Shown here: positions 1-48,433 of the stretch, in pieces
Layout of the letters: each line of letters opens with the position of its first letter
Position numbering within the stretch: the stretch's first letter is position 1
NCBI GenBank assembly: GCA_007130145.1
Contig: SLSY01000002.1
Coordinates: 1 to 48,433 of the forward strand
DNA from: Bacillota bacterium
GTDB taxonomy: Bacteria > Bacillota > Sulfobacillia > UBA8153
Direction: 5' to 3'
Length of the DNA stretch: 48,433 bases
Position numbers and translations under genes: made by a program
The notes under the pieces: generated by a model
Database searches by the model: none
Seen by the model: only the letters and a program-made list of their open reading frames with translations
Told to the model about the DNA's origin: nothing

Positions 1-220
1 CTGTACTATATGGATTACTTCTTCGGAGAGATGGAAAATGGCATACCGGAGACGCTTGTTAGCTTCTCTGCTGCCTGCAACGAGTGTCCTACGGACCTGT
101 TGTTCATCAAATGGGAAGGTTTCAAGTATGGTCACATGGGAGTAAGCGAAGCTGGCGGACAGTCAACCGCAATACGCACAACGGCCGAATCCTCGAAAGA
201 TCCTATGCCTCCCTTCCCCC

Positions 221-472
221 ATGAAGGCTGCGCACCATAGAAAAGCAGTCTTGCCCCAAACTGGATCCCATCACGACCTGCTCTTGTTAGAGAGCAGCTT
301 CAATATGCAAGGGTGGGTTGGGCAGAAGCAAGAAAGAGATGTGCTACAGCCGTTCTTGGGCCTGGGTCAGCTCGAGGAGTTCATGGATACTCTCAATGAA
401 TACCTTAGCTGGTATAATGAGAGGCTCAAGAGTCCCTCGCAGTGGCCATTTCGAGTGACACAGAGCCCATAG
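221..472 (+). pseudogene. Probable remnant of an IS3-family integrase-core C-terminus
   Basis: The last part of the ORF (LEEFMDTLNEYLSWYNERLKSPS) resembles the IS3 OrfB C-terminal EYI-WYN-R segment. The rest is unrecognisable. Confidence 0.35.
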
Positions 473-1240
473 GGAGTTCCCCCGGTTTGGTGGACACCAT
501 TGAGTGTGGTTTTTCAAGCACTCCCGTCGAGTTTCTCCTTGTACCACCTTTCTTCATAGGCTTCCGCCAATGAGATAGCCCAGGGCGGAATGTCTCCGAT
601 GCCGGTTGTAGAACGCCTCGATATACTCAGAGATCGCGGTCTGCAGCTTTCCTCGGGTCCGCCAAGTGCCCCGATCCAGCAGCTCGGTCTGCAGGGTGGT
701 CAAGAACTCTCGGCGGTCGCGTATCCAAGGCATCGCCCACACTACCCATGGACCCTACAATACCCAACGCTTGCAGCTGTCTTTCCCCGGGCCAATGCGG
801 TATACTGGCTCCCGTGATCCGAGTGGTGAATGAGCCCTGGGCCCGGACGACGGGCGCGAATCGCCATGTTGGTTGCCTGCAATACCAACTCCCTTCGCGG
901 TCGTTCTCCCCTTCCCCAGCCAACTACCCGGCGGGAGAAGTACACCACCACCGCCAGGTATAGCCACCCTTCCCCCGTGGAATGCTGGGTCAGGTCCGCC
1001 ACCCATAATCGATTCGGAGCCCTACGGGTGAAGTCCCGTCCGACATGGTCCGGATAGGCGGTGCGTCGGGCATCCCGGCGCGTGCAACCCCGGCGCCGAC
1101 GGCGGTCCACTCCCGCCAGTCCGGCTTGCCGCGTCAGCCGGGCTACCCGCTTCTGGGAACAACACAAACCCTGCGCCAGGCGGAGTTCGGCCCGAATCCG
1201 CGCAGCTCCGTAGGTTCCCCGGCATCGATCTCATGTTACT
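473..1240 (-). mobile_element. Truncated, frameshifted IS3-family insertion sequence (OrfB pseudogene plus right inverted repeat)
   Basis: Minus-strand fragments in three frames: KRVARLTRQAGL, APNRLWVADLT..GEGWLYLAVV..SRRVVGW, IHHSDHGSQYT / GIVGSMGSVGDALD / EYIEAFYNRHRRHSALGYL. IS3-like end TGTCCACCAAACCGGGGGAACTCC at 496-473. No OrfA or left end seen. Confidence 0.85.
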
Positions 1241-2365
1241 AAATCAGAGAGAACCGGGAACTGCCGGCGATGGGAGTTGGTGGGGTGCCACTTTTACGAT
1301 CAAACCCGTATCAAGAACTTCTGGGAAGAAGCCAGCCGCCATGGGTGGAGTCATTGCCGGTTGGATGGGAACACGCTGGTGGTCATCAACATAGACCGGG
1401 CGTCGTGGATTCAAAAAAGGAGTAGCCTTCTTCCTGCATACGATCTACCAAGCCGATGTCTTTCATGTGAAGAAAGCGGTGCGGAGCAAGATTCGGAATC
1501 CGACGCAGCGGCAAGCAGCATCCTCCGCAGAGAACCAGCAGCCTCAAACGTTGGAGAGGATTCCAGGCAAGTGGCGGCCGAGCGAACCAGTTCAGACCCG
1601 ACGGAAGAGGCTGGAGGACTCAGCCTGGGACCTCGGTGCATATGTGGGCCAATTCGAGGTAATCGCTCGCCCTCCCGCGTCAACAGAAGCACCGAACGCA
1701 AGGCGCTTTAGGGCATAGCGGATTGTGCCTCAAGCTTTAAATGCTAGGGGAGTGGTGGGTACTCGAGGGTAGGATGGAGACCCATGCCTTCCTTATGGAG
1801 ATGTTGTACGTAGGGCGCCGCCGGGCGCAGGAGGAGGTATGGTCCATCATGTCCGGAGCTGGAGAGGTGTTTCCGGCTACGGTGATTTGCACTTCGCTCA
1901 TATCGGTTAACGAAGCCTCCGGCGTTCTGGCAGAGCCCCGTTTGCACTGTCTGCAGACGGCGGATCAATAAGGCGATACATGCTTGGTGCCTTCCTTCCC
2001 CAACAGCACCCCGCAATCTGCACCTGAATTGTCAGGGCGTCTTACCCCCCTAGAAGTTCGCATCTTCGTCTCTAACAGGTATTCTGCCAAGCGTTTGTGG
2101 CCCCCGGGGGCTCTGCCTCTGGCCATGGGTCACGATCCAAGGTGGTTTTGGGGTCTTCTCTTGATGCCCCATCTCGTTGCCGGCAAGCATGCTTGACACC
2201 CATATCCTCGGTATCCACGCAACGTCATTCTTGTTCGATTCTCACATAGCGACAATTGCACTAATGGATGCGACCATTACGGGCATCTCATCCTGGGTTC
2301 GCCGAGCACCTTTTGCCCCTCTAACCGGCGGCCTCTTGTCGACCCGTTGCCCCCCAGTTGATTGT

Positions 2366-2830
2366 TTAGAACATGTCCTTCTTAAAGCTCTCCCGCGCCC
2401 TCCTGCGGGCTTCATCGCCCGTTTCCTTGCCGGTGAGCACTTCACTCTTGGCGGGGCGGTGATCCTTTTGGCGCACGGGTATCGACTGCTCCCTTTCTTC
2501 ACGATAGTCACAGCAGGGGCAGTCAAATACCGTCCGGCTCCTCCCCTCCTCAGAGGAAGTGGGAGCGACAAGCACCTCGCTGGAAGTCTTTATGTAGTCC
2601 CTGCACTCAGGACACCGCAGACGGAAAAACACCCGCGAAAGGACTAGGAAGATGATTCCTCCCAGGATCAGCAAGCTGATGCGAGTAATATGAGGCGCAG
2701 GATTTAGCAGGGGCTCATTCTGAGCATGGAGGGTCTGGGCTGCTGCCCATGAAGGCAGGAGAACCAGAAGCAACAAGCACATTACCAGAATCGGAAGGAC
2801 GTGTCCGTCCCTCTTTCGGCTCACGGTCAT
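2366..2830 (-). CDS. Hypothetical membrane protein with signal-like N-terminus, one TM segment and a C-terminal CxxC...CxxC zinc ribbon
   Basis: GAGGTG RBS before ATG at 2830; hydrophobic LLLLVLLPSWAAA and ISLLILGGIIFLVLS; CPEC and CPCC motifs. Confidence 0.6.
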   Translation of the reverse strand: MTVSRKRDGHVLPILVMCLLLLVLLPSWAAAQTLHAQNEPLLNPAPHITRISLLILGGIIFLVLSRVFFRLRCPECRDYIKTSSEVLVAPTSSEEGRSRTVFDCPCCDYREEREQSIPVRQKDHRPAKSEVLTGKETGDEARRRARESFKKDMF

Positions 2831-2915
2831 CACCTCGATATCTGTGTTTGCAGCAGTTCCGGTCTTGGGTTTGAGAGAACAGAAGCAAAAAGCGGGAACC
2901 GTCTCCCGCACTCCT

Positions 2916-3010
<95 letters not shown>

Positions 3011-3032
3011 CTATGACCATTTTACATGCCCT

Positions 3033-3061
3033 ATCATACCACAAGGTCTATACCGTATCAA
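3033..3061 (-). promoter_or_regulatory. SigA-like promoter of tRNA-Ser(GCT)
   Basis: TTGATA-17 bp-TATGAT with TG extension on the minus strand. Confidence 0.6.
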
Positions 3062-3085
3062 GACCGTCCTTTGCTGGGAATTGCT

Positions 3086-3175
3086 TGGCGGAGGGGGTGG
3101 GATTCGAACCCACGGAGGGCGCAAACCCTCAACAGTTTTCAAGACTGCCGCAATCAACCGCTCTGCCACCCCTCC
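3086..3175 (-). tRNA. tRNA-Ser(TGA)
   Basis: Reverse complement GGAGGGGTG...GCAGT-CT-TGA-AA-ACTGT, long variable arm, T-arm, ends GCCA. Confidence 0.97.
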
Positions 3176-3198
3176 GGACCGTCTCAATGTACGCTGCC

Positions 3199-3227
3199 AT
3201 GATAGCACAATTGCATAGCTCACGCAA
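3199..3227 (-). promoter_or_regulatory. SigA-like promoter of tRNA-Ser(TGA)
   Basis: TTGCGT-17 bp-TATCAT with TG extension on the minus strand. Confidence 0.55.
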
Positions 3228-3233
3228 TGTAAC

Positions 3234-4274
3234 TCAGGTCGCGAACACTTCTGTCATCTTTGATCGCGATGGTGCCGTAATCAGGCCTCGATCGGTAATC
3301 AGCGCCGTGATGTATTCAGCCGGGGTTACATCGAAGGCAGGGTTATAGACCTTGACCTCAGCGGGCGCCACAACCAGTGCGCCGACTTGGCGGACTTCGT
3401 CCGCCTGTCTCTGTTCAATCACGATCTCTTCGCCGCTGGCCAGTTCCATATCCACGGTGGAAGTAGGTGCTGCTACATAGAAAGGTATGTTATGTGCGCG
3501 GGCCAACACGGCCAAACCATAGGTTCCAATCTTATTGGCAACGTCACCATTGGCAGCGATACGATCGGCTCCAACGATAACCACATCGACCTTGCGTTGC
3601 TGCATCAAATGTCCCACCATGCCGTCGGTAACCAGTGTCACCGCTATACCGTCCTGCATCAGTTCCCAGGTGGTAAGACGCGCTCCCTGCAATAGCGGCC
3701 TTGTTTCCGACGCATAGACATGCAGGTTTCGACCCTTGGCATGGGCAGCACGAATCACGCCCAGGGCCGTTCCCCAACCCGAAGTAGCCAGAGCACCGGC
3801 GTTGCAGTGTGTGAGTATGTTGGCACCGTCGGCCACCAGCTCTTGACCGTGTTCTCCCATGGCCCGGTTCATGGCCAAATCCTCTTGCGCCATGCAGTAG
3901 GCCTCTTTCCAGAGGCGCTCCAGCAACTCCTCGCCCTGCTTGACCGCCTCGTTGGCAACACGCAACATGCGGCGGCAAGCCCAGGCCAAATTCACCGCAG
4001 TGGGCCTGGTTGCTTCCAGGTCTTTGGCCGCCTGCGCGAGAAAAGTTAGTCTATCCTCGCCAGGAGGCACCTGACGCACAGCTAAGACCATCCCATAAGC
4101 GGCAGCAATACCGATGGCAGGCGCCCCGCGCACGGCCAGCACGGAAATGGCATCGGCCACATCCTGGTAGGTGGTGCAAACCAGGTAGTTCTCTTTCCCG
4201 GGCAATAAGCGCTGATCCAACAGGAGCAATCGGTCCTCCCGCCATTGTATCGGCGTGGTAATGTGACTGTTCAT
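3234..4274 (-). CDS. mtnA: S-methyl-5-thioribose-1-phosphate isomerase
   Basis: LLDQRLLP, VRGAPAIG, TRPTAVNL, THCNAGALAT, ETRPLLQGARLT, GADRIAANGDVANKIGTY, NPAFDVTP. Confidence 0.95.
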   Translation of the reverse strand: MNSHITTPIQWREDRLLLLDQRLLPGKENYLVCTTYQDVADAISVLAVRGAPAIGIAAAYGMVLAVRQVPPGEDRLTFLAQAAKDLEATRPTAVNLAWACRRMLRVANEAVKQGEELLERLWKEAYCMAQEDLAMNRAMGEHGQELVADGANILTHCNAGALATSGWGTALGVIRAAHAKGRNLHVYASETRPLLQGARLTTWELMQDGIAVTLVTDGMVGHLMQQRKVDVVIVGADRIAANGDVANKIGTYGLAVLARAHNIPFYVAAPTSTVDMELASGEEIVIEQRQADEVRQVGALVVAPAEVKVYNPAFDVTPAEYITALITDRGLITAPSRSKMTEVFAT

Positions 4275-5072
4275 CTACCTTGCCGCCTTTAGTATGCCGC
4301 TGCAATCGCAGTGGCGTTCCGCCGGCATCGTAGCAATGAGTTCCATCAGAAGCGAACGGAGTTTCTCGTTGTTATCCTGAAACACGCGAAGAACGTCTCC
4401 GTGGGTTACGGGAGTGATATCCTCTCTTCCCGCCAAACCGACATCGTAGTCGGTGATCAAGGAAATGTTGAGATAACACATGCCGCACTCCAGAGCCAAC
4501 ACCACTTCAGGATACTGGGTCATATTAATGACTTCCCACCCCTGCCCAGAGAACCAGCGGCTTTCCGACCGAGTAGAGAAGCGAGGTCCTTGAATGACCA
4601 CCACAGTCCCTCCGACCTTAACCGGAATGGCCAGTTTATCCGCAGCTAGCGCGGCCTGCTCCCGCATCTCCTGACAGTAGGGTTCTGCTGCGCTGATATG
4701 CGTGGTAATAGGTCCATCATAAAAGGTATCTTTACGACCGGACGTGCGGTCGACGAATTGATCGCACAACACAAACTGGCCGGGCTTGACGTCAGGGTGT
4801 AGGCTGCCAGCAGCACAGGGCCCGATCATGCGCTCCACACCGAGAGCCTTCATGGCCCAGACGTTGGCACGATAGTTGATCATGTGGGGCGGCAGTGAGT
4901 GATCTCGCCCATGGCGAGGGAGAAATGCTACCTTCTTGTCGGCTATAGTAGCGATAGCAATGGCATCGCTCGGTGCGCCGTAAGGCGTATCCAGCACGAC
5001 TTCCTTGACATCCTCAACCAGCTGATAAAACCCACTACCACCGAAAACACCGATTTGCGCTTGATCCTTCAT
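4275..5072 (-). CDS. mtnP: S-methyl-5'-thioadenosine phosphorylase (MTAP)
   Basis: IGVFGGSG, PRHGRDH..PPH.INYRAN, QGPRFSTRSES, NMT..PE..LA, ITDYD; adjacent to mtnA. Confidence 0.92.
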   Translation of the reverse strand: MKDQAQIGVFGGSGFYQLVEDVKEVVLDTPYGAPSDAIAIATIADKKVAFLPRHGRDHSLPPHMINYRANVWAMKALGVERMIGPCAAGSLHPDVKPGQFVLCDQFVDRTSGRKDTFYDGPITTHISAAEPYCQEMREQAALAADKLAIPVKVGGTVVVIQGPRFSTRSESRWFSGQGWEVINMTQYPEVVLALECGMCYLNISLITDYDVGLAGREDITPVTHGDVLRVFQDNNEKLRSLLMELIATMPAERHCDCSGILKAAR

Positions 5073-5094
5073 GATAAACCCCCATCCGTTGCTC

Positions 5095-6552
5095 CTATCC
5101 TTTGACGACGCCCAACGGCCTGAGCCTGGCCACTATACGGGAGATTCCGGCTTGTTCCACCGTCGTTACTACCGTATGTACATCCTTGTAAGCATCGGGT
5201 GCTTCTTCGGCCAGGGATGCCGCCGATCCGGCCCGGACAAAAATGCCGCGGCTGGCTAAATCCTTCTTTAACTGGCGACCATCAACCCTCTTTTTGGCGG
5301 CCGTGCGGCTCATCCGGCGACCCGCCCCATGGCAGGTGGAACCGAAGGTCTCTTCCATGGCTCGCTGCGTTCCCAAGAGGACGTAGGATGCCGTGCCCAT
5401 ATCACCGGGGACCAACACCGGCTGGCCCCATTCCCGGTACCGGGCAGGCACTTCGGGACGTCCGGGTCCAAAAGCACGGGTTGCACCCTTGCGATGTACG
5501 CAAAGGTCCTGCATCTCTCCATCGACAGTGTGTGTCTCTCGCTTGGCAATATTGTGGGCCACATCATAAACCAATTTCAGCCTGCATTCTCCCGCGCTTT
5601 GATGCAATGCCCGGGCTACAGCCTGTCTCACCCAGTGGGTCATGATCTGCCGGTTGGCCCAGGCATAATTGGCCGCGGCCGCCATGGCAGCAAAGTAATC
5701 TTGTCCTTCTTGACTCGCCAGAGGTGCACAGGCCAGCTGCCGGTCCGGGATCTTGATGTCGTACTTTTTCACCGCGCTCCCCATGACATTCAAAAAGTCC
5801 GAGCAGACCTGGTGACCCAACCCGCGCGAACCGGAATGAACCATGAAAACCACCTGATCGGGGAACAGATCCAGAGCGCGTGCACCCTTGTCATCAAACA
5901 CTTCATCCACGATACCCATTTCCAAGAAGTGATTCCCGGAACCAAGCGTGCCCTGTTGAGATAGACCTCGTTTGCGAGCCCGTTGGGAAAGAGCAGTCTC
6001 TTGCGCCCCTTCCATGCAGCCACCTTCCTCGCAGTATTCCAGGTCATCGGGCTCTCCGTATCCTTCTTCCACGGCCCAATGTGCACCCTTCTCTAGCACT
6101 CGCTTTAGCGCCGATGCATCCAAGCGCAATGGCCCGCGTGATCCCACGCCCGAGGGAATGCTGGTGTAGAGTTCGTTCACCACGGCTTCGGCATGCTTTG
6201 ACACCTCATCCTTGGTCAGATCCGAGCGCAGAAGCCGCACGCCACAGTTTATGTCATAGCCAATTCCGCCGGGAACGATAACGCCGTCCCGGGCATCGGT
6301 GGCAGCCACGCCACCAATGGAAAAGCCGTACCCATAGTGAATGTCGGGCATCGCCAGTGAGGCTTTTACGATCCCGGGCAGGCTCGCCACGTGGGCTACT
6401 TGTTCCGGGGCCTGGTCTTGCCGGAGGGCATCAAGCATGTCCTCATGGGCATAGATCAGCCCGGGCACGCGCATGAAGTCCCGGTACGTCTCCGGAATGC
6501 GCCACCGACATGTGCCTGCCGGTTCCAGTGGTCCGTGCCAACGTTGACTCAT
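5095..6552 (-). CDS. rtcB: RNA-splicing/repair ligase RtcB
   Basis: MPDIHYGYGFSIGGV, YDINCGVRL, GTLGSGNHFLE, HSGSRG, VAHN, HRKGATRAF, STCHGAGR, RLRPLGVVKG. Start ATG 6552 follows a GGAGGGG RBS. Confidence 0.96.
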   Translation of the reverse strand: MSQRWHGPLEPAGTCRWRIPETYRDFMRVPGLIYAHEDMLDALRQDQAPEQVAHVASLPGIVKASLAMPDIHYGYGFSIGGVAATDARDGVIVPGGIGYDINCGVRLLRSDLTKDEVSKHAEAVVNELYTSIPSGVGSRGPLRLDASALKRVLEKGAHWAVEEGYGEPDDLEYCEEGGCMEGAQETALSQRARKRGLSQQGTLGSGNHFLEMGIVDEVFDDKGARALDLFPDQVVFMVHSGSRGLGHQVCSDFLNVMGSAVKKYDIKIPDRQLACAPLASQEGQDYFAAMAAAANYAWANRQIMTHWVRQAVARALHQSAGECRLKLVYDVAHNIAKRETHTVDGEMQDLCVHRKGATRAFGPGRPEVPARYREWGQPVLVPGDMGTASYVLLGTQRAMEETFGSTCHGAGRRMSRTAAKKRVDGRQLKKDLASRGIFVRAGSAASLAEEAPDAYKDVHTVVTTVEQAGISRIVARLRPLGVVKG

Positions 6553-6573
6553 TCCTACCCCTCCTTCCGGCAT

Positions 6574-6984
6574 CTAAAGGTCAAACACAACTTCAATCAG
6601 ATGGTCCTCCACCACCAAATCGTGATAGGTAGCCGCCTTGATCTCATAGGCGGGCGGCGTCTGGGCTTCTTGCCACTCCAGAATGAAGGTGAGGCCTCGG
6701 TCACTTACGGCGAGCACGTTTACCGCCGTAGGGTGGATGAGTTCTTCTTCGATCCAATAGAGCAGTTCATTGAGGAAATTCACGACCAGGCTCGCGCGGT
6801 CCCATGCCTCGACGGACAATGTTCGCCGGTTCTTCTCGCCTGCAGGTGCCGCATCATAGAGGATGTCAAATAAGCCCCCGGCCAGATGACGCAGGGTCAG
6901 CGCGAAGCTGTCTCCCCGCGCCCTGATCTTCACGTCTGCCGTGTGTTCCAGGAGTGTGTAATGGTCCCGGTCCGAATCAATCAC
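6574..6984 (-). CDS. Archease (RtcB activator)
   Basis: N-terminal EHTADV, central LVVNFLNELLY, C-terminal EIKAATYH...VVFDL; immediately upstream of rtcB. Confidence 0.92.
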   Translation of the reverse strand: MIDSDRDHYTLLEHTADVKIRARGDSFALTLRHLAGGLFDILYDAAPAGEKNRRTLSVEAWDRASLVVNFLNELLYWIEEELIHPTAVNVLAVSDRGLTFILEWQEAQTPPAYEIKAATYHDLVVEDHLIEVVFDL

Positions 6985-9403
6985 GTGCCTCTTCCTTCGC
7001 GGCCAGCGTCGCTACGGCTACCACTTCGTCCCCTTCATCCATGCGCATCACTCGCACCCCCTGAGTGGCACGATGTCGTACTCCCACGCCCGCCACAGGC
7101 TGGCGAATGATATTGCCCGAGACAGAGACCAACATAACTTCGTCATCATCGCACACCAGCCGCGCTCCCACTACATGACCGGTGCGTGGTGTCAGGCTAA
7201 TAGCCTTGATCCCCCGTCCGCCCCGGGACTGGCTACGGTATTCGCTGATGGGCGTGCGCTTCCCAATGCCTTTGTTGGTTACCACCAACAGGTCCTTGTC
7301 CTCCACGACCACGGCTGCACTCACGACCCTGTCATCGGGATCCAAGCGCATGCCAATGACGCCCCGAGCGGGACGACCCATGTTGCGCACCTGCTCTTCG
7401 GGGAAGCGAATCGATTGACCCTTTTGCGATACCAAGCTGATCTCGGCTTTGCCCTTGGTAAGATGTACGCTGACCAGCTCGTCGCCCTCGTCCAGACTGA
7501 TGGCCACCATACCCGAACGGCGAATCGCCGCAAATTGCTTCAGGTCGGTCTTCTTCACGATTCCCCGCTTGGTGGTGAAGAACAGGTTGGCGCCTTCCTC
7601 AAAATTCCTCACGGGAATGACGGCGTTGATTTCCTCTCCGACGTCCAACGGTATCAGGTTGATGGCAGCCGTACCCTTGGCATGGCGACCCGCTTCAGGT
7701 ATCTCATGCACCCGAATGCGATGGGTCCGACCCGTATTGGTGAAGAAGTACAGATAATGATGGGTCGTGGTGATGAATATATTCTCCACGAAGTCCTTAG
7801 CACGGGTACTGACGCCGACAATGCCGCGTCCGCCCCGTTTCTGGCTACGGTAGGTGCTAGTGGGCAGGCGCTTGAGGTAGTTCAGGTGTGTCATGGAAAT
7901 GACTACCTCTTCATCGGGGATCAAATCTTCCAGCTGAATCTCACCTTCTGCTTCCACGATGCGCGTCCTGCGCTCATCACCGTATCGTTCGCGAATATCC
8001 TTGAGTTCCTTGACTATGATGGCATAAACCATGCGCTCAGAAGCCAGTACAGCCCGGAGATACTCCATGGTCTCCCGCAACTGCTGATACTCGTTCTCCA
8101 CTTTGTCCCGTTCCAGTCCAGTAAGGCGCTGCAAGCGCATCTCCAATATGGCCTGGGCCTGAATCTCCGTCAGAGAAAACTCCTCCATCAGGCCTTGGCG
8201 GGCTTCGTCCACCGTTTGGGAAGCGCGAATCAAGGAGATGATCCGGTCCAAGTTGTCCAGAGCAATGCGCAGACCCTCCAGAATATGAGCGCGTGCTTCC
8301 GCTTTCTTCAGGTCGTAACGTGCCCGGCGAATGATGATTTCTTTTTGATATTCGAGATAATGATGGAGCATCTGCCGTAGCGTCAGGACGCGAGGCTGCC
8401 GATCCACCAGCGCCAGCATGATAACTCCGAACGTCTGTTGCAGGGGCGTGTGCTTGTACAATTGATTGAGCAACACATTGGGATTGACATCGCGCCGGAG
8501 TTCAATGACCAGTCGCACCCCTTGCCGATCCGACTCGTCTCTTAGATCCGTGATGCCCTCCACTTTCTTGTCGCGCGCCAGATCGGCGATGCGCTCCACC
8601 AGCCGCGCTTTATTGACCTGATATGGCATTTCCGTCACCACAATGCGCTGCCGGTTTCCCTCCATGGGTTCAATGCCAGCTACAGCTCGCATGGTGATAA
8701 TGCCGCGACCGGTGCGATACGCGTCTTCTATCCCGTCGCGGCCCACGATCAAGGCTCCGGTGGGGAAGTCTGGGCCCTTGATGGTCTGCAAGAGCTCATC
8801 ATCGGACAGGTCCGGGTTATCTATCATAAGCGATATGCCGTCAATGAGCTCCCTCAGGTTGTGAGGAGGGATCTTGGTGGCCATGCCTACGGCAATGCCC
8901 TCAGAACCGTTGGCCAAAAGATGGGGAAAACGGCTGGGCAGAACGTCGGGTTCTTCCAGAGTATCGTCGAAGTTGGGAGCAAAATCCACCGTTTCTTTCT
9001 CGATGTCCAGTAGCAGCTGGGTAGCCAGCGACGTTAGCCGGCACTCGGTATAACGCATGGCCGCGGCTGCGTCCCCGTCCATGGAGCCGAAGTTGCCGTG
9101 CCCGTCCACCAGCAGGTAGCGGACGTTGAAATCTTGTGCCAACCGGACCATAGCATCATAGACCGAGCGGTCGTTGTGCGGGTGGAATTTACCCAACACT
9201 TCACCGACAATACGCGCGCTCTTGCGGTGAGGCCGGTCCGGAAGCATATTGAGCTCATTCATGGCATAGAGGATCCGGCGCTGCACCGGTTTTAGACCAT
9301 CGCGAACATCGGGAAGAGCACGACTAAAGATGACGCTCATGGCATAGTCGATGTAAGAGCGCTGCATTTCCTCTTCGATGGGAATGGGGGTAATCTTACT
9401 CAA
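6977..9403 (-). CDS. gyrA: DNA gyrase subunit A
   Basis: [16 protein letters not shown], catalytic AAMRYTE, GyrA-box QKRGGRG, pinwheel CTD repeats. Confidence 0.98.
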
Positions 9404-9426
9404 GCCTTCACACCTCTTCTATAACC

Positions 9427-11361
<1,935 letters not shown>

Positions 11362-11379
11362 CTAAGGAGAACCTATGGT

Positions 11380-11634
11380 TTACTCCAACCAGCTATGATC
11401 TTGAATCCTTCGTCTCAAAGTAGCCGAGGATATGGGAGAAAGATATACGGAATGGGTGCTAAGAATCATGGATTTCATGTCTTCACCGTCGCCCACTCTG
11501 CGCAGATTCCTGTCCTCTTGAGCCCGTTTGATGAAGGCTTGATTGATCGGCAGGCGAGCAATATTCCGCAAATCGACAATGCAGAATATCTCTTCCAACG
11601 GTAAGCTGATATCACCGCCCACGTGCAAGTACAT
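11380..11634 (-). CDS. remB: DUF370 family extracellular matrix regulator RemB (YaaB-like)
   Basis: MYLHVGGD...KSMILS...VYLSPISSATLRRR; conserved recF-gyrB position; RBS GGAGG. Confidence 0.85.
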   Translation of the reverse strand: MYLHVGGDISLPLEEIFCIVDLRNIARLPINQAFIKRAQEDRNLRRVGDGEDMKSMILSTHSVYLSPISSATLRRRIQDHSWLE

Positions 11635-11664
11635 ACCTTCCTCCTCCATAGCTTAACATGTTTG

Positions 11665-11693
11665 ATTATATCATTAAATACACGAACATACAA
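11665..11693 (-). promoter_or_regulatory. SigA-like promoter upstream of remB-gyrB
   Basis: TTGTAT-17 bp-TATAAT with TG extension on the minus strand. Confidence 0.6.
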
Positions 11694-11696
11694 TCG

Positions 11697-12566
11697 CTAC
11701 CAGTTGGCGCCGTCCCTCGCTTGCGTCCGGTCGCCTCTCTTTCTATTCCTTGTGTGCGTCGTCACGGGAGGAAGATTCTCTGGCCTCGTACCGTGCTTCA
11801 GCATTAAGAGCATGCGTCTCACATGAGACCCCTGGGCCGGATCGGACCACTTGAGCCGGTTGGCAGCACTTTCCCATGTGGCCGCAATCACTTCCTTAAC
11901 AGCAGCGTACTCTTCTCGGGTCAGATCCTTCATCTCTTCTGAGGCCTCCGAGTAACTGTACCAGGGTACCTGCATAAGAAGCAACTTGAGTTTTTCCACG
12001 CGATGGGCTTGCTCTGTATCCCGGCAAATAAAACAGCTGCCTTTTGCCAGGGAAGGACACAGAGCACCACACTTCTTGCAGGATAGCCATCCTCTTTCCT
12101 TGTTCCACTCCTGCCGAGCTAAACCCTGGGCAACCATATGCTTCAGACGTTCCTTGAGAGCCGTATCCCTTACAGCGCTCGTGATGACATCGGCCCGGCG
12201 CTGATGATCGGCCCTGACGGCTATTCTCTGCCCTCTCCCCTTCTCCCTCTTGTCACGATGGAGCAATCCGGAAGGAGCTGTGCCCAATACGGTGCGAATG
12301 TCTTTGACCAAGCCCTGGCCAAATCTGCTTCGGATGCGAGAAAGCAACTCGTATTTGTGCAAGACGATCTGCTGGCCCCAGACCGGTGCGCTCACCTCCA
12401 CCCAGAGGACGCCATTGCGAACACGCACGGCAGCTGACCGAAGCGCCAGATCCTCACCAACCAAATCGTGCCAAGCGGCAATTACTTGCATTCTCTTGGC
12501 CTCTTTTTTCAGCCCCAAGCGGCCCAAAACACTGTTGACCGCACCGTCTATTCGTTCCAACTTCAC
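11697..12566 (-). CDS. DUF721/DciA-like protein with C-terminal Zn-ribbon extension
   Basis: AW..LVGE.LA.RS..V..RNGVLWVEVSAPVWGQQI...ELLSRI (DUF721 pattern); CKKC...CFIC; located directly after recF. Confidence 0.8.
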   Translation of the reverse strand: MKLERIDGAVNSVLGRLGLKKEAKRMQVIAAWHDLVGEDLALRSAAVRVRNGVLWVEVSAPVWGQQIVLHKYELLSRIRSRFGQGLVKDIRTVLGTAPSGLLHRDKREKGRGQRIAVRADHQRRADVITSAVRDTALKERLKHMVAQGLARQEWNKERGWLSCKKCGALCPSLAKGSCFICRDTEQAHRVEKLKLLLMQVPWYSYSEASEEMKDLTREEYAAVKEVIAATWESAANRLKWSDPAQGSHVRRMLLMLKHGTRPENLPPVTTHTRNRKRGDRTQARDGANW

Positions 12567-13663
12567 CGCACTCTCCTTGCAACTCCTTCTTCTACTTCGT
12601 AAAGATGAGCTTGATGCATAGCCGGTGAACCTGCCATGAGTTCTTTATCAGTACACGTAATGATGGTCTGATTTTCTGCTCCCAATACCGCCAGAAGGCG
12701 CTTTTGTCGGGAAGTATCCAGTTCAGAGAGGACATCGTCCAGAAGTAAGATGGGCATGACGCCTTCACGCTGACAAATCTTGTCTCTTACGGCGACTTTC
12801 AGGGCCAAAACCGCACAGCGCTGCTGACCCTGCGAGCCATGGCTTCTCAACTCAAGCCCGTCAATTTGCAGCGAAAGATCATCTCGGTGAGGGCCGACCA
12901 GGGATAGTCCCCTGGCCCGCTCCATGGGTCTTTTCTCCATAAGACGCGCGCGATATACGTCAGGGTCGGCCACAACCGACGGACGGTACGTCACAATCAT
13001 TTCTTCTGTGCCGTCACTCAGTTTCTGATGCATGGCCGCGGCAATGGGTGCTAGTTCCTCTATGATCTGGGCTCTTTGCGACACTAGATCGCAGCCGCTT
13101 TCCACCAATTGGCGGTCCCAGGATAGGAGCAGTTCATCGGGTATAGGTTGACCTATGTAGTCCTTCAAGACACGGTTTCGCTGACTCAAAGCGCGGTGAA
13201 AGCGATTGAGCAGCTTGCGATAGGCTCCAGAACCGAGAAAGACCTCTTCATCCAAGAAACGCCGCCGGACCGCCGGTGCCCCTTTGATCAGTTCCAGATC
13301 CTCTGGGGCAAACAAGACCACCTTTAGACCCGAAGTCACACCGCCCAAGCGATTCTTGTAGGTTCTTCCATCCACCCTGAGCCTCTTTCCCTTCTCAGGG
13401 TAATAGCCGGATTCGATTTGGTGGTTGACCTCGTTTCGTTCCAAACTCAGGTGGAGGGAAAATCCATCTTTTCCCCGGCGCACCAAATCTCTTTCCCCAG
13501 ACATGCGATGAGATTTTCCCACCGCCAGCAAATAGAGGGATTCTAGAACATTGGTCTTTCCTTGCGCGTTCCCCCCACTGAGAATGGTGATGTGGGACGA
13601 AAAGGAAAAGACCTGTCTGGCGTAGTTGCGGAAATTCTCCAGTCCGAGTTCTCGTATCCTCAT
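12563..13663 (-). CDS. recF: DNA replication/repair protein RecF
   Basis: NFRNY, GGNAQGKTN, GPHRDDL, GSQGQQR, LLLDDVLSELD. Confidence 0.97.
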   Translation of the reverse strand: MRIRELGLENFRNYARQVFSFSSHITILSGGNAQGKTNVLESLYLLAVGKSHRMSGERDLVRRGKDGFSLHLSLERNEVNHQIESGYYPEKGKRLRVDGRTYKNRLGGVTSGLKVVLFAPEDLELIKGAPAVRRRFLDEEVFLGSGAYRKLLNRFHRALSQRNRVLKDYIGQPIPDELLLSWDRQLVESGCDLVSQRAQIIEELAPIAAAMHQKLSDGTEEMIVTYRPSVVADPDVYRARLMEKRPMERARGLSLVGPHRDDLSLQIDGLELRSHGSQGQQRCAVLALKVAVRDKICQREGVMPILLLDDVLSELDTSRQKRLLAVLGAENQTIITCTDKELMAGSPAMHQAHLYEVEEGVARRVR

Positions 13664-14799
13664 ACAGCGCTTTCTTCACCCTCACTGCGCAAAGGCATAA
13701 TCACGTAGACAAAGTCCTCGCTATCAGGGAAGGTCAACGTCGCTGCCGATTCTTTACCGGTCAGATTCACCGCCACCGTCTCCTCCTCCATATGGCGCAA
13801 TCCTTCCTGAAGATACTTCACGTTGAAGTGAAGGTCCATGGCTTCTCCGGTGCAGTTGGCAGCAATCTCTTCTCTGGCCTCACCCAATTGCGGGGTCGAT
13901 GCGCTCACCAGTACGCCCTGATCTTGCATTTGTATACGGACGGTACGATCATCATCAGTAGAAACAAGCGACATCCGATCGGCTGCCTGCAAAAACTCCT
14001 CGGTATTGATGACCATGTGGGAAATGTATTTCTCTTCTGCCGGGATGAACTGGTCATAAGCTGGAAACTGCCCTTCCAATAAGCGGGCTGATATGGTTAA
14101 ATCACGCATGGTAAAGAAGGCATGGCTGTTGCACAGTTTTATCTCCACTTCCCTGTCTTCACTACCCATGCTGCGCATAACCTCATTGAGAATACGCGCC
14201 GGGATGACGCTGCGTTGGCCGTCCCCGCTGATACGTCCTTGCAACTTTATTCTTCTCACCACCAGCCGCGCATAATCCACGGCCGCCACCGTCAAAATCC
14301 TGTCTTCTAAAGCAAACAAAACACCGGCCAGAATGGGTCTGCGATCGCTTTGCGACGTAGCGAAGATGACCTGCATGATGATCTTCTTGAGGGTGTCACT
14401 GTTCATCGTCATACCCCACTCCTCCTTCTCCTCCGGAAGGGTGGGAAACTGCTCTGGTTCCACGCCGTGTATATCGAACGAAGATCGAGCGCCCCATGTC
14501 AGTTGCGCCTTGAAGTTGGTCATATCTACCGTGATATCAAGAGGAGCATTGGGAAGCCGGCGCACGGCTTCGGTGAGAATGCGGGCTGGAAGCACAATGG
14601 CACCTTCCTCTCTTACCTCTGCCTCCATGGTAAGAGAAACGCCGATCTCCAGATCTGTGGCAGCTAGATACAAAAGATTGGGTGCTGTTGCCCTAAGATA
14701 GATGCCATTGAGCACGGGCATTGAGGACTTACTGGCGGCCGCTCGGTGCACAACCTGTAAAGATTGCATGAATTGATCCTGATTGATACGAATGTCCAT
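13660..14799 (-). CDS. dnaN: DNA polymerase III beta clamp
   Basis: ATDLEI, RLLEGQFPAY, FNVKYL, YVIMPLR; located downstream of dnaA. Confidence 0.96.
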   Translation of the reverse strand: MDIRINQDQFMQSLQVVHRAAASKSSMPVLNGIYLRATAPNLLYLAATDLEIGVSLTMEAEVREEGAIVLPARILTEAVRRLPNAPLDITVDMTNFKAQLTWGARSSFDIHGVEPEQFPTLPEEKEEWGMTMNSDTLKKIIMQVIFATSQSDRRPILAGVLFALEDRILTVAAVDYARLVVRRIKLQGRISGDGQRSVIPARILNEVMRSMGSEDREVEIKLCNSHAFFTMRDLTISARLLEGQFPAYDQFIPAEEKYISHMVINTEEFLQAADRMSLVSTDDDRTVRIQMQDQGVLVSASTPQLGEAREEIAANCTGEAMDLHFNVKYLQEGLRHMEEETVAVNLTGKESAATLTFPDSEDFVYVIMPLRSEGEESAV

Positions 14800-15034
14800 G
14801 TGATTTCCTCCCCGGGTCAGATTATCAACAGAGTATAGCTTCTTTGAACACTTATTGATTGAATTAGGAGTAGTAGAAGGACCTGTGAATTGTGTGGATT
14901 ACTGTCGAAACGCTGTAAGAAGGCGCTTTTACCCTGTGAGCTGAGGTGTGGATAAGGAGCCCTGTGCGGTGAAGGTTGTCCACAATCTCTCAAACTCACG
15001 ATCTATCCACGATCTTTCCACAGAGTTCTCCACC
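14800..15034. other. oriC, dnaA-dnaN segment with DnaA boxes and DnaA-trio unwinding element
   Basis: DnaA boxes TGTGGATAA 14947-14955, TTGTCCACA 14976-14984, TGTGAATTG 14884-14892, TGTGGATTA 14893-14901, TTATCAACA 14822-14830. Minus strand reads box-GGTC-CTTCTACTACTCCTA. Gene orientation diverges around this locus. Confidence 0.9.
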
Positions 15035-16396
15035 CTACGACTGTCGCCCCATGATCTCTTTCTCCAAGGATTGCACAGTTTCATGCAAGGAGGGGTTCCC
15101 TTTTATCTCTTTGCTAATCTTTTCGCAGGCATGGATAACAGTGGTGTGGTCCCGGCCGCCAAACTCCTCGCCGACGCGCGGCAAAGAAAAGGAAGTCAAT
15201 TCCCGGCAAAGGTACATGGCCACATGACGAGGGAACGACAAAGCCCGGCTGCGCTTTTTGGCTTTGAGATCCTCCACCGTAAGCCCATAGTAGTCGGCGA
15301 CATGCTTTTGGATGAGTTCCAAGGAGATAACGCGCGGGCGTTGATCCGGCAAAATATCGCGTAAAGCTTCCTTGGCCAGATCCACATCGATGGGGCGTGA
15401 GGTCAAGGAAGAGTAGGCTACGACACGAATCAAAGAGCCTTCCAGTTCCCGAATGTTCGTCTCAATGCTAAGGGCCACATAACCAATGACTTCCTCGGGA
15501 ATGGAGAGGTGCTGAGACTCGGCCTTCTTCCTCAAGATGGCGATGCGAGTCTCCAAGTCCGGGGGCTGGATATCAGCGATAAGACCCCATTGAAAGCGGG
15601 TGCGCAACCGTTCCTCCAGGGTGGAGATCTCCTTTGGGGGACGGTCACTGGACAGTACGATCTGTTTAGCAGATTGGTGAAGAGCATCAAAGGTGTGAAA
15701 GAATTCTTCCTGCGTGCTCTCTTTGCCGCCCACAAATTGAACGTCGTCTAAAAGCAACACATCAATGTTGCGGTAGCGGTTACGAAAATCCACGGTGCGT
15801 CCGTCACGAATAGCCATAATCAGCTCATTGGTGAAGGTTTCCGACGAAACATAGACCACTTTGATGCTAGGATTATTAAGATAAAGACAATGGCCAATGG
15901 CTTGCATCAGATGGGTCTTCCCCAGCCCTACGCCCCCATAAATGAAAAGGGGATTGTACGCCTTGGCCGGGGCTTCGGACACTGCTTCACAGGCGGCATG
16001 GGCGAATCGGTTTGAGGTACCCACGACGAAGGTGTCGAAGGTGTAGCGGGGATTGAGGGTGGTGGGCGGTTGGGTCCAGCGTGCTTTCTTCCCCCCGTTG
16101 GGATGCTCTTTGACGGCGATGTCACCGGGGGATGCAGAGGTATCGACCTCCAGAATACTGAAGGCAATGCCCACCTTCTGTCCGGTTATGTAACGCAAAG
16201 TCTTACACAGCATGGGCACATAGCGAGTTTCAATCCAGTCCTTGGTGAATTGGTTGGGGACAGCAATGGTGAGTGTATTCCCGTCGAAGTCCAGCGGCTG
16301 GGTGTTCTTGAGCCAGGCCTCAAAACTAGGTTTAAGCAGCTCCTTCTCCATTGCCTCAAGAGTTTGATCCCAGATATGACCCAAATCTGCATCCAT
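15035..16396 (-). CDS. dnaA: Chromosomal replication initiator DnaA
   Basis: LNPRYTFDTFVVG, YNPLFIYGGVGLGKTHL, LLLDDVQF, FGGRDHTTVIHA. Start placed at MDADL (16396). Confidence 0.98.
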   Translation of the reverse strand: MDADLGHIWDQTLEAMEKELLKPSFEAWLKNTQPLDFDGNTLTIAVPNQFTKDWIETRYVPMLCKTLRYITGQKVGIAFSILEVDTSASPGDIAVKEHPNGGKKARWTQPPTTLNPRYTFDTFVVGTSNRFAHAACEAVSEAPAKAYNPLFIYGGVGLGKTHLMQAIGHCLYLNNPSIKVVYVSSETFTNELIMAIRDGRTVDFRNRYRNIDVLLLDDVQFVGGKESTQEEFFHTFDALHQSAKQIVLSSDRPPKEISTLEERLRTRFQWGLIADIQPPDLETRIAILRKKAESQHLSIPEEVIGYVALSIETNIRELEGSLIRVVAYSSLTSRPIDVDLAKEALRDILPDQRPRVISLELIQKHVADYYGLTVEDLKAKKRSRALSFPRHVAMYLCRELTSFSLPRVGEEFGGRDHTTVIHACEKISKEIKGNPSLHETVQSLEKEIMGRQS

Positions 16397-16564
16397 AATG
16401 ACCGTACCATCCTCTCGAGGGATTGTAACCGTAGTCCTTCGCCCATTCAACTTCTGTATAAACAAAGGCCGTGCTAGCGACCCAAAAGGCGCTGTTCAGT
16501 AATCCAACAAGTCCTGTCTACGTGGGGTATGTATCTGTGTTGGTCTTCATAGACTTCTCACAAG

Positions 16565-16597
16565 TTATTCACAGGCTTATGCACAGACTGTGGATAA
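16565..16597. promoter_or_regulatory. DnaA-box cluster upstream of dnaA (second part of a bipartite oriC and/or autoregulatory site)
   Basis: TTATTCACA 16565-16573, TTATGCACA 16577-16585, TGTGGATAA 16589-16597. Confidence 0.85.
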
Positions 16598-16640
16598 AGG
16601 CCAAGAAACGCCGGGAATGCCCGGCGATTCTCACAGTAAC

Positions 16641-16669
16641 ATGATAGCAAAGTTGGCGCCATTTGACAA
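16641..16669 (-). promoter_or_regulatory. SigA-like dnaA promoter
   Basis: TTGTCA-17 bp-TATCAT with TG extension; the DnaA boxes lie just downstream. Confidence 0.6.
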
Positions 16670-16905
16670 CGCACAAGTATGTTCGCAAAAAACCCTCAAA
16701 CAAGCATGTAAGCAGGAATTAGAATGGCAGTAAGCTGGTCTTGTATTGAGAACTTAGTTCTAACCATTCGTCCCACGAGGGCGTCTTCCTGCACGGCCAG
16801 CCAGAAAAGAACCACCAAAGTTCACATTTCCTTAGCCATAAGGTCCAATGGTGCGGCGTAGCCGCAAGAGCAGCGTGTGAAACAGGGGCGATGCGTTGGC
16901 CTTCC

Positions 16906-16935
16906 TTGACACTCTCGCCGACAAAAGGATATAAT
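16906..16935 (+). promoter_or_regulatory. SigA promoter of the rpmH operon
   Basis: Perfect TTGACA-18 bp-TATAAT. Confidence 0.8.
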
Positions 16936-16970
16936 CCTAGTGATTCAATTCGACTTGGAGGCACAAATCC

Positions 16971-17105
16971 GTGAAGAGAACATATCAACCAAAAAATCGC
17001 AAAGCCAAGCGCGTCCATGGTTTCCGAGCCCGCATGCGTACTGCTGCCGGTCGTCGTCTGCTGAAGCGGCGCCGGGCCAAGGGACGCACGCGGCTCTCGG
17101 CGTGA
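16971..17105 (+). CDS. rpmH: 50S ribosomal protein L34 (not in ORF track)
   Basis: Hand translation [44 protein letters not shown]; GGAGG RBS. Confidence 0.97.
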
Positions 17106-17116
17106 TATATTAAGAA

Positions 17117-17458
17117 GTGTCCTTGCAGCGGCAGCAGCGTTTGACCTCTGCTAAAGCCATCTCACGTGTATATCGGGAGGGACACTCTCGGGCCAACCGG
17201 GTGCTGGTCCTTTATTGTCATTGGGGTGAGGGCAGCGCGCAAGCGGCTTTTTCCGTGTCCCGGCGCGTGGGCAATGCCGTTAAGAGGAATTTCGTCAGGC
17301 GGCGTCTCAAGGAAGCATATCGCAAACACGCTGCGATGATTACGCCGGGGGCCAAAGTGCTCATCATAGCCCGGGCGCGCGCGGCGGCTTCTACCTATGG
17401 TGAGACCGAAGCGGCGCTGGTTGATCTACTCTCGCGGAGCGGAGTGTTGGTGCGTTGA
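17117..17458 (+). CDS. rnpA: Ribonuclease P protein component
   Basis: FSVSRRVGNAVKRNFVRRRLKE (RNR-type motif); synteny. Confidence 0.95.
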   Translation: MSLQRQQRLTSAKAISRVYREGHSRANRVLVLYCHWGEGSAQAAFSVSRRVGNAVKRNFVRRRLKEAYRKHAAMITPGAKVLIIARARAAASTYGETEAALVDLLSRSGVLVR

Positions 17459-17664
17459 GGAAGATAGCGATGGGAATAATTCGACTCTATCAAGCGGTAG
17501 TTTCCCCTTTCTTCGGACCTTCCTGCCGGTTCATCCCCACGTGTTCGCATTACGCTCTGGAGGCGGTGGATCGCCATGGCACCCGGAGGGGCTTTTTGCT
17601 GTCTGTGCGCCGGATTTTGCGGTGTCATCCGTTTTCGCAAGGAGGATATGACCCCGTTCCTTGA
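17455..17664 (+). CDS. yidD: Membrane protein insertion efficiency factor
   Basis: CRFIPTCSHYA, RILRCHPF..GGYDPVP. Confidence 0.95.
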   Translation: MRKIAMGIIRLYQAVVSPFFGPSCRFIPTCSHYALEAVDRHGTRRGFLLSVRRILRCHPFSQGGYDPVP

Positions 17665-17694
17665 GGAGGGGCACGAATAAAGGGAGGTCTTGCT

Positions 17695-18327
17695 GTGGGT
17701 TTTCTTTCGGACTTGATGCGAGAAGGGGTGCAGAGAGTATTCCTTGTCACGGGGAGTTATGGTGTGGCCATTATCATTGTCACGCTGATTATCCGCGCTG
17801 TGCTTCTGCCTTTTACTCTGGCTCAGACCCGCTCCACCCAGAAGATGAATGCTTTGCAACCAGAACAGCAGGCTCTGCAAAAGAAGTACAAAAATGACCC
17901 GCAGAGGCTCAATCAAGAGCAAATGGAGCTGTGGCGCCGGCACGGAGTGAACCCGCTCTCGGGTTGTCTGTTGCTTTTGATACAGTTTCCTTTCCTCATT
18001 GCATTCTTTCAGGCGCTGAACAACTTTGACGCACTCGCTGACGCAACATTCTTGGGCATTGTGCTGGGGTCTCCGGATCGAATCATTCTTCCGGTGTTGG
18101 CCGGTGTTACGACGTACTTTCAGGTTAAGGTCAGCACGCCCCCCGCGACGGGTAACCCGGGTACACAGGGAGCTATGCAGGTGGGCATGCCTCTTCTGAT
18201 TGGATGGATGTCCTCGCGGTTTCCGGCGGCGTTGGCTCTATACTGGATTACCAGCAATGTCTTCAGCGTGGCAGAACGTTACCTGGTACCCAGAAACACC
18301 CCTGCCAAGGAGGCAGATAGTAAATGA
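17695..18327 (+). CDS. yidC: YidC/Oxa1/SpoIIIJ insertase (short form)
   Basis: GVAIIIVTLIIR, NPLSGCL..LIQFP, LYWITSN. Confidence 0.93.
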   Translation: MGFLSDLMREGVQRVFLVTGSYGVAIIIVTLIIRAVLLPFTLAQTRSTQKMNALQPEQQALQKKYKNDPQRLNQEQMELWRRHGVNPLSGCLLLLIQFPFLIAFFQALNNFDALADATFLGIVLGSPDRIILPVLAGVTTYFQVKVSTPPATGNPGTQGAMQVGMPLLIGWMSSRFPAALALYWITSNVFSVAERYLVPRNTPAKEADSK

Positions 18328-19031
18328 CAATATCGGTGGAAAGACGCGGTAAGACGGTGGATGAAGCTCTCCATTTGGCGCTGGAGGAGCTGGGGGTTGA
18401 AAAGGAGCAATGTCAAATCACCATTCTGGAAGAGCCCAAATCTGGCTGGTTGGGTTTGATCGGCAGTCGCGAAGCATTGGTGCGCGTGGAGTATGAAGGA
18501 CCCGGGCCGGGGGTAGGTGAAAGAGAGGGAGTAAAAGCACGTAACACCGATGATAAGGATGACTCCTCTCCCCTACCGGTGCCAAGCAAGGTCGAGCATG
18601 TCCACGAGTTCTTGACCGATGTGCTCGGGCATATGGACATTGACGCCAGCGTGGATATAATTGAGGATAACGATGGTATCTATTGTGAGATTTCCGGAGA
18701 CGATGTGGGATCTCTGATTGGCAGGCGAGGCCAAACTCTGAGCGCTTTGCAGTACCTTACCAAACTGGTGACAGGGCGGCATCCTGAGGATCGCCGGCGT
18801 CTCAGCATCGATGTTGAGGGCTACCGCAAGCGGCGCGAAGAAAGACTGCGGTCCACGGTAAGACGTATGGCGGAGCAGGTGGCCAAAACCGGAAGCAGTG
18901 TGGAACTCGAGCCCATGGATGCCCATGAGCGCAAGGTCGTGCACATGGCCCTGCAGGACTATCCGGGCATCATGACCGAGAGTGAAGGATCCGATCCCTA
19001 CCGAAAGGTCGTCATATCGCCGGCCCCATGA
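18324..19031 (+). CDS. jag: Jag/KhpB (EloR) RNA-binding protein
   Basis: GKTVDEAL Jag-N; KH LIGRRGQTL; R3H-type ERKVVH; TESEG.DPYR. Confidence 0.95.
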   Translation: MTISVERRGKTVDEALHLALEELGVEKEQCQITILEEPKSGWLGLIGSREALVRVEYEGPGPGVGEREGVKARNTDDKDDSSPLPVPSKVEHVHEFLTDVLGHMDIDASVDIIEDNDGIYCEISGDDVGSLIGRRGQTLSALQYLTKLVTGRHPEDRRRLSIDVEGYRKRREERLRSTVRRMAEQVAKTGSSVELEPMDAHERKVVHMALQDYPGIMTESEGSDPYRKVVISPAP

Positions 19032-19049
19032 GTAGGTGAGGTTAACCAC

Positions 19050-19083
19050 ACCCCCGGAAGCCTGACGCTACCGGGGGTTTTTT
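19050..19083 (+). terminator. Intrinsic terminator after jag
   Basis: ACCCCCGG...CCGGGGGT hairpin followed by a T run. Confidence 0.75.
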
Positions 19084-19093
19084 ATGGAGTGGA

Positions 19094-20482
19094 GTGGATA
19101 TGGAAGACACTATTGCCGCCATCGCTACAGCGACGGGAGAAGCGGCTATTGGGATTGTTCGCTTGAGTGGTTCGCAGGCTCGCCCCATCGCTCAGGAGGT
19201 GTTTCGTGCGGGCAAGACCAAGAAGCGAGTGCGTCTCAAGAGCCACCGGGTCTACTACGGCAGCATCGTTGATCCGGCCCGCGAGGAACCCTTGGACGAG
19301 GTGCTCTTGACCTATATGCAAGGGCCAAGGAGTTATACCCGCGAGGATGTAGTCGAGGTCAGTTGCCATGGTGGCCCGATGCCCTTGCGCAGGGTGTTGG
19401 GTGTGATGCTGAAGGCGGGCGCACGGTTGGCTCAACCCGGTGAGTTTACGCAGCGAGCTTTTCGTCATGGACGCATTGATCTGGCGCAAGCAGAAGCCGT
19501 GTGCGACATGATCCGGGCCCAGAGCGACGAAGCGGCGAACCTGGCGCTCCAACAGCTGGAAGGTACCCTCTCTCGGGAAATCACACAGCTGCGTCATCAG
19601 CTGCTAGGCTCTCTGGCCACCATTGAAGTGAGCATTGACTTTCCCGATGAAGACATAGATGGGCATGCTGGTCCGCCATTGGTAGACGATTTGACACGGA
19701 TGCGAGAACGGCTGCAAGCACTCCTTGCGCGAGCTGGTGAAGGCCGGATCATACGCGAGGGGATTCGGACTGCCATTGTCGGTAAGCCCAATGTCGGCAA
19801 ATCTTCCCTTCTCAATGCCCTTTTGGGTCAGGAACGAGCCATCGTGACACCCATTGCTGGCACCACCCGTGATCTCATCGAGGAGACGGTGGTGCAGGGC
19901 GGAGTCGCGTTGGTACTCACGGATACCGCGGGCATTCACCTGACCGAGGATGCGGTGGAACAGGAAGGGGTGGAGAGGGCGCGCCGGGCCTTGGAAAGCT
20001 CCCAACTGGTGTTGGTGGTGTTCGATGACAGCCAGGGATTGACTGAAGAAGACAAAAGCCTCTTGTCGATGATCGGTTCTAGGCGGGCTGTTGTCCTGTT
20101 GAACAAGAGCGATCTGGACATTAAGAAGGTAGACAGAGATTGGCTCAAGGCTCACGTGGACAATGTGCCCTGGTTGGAGATATCCGCCCGCACCGGGGAG
20201 GGCTTGGAGGAGCTTCAGCGTTTGATCGCCCAGCTGTTCTTGGGACGAAGCTACGAGAGTTCAGCGAGGCCACTGATTGCTTCTATGCGTCATGCACATT
20301 GCCTGGAGCGTGCCCATGACAGCCTGAAACAGGCTCTGGAGGCCTTGGGGCGCGAGGAAGTCGCCGACATCGTCTCCATTGACGTGCGTGAGGCCATTCA
20401 TGCGCTCGGAGAGATCACCGGAGACAGTCTGGAAGCTGACATTGTGGACAGGATCTTTCAGGATTTCTGTTTGGGAAAGTAG
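19094..20482 (+). CDS. mnmE: tRNA modification GTPase MnmE
   Basis: DTIAAIAT, GKPNVGKSSLLN, GTTRD, DTAG, NKSD, FCLGK. The start may be ATG 19100. Confidence 0.98.
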   Translation: MDMEDTIAAIATATGEAAIGIVRLSGSQARPIAQEVFRAGKTKKRVRLKSHRVYYGSIVDPAREEPLDEVLLTYMQGPRSYTREDVVEVSCHGGPMPLRRVLGVMLKAGARLAQPGEFTQRAFRHGRIDLAQAEAVCDMIRAQSDEAANLALQQLEGTLSREITQLRHQLLGSLATIEVSIDFPDEDIDGHAGPPLVDDLTRMRERLQALLARAGEGRIIREGIRTAIVGKPNVGKSSLLNALLGQERAIVTPIAGTTRDLIEETVVQGGVALVLTDTAGIHLTEDAVEQEGVERARRALESSQLVLVVFDDSQGLTEEDKSLLSMIGSRRAVVLLNKSDLDIKKVDRDWLKAHVDNVPWLEISARTGEGLEELQRLIAQLFLGRSYESSARPLIASMRHAHCLERAHDSLKQALEALGREEVADIVSIDVREAIHALGEITGDSLEADIVDRIFQDFCLGK

Positions 20483-22363
20483 GTGGAGGTTGTGGCTTCG
20501 TCAGACAAGACCTATGACGTGATTGTGGTAGGGACAGGCCATGCCGGCTGCGAAGCAGCCTTGGCCAGTGCCCGCATGGGTGCCAAGACACTGGCGTTGA
20601 CCTTGAATCTGGACAATATCGCGCTTATGCCGTGTAACCCAGCCATCGGGGGTCCGGGTAAGGGACACTTGGTGGCGGAGATACACGCTCTGGGTGGTGT
20701 CATGGGAGAAATTGCTGATGGTTCCGCCCTGCAGAGCCGCGTCTTGAATACAGGCAAGGGCCCGGCCGTTCAAGCCTTGCGCGTCCTCTGTGATAAACAT
20801 CGCTATCAACAGCTCATGCGCCGCCGTTTGGAGAATCAGCCCCTCCTTGACATCAAACAGGCTTTGGTCACGGAGATTCTCACGGATCATGGACGTGTGA
20901 CGGGTGTCCTCACGGCCACTGGCCTTTGCTATCGTTCCCATGCTGTTGTTTTGGCGACCGGAGTCTATCTGGAGGCACGGGTCATCACCGGGGAACATGC
21001 CCACCGCGCTGGACCCAACGGGCAGCTGGCGGCAGGGCATCTCGCCCGGCAGCTGGAAAGACTAGGCCTGCCCATGCGCCGTTTCAAGACCGGCACGTCT
21101 CCCCGGGTACATGCTGGCTCAGTGGACCTGGATAAGATGACGGTGCAGCCCGGTGAGCGCGAGCACCCCGGCTTTTCGGCCAGCTGGCGCCAAACCACGG
21201 CTCCGGCCGATTGCTATCTCACGTATACCACCGCCGAGACTCACGCTATCATCAATAGTAACCTGCACCGGGCTCCGCTTTATACCGGCAGTATTGAGGG
21301 AACAGGACCACGTTATTGCCCCTCCATCGAGGACAAGGTCGTGCGTTTTCACGACAAAGAGTCCCATCAGGTATTCCTGGAGCCGGAGGGAGAGTTTACC
21401 CAAGAGATGTACGTCCTGGGACTCTCCACCAGTCTTCCGGAGGAAGTTCAGCTGGCCATGCTCCACTCCATTCCCGGATGCGAACGGGCCAAAATCATGC
21501 GGCCGGGTTATGCCATTGAGTACGACTGTCTCGATCCACAGGAGATGACGCCTTCGCTGGAGTGTCGCTCGCGGGCGGGTCTTTACTGTGCTGGACAGAT
21601 CAACGGCAGTTCCGGCTACGAGGAGGCGGCCGCCCAAGGCTTGCTGGCCGGCATCAACGCCGTCCGCTCACTACGCGAAGAAGAGCCGGTGGTGCTCGGA
21701 CGTGATCAAGCCTATATAGGAGTGCTTATTGACGATCTCATCACCAAGGGAACAGATGAACCCTATCGTATGCTTACGGCCCGGGCAGAATACCGGCTAC
21801 TACTGCGTCAAGACAACGCGGATTACCGGCTGCTTCCTTTAGGCTTTCAATTGGGTCTGGTGGAGAAGGAGCGTTACGCTCAGTTTTGTTCAAAACGTGA
21901 TAAAGTAGACGATCTATTGCAGCGCTTGTCCAGCCGGCGACTGCGGGATAAAGAAAGCCTAGCCTTGGTAGAAGCCATGAAACAGGGGCGGGCCCATCCC
22001 GGCATGACCCTCGAAGAGGTGCTGCTGCGGCCCAATGTGTGCTGGGACGATATGCAGCGCATTGCCCCGGATCTTGTCGGAGTAGAGCGGGATGTTGCTT
22101 CTGAGGTTGTCTTTCGCGTCAAGTACCGGGGGTATCTTGAGAAGCAAGAGCGACAGGTAGAGCGGCTACGTAAACTGGAACACCGTAAGATACCGCAGGA
22201 CTTTGATTACGATGCCACCAAGAACCTGTCGTATGAGGCGCGGGAGAAACTCAAGCGACTGTGCCCGTCCACGGTGGGGCAGGCCAGTCGTATCAGCGGG
22301 GTCTCCCCCGCCGATGTGGCGATTCTTCTGGTCCAGCTGGACGCGAGAAACAAGCAATCATGA
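20483..22363 (+). CDS. mnmG: tRNA uridine-34 modification FAD enzyme MnmG (GidA)
   Basis: GTGHAGCEAA, MPCNPAIGG, RFKTGT, GPRYCPSIEDK, GQINGSSGYEEAAAQG. Confidence 0.98.
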   Translation: MEVVASSDKTYDVIVVGTGHAGCEAALASARMGAKTLALTLNLDNIALMPCNPAIGGPGKGHLVAEIHALGGVMGEIADGSALQSRVLNTGKGPAVQALRVLCDKHRYQQLMRRRLENQPLLDIKQALVTEILTDHGRVTGVLTATGLCYRSHAVVLATGVYLEARVITGEHAHRAGPNGQLAAGHLARQLERLGLPMRRFKTGTSPRVHAGSVDLDKMTVQPGEREHPGFSASWRQTTAPADCYLTYTTAETHAIINSNLHRAPLYTGSIEGTGPRYCPSIEDKVVRFHDKESHQVFLEPEGEFTQEMYVLGLSTSLPEEVQLAMLHSIPGCERAKIMRPGYAIEYDCLDPQEMTPSLECRSRAGLYCAGQINGSSGYEEAAAQGLLAGINAVRSLREEEPVVLGRDQAYIGVLIDDLITKGTDEPYRMLTARAEYRLLLRQDNADYRLLPLGFQLGLVEKERYAQFCSKRDKVDDLLQRLSSRRLRDKESLALVEAMKQGRAHPGMTLEEVLLRPNVCWDDMQRIAPDLVGVERDVASEVVFRVKYRGYLEKQERQVERLRKLEHRKIPQDFDYDATKNLSYEAREKLKRLCPSTVGQASRISGVSPADVAILLVQLDARNKQS

Positions 22364-23076
22364 AGCTCAAACGAGTAGAGAAGACGCTGGCCGGGTGGGG
22401 GCTTACTCTTTCCCGACAGCAACTGCAAAAGCTAGACCGCCTCATCTTCATCCTTGCCCAGCAAGGATTCCCGCACAGCTCCATCGCCCATGCTGAGGAG
22501 GCCGAAATCAAGCATGTCATTGACTCCTTGGCCTGCATGCGCATTTGGACCCCTCCCCCCCATGCGAGCCTTCTGGATGTAGGCTCAGGTTCCGGTTTTC
22601 CCGGGTTGGTGTTGAACGTTGCATGGCCCACCACGCGGGTGACGTTGCTGGATGCGGTGGGCAAGAAGATTGATCATCTTCGCGATATTTCCCGGGCATT
22701 AGAACTCGACGACGTGAGCACCGTTCACGCCCGTGCCGAAGATCTGGGCAGAGAATCATCTTACCGGGAGTCTTTCGATGCTGTCACGGCACGGGCGGTG
22801 GCAACGACCGCCGTGTTGGCTGAGCTGTGTCTTCCCCTGGTGCGGCTCGGCGGGGTGTGGTTGCTGATGAAGGGACCCTCCGGGCCACAAGAACTGGATG
22901 AAGCTCGCGGGGTCCTTGCTACGCTCGGGGGACAAGTCGAAGATGATATGTGTTTTGATCTGCCCTGCGAACAGGGTGTTCGGTACCTCGCTCGCATCCG
23001 TAAAGTTGACCATACCCCCACACGATATCCGCGCCGCGCGGGGAAGCCCCAAAAAAGACCCCTCGAATTGCCATAA
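22360..23076 (+). CDS. rsmG: 16S rRNA m7G527 methyltransferase RsmG (GidB)
   Basis: KHVIDSL, LDVGSGSGFPG, ARAV, YPRRAGKP. ATG 22360 overlaps the mnmG stop. Confidence 0.95.
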   Translation: MKLKRVEKTLAGWGLTLSRQQLQKLDRLIFILAQQGFPHSSIAHAEEAEIKHVIDSLACMRIWTPPPHASLLDVGSGSGFPGLVLNVAWPTTRVTLLDAVGKKIDHLRDISRALELDDVSTVHARAEDLGRESSYRESFDAVTARAVATTAVLAELCLPLVRLGGVWLLMKGPSGPQELDEARGVLATLGGQVEDDMCFDLPCEQGVRYLARIRKVDHTPTRYPRRAGKPQKRPLELP

Positions 23077-23133
23077 AAAGGAAGGAGATCGAGGGAGTGC
23101 CCTCGAAGGATTACCATATTCTACCATAGGAGG

Positions 23134-23979
23134 GTGGCGCGGGTGCTACGAAGAGGGCAGATGCGCGGCAAACTCAAGAAAGAAAGCAGTTACACCGTGT
23201 TGAACTTAGCGGTTGAGTCCATCTTGTTTAATCCGTACCAACCACGCAAGACAGAAGTGGGCCGAGATATTGATGAGTTGGCCGCATCCATCCGGCAGCA
23301 CGGAGTGCTGCAACCGGTCGTGGTGCGAAGAGTGGGCCGGGGGTACGAATTGATAGCCGGTGAACGGCGGCTCAGGGCCTGCAAGCAGGCGGGCGCTAAA
23401 ACTATTCCTGCCATCGTTCGCTCGGTGGGCGATGAAGAGCTGGCCCTCTTGGCGTTGGTGGAGAACTTGCAGCGCCGGGGTTTGAACGTGCTTGATGAAG
23501 CGGAGGGATACCGTAGCCTCATGAGCAAGTTTGCGCTCACGCAGGAGGAAATTGCAGCACAAGTGGGAAAGAGCCAACCCACCATCGCCAACAAACTTCG
23601 ACTGCTCAAACTCCCTGGTGCCGTGCAGGAAGAACTGCGACGAGAGGCGCTAACCGAGCGGCATGCTCGTGCCTTGCTCAGATTACCTTGTGACAAGCAG
23701 CAGCTGGAGATCATGGAGACGGTGCTTGCTGGCAACCTCAATGTGGCTCAAACCGACGAACTGGTGGATGAGGTAACCAAGGAGGCTTCACCCCATCCCC
23801 CGGTCAAGCGACAGCGGGTACGTGTTTTCAAGGACCTGCGCATCTTCCTCAATTCGTTCCGTCAGGTAGTGGCGGCACTGAGGCGCACGGGGGTAGAGGC
23901 GGTCATGGAAGAGGATGAGGATGAACGTTGCTGGCGCATTCAAGTCAGTATCGCCAAGCCCGGCGAGAAAGGGGTCTAA
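23134..23979 (+). CDS. noc: Nucleoid occlusion protein Noc (ParB paralogue)
   Basis: NPYQPR, GERRLRA, ENLQR; HTH GKSQPTIANKLRLLKL...ERHAR with Noc-type Q/K/K/R residues; C-terminal KDLRIFLNS; position between rsmG and soj. Start uncertain (ATG 23161 possible). Confidence 0.88.
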   Translation: MARVLRRGQMRGKLKKESSYTVLNLAVESILFNPYQPRKTEVGRDIDELAASIRQHGVLQPVVVRRVGRGYELIAGERRLRACKQAGAKTIPAIVRSVGDEELALLALVENLQRRGLNVLDEAEGYRSLMSKFALTQEEIAAQVGKSQPTIANKLRLLKLPGAVQEELRREALTERHARALLRLPCDKQQLEIMETVLAGNLNVAQTDELVDEVTKEASPHPPVKRQRVRVFKDLRIFLNSFRQVVAALRRTGVEAVMEEDEDERCWRIQVSIAKPGEKGV

Positions 23980-24020
23980 GAGGTATCCACATGGTGTAAG
24001 AGGCGTGGTCTTGATAGAAG

Positions 24021-24067
24021 AAGCGAGGGAGTGCCTCGAGCGAGGGCCCCTCGCTTTTTTGCTTTTT
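24021..24067 (+). terminator. Intrinsic terminator after noc
   Basis: AAGCGAGGG...CCCTCGCTT stem followed by TTTT-GC-TTTTT. Confidence 0.7.
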
Positions 24068-24153
24068 GAAAGTCTCTCAGGATAGAAAACAGGGAAGCAC
24101 GGCGACCTTGCCGAAAGAGCGAGGGAGTATGAAACAGTAGGAGGGAGGACGAA

Positions 24154-24198
24154 GTGGATAGAGTTATCGCCATTGTGAACCAAAAGGGCGGAGTAGGG
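24154..24198 (+). CDS. parA: ParA/Soj exon 1 (MDRVIAIVNQKGGVG)
   Basis: GGAGG RBS, GTG start, 15 codons matching the Soj N-terminus and the first half of the deviant Walker A; ends exactly at the intron GTGCG. Confidence 0.95.
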
Positions 24199-25885
24199 GT
24201 GCGTCCGAGATGGTTCGCGTTGCAGTGCCCTGAGGGGTCGCCGATGAGAGCGAGATCGGTGTGACTGTCCGGCTCCAGCTGCAGTCGAAAGGCTATTTTA
24301 GCAGCGAACATAGCATGCCGGAAGGGGGGGAGCCCAGCGCTTGCCCGCCTCTTTGCAGTCAAGGTACAGCATGGTGAAGGCCGGATTGCTTGAACTCTAG
24401 TTTCCCAGCCCAAACCGCCGGGAACACCCGAATGGATCGGGTGTTGGGAGTGGTCTGCGAGACAAGTCCCTGCTTGCCTCGTACGCTCTGACCCTCCTCA
24501 TACGCAGGATGATTGCGTGAGGGAAACGGACGGAGCACCTACACTGTACGGGAAGTCATTCTGTGCGCGAGCTAACCGGAGATTGCCTAACGTGGAGACG
24601 TTTCATCAAGGCAACGGAGTCCTCATAGTAGTCGGAGAGCGGGAAAGCCGCTTACAACCTGCTTGTGCAGGGCCCTCTGGGGCGGGCGAAGGAGGACAGG
24701 TCACCGGGTGACCCGAGAACTACGGAGGTATGCGAAATGCAAAGAGCTGAAGTGGTCCTGGGGGCCCTGAGAAGAAATGCCGAGAAAGAAGGATTTGTGT
24801 TTTCCAGGGTCTACCGCTACCTTTACAACCCCGGGATGTACCGGGAAGGCGTTAGAGCGCGGGTGGATGAGTTGGGGGACCAGCTGAGAGCAGAGCGTTA
24901 CTATCCAGCAGGTAGAGAAGAAGACGCATGGGTAGAGGAGGCAGTGATGTGCCTGCTTGAAGCCATGTTCCCTCAAGAGCGCGACGATGCTGACACCAAT
25001 CGGTGGGCGCAGGTAAAGGCCTCACCAGAGTGTCGCTGGGCCTTGCGCTATGATATCGAAACTGCCTGCGATGGATGGCACGCTCTCTATCGCCTACTCG
25101 GCCCCCACCTGCAGGATGGGCGTTTTTGGGAGTTGCTGCACCGGTTTCACTTGTTTCAGGGCAAGGACGGGAGAGTGGCAAAGATGCTGAAGCGACTTGC
25201 CTGTGGGAGGCTGCAAGCGTCTATGCAGGCCATGCATCCTGCAACCAGGCGTTTCATCGAGGGGCATGAGGTCCTCTTTTTGGGACGTGTGGAGTCCAGC
25301 ATGAACCAGCAACGCGCTGCTATCGAGAACGTCGCCGGGGCCAGAGGAGTGGATGTCAAACTGGAGATCGCAGCGGATATCCGCCGGGGAAGCGTCCGGC
25401 TTGGCCCCTATGCGGTGAGAGCCGGCCGCCGGCGTTGCTTTCTCCTGATTCCGGGAGACTCCCTGCGGCGGTGGCGGCGGCCATTCACCTACCGCGGTCA
25501 TCCCGCTGCCCGCAACGATCGTTTGTACCTGACAGCCTCCAGGATTGTCCAGATCTACCGGCAAGAACTGACAGCATGGTTTCAGACATTCCGCGAGGCA
25601 GATAACCTGCGCGCAAGGCTGAGGGAGTTTCACTTCTATCATGGCCAAAGCCTTCTGAAGACCTTGGCCAAGAAGGATGGACTGTCTCTCAGGCAAGCAG
25701 CTGCCAAGTACCGGGTGCTTCAAGACCGTGATGAAGGTAGAGCGGGCCTTTCAGGGGGAGACCAGCACAGTTTCTATCCGTTACAGATTCGGCAGCTTTT
25801 CTCAGCGTGACGGGAGAGCCGGGTGCATTGAAAGGTGCATGCCCGGTTCGGAGGGGGGTTGAGCGACCGCCTTGATCTACCCTAC
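24199..25885 (+). mobile_element. Group IIA (mitochondrial-like lineage) intron interrupting parA
   Basis: 5' GTGCG; 3' ...CCCTAC; DV 25816-25849 GAGCCGGGTGCATT-GAAA-GGTGCATGCCCGGTTC with AGC triad; DVI with bulged A25879, 7 nt from the end; EBS1, EBS2 and delta complementary to the exons; excision restores KGGVGKTT in frame. Confidence 0.96.
24737..25810 (+). CDS. Intron-encoded protein: degenerate RT-derived maturase, 357 aa, no YADD, no endonuclease
   Basis: GGAGG RBS at 24724-24728. LtrA-like blocks: FSRVYRYLYNP (RT0), LRAERYYP (RT1), DAWVEEAVMCLLEAMFP (RT2), WALRYDIE (RT3), LQDGRFWELL, and X-domain-like IVQIYRQEL...SLLKTLAKK. Located in intron domain IV. Confidence 0.88.
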   Translation: MQRAEVVLGALRRNAEKEGFVFSRVYRYLYNPGMYREGVRARVDELGDQLRAERYYPAGREEDAWVEEAVMCLLEAMFPQERDDADTNRWAQVKASPECRWALRYDIETACDGWHALYRLLGPHLQDGRFWELLHRFHLFQGKDGRVAKMLKRLACGRLQASMQAMHPATRRFIEGHEVLFLGRVESSMNQQRAAIENVAGARGVDVKLEIAADIRRGSVRLGPYAVRAGRRRCFLLIPGDSLRRWRRPFTYRGHPAARNDRLYLTASRIVQIYRQELTAWFQTFREADNLRARLREFHFYHGQSLLKTLAKKDGLSLRQAAAKYRVLQDRDEGRAGLSGGDQHSFYPLQIRQLFSA

Positions 25886-26644
25886 AAAACGACGACAGCG
25901 GTCAATTTGGCAGCCGCTTTGGCTGAGGCTGGCAAGAGGGTCCTGGTGGTGGATATCGATCCGCAAGGCAATTCCACAAGTGGCCTGGGCCTGGATAAGC
26001 GCGAGATTACGCAGTGTATTTATGATGTACTCATCGAGGGTCTGCCGCTGACTCAAGTTGTGTGCAAGAGTGCTTCTGCCGGCGTTGATGTGGTGCCGGC
26101 GCGGCTGGATCTAGCTGGTGCCGAGGTTGAGTTGGTCTCCATGATAGCCCGGGAGAGCAAACTCAAAGGAGCGCTGGGAACGGTTGGTGGCCAGTATGAC
26201 TTTCTTCTCATCGACTGTCCCCCGTCTCTCGGCTTGCTTACGGTCAACGCACTCACAGCGGCCGACTCCATTTTGGTGCCCATCCAGTGCGAGTATTACG
26301 CCCTGGAGGGCTTGGGGCAGCTGATGAACACCATCAAACTCGTGCAGACACACCTAAATCCCCGGCTTGTTTTGGAAGGGGTGGTGCTGACGATGTTTGA
26401 TGGTCGTACCAATCTCGCCATGCAGGTTGTTGAGGAGGTAAGGCGCTTTTTCCGTGGAAAGGTATATGGCACGGTGATCCCGCGCAATGTCCGGCTGAGC
26501 GAGGCGCCCAGCTTCGGGCAACCCATCATTGCGTACGACGGGAAATCCAGGGGTGCCCAAGCATACCGGGAATTAGCAAGGGAGGTCCTGCAGCATGGCC
26601 AGGAAGGGGCTGGGCAAGGGGCTCAAAGCCCTGATGCCAGATGA
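25886..26644 (+). CDS. parA: ParA/Soj exon 2 (spliced product 267 aa)
   Basis: KTTTAVNLAA, DIDPQGNST, IDCPPSLG, PIQCEYYALEG, IPRNVRLSEAPS. Confidence 0.96.
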   Translation, partial: KTTTAVNLAAALAEAGKRVLVVDIDPQGNSTSGLGLDKREITQCIYDVLIEGLPLTQVVCKSASAGVDVVPARLDLAGAEVELVSMIARESKLKGALGTVGGQYDFLLIDCPPSLGLLTVNALTAADSILVPIQCEYYALEGLGQLMNTIKLVQTHLNPRLVLEGVVLTMFDGRTNLAMQVVEEVRRFFRGKVYGTVIPRNVRLSEAPSFGQPIIAYDGKSRGAQAYRELAREVLQHGQEGAGQGAQSPDAR

Positions 26645-27431
26645 GGTAGAATCCAACCAAGCAGTTGGAGCCAGCGAACTTAATATTGAGGAGATACGAC
26701 CCAATCCCTACCAACCGCGGCAGCGCTTTGACGGAGAGGGCATGAGGGAACTGGTGGAATCCATCCGGCAACACGGTGTGGTACAACCTGTCCTGGTGCG
26801 CAGTGACGGTGACGGGTATCAAATCATAGCCGGGGAGAGACGTTGGCGGGCTGCGCAGCAGGCGGGACAGAAGCGCATCCCCGTTGTGGTGAAGGAATGC
26901 ACTGAACAAGAGATGATGGAGATAGCGTTGGTGGAGAACCTCCAGCGTGAGGATCTGAATGCGCTGGAGGAAGCCATGGCGTATCGCCGCTTGTTGGAAG
27001 AGTTCTCCTTGACCCAGGAACAAGTGGCGGAGCAAGTGGGGAAGAGCCGGTCGCAAGTGGCCAACACCTTGCGGCTTCTCCAGTTGCACCCCATGGTACA
27101 GGAGATGCTCGAGAAGGGAGACCTGTCACCAGGGCATGCAAGAACGCTCTTGGCCATAGGAGATGGATCAGCGCAGGTGAAAATGGCGCAGCGGGTGGCC
27201 CAAGAGGGCCTTAACGTTCGCCAACTGGAGAACCTCATTCGTTTGGGAGCGCGCCGGCCACCGGTGCGGAGGGTTCCGTCTCCCGATCTGCGGTATGTGC
27301 AAGACAGGATAGGAGAGGCCTTGGGCACGCAAGTTCAGATTACTGGAGAGAAGAAAGGGGTCATCAAGATTCGCTTCCATTCCCCCGAAGATTTGGAGCG
27401 GCTCATGGAGCTCTTGTTGGATGAAAACTAG
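26595..27431 (+). CDS. parB: ParB/Spo0J
   Basis: GLGKGLKAL N-terminus, NPYQPR, GERRWRA, ENLQREDLN, GKSRSQVANTLRLL, GHAR. Confidence 0.96.
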   Translation: MARKGLGKGLKALMPDEVESNQAVGASELNIEEIRPNPYQPRQRFDGEGMRELVESIRQHGVVQPVLVRSDGDGYQIIAGERRWRAAQQAGQKRIPVVVKECTEQEMMEIALVENLQREDLNALEEAMAYRRLLEEFSLTQEQVAEQVGKSRSQVANTLRLLQLHPMVQEMLEKGDLSPGHARTLLAIGDGSAQVKMAQRVAQEGLNVRQLENLIRLGARRPPVRRVPSPDLRYVQDRIGEALGTQVQITGEKKGVIKIRFHSPEDLERLMELLLDEN

Positions 27432-27435
27432 GCAA

Positions 27436-27451
27436 TGTTTCACGTGAAACA
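27436..27451. promoter_or_regulatory. parS centromere site
   Basis: Perfect palindrome TGTTTCACGTGAAACA immediately after the parB stop. Confidence 0.95.
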
Positions 27452-27468
27452 TCGGGCGGAGGAACATC

Positions 27469-28164
27469 GTGACCGGTACATTCATTAATGTAGCAGCTAT
27501 CTTATTAGGAACTGCGCTGGGCATGGGGCTGTTCGGGCCTTTGGCGCGCCGCCACCAGACGGTTGTGGTACAGGCGGTGGGTCTGGCCGTGATACTTATT
27601 GGCTTGCGGATGGCCCTGGGTGCAGAGCAATTGGTGATCATCATCATCTCTCTTGCTGCAGGGGCCGTGATCGGCGAAGAGTTAGCGTTGGAGGAACGCC
27701 TGCGACAGGCGGGCGCCTGGCTCAAGGAGCGTTTTGCTGGCGAAGGCGGGGACTTTGTTAACGGATTTATGACGTCTACGCTGGTCTATTGCGTGGGGGC
27801 CATGGCTATTATGGGTCCACTGCAGGATGGACTTACCGGGGAGTATGATATCCTGCTGGCAAAGTCAACCCTGGACGGCGTGACGTCCATCATCTTCGCT
27901 TCTACCATGGGCATAGGTGTGGCGTTCTCCATTATCCCTCTGTTTCTCTATCAGGGAAGCATCACTTTGCTCGCTCACTCTCTGGAACCATTGCTATCGC
28001 CGGCGGCCATTACTGATATGACAGCCACAGGGGGGCTCCTCATTGTTGCTATTGGTCTCAATCTCTTGGGCATCACCAAATTGAGGGTGGCCAATCTGCT
28101 CCCTGCTATCTTGCTGGCACCCCTTCTGGTGCTGGCCGTTGCCGCCATAAACCGGGCTATCTGA
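27469..28164 (+). CDS. DUF554 family membrane protein
   Basis: MTGTFIN, CVGAMAIMG, KSTLDG, QGSIT, NLLPA. Confidence 0.88.
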   Translation: MTGTFINVAAILLGTALGMGLFGPLARRHQTVVVQAVGLAVILIGLRMALGAEQLVIIIISLAAGAVIGEELALEERLRQAGAWLKERFAGEGGDFVNGFMTSTLVYCVGAMAIMGPLQDGLTGEYDILLAKSTLDGVTSIIFASTMGIGVAFSIIPLFLYQGSITLLAHSLEPLLSPAAITDMTATGGLLIVAIGLNLLGITKLRVANLLPAILLAPLLVLAVAAINRAI

Positions 28165-28187
28165 AGGCAAAGGAGGCGAAGGGACTC

Positions 28188-29297
28188 TTGGGGCGAAATA
28201 CTAGGCCTACCTGGGTGGAAGTTGATTTGCTGCAGTTTGCTTATAACCTTGAGGCCATAGCGGCCCATGTTGAGCCAGCCGAGATGATGCCCGTCGTCAA
28301 GGCCAACGCCTATGGCCATGGCGACGTGGAGCTCAGCCGCATCGCAATGGATCTTGGCTACCAAGCACTTGCCGTTGCCATCATAGATGAAGCGGTGATG
28401 CTGCGCCGGGGCGGAATCGCTGCGGACCTACTCGTGTTGGGGTATACCCCAGCTTGGCAGGTGGGTATTGCCCTTGAAGAGGACATTGCCCTGACGGTAA
28501 TCGACCAGGATATGCTGGGCGTTCTTCAAAGAGAAGCAGGAGATCGGGGGCTAGAGGCCCGCATCCACGTCAAGGTGGAGACAGGCATGAATCGCATTGG
28601 TGTGCGGCCCGGGCCGGATCTAGCGCGACTGCTCGAAGAGCTCAAGGGCCATACCCACATACGCATCGAGGGAGTCTTTACCCACTTTGCCGCCGCCGAT
28701 GAAGATCCCCAGTTTACCAAGGAACAGATAAAGCAATTTCGTTTGGCCTGGCAGATGGTAGAGGACGCAGGATTCACCGCTGTATGCCGCCATGCTGCCA
28801 ATAGTGCGGGCATACTTGACTTTCCCCAAGCGCATCTGGATATGGTGCGCCCGGGCCTGATCATGTATGGCTACTATCCTTCAGCTACTGTGGGCCGTCC
28901 GTTCACCGTGAGGCCTCCCTTGAGATGGCTTGCCCGCATGGTTCAGGTTAAGACCCTGCGCAAAGGGGATACGGTGGGCTATAATCGCACGTACCGGGCA
29001 GAATCAACGCGTACCGTCGCGTCTTTGCCCGTGGGGTATGCCGATGGTTATCCCCGCATCCTGTCCAATCGGGGCACAATCTACGTTGAGGGTCAGCCTG
29101 CGCCCGTGGTGGGGCGGGTGTGTATGGATCAACTCATGATTGACGTGACCGATCTTCCCGGGGCCAAGCCGGGGGCCATATGTTCACTACTGGGCCCAGA
29201 ACACGATGCAAGTGATATGGGGCGGTTAGCTCAAACCATCCCCCACGAGATACTGACGGGAATCAGCCCACGGGTTCCCCGCCTGTATCATCGTTAG
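28188..29297 (+). CDS. alr: Alanine racemase
   Basis: VVKANAYGHG (PLP lysine), GMNRIG, HAANSA, VRPGL, GYADG, GRVCMDQ. Confidence 0.95.
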   Translation: MGRNTRPTWVEVDLLQFAYNLEAIAAHVEPAEMMPVVKANAYGHGDVELSRIAMDLGYQALAVAIIDEAVMLRRGGIAADLLVLGYTPAWQVGIALEEDIALTVIDQDMLGVLQREAGDRGLEARIHVKVETGMNRIGVRPGPDLARLLEELKGHTHIRIEGVFTHFAAADEDPQFTKEQIKQFRLAWQMVEDAGFTAVCRHAANSAGILDFPQAHLDMVRPGLIMYGYYPSATVGRPFTVRPPLRWLARMVQVKTLRKGDTVGYNRTYRAESTRTVASLPVGYADGYPRILSNRGTIYVEGQPAPVVGRVCMDQLMIDVTDLPGAKPGAICSLLGPEHDASDMGRLAQTIPHEILTGISPRVPRLYHR

Positions 29298-29398
29298 GGC
29301 CGTTCTGATGGGAATCGAGAGGTTGCCATGAGGCAGGATATGGGTCTTGTGTGCCGAAGCAAGCAAGAGTATTTGTGCTAATCGGAGGAAACTACCAC

Positions 29399-30361
29399 GT
29401 GTTCGGACGCAAAGGTAAAGTGAGAAGTGAAAAGAACGGATTATCGATCATCATCGTCCCGGCCTTGCGCACAACCCGGCAATGGCATGTCTCCAGCGGA
29501 GTCTTGCTCTTCATGGGCGTGGTGGCATTCCTGCTCCTCGTGGTGGCGGGTCTTTTTATCCATCACTATTTGGATGTTGCCGCCGATATTAGGGAGATAT
29601 ATCATCTGCGCGCCGCGAAACATCAGCAGGAAACACAGCTGCAAGAGCTGGACCGCTTGACCGACGAGTTGGCTGCCAGACTCCGTTACCTTGAGGTCGC
29701 CGACGAGCGCATACGAACGTTCTTGGAAGATGAAGACCTCCTTCCAGAGGGCCTGCCGTCGCGCAACGCCCTAGAGGACCCGCCTGTCGATCGCTTGTGG
29801 GCCGTGCAGACAGGGAGTCAAGCTATCGGCCCGACCGCACCCCGCGACTATCACCAACTGACGTCTGCCCTCGGGAAACTGTACGAGCGCTCAGCCGATG
29901 CAGAGCAAAGCTTGGACAACCTACACCGTGTCATCCTTCATGCGGCTGACTACTTCCGAGCGCGACCCACTATCTGGCCGGTCATTGGTCGCGTGAGTTC
30001 GGGCTTTGGCATGCGCCGTTCCCCTGTTACCGGAGCTTGGGCGTTCCATTACGGGATCGATATTGCTGCCAACTACGGCACCGAGATCCGGGCCACAGCC
30101 GATGGTGTGGTGGAATTTTCCGCATACAATGGACTCTACGGCAATTGCATCATCATCGACCACGGATACGGCCTCAAGACTCTTTATGCACACAATTGGC
30201 GCAATTTAGTGGAAGTAGATGATTGGGTGGAGCGTGGTGATGTCATCGCGCTGGTTGGTAGCACCGGCCGATCCACTGGTCCCCACCTGCATTATGAGGT
30301 ATGGGTGGACGGCGAGCGAAAGGACCCTTGGGAGTATCACTTATCCACGAGCCCTAGGTGA
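29399..30361 (+). CDS. Membrane-anchored coiled-coil M23 (LytM) peptidase
   Basis: TM segment, coiled coil, HYGID, YAHN, GSTGRSTGPHLHYEV. GTG 29399 follows GGAGG. Confidence 0.9.
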   Translation: MFGRKGKVRSEKNGLSIIIVPALRTTRQWHVSSGVLLFMGVVAFLLLVVAGLFIHHYLDVAADIREIYHLRAAKHQQETQLQELDRLTDELAARLRYLEVADERIRTFLEDEDLLPEGLPSRNALEDPPVDRLWAVQTGSQAIGPTAPRDYHQLTSALGKLYERSADAEQSLDNLHRVILHAADYFRARPTIWPVIGRVSSGFGMRRSPVTGAWAFHYGIDIAANYGTEIRATADGVVEFSAYNGLYGNCIIIDHGYGLKTLYAHNWRNLVEVDDWVERGDVIALVGSTGRSTGPHLHYEVWVDGERKDPWEYHLSTSPR

Positions 30362-30397
30362 GAGCAGTAGGGTCTCATGACGAGGGGAGAGGTTGGC

Positions 30398-30880
30398 TTG
30401 TTTGGAAAGTCTCGTGAAATCCGGCCCGATCGCATTGATACGGTGATTGGTCGGGAGACCAAATGCAGTGGCACCATTGAAGTGAGCGGAGCCTTGCGGA
30501 TTGAAGGGCAGGTAGAAGGCACTGTCTGTGGGGAAGGAGATGTAACGGTTGGCGAAGCAGCTTCTGTTGAAGCCAACATACAGGGACGCAATATTACCAT
30601 CGCAGGACGGGTCAAGGGCAATGTGGAAGCGCGCGGGCGCTTGGAGCTAATGCCCACCGCTCATATGGAAGGGGACATCATGGTCGCCAAACTCATGATC
30701 TCTCCCGGCGCTCATTTTGCGGGCAAGAGCACCATGAAAGCCGAGGAGGATACCAGCTCTATCAAGAGAGCCGAAGAGAAGACCAACCGAAGCAAGGATA
30801 GCACCAAACTCACCTCCGAATCCAAGCCATCGGCAGCGACACCACCAGCATCGAATGCTAAGAACAAGAAGAACCAGTAA
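30398..30880 (+). CDS. Bactofilin (polymer-forming cytoskeletal protein)
   Basis: TVIG, LRIEGQVEG, IAGRVKGNVEA, GDI...L.I..GA.F.G beta-helix pattern; usual pairing with an M23 gene. Confidence 0.9.
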   Translation: MFGKSREIRPDRIDTVIGRETKCSGTIEVSGALRIEGQVEGTVCGEGDVTVGEAASVEANIQGRNITIAGRVKGNVEARGRLELMPTAHMEGDIMVAKLMISPGAHFAGKSTMKAEEDTSSIKRAEEKTNRSKDSTKLTSESKPSAATPPASNAKNKKNQ

Positions 30881-30919
30881 GGCTTCAAGAACCTGCACAA
30901 TGGATGAGGAGTAAGGCCT

Positions 30920-31789
30920 GTGCCTGTCAAGGTAATTATCAATCCCATTGCTGGGGCTGGACGTGCTCTGAAAGCCTGGAGCAAGGTGGAAGACTATCTA
31001 ACTGGAAATGAATTTGCCTGCGATGCCGAGTTCACTCGTGCCAGGCGCCACGCTACCGAGATAGCGCAAGCGGCGGCAGAAGAAGGGTACGATACCATCA
31101 TCGTCATTGCGGGTGATGGCACTTTGCATGAAGTGGTCAACGGAATGGTGGGGACAGGGATTTCGCTGGGGGTTATTCCGGCGGGTCGCGGTAACGACTT
31201 GGCGCGGAGTCTGGGGATATCCACAGACCCGTTGGCGGCCGCTCGCACGTGTCTTCATGGGCACTTGACCCACATCGATCTGGGCAAAGCCAATGGCGAA
31301 TACTTCTTCAACGTGGCTGGCGTTGGTTTTGACGCCGAGGTCTGCCAACAGGTCAACCAGGGTCGCCTCTACGTAAACGGACCCCTCACATATGTCGTAT
31401 ATGTCCTCAAGATGTTGTGGTACTACCGACCGGTAGTTTGTCGCATTACCCTGGATGAGAAGACATGGGAGCAACCCGTGTTCTTACTGGTGGCGGGCAA
31501 TGGTCGGTATTTTGGCGGGGGGATGCTGGCCACACCCGGGGCAGATCTTTACGATGGTGTGTTTGAGGTGGTAATCGCTGGAGACGTGACTCGGCTTGAA
31601 GCTCTTCAGGCCCTCAGTCTGATCTACTCCGGAAAACATGTTCATCTCCCTAAGATCCAGACGTATCGAGCGCGCCGTGTGCGAGTGGAATCAGTGCATT
31701 CTCTCAATATAGAGGCGGACGGAGAAGTGATTGGTTGTGTGCCTCTTAGCATGGAGACCTTGCGCGCCGCCCTGCCCGTTTGGGTATAA
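30920..31789 (+). CDS. Diacylglycerol/lipid kinase (YegS/DagK family)
   Basis: INPIAG, AGDGTLHEVVNG, PAGRGNDLAR, GNGRYFGGG, ADGE. Confidence 0.92.
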   Translation: MPVKVIINPIAGAGRALKAWSKVEDYLTGNEFACDAEFTRARRHATEIAQAAAEEGYDTIIVIAGDGTLHEVVNGMVGTGISLGVIPAGRGNDLARSLGISTDPLAAARTCLHGHLTHIDLGKANGEYFFNVAGVGFDAEVCQQVNQGRLYVNGPLTYVVYVLKMLWYYRPVVCRITLDEKTWEQPVFLLVAGNGRYFGGGMLATPGADLYDGVFEVVIAGDVTRLEALQALSLIYSGKHVHLPKIQTYRARRVRVESVHSLNIEADGEVIGCVPLSMETLRAALPVWV

Positions 31790-31815
31790 TGAGATATAGG
31801 GAGGAGGGAGACACG

Positions 31816-32478
31816 ATGAGAACGTTTTCCCACCGCCACGAGGCAGGAAAGCGTTTAGCTGACGAGTGCGCGCGCAGGTGCGAGGTAAGAGGTGAAGATC
31901 TACTCATTCTCGCGATTCCCCGTGGTGGGGTTGTCATTGGCTATGAAATGGTGCGCCGACTCAAAGGAGAACTGGATGTGATCATTCCCCGCAAAATTGG
32001 TGCTCCTTACCAACCGGAGCTGGCGGTGGGAGCGGTCACGGAAAACGGCACGCTGCTGGTAAATGAAGAGATGGTTTCACAGGGGACCGCAACGCGTGAA
32101 TATATCGAAGCCGAAGCCCAAAGGCAGTTGCAGGAAGTTCGGCGCCGGGGCCAGCTGTACCGGCAAGGCCGACAGCGCGCCTCCATGGCCGGACGCACAG
32201 TGATTGTGGTCGATGATGGGATCGCCACGGGATTCACTATGCAGGCCGCCCTGAAGAGTGTGCGCGAGGAAGGCCCCAAACACCTCCTGGTTGCAGTGCC
32301 GGTAGCACCGTCGCAATCGTTGGAGCCCCTAAGAGAGTGGGCAGATGATGTGATTTGTCTCCATACACCGTCGCTTTTCTATGCGGTAGGACAGTGGTAT
32401 GAGGACTTTGCCCAGGTTGAAGATGAGGACGTGCTCCGGCTGCTCAATGAGGTCGAGTGTGGTCGCAAGGCACCCTAA
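31816..32478 (+). CDS. Phosphoribosyltransferase-family protein
   Basis: LAIPRGGV, RKIGAP..PELAVGAV, VVDDGIATG.T, AVGQWY.DF.QV. Confidence 0.88.
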   Translation: MRTFSHRHEAGKRLADECARRCEVRGEDLLILAIPRGGVVIGYEMVRRLKGELDVIIPRKIGAPYQPELAVGAVTENGTLLVNEEMVSQGTATREYIEAEAQRQLQEVRRRGQLYRQGRQRASMAGRTVIVVDDGIATGFTMQAALKSVREEGPKHLLVAVPVAPSQSLEPLREWADDVICLHTPSLFYAVGQWYEDFAQVEDEDVLRLLNEVECGRKAP

Positions 32479-33071
32479 ACGACAAATCGTGGTTGGCCTT
32501 CCCAGACCCCACCGAACACCTGGGCCAGACTGCCGGAAAGCACCCGGGCCATCTTGACCACCAAGTTCAAACGAGTATTTTGCAGTACCAGATATTCCAT
32601 AAAACCGCCCACATTCACCGTTCCGGTTAGATACAGGTCTCCCACAGCGGGCAGGGACTTGTTCACTCCTGCTCCCGGCCGTAAGGGGCCAACTCCCACA
32701 GACACCGTACCTACCTGGCTGGTTTGGCCCAGACACGCATCAACAGCGATGATTATGGGATTGGATCCGGTGGAGATTCTCTCTATCTCTTCTGTCAGAT
32801 TGCTGGCGTGAACAGGTTCTTCCAACGTGCCGCGAACCTCAGCGTCCATCCCAGGACACGAGGAGAGAAGACTCCCGGTTAAAGGACCTAGAGCGTCCCC
32901 CGTGGAACGGTCGGTGCCGATGCACAGGATGACCACTCGTCGGTGCGGATGATAACCCAGGTGTTCAAGAACACATCGTATGTGCTCAGCGATGCGGTGC
33001 GATGCCCCTATTTCTGAGCAAGCAATGCGAAAGGGAGATGCGGTCACGCCTTTACGGTCTGGAATTCTCAT
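32475..33071 (-). CDS. yyaC: Spore protease YyaC
   Basis: LCIGTDRSTGDALGPL, GTLEEPVHA, IAVDACLG, PGAGVNK.LP.VGD, LQNTRL. ATG 33071 follows GGGAGG. Confidence 0.93.
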   Translation of the reverse strand: MRIPDRKGVTASPFRIACSEIGASHRIAEHIRCVLEHLGYHPHRRVVILCIGTDRSTGDALGPLTGSLLSSCPGMDAEVRGTLEEPVHASNLTEEIERISTGSNPIIIAVDACLGQTSQVGTVSVGVGPLRPGAGVNKSLPAVGDLYLTGTVNVGGFMEYLVLQNTRLNLVVKMARVLSGSLAQVFGGVWEGQPRFVV

Positions 33072-33219
33072 ACAAGCCTCCCACATTCATTATGTGTATA
33101 TGGAGTATATGAAGCTCTGCGGTCGGCTATGCGCATGCACCAGACAGGATATGGCCTATTATGGGAGAATCAATCCACTATGAGCAGGACGTGCTCAATC
33201 GTGATGAGGGTGATGGATC

Positions 33220-34335
33220 TTGATGCGACCAAGACGACAACGTATCCAAGGGGAGAGAGTGACTGCAGCCAGAAACAAGTTTCCCGTAAAGACCGTCGGA
33301 TTTCTCTTGACCGCAGGGGTTCTCCTTCTGACCGTCGCCTGGCACTTTACCAGCGGTTATGCAGATGTTCGGCTCGTTATAGCCTGGGAGACGCCGGTGG
33401 ATGCGGTTAGCAAGCTGGCCATTGATCCCCAGGGGCAGAGTTTGCTTATTACCCAAGAAGGGAAGTTTCTTTCCATCAGCCCACAAGGAGGAATAACCCC
33501 CCTTCCTTCGCTGCCACTCCAGCAGGTGGTGGAATTAACTCCGTGGGGCGCTCTTGTGCAGCATGCCGATACATTGTTGCTCGCGGGCGCAGATGGAACC
33601 AGCGTCGAAGTGGCTGATTTTGCTCCCGAGGCCCACGTTTTCCCCACCCAAACGGGCTTTTTGTTGGCTCAGGCGGTGGCGGAACAGTGGACGGTGGGAG
33701 ATTCTTTGCAGCTCTGGCAAGGGGAAGAGGTCCAGCACTGGATTTGGGACGGGCGAGTGCTTCTCGACGCTGCTTCTTGGGGAGACGATTACGCCGGAGT
33801 CAGTCTGCGCACGAGTGAGGATGAGTTGACCGTAATGTTATGTCGGTTTACCCCGGAAGGGATCTCCTGGGAGCAAGAACTGGGCTCACAACTCCCCGTG
33901 GGTTTTGCCATTGTTCCCGGGCAGGCGCTCGTAGCCCTGGACCGCACGTTGGTAGCTTATGACGGGGAGGGAAATTTGCGCTGGACGTATCAAGCCGCCA
34001 CTCCCATTCTGTCTTTGGCGGCCGCCCGTCACGGCTCACTGGTAGTGGAAGAGGTGGGGTCCTTCAACCGTTACCGTTTCACTCACGTCGATCCCTGGGG
34101 AGAGAAGACATGGCAAACAACTCTGGGCGGTCAGCTGGACGATGTTCAAACCGGAGGTGGCTGGCACGCCTTGTTGCTCAATGGAAGATTGTGGCTTGTG
34201 GAGATTGCTGGCGGAAGAGTGCTGAAGACGCAAATCGTGGCCCACAAGATGGATATGGATAGCGAGGGACGATATCTCATCGCGGTGGGATCAGAGGGGA
34301 CGGTTATGCGGGTATTGCTCGATAGCATCCCCTAA
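33220..34335 (+). CDS. Membrane-anchored beta-propeller-like hypothetical protein
   Basis: One N-terminal TM segment; repeated W-containing blades (AYDGEGNLRWTY, DPWGEKTW, DSEGRYL). Confidence 0.6.
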   Translation: MMRPRRQRIQGERVTAARNKFPVKTVGFLLTAGVLLLTVAWHFTSGYADVRLVIAWETPVDAVSKLAIDPQGQSLLITQEGKFLSISPQGGITPLPSLPLQQVVELTPWGALVQHADTLLLAGADGTSVEVADFAPEAHVFPTQTGFLLAQAVAEQWTVGDSLQLWQGEEVQHWIWDGRVLLDAASWGDDYAGVSLRTSEDELTVMLCRFTPEGISWEQELGSQLPVGFAIVPGQALVALDRTLVAYDGEGNLRWTYQAATPILSLAAARHGSLVVEEVGSFNRYRFTHVDPWGEKTWQTTLGGQLDDVQTGGGWHALLLNGRLWLVEIAGGRVLKTQIVAHKMDMDSEGRYLIAVGSEGTVMRVLLDSIP

Positions 34336-34387
34336 TCCGGATATTAAAAGCAAAGAGTTGGTTGGCCCCGGGGAGGCTTGGTAAGGG

Positions 34388-34741
34388 GTGACGAAGAGAA
34401 CGTTGGGTATTCTTCTGTCAGGGGCAGTGACCATTGTTGTCATGGTGCACGTGGTGCGTTATCTCGATCAGCGCTCCTTGCCGCTTGTTGCCATGAGTCT
34501 GGGCGCATTCTGGACGGCTCGCGTGGCGAGTGCAGTTATGGAACGGGTGCTCTTTCCCTCCGTCTCGCTGATGTTTTATGAAGATGTCCTGCGCGATCTA
34601 ACCGTTTATACCATGTTGGCACTGGTGACCGCAGCGGCCATCTGGGTGAACCACTACGTAGTGGGTACAGATGTCAGCCCGCTGGGACCTGCTATCGCCA
34701 TCCATGTGCTGAGACTATTGTTTAGACGGGATTCAAGGTAA
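34388..34741 (+). CDS. Hypothetical small multi-TM protein
   Basis: About four hydrophobic segments; fills the operon in the same orientation. Confidence 0.55.
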   Translation: MTKRTLGILLSGAVTIVVMVHVVRYLDQRSLPLVAMSLGAFWTARVASAVMERVLFPSVSLMFYEDVLRDLTVYTMLALVTAAAIWVNHYVVGTDVSPLGPAIAIHVLRLLFRRDSR

Positions 34742-34767
34742 ACTTGTATTTGCAGGGGGAGGAACAC

Positions 34768-35199
34768 ATGGTTAAGACCAAAGATGATCTGCTCCAGATG
34801 ATCAAGGAGTGCGAATCATACCTTGATCTGTCCGAAGAGGTTGGTCATTTGGAAGAAGCGCTCTATGCCGGAGGCGATGTGGTGATTTGGATTACCTCCG
34901 ATCATTTGGGCAGCGACCAGGAGAGTTTGGGACGGATCTTGATGAAGGAACTGCTGATTTGTCTGGCAGAGATAGGGAGCAATCTGAAAGCGGTCATCCT
35001 TAGTAACCGGGCCGTGAAGCTGGAAGAAGATCCGGCCAACCATCAGGCACTGGAGCGCCTAGAGGAGCAGGGAGTAGCCCTTTTATACTGCTCTACCTCC
35101 GTGCACCGCTTGGCCATTGAACCAGAACTCGGTACTCGTGCCACCATGTTTCACTTATTGCAAGTGGCGTTGAGTGCCAAACGGCTCTTATCCCTATAA
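34768..35199 (+). CDS. YedF/DsrE-like sulfurtransferase-fold protein (divergent)
   Basis: I.SD.LG...LGRILMK, N.AVKL, L..LEEQGV...CSTS; GGAGG RBS. Confidence 0.65.
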   Translation: MVKTKDDLLQMIKECESYLDLSEEVGHLEEALYAGGDVVIWITSDHLGSDQESLGRILMKELLICLAEIGSNLKAVILSNRAVKLEEDPANHQALERLEEQGVALLYCSTSVHRLAIEPELGTRATMFHLLQVALSAKRLLSL

Positions 35200-35225
35200 G
35201 AAGGAGGACGAAGGAGGACGAATGT

Positions 35226-36080
35226 ATGGAGTGGTTTGCGGATAACTTGACCATGGCAGTGCTTTGGAGTGCCATCGGGAGTTTGCTACGTATCGTACTC
35301 ATCTATATTCTAGCCCGCGTGGTTATAAAGGTGGTAAACCCCTTGGTCAAACGCACTCTTTCCCATGCCCGGGAAAACATAAGTGAGCGGCGGACCAAGA
35401 CTCTGGAGAGCTTGCTTCTTAGCGTGATCCGGTATGTGGTGGGATTTGCGGCGGTTCTTGCCGTATTGGGTGAACTGGGTGTGGATACCACGAGTGTTCT
35501 GGCTGGGGCCGGCATTGTCGGTCTGGCTATAGGCTTTGGCGCCCAGAACCTGGTGCGGGATGTGATCACAGGCTTCTTCTTTGTCTTCGAAGACCAATTT
35601 GCGGTGGGCGATTACGTTACAGCCGGCGGCGAGGGCGGGATCATCGAGGAAATGGGTCTTCGCGTGACCAAGATCCGGGACTTCTCTGGGACCCTGCACG
35701 TAATCCCCAATGGTACCGTGGGCAAGACCACCAATCATTCCCGGGGGAATATGCGTGCCATGGTGGATGTGTCCGTTGCTTATGAGGAGGACATCGAAAG
35801 GGTTCTGGAAGTGTTGGAGAGGGTGTCGCAAGAACTGGCCGAGACCAATGAAGACATCAAAGAAGGGCCTACGGTGCTGGGTCTGGCCAAACTAGGAGAT
35901 TCTGATATGGTATTCCGCGTGCTGTCCCGCGTTGAGCCCATGACGCAATGGGGCGTGGAACGGGAGATGCTCAAAGCCATTAAGCAGGCCTTCGATCGCG
36001 AAGGCATTGAGATTCCCTATCCTAGGCGCGTGCAGGTGCCTATTGCGGCCACCAAGATACGCGGGGACAGTGAAGCATGA
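35226..36080 (+). CDS. Small-conductance mechanosensitive channel (MscS/YkuT-like)
   Basis: AGAGIVGLAIGFGAQNLVRD, GLRVTKIRD, IPNG, GIEIPYP. Confidence 0.93.
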   Translation: MEWFADNLTMAVLWSAIGSLLRIVLIYILARVVIKVVNPLVKRTLSHARENISERRTKTLESLLLSVIRYVVGFAAVLAVLGELGVDTTSVLAGAGIVGLAIGFGAQNLVRDVITGFFFVFEDQFAVGDYVTAGGEGGIIEEMGLRVTKIRDFSGTLHVIPNGTVGKTTNHSRGNMRAMVDVSVAYEEDIERVLEVLERVSQELAETNEDIKEGPTVLGLAKLGDSDMVFRVLSRVEPMTQWGVEREMLKAIKQAFDREGIEIPYPRRVQVPIAATKIRGDSEA

Positions 36081-36271
36081 CCATACTTCGCATCGAGGTG
36101 GGGGATGTGGTACGCATGAAGAAGCCGCATCCCTGCGGGGGGCTGGAGTGGGAAGTGACCCGCACCGGCACCGACGTGGCCGCCGTCTGTCTTTGTTGCG
36201 GTCGGCGCGTCATGATGGGGCGCTCGCGCTTTGAGAAAGCCGTCAAAGAGTTTGTGAGCCCACAAGAGTGA
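36077..36271 (+). CDS. DUF951 family protein
   Basis: VGDVVRMKKPHPCG..W...R.G.D...C..CGR..FEK. Confidence 0.9.
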   Translation: MTILRIEVGDVVRMKKPHPCGGLEWEVTRTGTDVAAVCLCCGRRVMMGRSRFEKAVKEFVSPQE

Positions 36272-37398
36272 GTGGAGGGAAAAACGTGGCAGTATCCTGT
36301 GGAATTCTCGGGTTGCCCAACGTCGGTAAGACGACGTTGTTCAACGCCATGACTCAGACTACCCAGGGAGCAGCAGAAGCCTATCCTTTCACCACCATCG
36401 ATCCCAATCGGGGACGGGTGTTGCTAGAGGACGAACGCTTGGAGGTTATCGCTTCCATAATGAAGCCAGAGAACCAGATCTGTGCCGACTTCCCGGTGGT
36501 GGATATTGCCGGGTTGGTGCGCGGCGCCAGCCGGGGCGAGGGTTTGGGTAACCAGTTCTTGGCCCATGTTCGAGAGATGGATATGCTCATCCATGTGGTT
36601 CGTTGCTTCTTTGCTTCCCATGTGCCCCATGTGGAGGGCACCATTTCTCCCGTGCGAGATGTCGAGATCATTGACACCGAATTGTGCATGGCCGATCTGG
36701 AGGTCATTGAACGGCGCCGTCAGCGTTTGGCCCAGGAGGCTAAAGGGAAGACCCGAGCCGCCCGGGCCAATGAGAGAGAAGGAGAGATGCTCGATCGGTT
36801 TGAGGCCTGGCTGGATACGGGCACGCCTCTGCGCCGGCAGGATTTGTCCGCTGAGGAGGAGCAACTCGCTCGCGCCCTGGCGATGGTTAGTGCCAAGCCC
36901 GTTCTTTACGCGGCAAACCTTGATGAAGGGGATTTGCTGGAGCCATCGGACAATGAACACTACGCCAGTCTCTTGGAGCATGTCCGCCCCCAAGCATCTG
37001 AGGTGGTGCCGGTGAGCGCGCAGATATGCAGCGAATTGGCGGTGCTCACCCAGGAGGAGCGGGATATGTTCATGGAGGAACTGGGTTTGTCCCGCGAAGT
37101 GCTGGCAGAATTGAGCCAGGCGGTGTATCGCACGTTGTCACTTATCACCTATTTTACTGTCAACGAGAAAGAGGTGAGGGCACGTTCGCTCCGGGCAGGG
37201 GCAAGTGCCTTGGAGGCAGCCGGCCAGATCCATACCGACATGGCCCGTGGGTTCATTCGTGCGGAGGTAATCTCCACAGACCAACTGGCAGAGGCCCAAT
37301 CCATGACGGTGGCCCGGGAAAAGGGTTGGGTGAGATTGGAAGGCAAAGATTACCGGGTTCAGGACGGCGACATACTGTATATACGCTTCAATGTGTAG
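36268..37398 (+). CDS. ychF: Redox-regulated ATPase YchF
   Basis: GLPNVGKTTLFN, YPFTTIDPN, DIAGLV.GAS.GEGLGNQFL, IHTD..RGFIRAE, EGKDY.VQDGD. Confidence 0.95.
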   Translation: MSGGKNVAVSCGILGLPNVGKTTLFNAMTQTTQGAAEAYPFTTIDPNRGRVLLEDERLEVIASIMKPENQICADFPVVDIAGLVRGASRGEGLGNQFLAHVREMDMLIHVVRCFFASHVPHVEGTISPVRDVEIIDTELCMADLEVIERRRQRLAQEAKGKTRAARANEREGEMLDRFEAWLDTGTPLRRQDLSAEEEQLARALAMVSAKPVLYAANLDEGDLLEPSDNEHYASLLEHVRPQASEVVPVSAQICSELAVLTQEERDMFMEELGLSREVLAELSQAVYRTLSLITYFTVNEKEVRARSLRAGASALEAAGQIHTDMARGFIRAEVISTDQLAEAQSMTVAREKGWVRLEGKDYRVQDGDILYIRFNV

Positions 37399-37411
37399 TG
37401 CTTCTTCTGCC

Positions 37412-37440
37412 TTGCGCCGCGGTGCTGGCAGTGCTATAAT
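37412..37440 (+). promoter_or_regulatory. SigA-like promoter of rpsF-ssb-rpsR
   Basis: TTGCGC-17 bp-TATAAT with TG extension. Confidence 0.65.
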
Positions 37441-37505
37441 CGAGGAGCGAGTCACGCCGTGTGGCTCTGAGTTTGGGCAGGCCTCGTTGAGACTGTCTGC
37501 TATGA

Positions 37506-37550
37506 CTCCTGCTCCATGAGGAACATGGAGCCGCTAGTCCAAAGGAGGTG
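37506..37550 (+). ncRNA. S6:S18 ribosomal-protein leader (autoregulatory cis element)
   Basis: CTCCT pairs with the RBS AGGAG; inner stem GCTCCATG/CATGGAGC followed by CCG; directly 5' of rpsF. Confidence 0.75.
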
Positions 37551-37557
37551 AATCTGA

Positions 37558-37848
37558 ATGCGCCACTACGAGATGATGTATATCCTGCGCCCTGATCTCG
37601 ATGAGGAAATGCTCAATGAAGTGATTGAGCGTTTTTCTTCTATCATCGAGGAATACGGCGGGGAGACGGTCAAACTCGATCGTTGGGGCAAGCGCAGGCT
37701 CGGTTACGAGATCAACGATTTGCACGAAGGATACTACGTGCTGGTTGACTTCCGTGGCGAAGTTGCACTGACCGACGAACTGTCGCGGCGAATGAGGTTG
37801 AGCGAGAGTGTGCTCCGCCACATGATCGTCAGTCAGGAAGAAGAGTAA
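37558..37848 (+). CDS. rpsF: 30S ribosomal protein S6
   Basis: MRHYEMMYILRP, WGKRRLGYEI, VLRHMIV. Confidence 0.97.
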   Translation: MRHYEMMYILRPDLDEEMLNEVIERFSSIIEEYGGETVKLDRWGKRRLGYEINDLHEGYYVLVDFRGEVALTDELSRRMRLSESVLRHMIVSQEEE

Positions 37849-37890
37849 GCGGTGTCATACTGCCCGGTAAGGTGAAAGGCGGTTGGAAGA

Positions 37891-38259
37891 ATGATTAATC
37901 GTGTGGTGTTGACCGGGCGACTGACACGGGATCCGGAATTGCGCTATACTACGACTGGCAAAGCCGTGTGCAATTTCACTCTGGCCGTGGACAGGCGTTT
38001 TAGTGGGGGACAAGAGAGAGAGACGGACTTCATCCGCATTGTGACCTGGCAGAAGTTGGCCGAGACATGCGCCAACCATCTGAATAAGGGTCGCCTGACA
38101 GGGGTGGACGGCCGTTTGCAAATTCGAAGCTATGAGACGCAAGAGGGGCAAAGGCGTGAGGCCGCAGAAGTTGTGGCCGACAACGTGGTGTTCCTTGATC
38201 GTCCCTCGGGGTCCCGAGATCATAATGATAACCTCGATGATGAGGAAGTTCCCTTTTAG
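37891..38259 (+). CDS. ssb: Single-stranded DNA-binding protein
   Basis: [20 protein letters not shown], acidic tail DDEEVPF. Confidence 0.97.
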
Positions 38260-38270
38260 GAGGATGGCTC

Positions 38271-38501
38271 ATGAGACGTGATCGCGGACGGAAACCGCGC
38301 CGACGGGTTTGCGGTTTTTGTGTGGATAAGGTCGACAAGGTGGACTACAAAGAGGCAAACAAGCTGCGCCGCTTCATCACCGAGCGGGGGAAGATTCTAC
38401 CCCGCCGCATTAGCGGCAACTGTGCGCGTCACCAGCGCCAATTGACGGTGGCCATCAAGAGGGCTCGTATCATGGCGTTGCTTCCCTTTACCATCGAATA
38501 G
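38271..38501 (+). CDS. rpsR: 30S ribosomal protein S18
   Basis: CGFC..K...[27 protein letters not shown]. Confidence 0.97.
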
Positions 38502-38513
38502 ATTATGCGACGG

Positions 38514-38554
38514 ACCGTCTCCCGCCAGAGGCCGGGAGACGGTCTTAGCTTTTT
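38514..38554 (+). terminator. Hairpin/terminator after rpsR
   Basis: GACCGTCTCCCG...CGGGAGACGGTC followed by TTAGCTTTTT. Confidence 0.65.
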
Positions 38555-38610
38555 CCGGGCTATATGCCGTTGATTTAGACGAGCGCTTTCATGCCTCGTG
38601 AGCGAGTCGA

Positions 38611-39681
38611 ATGGTAAAGATGGCATTTGTCGCGCTTTGTCCCTCGGGGCGAAGGAAACGTGTCAAGGACAACCGAATAGGTATGGGGCAGCGGAAAAGG
38701 GGTATTCTTGTGCAGCAACAGACCCACGTTCGCATACTGGCGCAGGGCGCGCTTTTGGCCGCGCTTACCGTAGTGATAGCGGTAGCAGGCTTTTTTATCC
38801 CTATGCTGGGTTTTGTAACGGCTTTTGTTTTGCCCTTGCCGGTAGTGGTCATGCAACTCCGGCATGGCCTGAGGGCGGCGGTGCTGGCAGCGGTGGCCAG
38901 TGGAGCCGTGTTGGTGATGCTCATTGGCCCGGTGGAGGGTATCTTGCTCTTTTCCTTTTACGGTATTATCGGCCTAACCTTTGGATTTGCTATGCGCCGG
39001 GATTATCAGGGAGTCTGGGCAGTGTTGGTGGGTTCCGGGGCCGTGGCGGTGGTGACAGTCATATCTTTGACCGCGACCTTCTTGATTGTGGGCCTGTCAC
39101 CGGTTGAGTTTTTCCGGCAAAGCCTGGGAGCTCTTGAGGCAGCCATGGAGATGTATGAGAATTGGGGAGTGGTTCAGCCCGATATGGCCCGGCAGATGAC
39201 AGCCATGATCGACGATGCCCTAGCCAACCTGCAATACATCATCCCCGGTTCGCTGTTGGCCGCATCGGCCATTGTGAGTTTTCTCTGCTACCAGGTAGCA
39301 CGGTCGGTACTCAGGCGTCTGGGACATATCGTCCGCCCGGTGCCGCCTTTTTCCACCTGGCAAGCACCGGATTATCTGGTGTTCGTTCCCATACTTGGCG
39401 TGCTTTCCGTAGCTACACAGGCCTTTCACGGGCAGGAGTTCTTGGTTGTGATTGGGGCCAACCTGGCCTGGATAGGTCAGCTATATTTCCTCATCCAGGG
39501 TCTGAGTGTGATGTCTTTTTACCTGAAGCGTTACCAGATGCCCGTGATCATACAGGTCTTGATGGGATGGATCATCGTGACCACCGGTTTTCTCCTGCAG
39601 GTTACCGTATTCGCGGCCATGTTTGATTCACTGCTCGACTTTCGAAGACTGAGGAGTCCAACAACGAGACGGGAGCAATAG
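38611..39681 (+). CDS. YybS/DUF2232 family membrane protein
   Basis: Multi-TM; PLP, PPFSTW..P, QGLSV, D..LDFR; rpsR-rplI position. True start probably GTG 38710. Confidence 0.85.
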   Translation: MVKMAFVALCPSGRRKRVKDNRIGMGQRKRGILVQQQTHVRILAQGALLAALTVVIAVAGFFIPMLGFVTAFVLPLPVVVMQLRHGLRAAVLAAVASGAVLVMLIGPVEGILLFSFYGIIGLTFGFAMRRDYQGVWAVLVGSGAVAVVTVISLTATFLIVGLSPVEFFRQSLGALEAAMEMYENWGVVQPDMARQMTAMIDDALANLQYIIPGSLLAASAIVSFLCYQVARSVLRRLGHIVRPVPPFSTWQAPDYLVFVPILGVLSVATQAFHGQEFLVVIGANLAWIGQLYFLIQGLSVMSFYLKRYQMPVIIQVLMGWIIVTTGFLLQVTVFAAMFDSLLDFRRLRSPTTRREQ

Positions 39682-39700
39682 GAGGGAGGAAGGCACATTC

Positions 39701-40171
39701 GTGCCGCAGCATACTATGAAGGTCATTTTGCTAGAGAAGGTACCAAGCCTTGGGGAAGCAGGAGAATTGGTTGAGGTGAAGGAGGGCTATGCCCGCAACT
39801 ATCTTTTCCCCCGGGGTTTGGCTCAGGAGGCGTCCAAGGGAAACCTGCGTTCATTGGAACAGACCCAGCGTACACGTCGTCACAAGCAAGACCGCTTGTT
39901 GCAAGAGGCCAAGCAAATCAAGGCCCAGCTGGAGGGTAAGCCCGTGGTGTTAGATGTGAAGGCGGGGGATACAGGACGACTTTTTGGTTCGGTGACGGGC
40001 AAGAACATTGCCGAAGCTGTCCGCAAGCAGTATAATATAAAGGTTGATAAAAAGAAGATTGAACTGGCCGAAAGCCTGCGAACCGTAGGTGAACATACAG
40101 TGGAGATTAAGCTGCATCCTGAAGTGACGGTGAGTATCGTCGTGGATGTCAGAGGAGAGGGGAGAGGATAA
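39701..40171 (+). CDS. rplI: 50S ribosomal protein L9
   Basis: MKVILLE.V..LG..G..VEVKEGYARNYLFP, GRLFGSVT, KLHPEV. Start may be ATG 39716. Confidence 0.97.
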   Translation: MPQHTMKVILLEKVPSLGEAGELVEVKEGYARNYLFPRGLAQEASKGNLRSLEQTQRTRRHKQDRLLQEAKQIKAQLEGKPVVLDVKAGDTGRLFGSVTGKNIAEAVRKQYNIKVDKKKIELAESLRTVGEHTVEIKLHPEVTVSIVVDVRGEGRG

Positions 40172-40175
40172 CTAC

Positions 40176-42086
40176 TTGAATCGGTTAACCAAAGACCAAA
40201 GAACAGTACTAGGCGGACGCTTCGACGGGGATGAGGCACTTCGCCGCCAGATAGCAGCTCTTTTTGGCCTCTTGGCCAGTATCTATGGTAGTGAGAGGCT
40301 GGTGTTGAAGGCGGGCAAATTAGGTGCCCTGCAGGAGATGCGTTCAGATCAATCCACCGAGCGCATATCTGCCTTGCAAAAACTCGTCTACGAGGATCCC
40401 ACGATAGCAAGTCCCGAGGAGGAAGACATACCTCGCATCATAGAAGAAATACAGGATGAGTTGGCCGATCTTCTGGCCCGCAAGTCGGTGGAAGAGACGA
40501 TTGAGAAGCGGATAGCCGAGAAGATGCAAGAGAAGCACGAGGAATATGTGCGCGACATCCGTTCGCAAGTATTGAAGGAAAACGGAACGGTAGAAAATGC
40601 CCAGACGCTTAGAAAGTATGCAGAGCTGGAGAAGCATGAGCATCAGAAGGTCGCTCGTTCGGTCCTACAGCATGTCAGGCCCAGCAGTCTCAAAGAGATC
40701 GTCGGGCAGGACAGCGCCGTTCGTTCCTTGCTGGCAAAATTGGCTTCGCCCTATCCACAGCACATCTTATTGTATGGTCCTCCCGGCACGGGCAAGACCA
40801 CGGCAGCGCGCTTGGTCCTTGAGCATGCCAAGGGGCTTCCGTCCACTCCGTATGCAAAGGATGCCAGCTTTGTGGAAGTGGATGGTACTACGTTGCGCTG
40901 GGACCCGCGCGAGGTTACCAATCCCTTGCTTGGTTCGGTGCATGATCCCATATATCAGGGAGCCCGGCGTGATCTGGCCGAGGGTGGCGTACCCGAACCC
41001 AAGTTGGGCCTTGTGAGCGAAGCCCATGGCGGTTTGCTCTTCATTGATGAGATCGGAGAGATGGATCCCCTGCTGCAGTCCAAATTGCTGAAGGTGCTGG
41101 AGGACAAGCGAGTCAGTTTTGACTCCTCCTACTATGATCCGGCTGATCCCCAGGTTCCCAAGTACATTAAACAGTTGTTCGAAAAAGGAGCACCCGCCGA
41201 TTTTGTGCTCATTGGTGCGACCACGCGCGACCCGGAAGACATCAGCCCGGCACTGCGTTCACGCTGCGCTGAGATCTATTTTGAGCCTCTGTCTGCCGAT
41301 AGTATTCGCCGCATCATCAAGCAAGCCGCGCGCCGGCTGCGCGTGAAGGTGGAACCGGCTGTATTGGAGCTGATGACCGAGTATGCTATGGAGGGTCGCA
41401 AGGCGGTAGGACTATTGGCCGATGCCTTCGGCCTTGCGTTATATGAGAATGAGGGCAAAAGGCCCGCCCGTAAGTTTCTGCAGCTGGAGGAACGCCATGT
41501 CAAACAGGCTATCCAGAGCAACCGGTTGATTCCCCATGCTCCCAGCCGTTCTTCGGAGGAGCCCGAGATCGGGAAATCCTTCGGCCTGGGTGTGCTGGGC
41601 TACATGGGTTCGGTACTGGAGATTGAAGCGATGGTATTCCCTGCTCGGGAGAAGGGCAAGGGGACCATTCGGTTCAACGAGGCAGCCGGCAGTATGGCCC
41701 GCGACTCGGTGTTCAACGCCGCCTCGGTCATTCGCAAATTGACCGGCCGCGACCTGGGAGACTACGATCTGCATATCAATGTGGTAGGCGGAGCTCGCGT
41801 GGATGGACCGTCTGCCGGATTGGCCATGCTTTTGGCCATGGTCAGTGCTTTGGAAGAATGGCCCTTGCGGCAGGATGTAGCCGTGACCGGTGAGGTATCG
41901 TTGCAGGGCAAGATCAAGTCCATCGGTGGCATTTACGAGAAGATCTACGGTGCCAAACAAGCTGGGATGAAGACAGTCATCGTGCCCGGCGAGAACGCAC
42001 GTGAAATTGCCGATCCGCCGGCCAATATAGAGATCGTAACGGCCGATAGTGTGGAGCAGGTACTGGCTTACGTGCGTGCCAAGTAA
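40176..42086 (+). CDS. lonC: Lon-family ATP-dependent protease LonC
   Basis: GPPGTGKT, DGTTLRWDPRE, LFIDEIGE, DGPSAG (catalytic Ser), TGEVSL.G..K..GG..EKIYGA; rplI-dnaB position. Confidence 0.88.
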   Translation: MNRLTKDQRTVLGGRFDGDEALRRQIAALFGLLASIYGSERLVLKAGKLGALQEMRSDQSTERISALQKLVYEDPTIASPEEEDIPRIIEEIQDELADLLARKSVEETIEKRIAEKMQEKHEEYVRDIRSQVLKENGTVENAQTLRKYAELEKHEHQKVARSVLQHVRPSSLKEIVGQDSAVRSLLAKLASPYPQHILLYGPPGTGKTTAARLVLEHAKGLPSTPYAKDASFVEVDGTTLRWDPREVTNPLLGSVHDPIYQGARRDLAEGGVPEPKLGLVSEAHGGLLFIDEIGEMDPLLQSKLLKVLEDKRVSFDSSYYDPADPQVPKYIKQLFEKGAPADFVLIGATTRDPEDISPALRSRCAEIYFEPLSADSIRRIIKQAARRLRVKVEPAVLELMTEYAMEGRKAVGLLADAFGLALYENEGKRPARKFLQLEERHVKQAIQSNRLIPHAPSRSSEEPEIGKSFGLGVLGYMGSVLEIEAMVFPAREKGKGTIRFNEAAGSMARDSVFNAASVIRKLTGRDLGDYDLHINVVGGARVDGPSAGLAMLLAMVSALEEWPLRQDVAVTGEVSLQGKIKSIGGIYEKIYGAKQAGMKTVIVPGENAREIADPPANIEIVTADSVEQVLAYVRAK

Positions 42087-42118
42087 CGTATAGAGTGTCC
42101 AGACCGGAGGGAATGACG

Positions 42119-43441
42119 ATGGAATCAGGGCAGCGCCTGCCACCACAGAGCCTGGAAGCAGAACAATCGGTGCTGGGCTCCATGCTTATCGAACACCAGG
42201 CTATTCTCAAAGCCATGGAGATTCTGGTGCCTTCAGACTTCTATCGCGAACAGCATCGCACCATATTTGAAGCCATTATCAAACTGTCTGATCGTGGGGA
42301 AGCGGTGGATCTGGTCACCGTGAGCGAATACCTCAAGCAACAAGGACAGATGGAGGCAGTGGGCGGGATGTCTTACCTGGCCACTCTCTCCAACGTTGTA
42401 CCCACGGCAGCCAACGTTGAATATTATGCTAAGATTGTGCAAGAGAAGTCGATCTTGCGCTCTCTCATTCATGCCGGGACTGACATCGTCCGGCACGGCT
42501 ATGCGGGTAACGAGGAGATTGAATCGCTGCTGGACGCGGCCGAGCAGATCGTCTTTCAGATTGGTCAGCGTCGCTCCACCCAGGGGTTTAGTCCCATCAA
42601 GGAAGTCTTGATGGAGACGCTCACTCACATCGAGCATCTTTACTCCAACAAGGGGAGCGCGCTGGGTGTGGCTTGTGGGTTCGAGGATTTGGATCAAAAG
42701 ACATCAGGACTGCAAAAGTCCGATCTGATCATTCTGGCCGCCCGTCCTTCTATGGGAAAGACGGCTTTCTCTTTGAACATTGCTCGCAATGCGGCCATCG
42801 AGGGCCAGGTGCCAGTGGCGATCTTCAGTCTGGAGATGGCAAAGGAGCAGCTGGCGCAAAGGCTCCTGTGTTCGGAGGCATCCATCGACAGTCAGCGCCT
42901 GCGCACCGGCAATTTGGATGATGGGGATTGGCGCAGGCTCTCGGTAGCTCTCGGGCGGCTAGGAGAGGCCCCCATCTTCGTGGATGATACCCCAAGCATA
43001 TCAGTGATGGAACTCAGGGCCAAGGCACGGCGCATCAAAGGCGAGCACGGACTGGGGCTCATCATTGTGGACTATTTGCAGCTGATGCAAAATCGCGGCC
43101 GGGTTGAAAGCCGTCAGCAGGAGATTTCCGAGATTTCTCGCTCCTTGAAGGCGCTGGCTCGCGAGCTGAGCGTGCCGGTGTTGGCCCTTTCCCAGCTGAG
43201 CCGGGCGGTGGAACAGCGCACGGATCGCCGGCCGCTACTTTCCGACCTGCGGGAATCAGGCGCCATCGAGCAGGATGCGGATGTGGTCATGTTCTTGCAT
43301 CAGAATCCGGATTCGGCAGAACCTAATGTCTTGGAGGTTATTATTGCCAAGCAAAGAAACGGTCCTACGGGCTCGCTGAAGCTATTTTTTGCTCGCGATC
43401 ACCAGAAGTTTGAGAACCTTACGACTACGTATGAGGATTAG
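42119..43441 (+). CDS. dnaB: Replicative DNA helicase (DnaB/DnaC)
   Basis: PPQSLEAEQSVLG, AARPSMGKT, FSLEM, VDYLQLM, SQLSR, DLRESGAIEQDAD, KQRNGPTG. Confidence 0.98.
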   Translation: MESGQRLPPQSLEAEQSVLGSMLIEHQAILKAMEILVPSDFYREQHRTIFEAIIKLSDRGEAVDLVTVSEYLKQQGQMEAVGGMSYLATLSNVVPTAANVEYYAKIVQEKSILRSLIHAGTDIVRHGYAGNEEIESLLDAAEQIVFQIGQRRSTQGFSPIKEVLMETLTHIEHLYSNKGSALGVACGFEDLDQKTSGLQKSDLIILAARPSMGKTAFSLNIARNAAIEGQVPVAIFSLEMAKEQLAQRLLCSEASIDSQRLRTGNLDDGDWRRLSVALGRLGEAPIFVDDTPSISVMELRAKARRIKGEHGLGLIIVDYLQLMQNRGRVESRQQEISEISRSLKALARELSVPVLALSQLSRAVEQRTDRRPLLSDLRESGAIEQDADVVMFLHQNPDSAEPNVLEVIIAKQRNGPTGSLKLFFARDHQKFENLTTTYED

Positions 43442-43476
43442 CTAAACTGTGAGGGCCCCTTGAGGGAAGGTGGGTT

Positions 43477-44853
43477 TTGGTGAAGCAATATGATGTCATC
43501 ATCGTGGGAGCCGGCCCGGCCGGCATCTTCGCCGCATTGGAACTGGCCGACAACAGCGATTGCAGTGTCCTGCTGGTGGATAAAGGTGGACCGCTGGCAA
43601 AGCGCAAGTGTGTTATGCATACCGGCCAGGCGTGTGCCCGCTGTAGCCCTTGTGGGGTGCTGAGCGGATGGGGAGGCGCCGGAGCATTCAGCGATGGAAA
43701 ACTCACCCTCACCCCTGATTTTGGAGGCTTTCTCAACGACTATTTTGACGCAAGCGATCTCCGGCAAAAGATCCAGTGCGTGGATGAAGTCTATGTGCGC
43801 TATGGGGCCCAAGGGGGCCTCTACGCCGAGACCGCAGCCGAGATCAAAGACTTAGTGCGCTTAGCAGCAGCAGCCGGCCTGCAATTGGTACCGGCCAGTA
43901 TTCGCCACATGGGCACCGACAGGTGCCCCGCCATATTGCAGGGCATGTTCGATCATCTCGAACCACGCGTGGACATTCTCACCGCTACTGAGGTAGAAGA
44001 AATCTTGGCGACAGCAGGCCGCGTGACGGGCGTGCGTACCACAGCGGGGGAATACCGGGGAACGTATGTGATTTGCGCCCCCGGTCGCGAGGGGTCGGAG
44101 TGGTTCGCACAGCAGATCAAACAACTAGGCCTCTCTTTGTCTAACAATCCTGTGGATATCGGGGTAAGGATTGAACTGCCCGCTGTTATTCTGGATCATC
44201 TCACCGAACGGGTATATGAGCCGAAAATTCGTTACTACTCCCGGATGTTTGATGATCTGGTACGCACCTTTTGCGTGTGTCCCCGCGGGGAAGTGGTGGT
44301 GGAGAACAACCGTGGTGTGCTCACGGTAAATGGACATTCGTTCCGGGACCGTCAGACGGAGAACACCAATTTTGCTCTCTTGGTCAGCAAGACCTTCACT
44401 GAGCCTTTCACAGAGCCCATCGCGTATGGGAAGTATATTGCCAGCTTAGCCAACATGCTGGGGGATGGGGTGATGGTGCAGAGGCTAGGCGATCTTTTGG
44501 CCGGCCGCCGCTCCACGGTAAGGCGCCTGAATAAGGGCATGGTGCGCCCCAGTTTGAAAGGGGCAACACCGGGCGATTTGAGTTTGGTACTGCCCTATCG
44601 CCATTTGACCAACATTCTCGAGATGCTCGAGGCCTTGGATAAACTCGCCCCGGGAGTGTATTCGGGCCAGACCCTGCTCTACGGGGTGGAGGTAAAATTC
44701 TACTCCAGCCGTCCGCAGCTTTCAGCGGAATTGGAGACGAACATAGCCAATTTGTTTGCCATTGGCGATGGTGCCGGTGTCACCCGCAGCCTGGCTCAGG
44801 CCTCTGTGTCCGGTATGGTGGCGGCCAAGAGCATCATGAGTCGCTTGCGCTAA
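43477..44853 (+). CDS. NAD(P)/FAD-dependent oxidoreductase
   Basis: GAGPAG, Cys cluster C...C..C.PC, GWGGAGAFSDGKL, RTFC..P.G, GDGAGVTR. Confidence 0.85.
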   Translation: MVKQYDVIIVGAGPAGIFAALELADNSDCSVLLVDKGGPLAKRKCVMHTGQACARCSPCGVLSGWGGAGAFSDGKLTLTPDFGGFLNDYFDASDLRQKIQCVDEVYVRYGAQGGLYAETAAEIKDLVRLAAAAGLQLVPASIRHMGTDRCPAILQGMFDHLEPRVDILTATEVEEILATAGRVTGVRTTAGEYRGTYVICAPGREGSEWFAQQIKQLGLSLSNNPVDIGVRIELPAVILDHLTERVYEPKIRYYSRMFDDLVRTFCVCPRGEVVVENNRGVLTVNGHSFRDRQTENTNFALLVSKTFTEPFTEPIAYGKYIASLANMLGDGVMVQRLGDLLAGRRSTVRRLNKGMVRPSLKGATPGDLSLVLPYRHLTNILEMLEALDKLAPGVYSGQTLLYGVEVKFYSSRPQLSAELETNIANLFAIGDGAGVTRSLAQASVSGMVAAKSIMSRLR

Positions 44854-44888
44854 AGAAGTCAAATCACCATGCTAAGGAGGACAAGTGC

Positions 44889-46172
44889 ATGTCGGCAGTG
44901 GTTGTGATCGGGACGCAATGGGGAGACGAGGGGAAGGGTAAGATCACGGATTATCTGGCGAATCAAGCCGATGTGATCGTGCGCCATCAAGGCGGACCCA
45001 ATGCCGGGCATACCGTGGTGGTAGGAGAGCAGGAATACAAGCTGCACTTGGTGCCCTCGGGCATTTTCTGCCCCGGTAAGATGTGCGTCATTGGAAACGG
45101 GGTGGTCATTGATCCCGAGATCTTGGTGCGGGAACTCGATTATCTGAAGGATCTGGGCGTGGATGTGTCAAATTTGCGTCTTTCTCCCGGCGCCCATCTC
45201 ATATTCCCTTATCATGTCATACAAGATCGCCTGGATGAAGATCGCAAGGGGCTTTTACGGTTAGGGACGACCGGGCGTGGTGTCGGGCCGGCCTACATGG
45301 ATAAATTCGCCCGCATTGGTTTGCGATTAATGGATCTGTTGGACCCTGAGATATTCCGGTCGCTGTTTGTTCCGCTATGCGAGCACAAGAGTCATATGCT
45401 GGAGAAGGTTTATGGGGCCGAGCGTGTGGATGCCGACGCGCTGGTTGATCACTATTTATCCTATGGTGACCGCTTGCGGCCCTATGTTGCTGACACGGTG
45501 CGGTTGGTAAACGATGCGCTGGATGAAGGGCAGCACGTTCTCTTTGAAGGAGCACAGGGCACACTGCTGGACGTGGACCATGGTTCGTATCCGTATGTGA
45601 CCTCCTCCTACCCGACGGCGGGCGGAGCGTGCATTGGCGCCGGGGTCGGGCCAACCCGCATCGATCGTGTGATCGGTGTGGCCAAGGCTTATACCACACG
45701 AGTGGGTGATGGCCCACTACCCAGTGAACTGAAGGATGACATCGGTGAAGCCATACGGACCCGGGGACACGAATTCGGAACATCGACGGGACGCCCGCGG
45801 CGAGTGGGTTGGCTAGACACCGTCATTTTGCGTTACTCTGCCCGTGTCAACGGTCTTGGTGGCCTGGCTGTGACACGCTTAGATACCCTGGGTGGCTTTG
45901 ACCCGGTTAAGATCTGTACCGGATATCGTTACAAAGGAGAAAGAATCGCGGACTTCCCCTCCAGCATCACTGCATTGGCAGAGTGCGAGCCTATTCTTGA
46001 GGAGATGGAGGGTTGGGCTGCTGAGTTCCCGCCCGCCGAGACCGAGGCCGATCTTCCCAAGGCTTGTCGAGAATACCTCAAGCGAGTAGAAGAGCTGACC
46101 AACTGCCGTATTTCCATGGTGTCCATTGGACGGGAACGAACGCAGACACTGGCGCTTGAGCCGATCTTTTAG
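44889..46172 (+). CDS. purA: Adenylosuccinate synthetase
   Basis: QWGDEGKGK, GGPNAGHT, GTTGRGVGPAY, EGAQG, YPYVTSS, TGRPRRVGWLD. Confidence 0.98.
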   Translation: MSAVVVIGTQWGDEGKGKITDYLANQADVIVRHQGGPNAGHTVVVGEQEYKLHLVPSGIFCPGKMCVIGNGVVIDPEILVRELDYLKDLGVDVSNLRLSPGAHLIFPYHVIQDRLDEDRKGLLRLGTTGRGVGPAYMDKFARIGLRLMDLLDPEIFRSLFVPLCEHKSHMLEKVYGAERVDADALVDHYLSYGDRLRPYVADTVRLVNDALDEGQHVLFEGAQGTLLDVDHGSYPYVTSSYPTAGGACIGAGVGPTRIDRVIGVAKAYTTRVGDGPLPSELKDDIGEAIRTRGHEFGTSTGRPRRVGWLDTVILRYSARVNGLGGLAVTRLDTLGGFDPVKICTGYRYKGERIADFPSSITALAECEPILEEMEGWAAEFPPAETEADLPKACREYLKRVEELTNCRISMVSIGRERTQTLALEPIF

Positions 46173-46326
46173 CATCGCTACGGTGAGGTTCTGTTCGTAG
46201 CTTATAGGAACCAGGTGCCACAGGGATAAGAGAAGAGAGTCAAAGGGAAGACAGATCCCGGCGACGGTCGGGCCGGGCAATGAGAGTCCGTAAGGACAGA
46301 GAGTCTACTGGTTCTGTGCATAACGG

Positions 46327-46351
46327 CGCCGCCTCTAAAGAGGCGGCGCTT
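46327..46351. terminator. Strong GC hairpin downstream of purA (possible terminator or stability element)
   Basis: GCGCCGCCTCT-AA-AGAGGCGGCGC inverted repeat; no clear U-tract. Confidence 0.4.
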
Positions 46352-46652
46352 CGCCTTGGAAACCATCCGGCCCTGAGGGGAGACGATGTCTTACGCGCTA
46401 CGATCTTCTAAGTGCTGGCAGGTGGTCAGGCGAAGGCCGGGCGCAGAACCACTCATGGTGACCGTGGCCGCGAGCCATGGCGATCTTGGGGTCCTCATGC
46501 TCAGGGAGGTACAGTCAGAGCGAAAATTACACGAAGAGTTTGAATAAAGGGTGTTTTCCTGGTATGATCTAACAGGCGTACACGAGCCTTTGGTGGCGCG
46601 ATAGGGAGATCAGAAGATATGGAGTGGTTCTGCGGAGAGGAGTGGGTCGTAC

Positions 46653-48200
46653 GTGAGCACCAGACAGAGAGATAGAAGGCCGGTCGATTTCCTCGCGGAT
46701 TCCTTTTGGGCCCCGGCTGAGGCATTAAGGGCCCAATACAACCTGGACGTGGAGATACTGCCCGATGAGAATCGCCTGCGCGGGCAGGGTAGCATTCATC
46801 TGGTCAACCCCCTTGAGGAACCCATCAAGAAGCTAGCGCTAGAAGGCCCCCGCTATGGTCACGGTAGCTACTCGGTGCATACGGTGGGACTTGCCAAGAG
46901 CGAGCGACGCGACGAGCCGGTTCCCACGGTGTTGACGTTACCACGACCGCTCGAATCCGGGGAGACCGTTGTGCTCAAATTGGAATTTGAGACCAGGCTC
47001 ATGGTGGCGGATGAAGGAGTGATGTTGCTCTATCATTGGTATCCGCGTCTTTGGTGGGGTTACCCTACGGCAGATGCTTATCGCGTGAGCATACACAGTC
47101 CTCCGAGCTGGGAAGGGGTAGGAAGCGGTCAGCCCTGCGGCCAGTTCCAGTGGCAGGGTCAGGGTATGCGCACCTTTGGGGCCGCATTGGGGTCTGAGCT
47201 GGAAATACTACGGAAGAATGCGGGACTGACCCGAGTCGCGGCTCTTTCTCGCCGTACCAATCGAGCCGGTGCAGAGCGACTTCTTGAGATCGCATGTGAT
47301 GTGATCCATGTCTGTCGTGATGAGTTTGGCTTCTATCCCCATTCTCATCTGGCCATTACTCCCGGCTACGCCCACAGTGTGGGTGGATTTAACCTGGGAA
47401 CGGGTGTTATTTGCGTCCACAGTCAGCAGGACGTTGCCGCTCAGAGCGATCTTTACTGGCAATGGATCATGGCACACGAGATTGGTCATATGTATTGGGG
47501 GGAGCATATCCTCGAGAAGGGGTCTGATTTTTGGATGCTGGGCGGTCCAAATCACTATGCTGAAGCCCCCGGGTGGTTATGGATCGCCATGGGACTCTAT
47601 GTTGACTGGATGTACTTTCGCCGGCGCAATCTCTCGGCGGCAATGCACGATAAATTGCTGGATCACTACAGGGAGGGGATGCAAAGAGGGCATGACACGA
47701 CGGTGGAGCGTCCTTATGAGCAGCTGGAAGATCCCGGGTTTGACTATAATAATGTGGTGGTGCACGGGAAAGGATTTGCTTTTCTTATGGCTTTGGAAGG
47801 TCTTTTGGGCCAAGAGGCCTTCGGTCGCATATACCGTCGCTGCCTTCGTGAGTATGGGGGACGCCGGCTGGGGCCCGCGCAGTTTCAGCTCCAGTGTGAA
47901 CGCGAGACGGGACAGGATCTGGAGTGGTTCTTCAGCCAATGGCTGCGCTCAAGCCGGTATCCCGGGATGGACATTGACCGAGGGGAGGGCCAGGTTCAAG
48001 TTAAGCCTCGTGGAGGCATGTTGATGCCGGCGCACATAGAGGTGCAGTTTGACGGAGATAAAGTGCAATCAGGGCTCATCGAACGGGTGCCGGGGAATGC
48101 CGAGGTGATCTTGAAGGGTTCGGGAGTTCCCACAGACATTAGGATGGACCCTCCCGTGACTCATGTCGCATCGAGCGGGATGAAAAACGAAGAGGCATGA
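46653..48200 (+). CDS. Divergent M1/gluzincin aminopeptidase-like protein
   Basis: N-terminal beta domain (YNLDVEI.P...L.G), WYP, FG.YP, AHEIGHMYWG, KG..FL..LE..LG, LEWFFSQWL. Confidence 0.75.
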   Translation: MSTRQRDRRPVDFLADSFWAPAEALRAQYNLDVEILPDENRLRGQGSIHLVNPLEEPIKKLALEGPRYGHGSYSVHTVGLAKSERRDEPVPTVLTLPRPLESGETVVLKLEFETRLMVADEGVMLLYHWYPRLWWGYPTADAYRVSIHSPPSWEGVGSGQPCGQFQWQGQGMRTFGAALGSELEILRKNAGLTRVAALSRRTNRAGAERLLEIACDVIHVCRDEFGFYPHSHLAITPGYAHSVGGFNLGTGVICVHSQQDVAAQSDLYWQWIMAHEIGHMYWGEHILEKGSDFWMLGGPNHYAEAPGWLWIAMGLYVDWMYFRRRNLSAAMHDKLLDHYREGMQRGHDTTVERPYEQLEDPGFDYNNVVVHGKGFAFLMALEGLLGQEAFGRIYRRCLREYGGRRLGPAQFQLQCERETGQDLEWFFSQWLRSSRYPGMDIDRGEGQVQVKPRGGMLMPAHIEVQFDGDKVQSGLIERVPGNAEVILKGSGVPTDIRMDPPVTHVASSGMKNEEA

Positions 48201-48319
48201 CGTATCCGTCTCTTATCATGAGGTGAGAAACGAAGTGAGAGAGGACAGCGGGTGAGCTGCTCGGGGTGCACATCAAGCCATATACCTGCAGTGTTGGCTC
48301 GACATACAAGACCAAACCC

Positions 48320-48348
48320 TTGCAATCGCTCGGTGTGTGATTTATAAT
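48320..48348 (+). promoter_or_regulatory. SigA-like promoter of tRNA-Gly
   Basis: TTGCAA-17 bp-TATAAT. Confidence 0.7.
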
Positions 48349-48358
48349 CAGAGAGCGG

Positions 48359-48433
48359 GCGAGAGTAGTTCAGCGGTAGAATATCGGCTTCCCAAGCCGA
48401 GGGTCGCGGGTTCGAATCCCGTCTCTCGCTCCA
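48359..48433 (+). tRNA. tRNA-Gly(CCC)
   Basis: GCGAGAG acceptor stem, TCGGC-TT-CCC-AA-GCCGA anticodon arm, GGTTCGAATCC, ends TCCA. Confidence 0.96.

What the first reader, a model, noticed from the sequence alone, without database searches (positions are those of the whole stretch)
24154..26644. Chromosomal parA/soj is split inside its Walker A motif by a group IIA intron
Seen: a 15-codon exon ending NQKGGVG, then GTGCG...1687 nt...CCCTAC, then AAA ACG ACG (KTT). Precise excision rebuilds the deviant Walker A KGGVGKTT and a 267-aa Soj. Read-through of the unspliced RNA stops at TGA 24262-24264 (36-aa peptide), and no other parA copy is in the window. Established: bacterial group II introns mostly sit in mobile DNA or intergenic sites and only rarely in conserved housekeeping genes; Soj regulates DnaA and origin segregation. 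Inference: functional Soj from this oriC-proximal locus depends on RNA splicing, as in organellar genes. Automated annotation would miss exon 1 and report a Walker-A-less ParA.
Basis: partly seen in the sequence, partly recalled or inferred. Interest (0 to 1): 0.92.

Follow-up and report, generated by a model that had tools for sequence, protein, structure and literature searches.

The report
Resident intron splits bacterial soj gene
The chromosome-partitioning gene soj of this soda-lake bacterium is cut inside its ATP-binding motif by a self-splicing group II intron whose own protein has decayed from a reverse transcriptase to what looks like a splicing helper only, and the same intron sits at the same spot in at least 18 other bacteria, several of them cultured.

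Summary
Exon 1 is 24154-24198 (15 codons, ...NQKGGVG), the intron is 24199-25885 (1687 nt, GTGCG...CCCTAC), and exon 2 is 25886-26644 (KTT...). Rfam places domains V/VI at 25814-25885. The intron is of the Ll.LtrB kind (IIA, mitochondrial-like lineage).

The locus is not a one-off. I defined the same insertion site in 19 genomes: 3 of 3 in the window's family, 15 in the order of Melghirimyces, Laceyella, Paludifilum and Shimazuella, and 1 Heliobacteriaceae MAG. Intron-less relatives read KGGVGKTT without a break (10 of 10 checked).

The exon-binding loops EBS1 and EBS2 co-vary with the silent third bases of the Walker A codons. The fold of domains I-III has 102 of 137 predicted pairs with compensatory changes.

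The intron protein forms a decay series. Shimazuella has a 582-aa RT with YADD. Intermediates read YADH, YADE and YAHQ. The window's 357-aa protein has no Pfam hit but keeps the RT/thumb fold. These ORFs stay open with dN/dS 0.22-0.42.

No RNA data exist, so splicing is inferred. This is a new variant of a known kind: an organelle-style, splicing-only intron in a housekeeping gene of free-living bacteria.

The parts
15035..16465 (-). dnaA. Context only: it shows the locus is origin-proximal.
   Evidence: Pfam Bac_DnaA match at 15575-16057, 247.6 bits. ORF 15035-16465.
20483..23076 (+). mnmG (20483-22363) and rsmG/gidB (ORF listed as 22261-23076). Context only.
   Evidence: ORF list. GidB Pfam hit at 124 bits. 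mnmG is named from its sequence by recall and was not scanned.
23134..23979 (+). ParB-family gene upstream of soj, in the position of noc.
   Evidence: ParB_N and HTH_ParB Pfam hits. The name noc comes from gene order in Bacillus (recalled).
24140..24148 (+). Shine-Dalgarno-like GGAGGGAGG ahead of the soj GTG start.
   Evidence: Read directly from the sequence.
24154..24198 (+). soj exon 1: 15 codons ending KGGVG.
   Evidence: An equivalent 15-codon exon with a start codon is present in all 19 loci.
24187..24191 (+). IBS2 (GGCGG), formed by the two Gly codons of Walker A.
   Evidence: Pairs with EBS2. 90.5% of cells are paired across 19 introns, against 26-59% when the partner is slid. The middle position shows CG 9, AU 3, UA 3, UG 1.
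24193..24198 (+). IBS1 (GUAGGG), formed by the Val and Gly codons of Walker A.
   Evidence: Pairs with EBS1. 93.0% of cells are paired, against 77.9% in shuffles (0 of 500 reach it) and 40-54% when slid.
24199..25885 (+). Group IIA intron, 1687 nt.
   Evidence: 5' GUGCG and 3' ...CUAC. RF00029 hit. Homologous introns at the same site in 18 other genomes. Consensus fold of domains I-III has 137 pairs, 102 with compensatory changes.
24415..24419 (+). EBS2 (CCGCC) in a hairpin loop of domain I.
   Evidence: Alignment A2 columns 247-251.
24467..24473 (+). delta (U24467) followed by EBS1 (CCCUGC, 24468-24473) in a hairpin loop of domain I.
24725..24729 (+). GGAGG ribosome-binding site of the intron ORF. 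It lies in a block of near-invariant sequence that may be the maturase binding site.
   Evidence: The columns just before the ATG (GGAGGnATGCGnA) are invariant or nearly so in 19 introns. The comparison with domain IVa of Ll.LtrB is recalled, not tested.
24737..25810 (+). Intron-encoded protein, 357 aa: an RT-derived protein without the RT active site, presumed to be a maturase.
   Evidence: No Pfam or NCBIfam hit. Its family profile matches LtrA. AlphaFold model has pLDDT 89.8, and its top fold matches are group II intron RT/maturases with TM 0.57. It reads GHEV where the Shimazuella homologue has YADD.
25814..25885 (+). Domains V and VI. The branch-point candidate is A25879.
   Evidence: RF00029 at 62.5 bits, full model 1-77.
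25886..26644 (+). soj exon 2: KTT... with 252 codons plus the stop.
   Evidence: AAA_31 at 200 bits and CbiA at 87 bits. 59-77% identical to exon 2 of the other intron-bearing soj genes.
26595..27431 (+). spo0J/parB. It overlaps the end of soj by 50 nt.
   Evidence: ParB_N, HTH_ParB and ParB_C Pfam hits. Coordinates.

Best explanation
A group IIA (mitochondrial-like, Ll.LtrB-type) intron sits in phase 0 between the codons for G and K of the Soj Walker A motif, KGGVG|KTT.

Inferred working:
1. soj is transcribed with the intron.
2. The 357-aa intron protein is translated from its own GGAGG-ATG in domain IV and helps the ribozyme fold.
3. EBS2 (CCGCC) and EBS1 (CCCUGC), together with delta (U), hold the exon bases GGCGG, GUAGGG and A(+1).
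4. A25879 attacks the 5' splice site. The exons are then joined to restore GGG-AAA and a 267-aa Soj.

The intron protein has lost the reverse-transcriptase active site and any DNA-binding or endonuclease tail. The intron can therefore no longer move by itself. It survives as a vertically inherited, splicing-only resident, as organellar introns do.

The target consists of the P-loop codons themselves. That explains why the same site is occupied in distant Bacillota.

Shown: the anatomy, conservation of the site, co-variation, the decay series of the protein, and purifying selection. Inferred: splicing in vivo, the maturase role, and loss of mobility.
For: 1. Anatomy and ribozyme core.

2. The same site is occupied in 19 genomes with full boundaries. 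RF00029 scores above cut-off and ends at the splice site in 19 of 19.

3. Census with the junction pattern, one copy per genome and reversed-pattern control 0:
- 7 of 14 in the family of Melghirimyces
- 22 of 53 in its order
- 3 of 9 in the order of the Heliobacteriaceae MAG
- 1 of 401 in a sample of the window's phylum, which is the window itself
The intron-protein profile finds full-length homologues in 3 of 210 genomes of the window's class, all in family f1, where 3 of 3 genomes carry it.

4. Intron-less soj reads KGGVGKTT in 10 of 10 relatives checked.

5. EBS1-IBS1: 93.0% of cells paired. At the splice-site pair the counts are AU 5, CG 5, GC 3, UA 3. 0 of 500 shuffles reach the observed value.
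EBS2-IBS2: 90.5% of cells paired, and the variable pair shows CG 9, AU 3, UA 3, UG 1.
delta/delta' is U/A in 19 of 19.

6. Domains I-III: 102 of 137 predicted pairs carry compensatory changes.

7. The intron ORF is open in 18 of 18 readable introns, at 353-582 aa. YADD survives only in L048 and L051. RVT_1 scores fall 124, 99, 44, 40, then none, while the maturase domain PF01348 is found in 9 of the 10 proteins scanned (not L043; the window's own protein has no Pfam hit).

8. dN/dS of the intron ORF is 0.22-0.42. Its dS tracks that of soj exon 2: 0.148 vs 0.110, 0.624 vs 0.510, 0.477 vs 0.399, and 1.135 vs 0.926.

9. The fold of the window's protein is RT-like.

10. The intron is single-copy in the window's genome. 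In 4 of 5 other genomes its protein matches at the soj locus only. Laceyella putida carries several other group II RTs at 38-47% identity, and Shimazuella soli has one partial RT at 38%.

11. No second soj exists in this genome or in 5 of 5 others.
Against: - No RNA evidence of any kind exists: no listed run holds the locus as RNA.
- The window's intron is the most diverged of the set. Its EBS1 hairpin loop is shorter. Bases 10-15 read GAGAUG where 17 of 19 introns have UAAGGG-like sequence.
- Its protein has a terminal branch of 3.19 changes per site and no Pfam hit.
- dN/dS of 0.37-0.42 within the window's family is weaker constraint than in the other clades.
- Five of 19 introns have one mismatch in EBS1-IBS1.
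- delta-delta' never varies, so it is compatible with the model but is not co-variation evidence.
- The maturase role rests on homology to LtrA and on conservation, not on an assay.
- The genome is a MAG with 2.87% estimated contamination.
Confidence: 0.82

Rival explanations
1. The intron is dead and soj is a pseudogene in these organisms. The intron no longer splices and Soj is not made.
For: No RNA data exist. The window's intron protein matches no Pfam family. Five of 19 introns have an EBS1 mismatch.
Against: Exon 1 keeps its start codon and exon 2 stays open in 18 of 19 loci. The 19th, L046, is broken only by a second intron. soj exon 2 has dN/dS of 0.03-0.08. EBS1 and EBS2 follow silent exon changes. 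Domains V/VI score 59-64 bits in all introns. No other soj exists in 6 of 6 genomes.
Confidence: 0.04
2. The intron in the window is an active selfish retroelement that inserted recently by retrohoming.
For: Its relatives in Shimazuella soli (L048) and the Heliobacteriaceae MAG (L051) still carry YADD. The patchy distribution (22 of 53, 3 of 9, 3 of 3) needs either transfers or many losses.
Against: The window's protein reads GHEV at the YADD position, lacks RT motifs 1 and 4, and lacks the C-terminal tail. The intron is single-copy. All three genera of the family have it, with proteins only 32-35% identical and dS equal to that of soj.
Confidence: 0.03
3. The intron splices, but with host factors or by itself. 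The intron ORF is a decaying relic with no role.
For: In the window's family the protein evolves fast (47% and 35% identity, dN/dS 0.37-0.42) and has shrunk to 357-370 aa.
Against: The ORF is open in 18 of 18 readable introns with dN/dS below 0.45. The X/thumb block (YRxEL...F.HYH..SLLKTLA.KE) and the N-terminal block are the best-kept parts. The ribosome-binding site and start region are near-invariant. The model folds with pLDDT 89.8.
Confidence: 0.08
4. Assembly artefact: a chimeric contig joined soj to an unrelated intron.
For: The source is a metagenome bin of 258 contigs.
Against: Contigs of three runs bridge the junctions. The same architecture is seen in 18 other genomes, including isolates with contigs of 0.3-3.5 Mb.
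Confidence: 0.005

Closest known systems
Ll.LtrB intron and its protein LtrA (Lactococcus lactis; group IIA, mitochondrial-like lineage)
   Same: It is the best solved relative of the intron protein family. Both use EBS1, EBS2 and delta for exon recognition, carry the ORF in domain IV, and share the GUGCG 5' end and the form of domains V/VI.
   Different: LtrA is a 599-aa active RT with DNA-binding and endonuclease parts, and its intron sits in a plasmid relaxase gene and is mobile (recalled). The window's protein has 357 aa, has no YADD and no tail, and the host gene is chromosomal soj.
O.i.I2 of Oceanobacillus iheyensis, in radC
   Same: The 2015 review calls it the only known bacterial intron with a degenerate protein: ML class, without YADD, with an open ORF, in a cellular gene (PMC4424553, section 9, read in full).
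   Different: O.i.I2 is a single case in another gene. Here there are 19 introns at one site in soj, with a graded series from intact RT to unrecognisable RT, and co-variation with the host exons. I did not compare sequences with O.i.I2.
Chloroplast trnK intron with MatK, and plant mitochondrial nad1 intron 4 with MatR
   Same: These are IIA introns fixed in essential genes and inherited vertically. Their proteins have lost RT motifs but keep domain X (PMC4424553, section 9). Two of the soj intron proteins give weak MatK_N hits below the cut-off.
   Different: Those are organellar, and MatK serves several introns. Here the host is a free-living bacterium with one intron of this family per genome.
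Other bacterial group II introns in housekeeping genes (cyanobacterial cases; recA of Geobacillus kaustophilus, recalled)
   Same: An intron lies inside a conserved cellular gene and must splice for the gene to work. The review notes such cases for the CL and ML lineages (PMC4424553, passage seen).
   Different: As far as I recall, those carry intact RT ORFs. None is reported in soj/parA in the searches I ran.

Membership tests
Group II intron (ribozyme) | 5' GUGYG and 3' AY termini | tested here: met
   GUGCG at 24199 and ...CUAC at 25885. The same termini are seen in all 19 introns.
Group II intron (ribozyme) | Domain V (34 nt, AGC triad, GNRA loop) and domain VI with a bulged A | tested here: met
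   RF00029 at 62.5 bits, full model, and A25879. Scores of 59-64 bits in the other 18 introns.
Group II intron (ribozyme) | Conserved multi-helix fold of domains I-III supported by co-variation | tested here: met
   RNAalifold on 19 introns gives 137 pairs, 102 of them with compensatory changes. No Rfam D1-D4 model matched. I did not label the individual domains.
Group II intron (ribozyme) | EBS1-IBS1 and EBS2-IBS2 pairings with the 5' exon | tested here: met
Group II intron (ribozyme) | Splicing through a lariat, with ligated exons | not testable with these tools
   No RNA run holds the locus.
Subgroup IIA / mitochondrial-like (ML) lineage | 3' exon recognised by delta (next to EBS1) pairing with delta' (first exon-2 base) | tested here: met
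   U precedes EBS1 and A is at +1 in 19 of 19. Both are invariant, so pairing is possible but there is no co-variation.
Subgroup IIA / mitochondrial-like (ML) lineage | Intron protein of the ML clade | tested here: met
   LtrA is the top PDB hit for L048 (E 8e-117) and for the window family's profile (E 2e-10). PF01348 hits in relatives. No formal tree with reference classes was built.
Group II intron RT/maturase (active retroelement protein) | RT motifs 0-7 with the YADD active site | tested here: not met
   The window protein has no RVT_1 hit. It reads GHEV at the YADD columns, and motifs 1 and 4 are missing.
Group II intron RT/maturase (active retroelement protein) | Domain X/thumb | tested here: met
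   Profile positions 260-327 align with LtrA 414-480. Helices 267-285 and 291-313 are modelled with high confidence. Top fold matches are group II RT/maturases.
Group II intron RT/maturase (active retroelement protein) | DNA-binding and endonuclease domains | tested here: not met
   The protein ends about 30 residues after domain X. Only L048 has a remnant with a CxxC.
Chromosomal Soj/ParA | Deviant Walker A, KGGxGK[ST] | tested here: met
   Met only across the splice junction, KGGVG|KTT. It is contiguous in 10 of 10 intron-less relatives.
Chromosomal Soj/ParA | ParA-type ATPase domain and placement beside parB near dnaA | tested here: met
   AAA_31 at 200 bits. ParB genes lie on both sides. 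dnaA is about 7.7 kb away.

The most novel reading that the evidence does not exclude
Splicing of this intron has become a regulated step, not just a tolerated one. Soj can only be made after maturase-assisted splicing, while the upstream ParB-family gene (in the position of noc) and spo0J on the same gene string need no splicing. The cell could therefore set the Soj:Spo0J ratio through ribozyme or maturase activity, which depends on Mg2+, temperature and growth phase. That ratio in turn affects DnaA control and, in the spore-forming carriers, entry into sporulation. On this reading the intron is kept because it is useful, which would explain its survival for family-level times after losing mobility.
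Probability: 0.15. Interest if true: 0.9.

Novelty: new variant of a known kind. Interest (0 to 1): 0.76.

Why it matters
Textbook bacterial group II introns are selfish retroelements that avoid housekeeping genes. Splicing-only introns with decayed proteins are regarded as an organellar speciality. The 2015 review lists a single bacterial case (PMC4424553, section 9).

Here one intron lineage occupies the catalytic P-loop codons of a core chromosome-segregation and DnaA-control gene in at least 19 genomes. It shows every stage from an intact RT to a protein that Pfam no longer recognises. The RNA keeps tracking silent changes in its host exons throughout.

That amounts to a natural time series of intron domestication in free-living bacteria. 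Several carriers are cultured non-pathogens: Melghirimyces algeriensis DSM 45474, Paludifilum halophilum DSM 102817, Laceyella putida and Shimazuella soli. The step from mobile element to host-dependent intron, usually discussed only for organelles and the origin of spliceosomal introns, becomes open to experiment.

There is also a practical point. Gene callers will report these soj genes as truncated, Walker-A-less or pseudogenes.

Tried and rejected
- RNA evidence: the look-up of sequencing runs listed no RNA holder. Read laying could use only DNA contigs of 4 runs, and some bins had no cover in X2-X4.

- First structure model, from the 3-sequence alignment, was useless (pLDDT 43.7). The 50-sequence alignment gave pLDDT 89.8.

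- Metagenome scan with the junction pattern was a poor use of the single scan. The other 79 are GC-rich chance matches. It therefore says nothing about abundance in metagenomes.

- Rfam D1-D4 models: none matched the window intron even at E up to 1.

- An EBS2 candidate pairing with exon positions -22 to -16 (CAATCAG/CTGATTG) was dropped. It lies at different places in different introns and fails in several. GGNGG/CCNCC holds across the alignment.

- The intron-protein tree (quick method, 18 rows, L051 left out because of its N run) has only 4 of 15 inner branches starred and four very long end branches. It shows the window's family as one clade (98*) but cannot tell how many times the site was invaded. 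I built no Soj tree.

- tblastn with the Shimazuella protein found no second ML-type protein in the window's genome.

- Paper searches found nothing on an intron in soj/parA in the listings. I saw only listings for all papers except PMC4424553. For that review I read matched passages and section 9 in full. Its reference 50, the source for O.i.I2, was not read. Supplements are closed.

- Seven pattern-positive genomes (G1003, G1004, G1005, G1010, G1013, G1014, G1015) were not examined beyond the 21-base match. G1022 and G1023 were examined only over the 5' 1.5 kb.
Full report
**What is in the window**

- A GTG at 24154, preceded by GGAGGGAGG, opens 15 codons that end NQKGGVG at 24198.
- GTGCG follows at 24199.
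- CCCTAC ends at 25885.
- AAA ACG ACG (KTT) opens a 252-codon frame that stops at 26642-26644.

The read-through frame stops at 24262-24264. Rfam's group II domain V/VI model matches 25814-25885 at 62.5 bits over its full length and ends on the last intron base. Exon 2 matches the ParA-type AAA_31 profile from profile position 15 onward (200 bits). What it lacks is exactly what exon 1 supplies.

The gene order around it is dnaA (minus strand, about 15035-16465), mnmG, rsmG, a ParB-family gene, soj and spo0J. The locus is therefore the chromosomal, origin-proximal soj.

**It is not an artefact and there is no spare copy**

The window is contig C220 of a 258-contig, 2.37-Mb genome estimated 96% complete.
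- The only other ParA-like gene there is 27% identical.
- The intron and its ORF are single-copy.
- Public DNA runs from soda-lake and alkaline-sediment metagenomes hold the stretch.
- Contigs of X1 (which may be the source sample), X3, and a diverged strain in X2 (12 differences in 138 bases) bridge the 5' junction.
- An X1 contig bridges the 3' junction, and no contig joins the exons directly.

**The same intron at the same site elsewhere**

The intron ORF has homologues at 32-35% identity in the two other genomes of the window's family. In both, the ORF lies in an intron that follows GGAGTAGGG and precedes AAGAC (KTT) of soj.

A scan of species-representative genomes with the three-protein alignment, followed by tblastn, regular expressions and Rfam, found the same arrangement in five more genomes:
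- Melghirimyces algeriensis
- Laceyella putida
- Paludifilum halophilum
- Shimazuella soli
- a Heliobacteriaceae MAG

I then used a junction pattern made of the Walker A codons plus GTGCGTCCG. It always hit once per genome, and the reversed pattern never hit.

| Group searched | Genomes with the pattern |
|---|---|
| Family of Melghirimyces | 7 of 14 |
| Its order | 22 of 53 |
| Even sample of its class | 14 of 401 |
| Order of the Heliobacteriaceae MAG | 3 of 9 |
| Sample of the window's phylum | 1 of 401 (the window) |

Searching the window's class with the protein profile gave 22 of 210 genomes with any match. Only the three f1 genomes match over the full length. The rest are short partial matches, mostly to profile positions 67-152. 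One of these that I checked (L017) lies in a group II intron by Rfam.

After fetching eleven more loci, I had 19 introns with both boundaries defined. They are 1628-2513 nt long. Each follows a 15-codon exon 1 with a start codon and precedes KTT. All have RF00029 hits of 59-64 bits ending at the splice site.

Ten relatives without the pattern have an uninterrupted KGGVGKTT. Five are in the Melghirimyces family and five are in other families of the window's class. This fixes the exon junction independently.

In 5 of 5 other carriers the interrupted gene is the only soj. The next-best ParA-like hit is at most 34% identical.

**The RNA is under selection to recognise these exons**

All 19 introns share a hairpin about 270-280 nt from the 5' end. 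Its loop carries a 6-mer complementary to the last six exon bases. The match is 6 of 6 in 14 introns and 5 of 6 in 5.

On the MAFFT alignment A2, the counts for EBS1-IBS1 are as follows:
- 93.0% of the 114 cells pair, against 77.9 +/- 2.3% in shuffles (0 of 500 as high) and 40-54% when the partner is slid.
- The pair next to the splice site (third base of the Gly codon) shows AU 5, CG 5, GC 3, UA 3.
- The pair at the third base of the Val codon shows GC 6, AU 4, CG 2, UA 2, GU 1.

One row (L093) is misaligned by two columns, which costs a few cells.

A second loop, CCNCC, pairs with GGNGG of the two preceding Gly codons. Here 90.5% of cells pair, against 26-59% when slid. The one variable pair shows CG 9, AU 3, UA 3, UG 1.

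The base before EBS1 is U and the first exon-2 base is A in all 19 introns. That is the IIA delta-delta' arrangement.

RNAalifold on the 5' 500-570 nt predicts 137 pairs, of which 102 keep pairing through changes on both sides in at least one intron.

The intron therefore reads the P-loop codons GGN GGN GUN GGN|A. These codons are forced by the protein to stay nearly constant across bacteria. I infer that this is why the same site is occupied in distant lineages.

**The intron protein is a decayed reverse transcriptase**

The window's 357-aa ORF has its own GGAGG seven bases upstream, but it has no Pfam or NCBIfam hit. Aligned with its 17 readable homologues, it forms one end of a series.

| Locus | Organism | Length | RT active-site motif | RVT_1 score |
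|---|---|---|---|---|
| L048 | Shimazuella soli | 582 aa, all RT motifs | YADD | 124 bits |
| L047 | Paludifilum halophilum | 499 aa | YADH | 99 bits |
| L088 | unnamed (G220) | 441 aa | YADE | 40 bits |
| L045 | Melghirimyces algeriensis | 445 aa | YAHQ | 44 bits |
| L046, L093, L089, L090, L094, L043, window | various | 353-503 aa | none | none |

L048 matches LtrA at E 8e-117. The organellar-type maturase domain PF01348 is still found in 9 of the 10 proteins scanned.

The Heliobacteriaceae MAG keeps YADD. A relative in its order reads YEDQ.

The window's protein reads GHEV at the YADD columns and lacks motifs 1 and 4 and any C-terminal tail. A profile of the window's family still finds LtrA as the best solved relative in three collinear pieces: N-terminus, motifs 2-3, and domain X.

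With a 50-sequence alignment, AlphaFold gives pLDDT 89.8 and pTM 0.81. The top Foldseek matches are group II intron RT/maturases in their RNPs (8t2r_D, 6ar1, 8fli, 6me0) with TM about 0.57.

A search of 1.84 billion representative proteins found 621 relatives at E up to 1e-3. Of these, 38 score up to 1e-30, and many are 340-460 aa with full-length matches. Their genomic context is unknown.

**Selection and inheritance**

None of the 18 readable ORFs is interrupted. My Nei-Gojobori estimates give dN/dS of 0.22-0.42 for the intron ORF, in pairs that all lack YADD. For soj exon 2 the values are 0.03-0.08.

The silent divergence of the intron ORF tracks that of soj in the same pairs:

| Pair | dS of intron ORF | dS of soj exon 2 |
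|---|---|---|
| L091-L092 | 0.148 | 0.110 |
| L085-L087 | 0.624 | 0.510 |
| L085-L086 | 0.477 | 0.399 |
| L043-L044 | 1.135 | 0.926 |

That is what co-divergence with the host gene predicts.

The window's family forms one clade in the protein tree (98*), but the rest of the tree is unresolved. Presence is 3 of 3 in the window's family. In the rest of its class I found no full-length protein homologue in 207 genomes. Presence is patchy in the other two orders.

Together these fit a few invasions by RT-competent forms, followed by vertical descent, RT decay and some losses. This history is inference.

The intron protein matches only at the soj locus in 4 of the 5 other genomes checked. Laceyella putida has several other, distant group II RTs, and Shimazuella soli has one partial RT at 38% identity.

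**How it compares with what is known**

It works like Ll.LtrB for exon recognition and like the chloroplast trnK/MatK pair in lifestyle.

The review by Zimmerly and Semper makes three relevant points (PMC4424553; passages, section 9):
- Most bacterial introns lie outside housekeeping genes.
- Some ML and CL introns do reside in housekeeping genes.
- The only known bacterial intron with a degenerate protein is O.i.I2 in radC of Oceanobacillus iheyensis.

My searches of the held library found no report of an intron in soj or parA. I file it as a new variant of a known kind.

As a group II intron it meets every feature I could test. As an active RT retroelement it fails the YADD and endonuclease features.

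**Limits**

Splicing, the maturase role and loss of mobility are inferred, and no RNA was available. The window's copy is the most diverged of the set. The census pattern demands an exact GTGCGTCCG, so diverged introns are missed. Seven pattern-positive genomes were not inspected further.

Noticed in passing
L046:4401-7200 and L223 (Laceyella putida soj): This soj carries a second group II intron 26 codons after the first, inside the DIDP|QGN motif. It starts GTGCGCAC. Its domain I matches Rfam RF02004, and RF00029 matches L046 7080-7193. The exon resumes with QGNTTSG about 60 nt beyond the Rfam hit. It belongs to a different intron class from the Walker A intron. The two close relatives L091 and L092 lack it.
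   Followed up: partly
window 24208-24210, and alignment A2 columns 22-24: In 17 of 19 introns the fourth in-frame codon of the intron is UAA (GUG CGU CCG UAA). A ribosome that runs on from exon 1 would stop at once. The window (GAG) and L090 (UAC) are the exceptions. In the window the frame runs 21 codons to TGA 24262.
   Followed up: partly
L051:2444-2455 (Heliobacteriaceae MAG): Exon 1 ends GCC, so the spliced motif would read KGGVAKTT. EBS1 has a mismatch at that base. Two relatives in the same order (L224, L225) read GGA (Gly) with a perfect EBS1.
   Followed up: partly
G000 contigs C258:2149-2203, C142:6512-6588, C129:1281-1351, C105:2734-2805, C235:2889-2949: There are five further domain V/VI matches in the window's genome. 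Four are above the Rfam cut-off and one (C235) is below it. None encodes a protein that tblastn relates to the soj intron family. They were not examined further.
   Followed up: no
window 26595-26644: The spo0J/parB start (ATG 26595) lies 50 nt inside the end of soj. The two genes are probably translated from one RNA. Unspliced RNA could still yield Spo0J but not Soj.
   Followed up: no
window 24137-24274 in run X2: A second strain in another soda-lake sample has 12 differences over 138 bases across the 5' junction, including two silent exon changes at 24177 and 24180. It also carries the intron.
   Followed up: no
L046, L091, L092 (3' end of the intron ORF): In the Laceyella group the intron ORF runs into domain V, giving ...WRAGYIERCTSGSEGG. 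In L046 it runs to the last intron base. Coding sequence and ribozyme core therefore overlap.
   Followed up: no
window 2922-3010, 3089-3175 (minus strand), 48359-48430 (plus strand): Three tRNA genes found by Rfam. They are unrelated to the finding.
   Followed up: no

What the first reader, a model, noticed from the sequence alone, without database searches (positions are those of the whole stretch)
24737..25810. Intron-encoded protein looks like an RT-dead, maturase-only protein (bacterial analogue of MatK-type domestication)
Seen: an uninterrupted 357-codon ORF with a strong RBS, colinear with LtrA-like proteins but heavily eroded. The RT0-RT2 region is shortened (no GxDG, no RPLG), PQG is lost (GKDGRVAKML), YADD aligns to RFIEGHEVLFLG, and FLGY is reduced to RLGPY. 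The thumb/X region (IVQIYRQEL..F..ADN...SLLKTLAKK..S....AAKY) is the best preserved part, and no HNH endonuclease follows. Inference: clean in-frame deletions with no stops imply selection for splicing assistance after loss of retromobility. This would be a long-resident, vertically inherited intron/maturase pair and could be an undescribed family.
Basis: partly seen in the sequence, partly recalled or inferred. Interest (0 to 1): 0.87.

Follow-up and report, generated by a model that had tools for sequence, protein, structure and literature searches.

The report
RT-dead maturase intron splitting bacterial soj

Summary

**The ORF and the intron**
- ORF 24737-25810 (357 aa) lies in domain IV of a 1687-nt group II intron, 24199-25885.
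- The intron splits parA/soj between the Walker A codons KGGVG|KTT.

**The protein**
- It has no Pfam, NCBIfam or PDB sequence hit.
- A profile comparison shows it colinear with LtrA-like intron proteins (hhalign 99.8%, E 4e-30).
- Its AlphaFold model (pLDDT 90) matches LtrA at Z 20.2 over LtrA residues 1-512.
- RT1 and RT2 are deleted and PQG is lost. YADD is replaced by EGHE, and no HNH domain follows.
- RT0 and the thumb/X motif are kept.

**Orthologues**
- The same intron occupies the same soj site in both sister genera, in 8 Thermoactinomycetaceae genomes and in a Heliobacteriaceae MAG.
- All 11 ORFs that could be judged are intact. Their RT motifs form a graded decay series.

**Selection and mobility**
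- EBS1 tracks synonymous changes in the exon (68 of 72 pairs).
- dS of the ORF matches dS of the host exon, and ORF dN/dS is 0.27-0.31, lowest in X.
- The intron is single-copy in its genome.

It is best read as an immobile, vertically inherited intron-maturase pair. Splicing and loss of RT activity are inferred, not shown. No report of it turned up in six literature searches.

The parts
23134..23979 (+). ParB-like (noc-type) gene upstream of soj
   Evidence: ORF. The same gene order (parB-like, split soj, spo0J) is seen in L003 and L013. The name noc is inferred from position and recalled Bacillus gene order.
24154..24198 (+). soj/parA exon 1 (GTG start, 15 codons, ends ...NQKGGVG)
   Evidence: Read from the sequence. 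In-silico splicing gives an in-frame 267-aa ParA. The same exon end is found in 12 hosts.
24187..24198 (+). IBS2 candidate (GGCGG, 24187-24191) and IBS1 (GTAGGG, 24193-24198)
   Evidence: IBS1 pairs 6 of 6 with EBS1, and the pairing covaries across 12 introns. IBS2 was assigned by eye only and is tentative.
24199..25885 (+). Group II intron, 1687 nt, GTGCG...CTACCCTAC
   Evidence: Boundaries come from the exon reading frame. RF00029 scores 62.5 bits against a cut-off of 40 at 25814-25885. Both termini are shared by 12 soj introns.
24199..24736 (+). Ribozyme domains I-III and the 5' side of domain IV
   Evidence: In a six-intron alignment, 82 of 141 predicted pairs keep pairing through changes on both sides. 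Domain borders were not assigned.
24415..24419 (+). EBS2 candidate (CCGCC in a hairpin loop)
   Evidence: Complementary to exon GGCGG in 4 of 6 introns inspected by eye. The match is imperfect in Laceyella and the Heliobacteriaceae MAG, so this is tentative.
24467..24473 (+). delta (T 24467) and EBS1 (CCCTGC 24468-24473)
   Evidence: 68 of 72 EBS1-IBS1 positions pair across 12 introns, and 0 of 10,000 shuffles reach that total. Delta is T and delta-prime is A in 12 of 12.
24724..24728 (+). Ribosome-binding site GGAGG of the intron ORF
   Evidence: The stretch ACGGAGGTATGCG before the ATG is invariant in 6 of 6 aligned introns. A role as the maturase binding site (DIVa) is inferred from recalled work on LtrA.
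24737..25810 (+). Intron-encoded protein, 357 aa: RT0 + eroded fingers/palm + thumb/X, no D/En domain
25816..25849 (+). Domain V (34 nt)
   Evidence: Rfam alignments (RF00029, and RF04356 at 25816-25849).
25850..25885 (+). Domain VI, with a putative branch-point A at 25879 (7 nt from the 3' end)
   Evidence: RF00029 alignment. The ending ACCCTAC is kept in 12 of 12 introns. The branch-point assignment is inferred.
25886..26644 (+). soj/parA exon 2 (starts KTTTAVNL, 252 codons plus stop)
26595..27431 (+). spo0J/parB downstream, overlapping the end of soj
   Evidence: ORF. The name is inferred from similarity to ParB-type sequences and from gene order.

Best explanation
**What it is.** ORF 24737-25810 is the intron-encoded protein of an LtrA-like (IIA / mitochondrial-like lineage) group II intron. 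The intron interrupts the chromosome-partitioning ATPase gene soj/parA exactly between the Walker A codons KGGVG and KTT.

**What the protein has kept and lost.** It descends from a full reverse transcriptase-maturase-endonuclease. It has lost the polymerase active site (RT1 and RT2 deleted, PQG gone, YADD replaced by EGHE) and the whole DNA-binding/endonuclease tail. It keeps the N-terminal RT0 segment, the overall fingers/palm fold and the thumb/X domain.

**Proposed mechanism** (steps inferred from established work on LtrA and MatK):
1. The intron is transcribed within the soj-spo0J message.
2. The protein is translated from domain IV and binds its own intron RNA.
3. Binding stabilises the ribozyme fold.
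4. The intron leaves as a lariat through the bulged A of domain VI, and the exons are ligated to restore an intact Walker A.

**Consequence.** Without polymerase and endonuclease the element cannot retrohome. It is an immobile resident, inherited vertically and kept because soj needs it removed from the mRNA.
For: **Intron anatomy**
- 5' GTGCG is followed at the 3' end by domains V/VI at 62.5 bits (cut-off 40), and the exons are in frame.

**Protein homology**
- Pfam, NCBIfam and PDB sequence searches find nothing.
- A profile of the window protein and its one word-search relative finds 436 cluster representatives at E<=1e-3.
- Of 70 close relatives, 60 carry Intron_maturas2 and 25 carry RVT_1.
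- hhalign of the six-member clade against 14 canonical proteins gives 99.8%, E 4e-30, over template columns 3-481 of 615.
- The AlphaFold model built with 150 sequences has pLDDT 90.1 and pTM 0.82.
- The best solved match is LtrA in its intron complex, 8h2h_D: Foldseek E 3e-8; VIA-align Z 20.2, 346 residues aligned, chain range 1-512.

**Loss of catalytic motifs**
- Shown: **Selection for something other than polymerase activity**
- 80 of 125 full-length relatives lack both YxDD and PQG. In these, the RT1, RT2 and RT3 catalytic columns are mostly lost (for example RT1 D 0.10 against 0.85).
- The same 80 keep the X motif S..KT.A.K at 0.94-1.00 and keep RT0 at least as well as the active-like proteins do.

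**Same site in many hosts**
- 12 soj introns share the site: 3 genera of the window's family, 8 Thermoactinomycetaceae and 1 Heliobacteriaceae MAG.
- ORFs are intact in 11 of 11 copies that could be judged.

**Co-evolution with the host gene**
- EBS1 pairs with IBS1 at 68 of 72 positions, following synonymous changes in the Val-Gly codons; 0 of 10,000 shuffles do as well.
- 82 of 141 predicted ribozyme pairs show compensatory changes.

**Co-divergence**
- ORF dS against ParA dS is 0.62/0.51, 0.47/0.40 and 0.86/0.72 in three close pairs.
- ORF dN/dS is 0.27-0.31 against 0.03-0.04 for ParA.
- By region, X is 0.15-0.18 and the palm remnant 0.27-0.36.
- The protein and ParA trees agree on all starred splits.

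**No sign of mobility**
- There is one copy in the 2.37-Mb, 96%-complete assembly.
- Only one RVT_1 fragment occurs elsewhere in that genome.
Against: **No direct data.**
- There is no RNA evidence. No RNA run holds the locus, so splicing, lariat formation and dependence on the protein are not shown.
- No enzyme data exist. The RT3 aspartate position still holds D.

**The window's own lineage is the weakest case.**
- Its protein sits on a very long branch (about 3 changes per site).
- Against its sister genus, dS is saturated. X identity (0.40) is barely above that of the palm remnant (0.34).
- The clean selection figures therefore come from Thermoactinomycetaceae orthologues and from the G001-UBA8153 pair (overall dN/dS 0.45, tail 1.17), not from the window protein itself.

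**Inheritance is not fully resolved.**
- The intron is patchy within the Melghirimyces family (7 of 14 genomes).
- On a poorly resolved ParA tree, presence needs at least 4 changes, although starred branches force only 1.
- Repeated loss is assumed; repeated gain is not excluded.

**Other limits.**
- The genome is a 258-contig MAG, so repeated copies could have been left unassembled.
- The groups were defined by YxDD and PQG, so only the other motif columns are independent.
Confidence: 0.8

Rival explanations
1. The ORF is a dispensable relic. The intron self-splices or uses host factors, and the frame has stayed open only through lag or through constraints on domain IV RNA.
For: - The window protein sits on a very long branch, and its X region is little better conserved than the rest when compared with its sister genus.
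- It gets no Pfam hit, even for the maturase domain.
- The C-terminal tail in G001-UBA8153 has dN/dS 1.17.
Against: - 11 of 11 orthologous ORFs that could be judged are open, across protein identities down to about 25%.
- The nearest relative, P0004, has the same length of 357 aa at 43% identity.
- dN/dS is 0.27-0.31 overall and 0.15-0.18 in X where dS is unsaturated.
- The X and RT0 motifs are kept at 0.94-1.00 and 0.8-0.95 in 80 RT-dead relatives.
- The model is confident and LtrA-like.
Confidence: 0.1
2. The intron is still mobile. It would use a reverse transcriptase supplied in trans by another element, or DNA-level recombination, and the shared soj site reflects repeated homing rather than descent.
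For: - The Heliobacteriaceae copy at the same site keeps RT1-RT4, YADD and an endonuclease remnant, so an ancestor could home.
- Presence and absence are patchy in one family: 7 of 14 genomes carry it, and 5 of 5 checked non-carriers have a continuous soj.
- The site is a highly conserved coding sequence.
Against: - The intron is single-copy in its own genome, which holds only one RVT_1 fragment.
- It is also single-copy in each of the 7 carrier genomes of the Melghirimyces family at E<=1e-50.
- dS of the ORF is close to dS of the host exon in three pairs.
- The trees agree on all supported splits.
- EBS1 has adapted to each host's codons.
Confidence: 0.06
3. The protein keeps a weak or altered polymerase activity through a non-canonical active site.
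For: The overall RT fold is kept (Z 20.2 to LtrA), and the RT3 aspartate position still holds D.
Against: - Both RT5 aspartates are replaced (EGHE).
- PQG and the RT1/RT2 finger motifs are deleted.
- Orthologues replace YADD in different ways (YADH, YADE, FADR, YAGR, YAER, YAHQ, WGEH), which is the pattern expected of an unconstrained site.
Confidence: 0.03

Closest known systems
Ll.LtrB intron and its protein LtrA (Lactococcus lactis; PDB 8h2h)
   Same: - It is the best structural match: Z 20.2, 346 residues aligned; Foldseek E 3e-8.
- The order of parts is colinear: RT0, fingers/palm, thumb/X.
- The ORF lies in domain IV with the RBS just upstream.
- The EBS1/IBS1 plus delta arrangement is like IIA introns.
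   Different: - LtrA is an active RT with a DNA-binding/endonuclease tail and retrohomes (recalled).
- The window protein lacks RT1/RT2, PQG, YADD and everything beyond LtrA residue 512.
- The host gene is a chromosomal core gene, not a plasmid relaxase gene (the host gene of Ll.LtrB is taken from the abstract of PMC6003770 as listed).
MatK (chloroplast trnK intron) and MatR (plant mitochondrial nad1 intron 4)
   Same: All are intron-encoded proteins that have lost RT motifs but keep domain X. They sit in needed genes and are thought to act in splicing only (passages of PMC4424553).
   Different: - Those are organellar.
- MatK aligns with RTs only over motifs 5-7, whereas this protein keeps RT0 and the whole fold.
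- The window protein has no MatK_N Pfam hit, and 3 of 70 relatives do.
- It resembles them in how it works; it is not a member of their family.
Group II introns in bacterial housekeeping genes (cyanobacterial RIR/DnaN introns with a helper maturase; Geobacillus kaustophilus recA intron)
   Same: These are also bacterial group II introns inside conserved genes that must be spliced out.
   Different: - I saw these papers only as reference-list entries; their content is recalled.
- As far as I recall, those introns encode, or depend on, RT-competent proteins.
- They are not described as conserved at one site across families together with decay of the RT.
The single bacterial 'degenerate IEP' intron and the ORF-less C.te.I1, noted by Zimmerly and Semper 2015
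   Same: They belong to the same category of non-retroelement derivatives of bacterial group II introns.
   Different: [quoted passage not shown]
- Here the derivative persists across genera and families.
- The primary survey (PMC2525955) is not held, so I could not check which intron that example was.

Membership tests
Group II intron ribozyme | 5' GUGYG and 3' AY termini | tested here: met
   GTGCG at 24199 and ...CTAC ending at 25885. Both are shared by 12 of 12 soj introns.
Group II intron ribozyme | Domains V and VI matching the curated model | tested here: met
   RF00029 scores 62.5 bits against a cut-off of 40, E 1.1e-10, over the full model 1-77.
Group II intron ribozyme | EBS1-IBS1 pairing with the 5' exon | tested here: met
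   6 of 6 pairs in the window and 68 of 72 across 12 introns; 0 of 10,000 shuffles match that total.
Group II intron ribozyme | Conserved domain I-III secondary structure | tested here: inconclusive
   82 of 141 RNAalifold pairs show compensatory changes in 6 introns. The fold was not mapped onto the canonical six-domain model, and no Rfam D1-D4 family matched the window at E<=1.
Group II intron ribozyme | Splicing demonstrated | not testable with these tools
   No RNA run holds the locus.
IIA / mitochondrial-like (LtrA-type) lineage | Delta-delta' pairing next to EBS1, and a protein of the Intron_maturas2 type | tested here: inconclusive
   Delta is T and delta' is A in 12 of 12, but neither varies, so there is no covariation. 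60 of 70 relatives carry PF01348. LtrA is the best structural match. RNA class-specific motifs were not examined.
Reverse transcriptase (Pfam RVT_1) | Match to the family profile | tested here: not met
   No RVT_1 hit at E<=10. The whole-genome RVT_1 search did not report this ORF.
Reverse transcriptase (Pfam RVT_1) | Catalytic motifs RT3 D, RT4 PQG, RT5 YADD and finger motifs RT1/RT2 | tested here: not met
   YADD aligns to EGHE. The PQGG, T.DG and RPLGIP columns are gaps. Only the RT3 D is kept.
Reverse transcriptase (Pfam RVT_1) | Right-hand fingers/palm/thumb fold | tested here: met
   Z is 16-20 to five different group II intron RTs. A shared fold does not show activity.
Group II intron maturase (domain X; Pfam Intron_maturas2 / GIIM) | Match to the family profile | tested here: not met
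   Neither PF01348 nor PF08388 hits the window protein at E<=10.
Group II intron maturase (domain X; Pfam Intron_maturas2 / GIIM) | Homology of the C-terminal 90 residues to domain X of canonical proteins | tested here: met
   hhalign aligns window residues 236-327 to the X region of 14 canonical proteins with the highest confidence marks. SLLKTLAKK matches the S..KT.A.K motif, which is kept at 0.92-1.00 in both groups.
HNH endonuclease tail (AI2M-like_HNH) | A C-terminal domain with the HNH motif | tested here: not met
   The ORF ends about 30 residues after X. Template columns 482-615 are unmatched. 8 of 70 relatives carry PF21368.
MatK | MatK_N domain and residence in a trnK intron | tested here: not met
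   No PF01824 hit. The host gene is soj.

The most novel reading that the evidence does not exclude
Free-living bacteria may hold a large, overlooked radiation of 'domesticated' group II introns. These would be immobile ribozyme-maturase pairs fixed at conserved codons of core genes and inherited vertically over family-level timescales, with the RT decaying step by step exactly as in organelles.

Two host sites are seen here: soj at the Walker A codons, and nrdJ at TNPCGEQ.

If this is right, the view that non-mobile derivatives do not persist in bacteria is wrong. Cultivable Thermoactinomycetaceae would then offer a tractable bacterial model for the retroelement-to-intron transition. A bolder extension is that splicing of the soj intron is used to gate Soj/Spo0J expression.
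Probability: 0.45. Interest if true: 0.85.

Novelty: new variant of a known kind. Interest (0 to 1): 0.72.

Why it matters
Group II introns are the presumed ancestors of spliceosomal introns, and the key step is the change from selfish retroelement to resident intron that only splices. That step is well documented only in organelles. In bacteria such derivatives have been reported as very rare and short-lived (passages of PMC4424553).

**What this locus adds**
- The locus and its orthologues show the whole path inside bacteria, at one fixed site in a core gene. The series runs from a copy with an intact YADD and a broken endonuclease tail, through single-residue YADD losses, to the window's protein, which standard domain models no longer recognise.
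- The ribozyme's exon-binding site keeps tracking the host's codons throughout.

**Practical points**
- Annotation pipelines miss the window protein, and soj is likely to be called truncated or split.
- Several carriers are cultured organisms, so splicing dependence and any regulatory use can be tested directly.

Tried and rejected
**Sequence searches that found nothing for the window protein**
- Pfam gave only a sub-threshold DUF5798 hit at E 0.026.
- NCBIfam gave 0 families.
- PDB sequences gave a best E of 0.19, to an unrelated chain.
- The word-based protein search found a single relative, P0001.
- Single-sequence AlphaFold gave pLDDT 39, which is unusable. The model built with an alignment replaced it.

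**RNA evidence**
- No RNA holder is listed.
- Laying contigs of 4 DNA runs showed that the intron is present. One variant about 90% identical bridges the exon 1/intron junction (records at 24137-24274 and beyond).
- The 'skip' joints from about 24191/24197 into exon 2 have sides under 30 letters at 85% likeness. I take them as other organisms' parA genes, not as intron-less alleles.

**Exon-binding sites**
- A first guess for EBS1 (CCTAC at about 24540) was dropped because it left exon position -1 unpaired and did not covary. The loop at 24468-24473 replaced it.
- EBS2 remains tentative.

**Wider searches**
- In the phylum-wide genome search, 133 of 401 genomes matched at E<=1e-15, but nearly all were ordinary intron RTs. 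Only G000, G113 and G369 gave full-length matches at E<=1e-90, and the latter two are in nrdJ, not soj.
- The metagenome scan returned 63 loci, and only L061 carries soj exon 2.
- A FastTree of 130 relatives did not place the Thermoactinomycetaceae and window soj proteins as sisters, with low support and many long branches. I draw no conclusion on a single origin from it.
- The ParA tree with intron-less alleles is unresolved.
- dN/dS for the window against G001 is saturated.

**Literature**
- Six searches and passages of PMC4424553, PMC7561548, PMC8987985, PMC2814812, PMC3552965 and PMC7306698 gave no report of a soj/parA group II intron or of a bacterial clade of RT-dead maturases.
- Subscription journals, the bacterial group II intron database and all supplements were not seen and may hold such a record.
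Full report
**The observation**

The window holds one open frame from ATG 24737 to TGA 25810 (357 aa). GGAGG lies 8 nt upstream at 24724-24728. Composition is unremarkable there: GC is 0.57-0.59 across 24-26 kb against 0.56-0.58 in the flanks.
- RT0 is present.
- The RT1 and RT2 columns are gaps.
- SHGFRP and PQG are lost.
- YADD aligns to EGHE inside RRFIEGHEVLFLG.
- FLGY aligns to LGPY.
- The thumb/X motif SLLKTLAKK is intact.
- Nothing follows X.

**The element around it**

Rfam finds domains V/VI of a group II intron at 25814-25885, five bases after the stop codon (62.5 bits against a cut-off of 40).

Upstream, a GTG-initiated frame at 24154 reads VDRVIAIVNQKGGVG and then runs into GTGCG at 24199. 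Downstream of ...CTACCCTAC (ending at 25885) the frame continues KTTTAVNLAA... to 26644.

Joining the two exons in silico gives an in-frame 267-aa ParA/Soj with an intact deviant Walker A. The intron is therefore 24199-25885 (1687 nt), and it cuts soj between the Gly and Lys codons of KGGVG|KTT.

The neighbours are mnmG, rsmG, a ParB-like gene, split soj and spo0J. I recognise this from memory as the usual origin-proximal gene order of Bacillota.

**What the protein is**

Direct searches fail:
- Pfam, NCBIfam and PDB sequence searches find nothing.
- The word-indexed protein search finds one relative, P0001 (34% identity, a Bacillota MAG).

An exhaustive profile search with these two sequences finds 436 cluster representatives at E<=1e-3 and 141 at E<=1e-10. 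Of the 70 relatives I scanned:
- 60 carry Intron_maturas2.
- 25 carry RVT_1.
- 8 carry the AI2M-like HNH domain.
- 3 carry MatK_N.
- The window protein itself carries nothing.

A profile of the window's six-member clade aligns to a profile of 14 canonical RT-X-HNH proteins at 99.8% probability and E 4e-30. The alignment is colinear over template columns 3-481 of 615, so it covers everything except the DNA-binding/endonuclease tail.

With a 150-sequence alignment AlphaFold gives pLDDT 90.1 and pTM 0.82; the single-sequence run had given 39. The best solved match is LtrA bound to its intron (8h2h_D):
- Foldseek gives E 3e-8 and TM 0.70.
- VIA-align gives Z 20.2 with 346 of 357 residues aligned, LtrA range 1-512 of 599.
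- Next come T.el4h-type, Eubacterium/Roseburia-type and GsI-IIC RTs at Z 16-18.

The fold of an LtrA-type RT plus thumb is kept, while the residues that make it a polymerase are gone.

**Orthologues and a decay series**

The same intron, with the same termini and the same site, is present in several groups:
- Both other genomes of the window's family carry it (G001 and G002/UBA8153, in different genera). A metagenome contig, L061, carries it too.
- The other 57 same-class genomes gave only weak matches (E 1e-4 or worse) or none.
- It is also in Melghirimyces algeriensis, Laceyella putida and a Heliobacteriaceae MAG.
- In the family of Melghirimyces, 7 of 14 genomes have it. Each has one copy, and all 7 are in soj.
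- Five of the 7 non-carriers were checked, and all 5 have a continuous ...NQKGGVG|KTTT... soj.

The ORF is open in 11 of 11 copies that can be judged. The RT motifs form a series:
- The Heliobacteriaceae copy keeps RT1-RT4 and YADD. Its HNH remnant lies out of frame with X. A 100-nt masked stretch prevents a full reading.
- L052 keeps PQG and reads YADH.
- Other copies read YADE, FADR, YAGR, YAER, YAHQ and WGEH.
- The window's family has lost almost everything.

Different replacements at the same site are what an unconstrained site would show.

**Selection and co-evolution**

For three close Thermoactinomycetaceae pairs with unsaturated dS:

| Measure | Pair 1 | Pair 2 | Pair 3 |
|---|---|---|---|
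| Intron ORF dN/dS | 0.27 | 0.31 | 0.27 |
| ParA dN/dS | 0.03 | 0.04 | 0.04 |
| Intron ORF dS | 0.62 | 0.47 | 0.86 |
| Host exon dS | 0.51 | 0.40 | 0.72 |

The similar dS values are as expected if intron and gene diverged together.

By region, thumb/X has the lowest dN/dS (0.15-0.18) and the fingers/palm remnant has 0.27-0.36. In G001-UBA8153 the values are 0.27 and 0.53.

I sorted the 125 full-length relatives by whether they have YxDD and PQG, so only the other motif columns are independent tests. Among them:
- The 80 that lack both have largely lost RT1, RT2 and the RT3 aspartate (0.10-0.21, against 0.85-0.96 in the 26 that have both).
- They keep S..KT.A.K at 0.94-1.00.
- They keep R.YR.L.NP at least as well as the active-like proteins do.

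The ribozyme is also constrained:
- In six soj introns, 82 of 141 predicted pairs are maintained through double changes.
- A hairpin loop (window 24468-24473, preceded by a conserved T) pairs with the last six exon bases in all 12 introns.
- That pairing holds at 68 of 72 positions, and no shuffle out of 10,000 does as well.
- The base opposite the third position of the Gly codon changes with it (G:C, C:G, A:T, T:A) in 11 of 12.

The intron-protein tree and the ParA tree share every well-supported split.

**Mobility**

The intron is single-copy in its own assembly (2.37 Mb, 258 contigs, 96% complete). The only other RVT_1 signal in that genome is an 81-position fragment on another contig. Together with the missing active site and endonuclease, this makes current retromobility unlikely. 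A fragmented MAG cannot exclude collapsed repeats.

**Mechanism**

The steps that are shown:
- intron anatomy;
- in-frame exons;
- exon-binding complementarity;
- the protein's fold and the motifs it has lost;
- purifying selection on RT0 and X.

The steps that are inferred, from recalled work on LtrA, MatK and related maturases:
- The protein binds its own intron. The invariant stretch around the RBS and start codon may be the domain IVa-type site.
- It promotes the active ribozyme fold.
- Lariat splicing then restores soj.

**Comparison and novelty**

The element works like MatK or MatR but is not a member of those families. By descent it is an LtrA-like intron protein.

Passages of the 2015 review by Zimmerly and Semper make three points:
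- Degenerate proteins of this kind are typical of organelles.
- One such intron was found among 225 bacterial genomes.
- Non-mobile derivatives seem not to persist in bacteria.

Six literature searches found no report of a soj/parA intron or of a bacterial RT-dead maturase clade. The less eroded orthologues are annotated in NCBI simply as group II intron RT/maturase, and one as a hypothetical protein. I rate this a new variant of a known kind.

A related RT-dead protein sits in an intron that cuts nrdJ at TNPCGEQ| in two other genomes. This hints that the pattern is wider.

**Limits**
- There are no RNA or enzyme data.
- The window's own protein is the fastest-evolving member.
- Gain versus loss within Thermoactinomycetaceae is unresolved.
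- Supplements and subscription papers were not seen.

Noticed in passing
L014:5479-8260 (Laceyella putida soj): This soj gene carries a second group II intron. It lies 26 codons after the first, between DIDP and QGN, with D1-D4 and domain V Rfam hits. A separate match to a 630-aa open frame lies at this place in the genome.
   Followed up: partly
L018:about 980-2680 and L019 (genomes G113, G369): A group II intron cuts a class II ribonucleotide reductase gene right after the conserved TNPCGEQ. It encodes a 385-386-aa relative of the window protein that lacks YxDD. One copy keeps PQG.
   Followed up: partly
L002 (own genome, contig C258:648-3686): There are group II intron pieces with no intron ORF of 100 aa or more. 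Domain V/VI lies at 1502-1556 on the + strand, directly before a tRNA at 1614-1684. D1-D4 matches lie on the - strand at 2146-2427.
   Followed up: no
L048 (own genome, contig C202:16601-16840): This is the only RVT_1 match in the genome. It covers profile positions 125-205 in a 131-aa open frame, so it looks like a fragment.
   Followed up: no
window 13000-17000: Cumulative GC skew reaches its minimum at about 13-16 kb and rises afterwards, and GC drops to about 0.50 at 14-17 kb. This fits a replication origin inside the window.
   Followed up: no
window 24137-24780: Contigs from soda-lake and alkali-sediment DNA runs include a variant about 90% identical that also bridges the soj exon 1/intron junction. 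A related population therefore carries the intron too.
   Followed up: partly
L015:4701-4800 and 5400-5726 (Heliobacteriaceae MAG): The soj-intron ORF keeps RT1-RT4 and YADD. Its two halves lie in different frames on either side of a 100-nt masked stretch, and an HNH-like remnant lies out of frame with X.
   Followed up: partly
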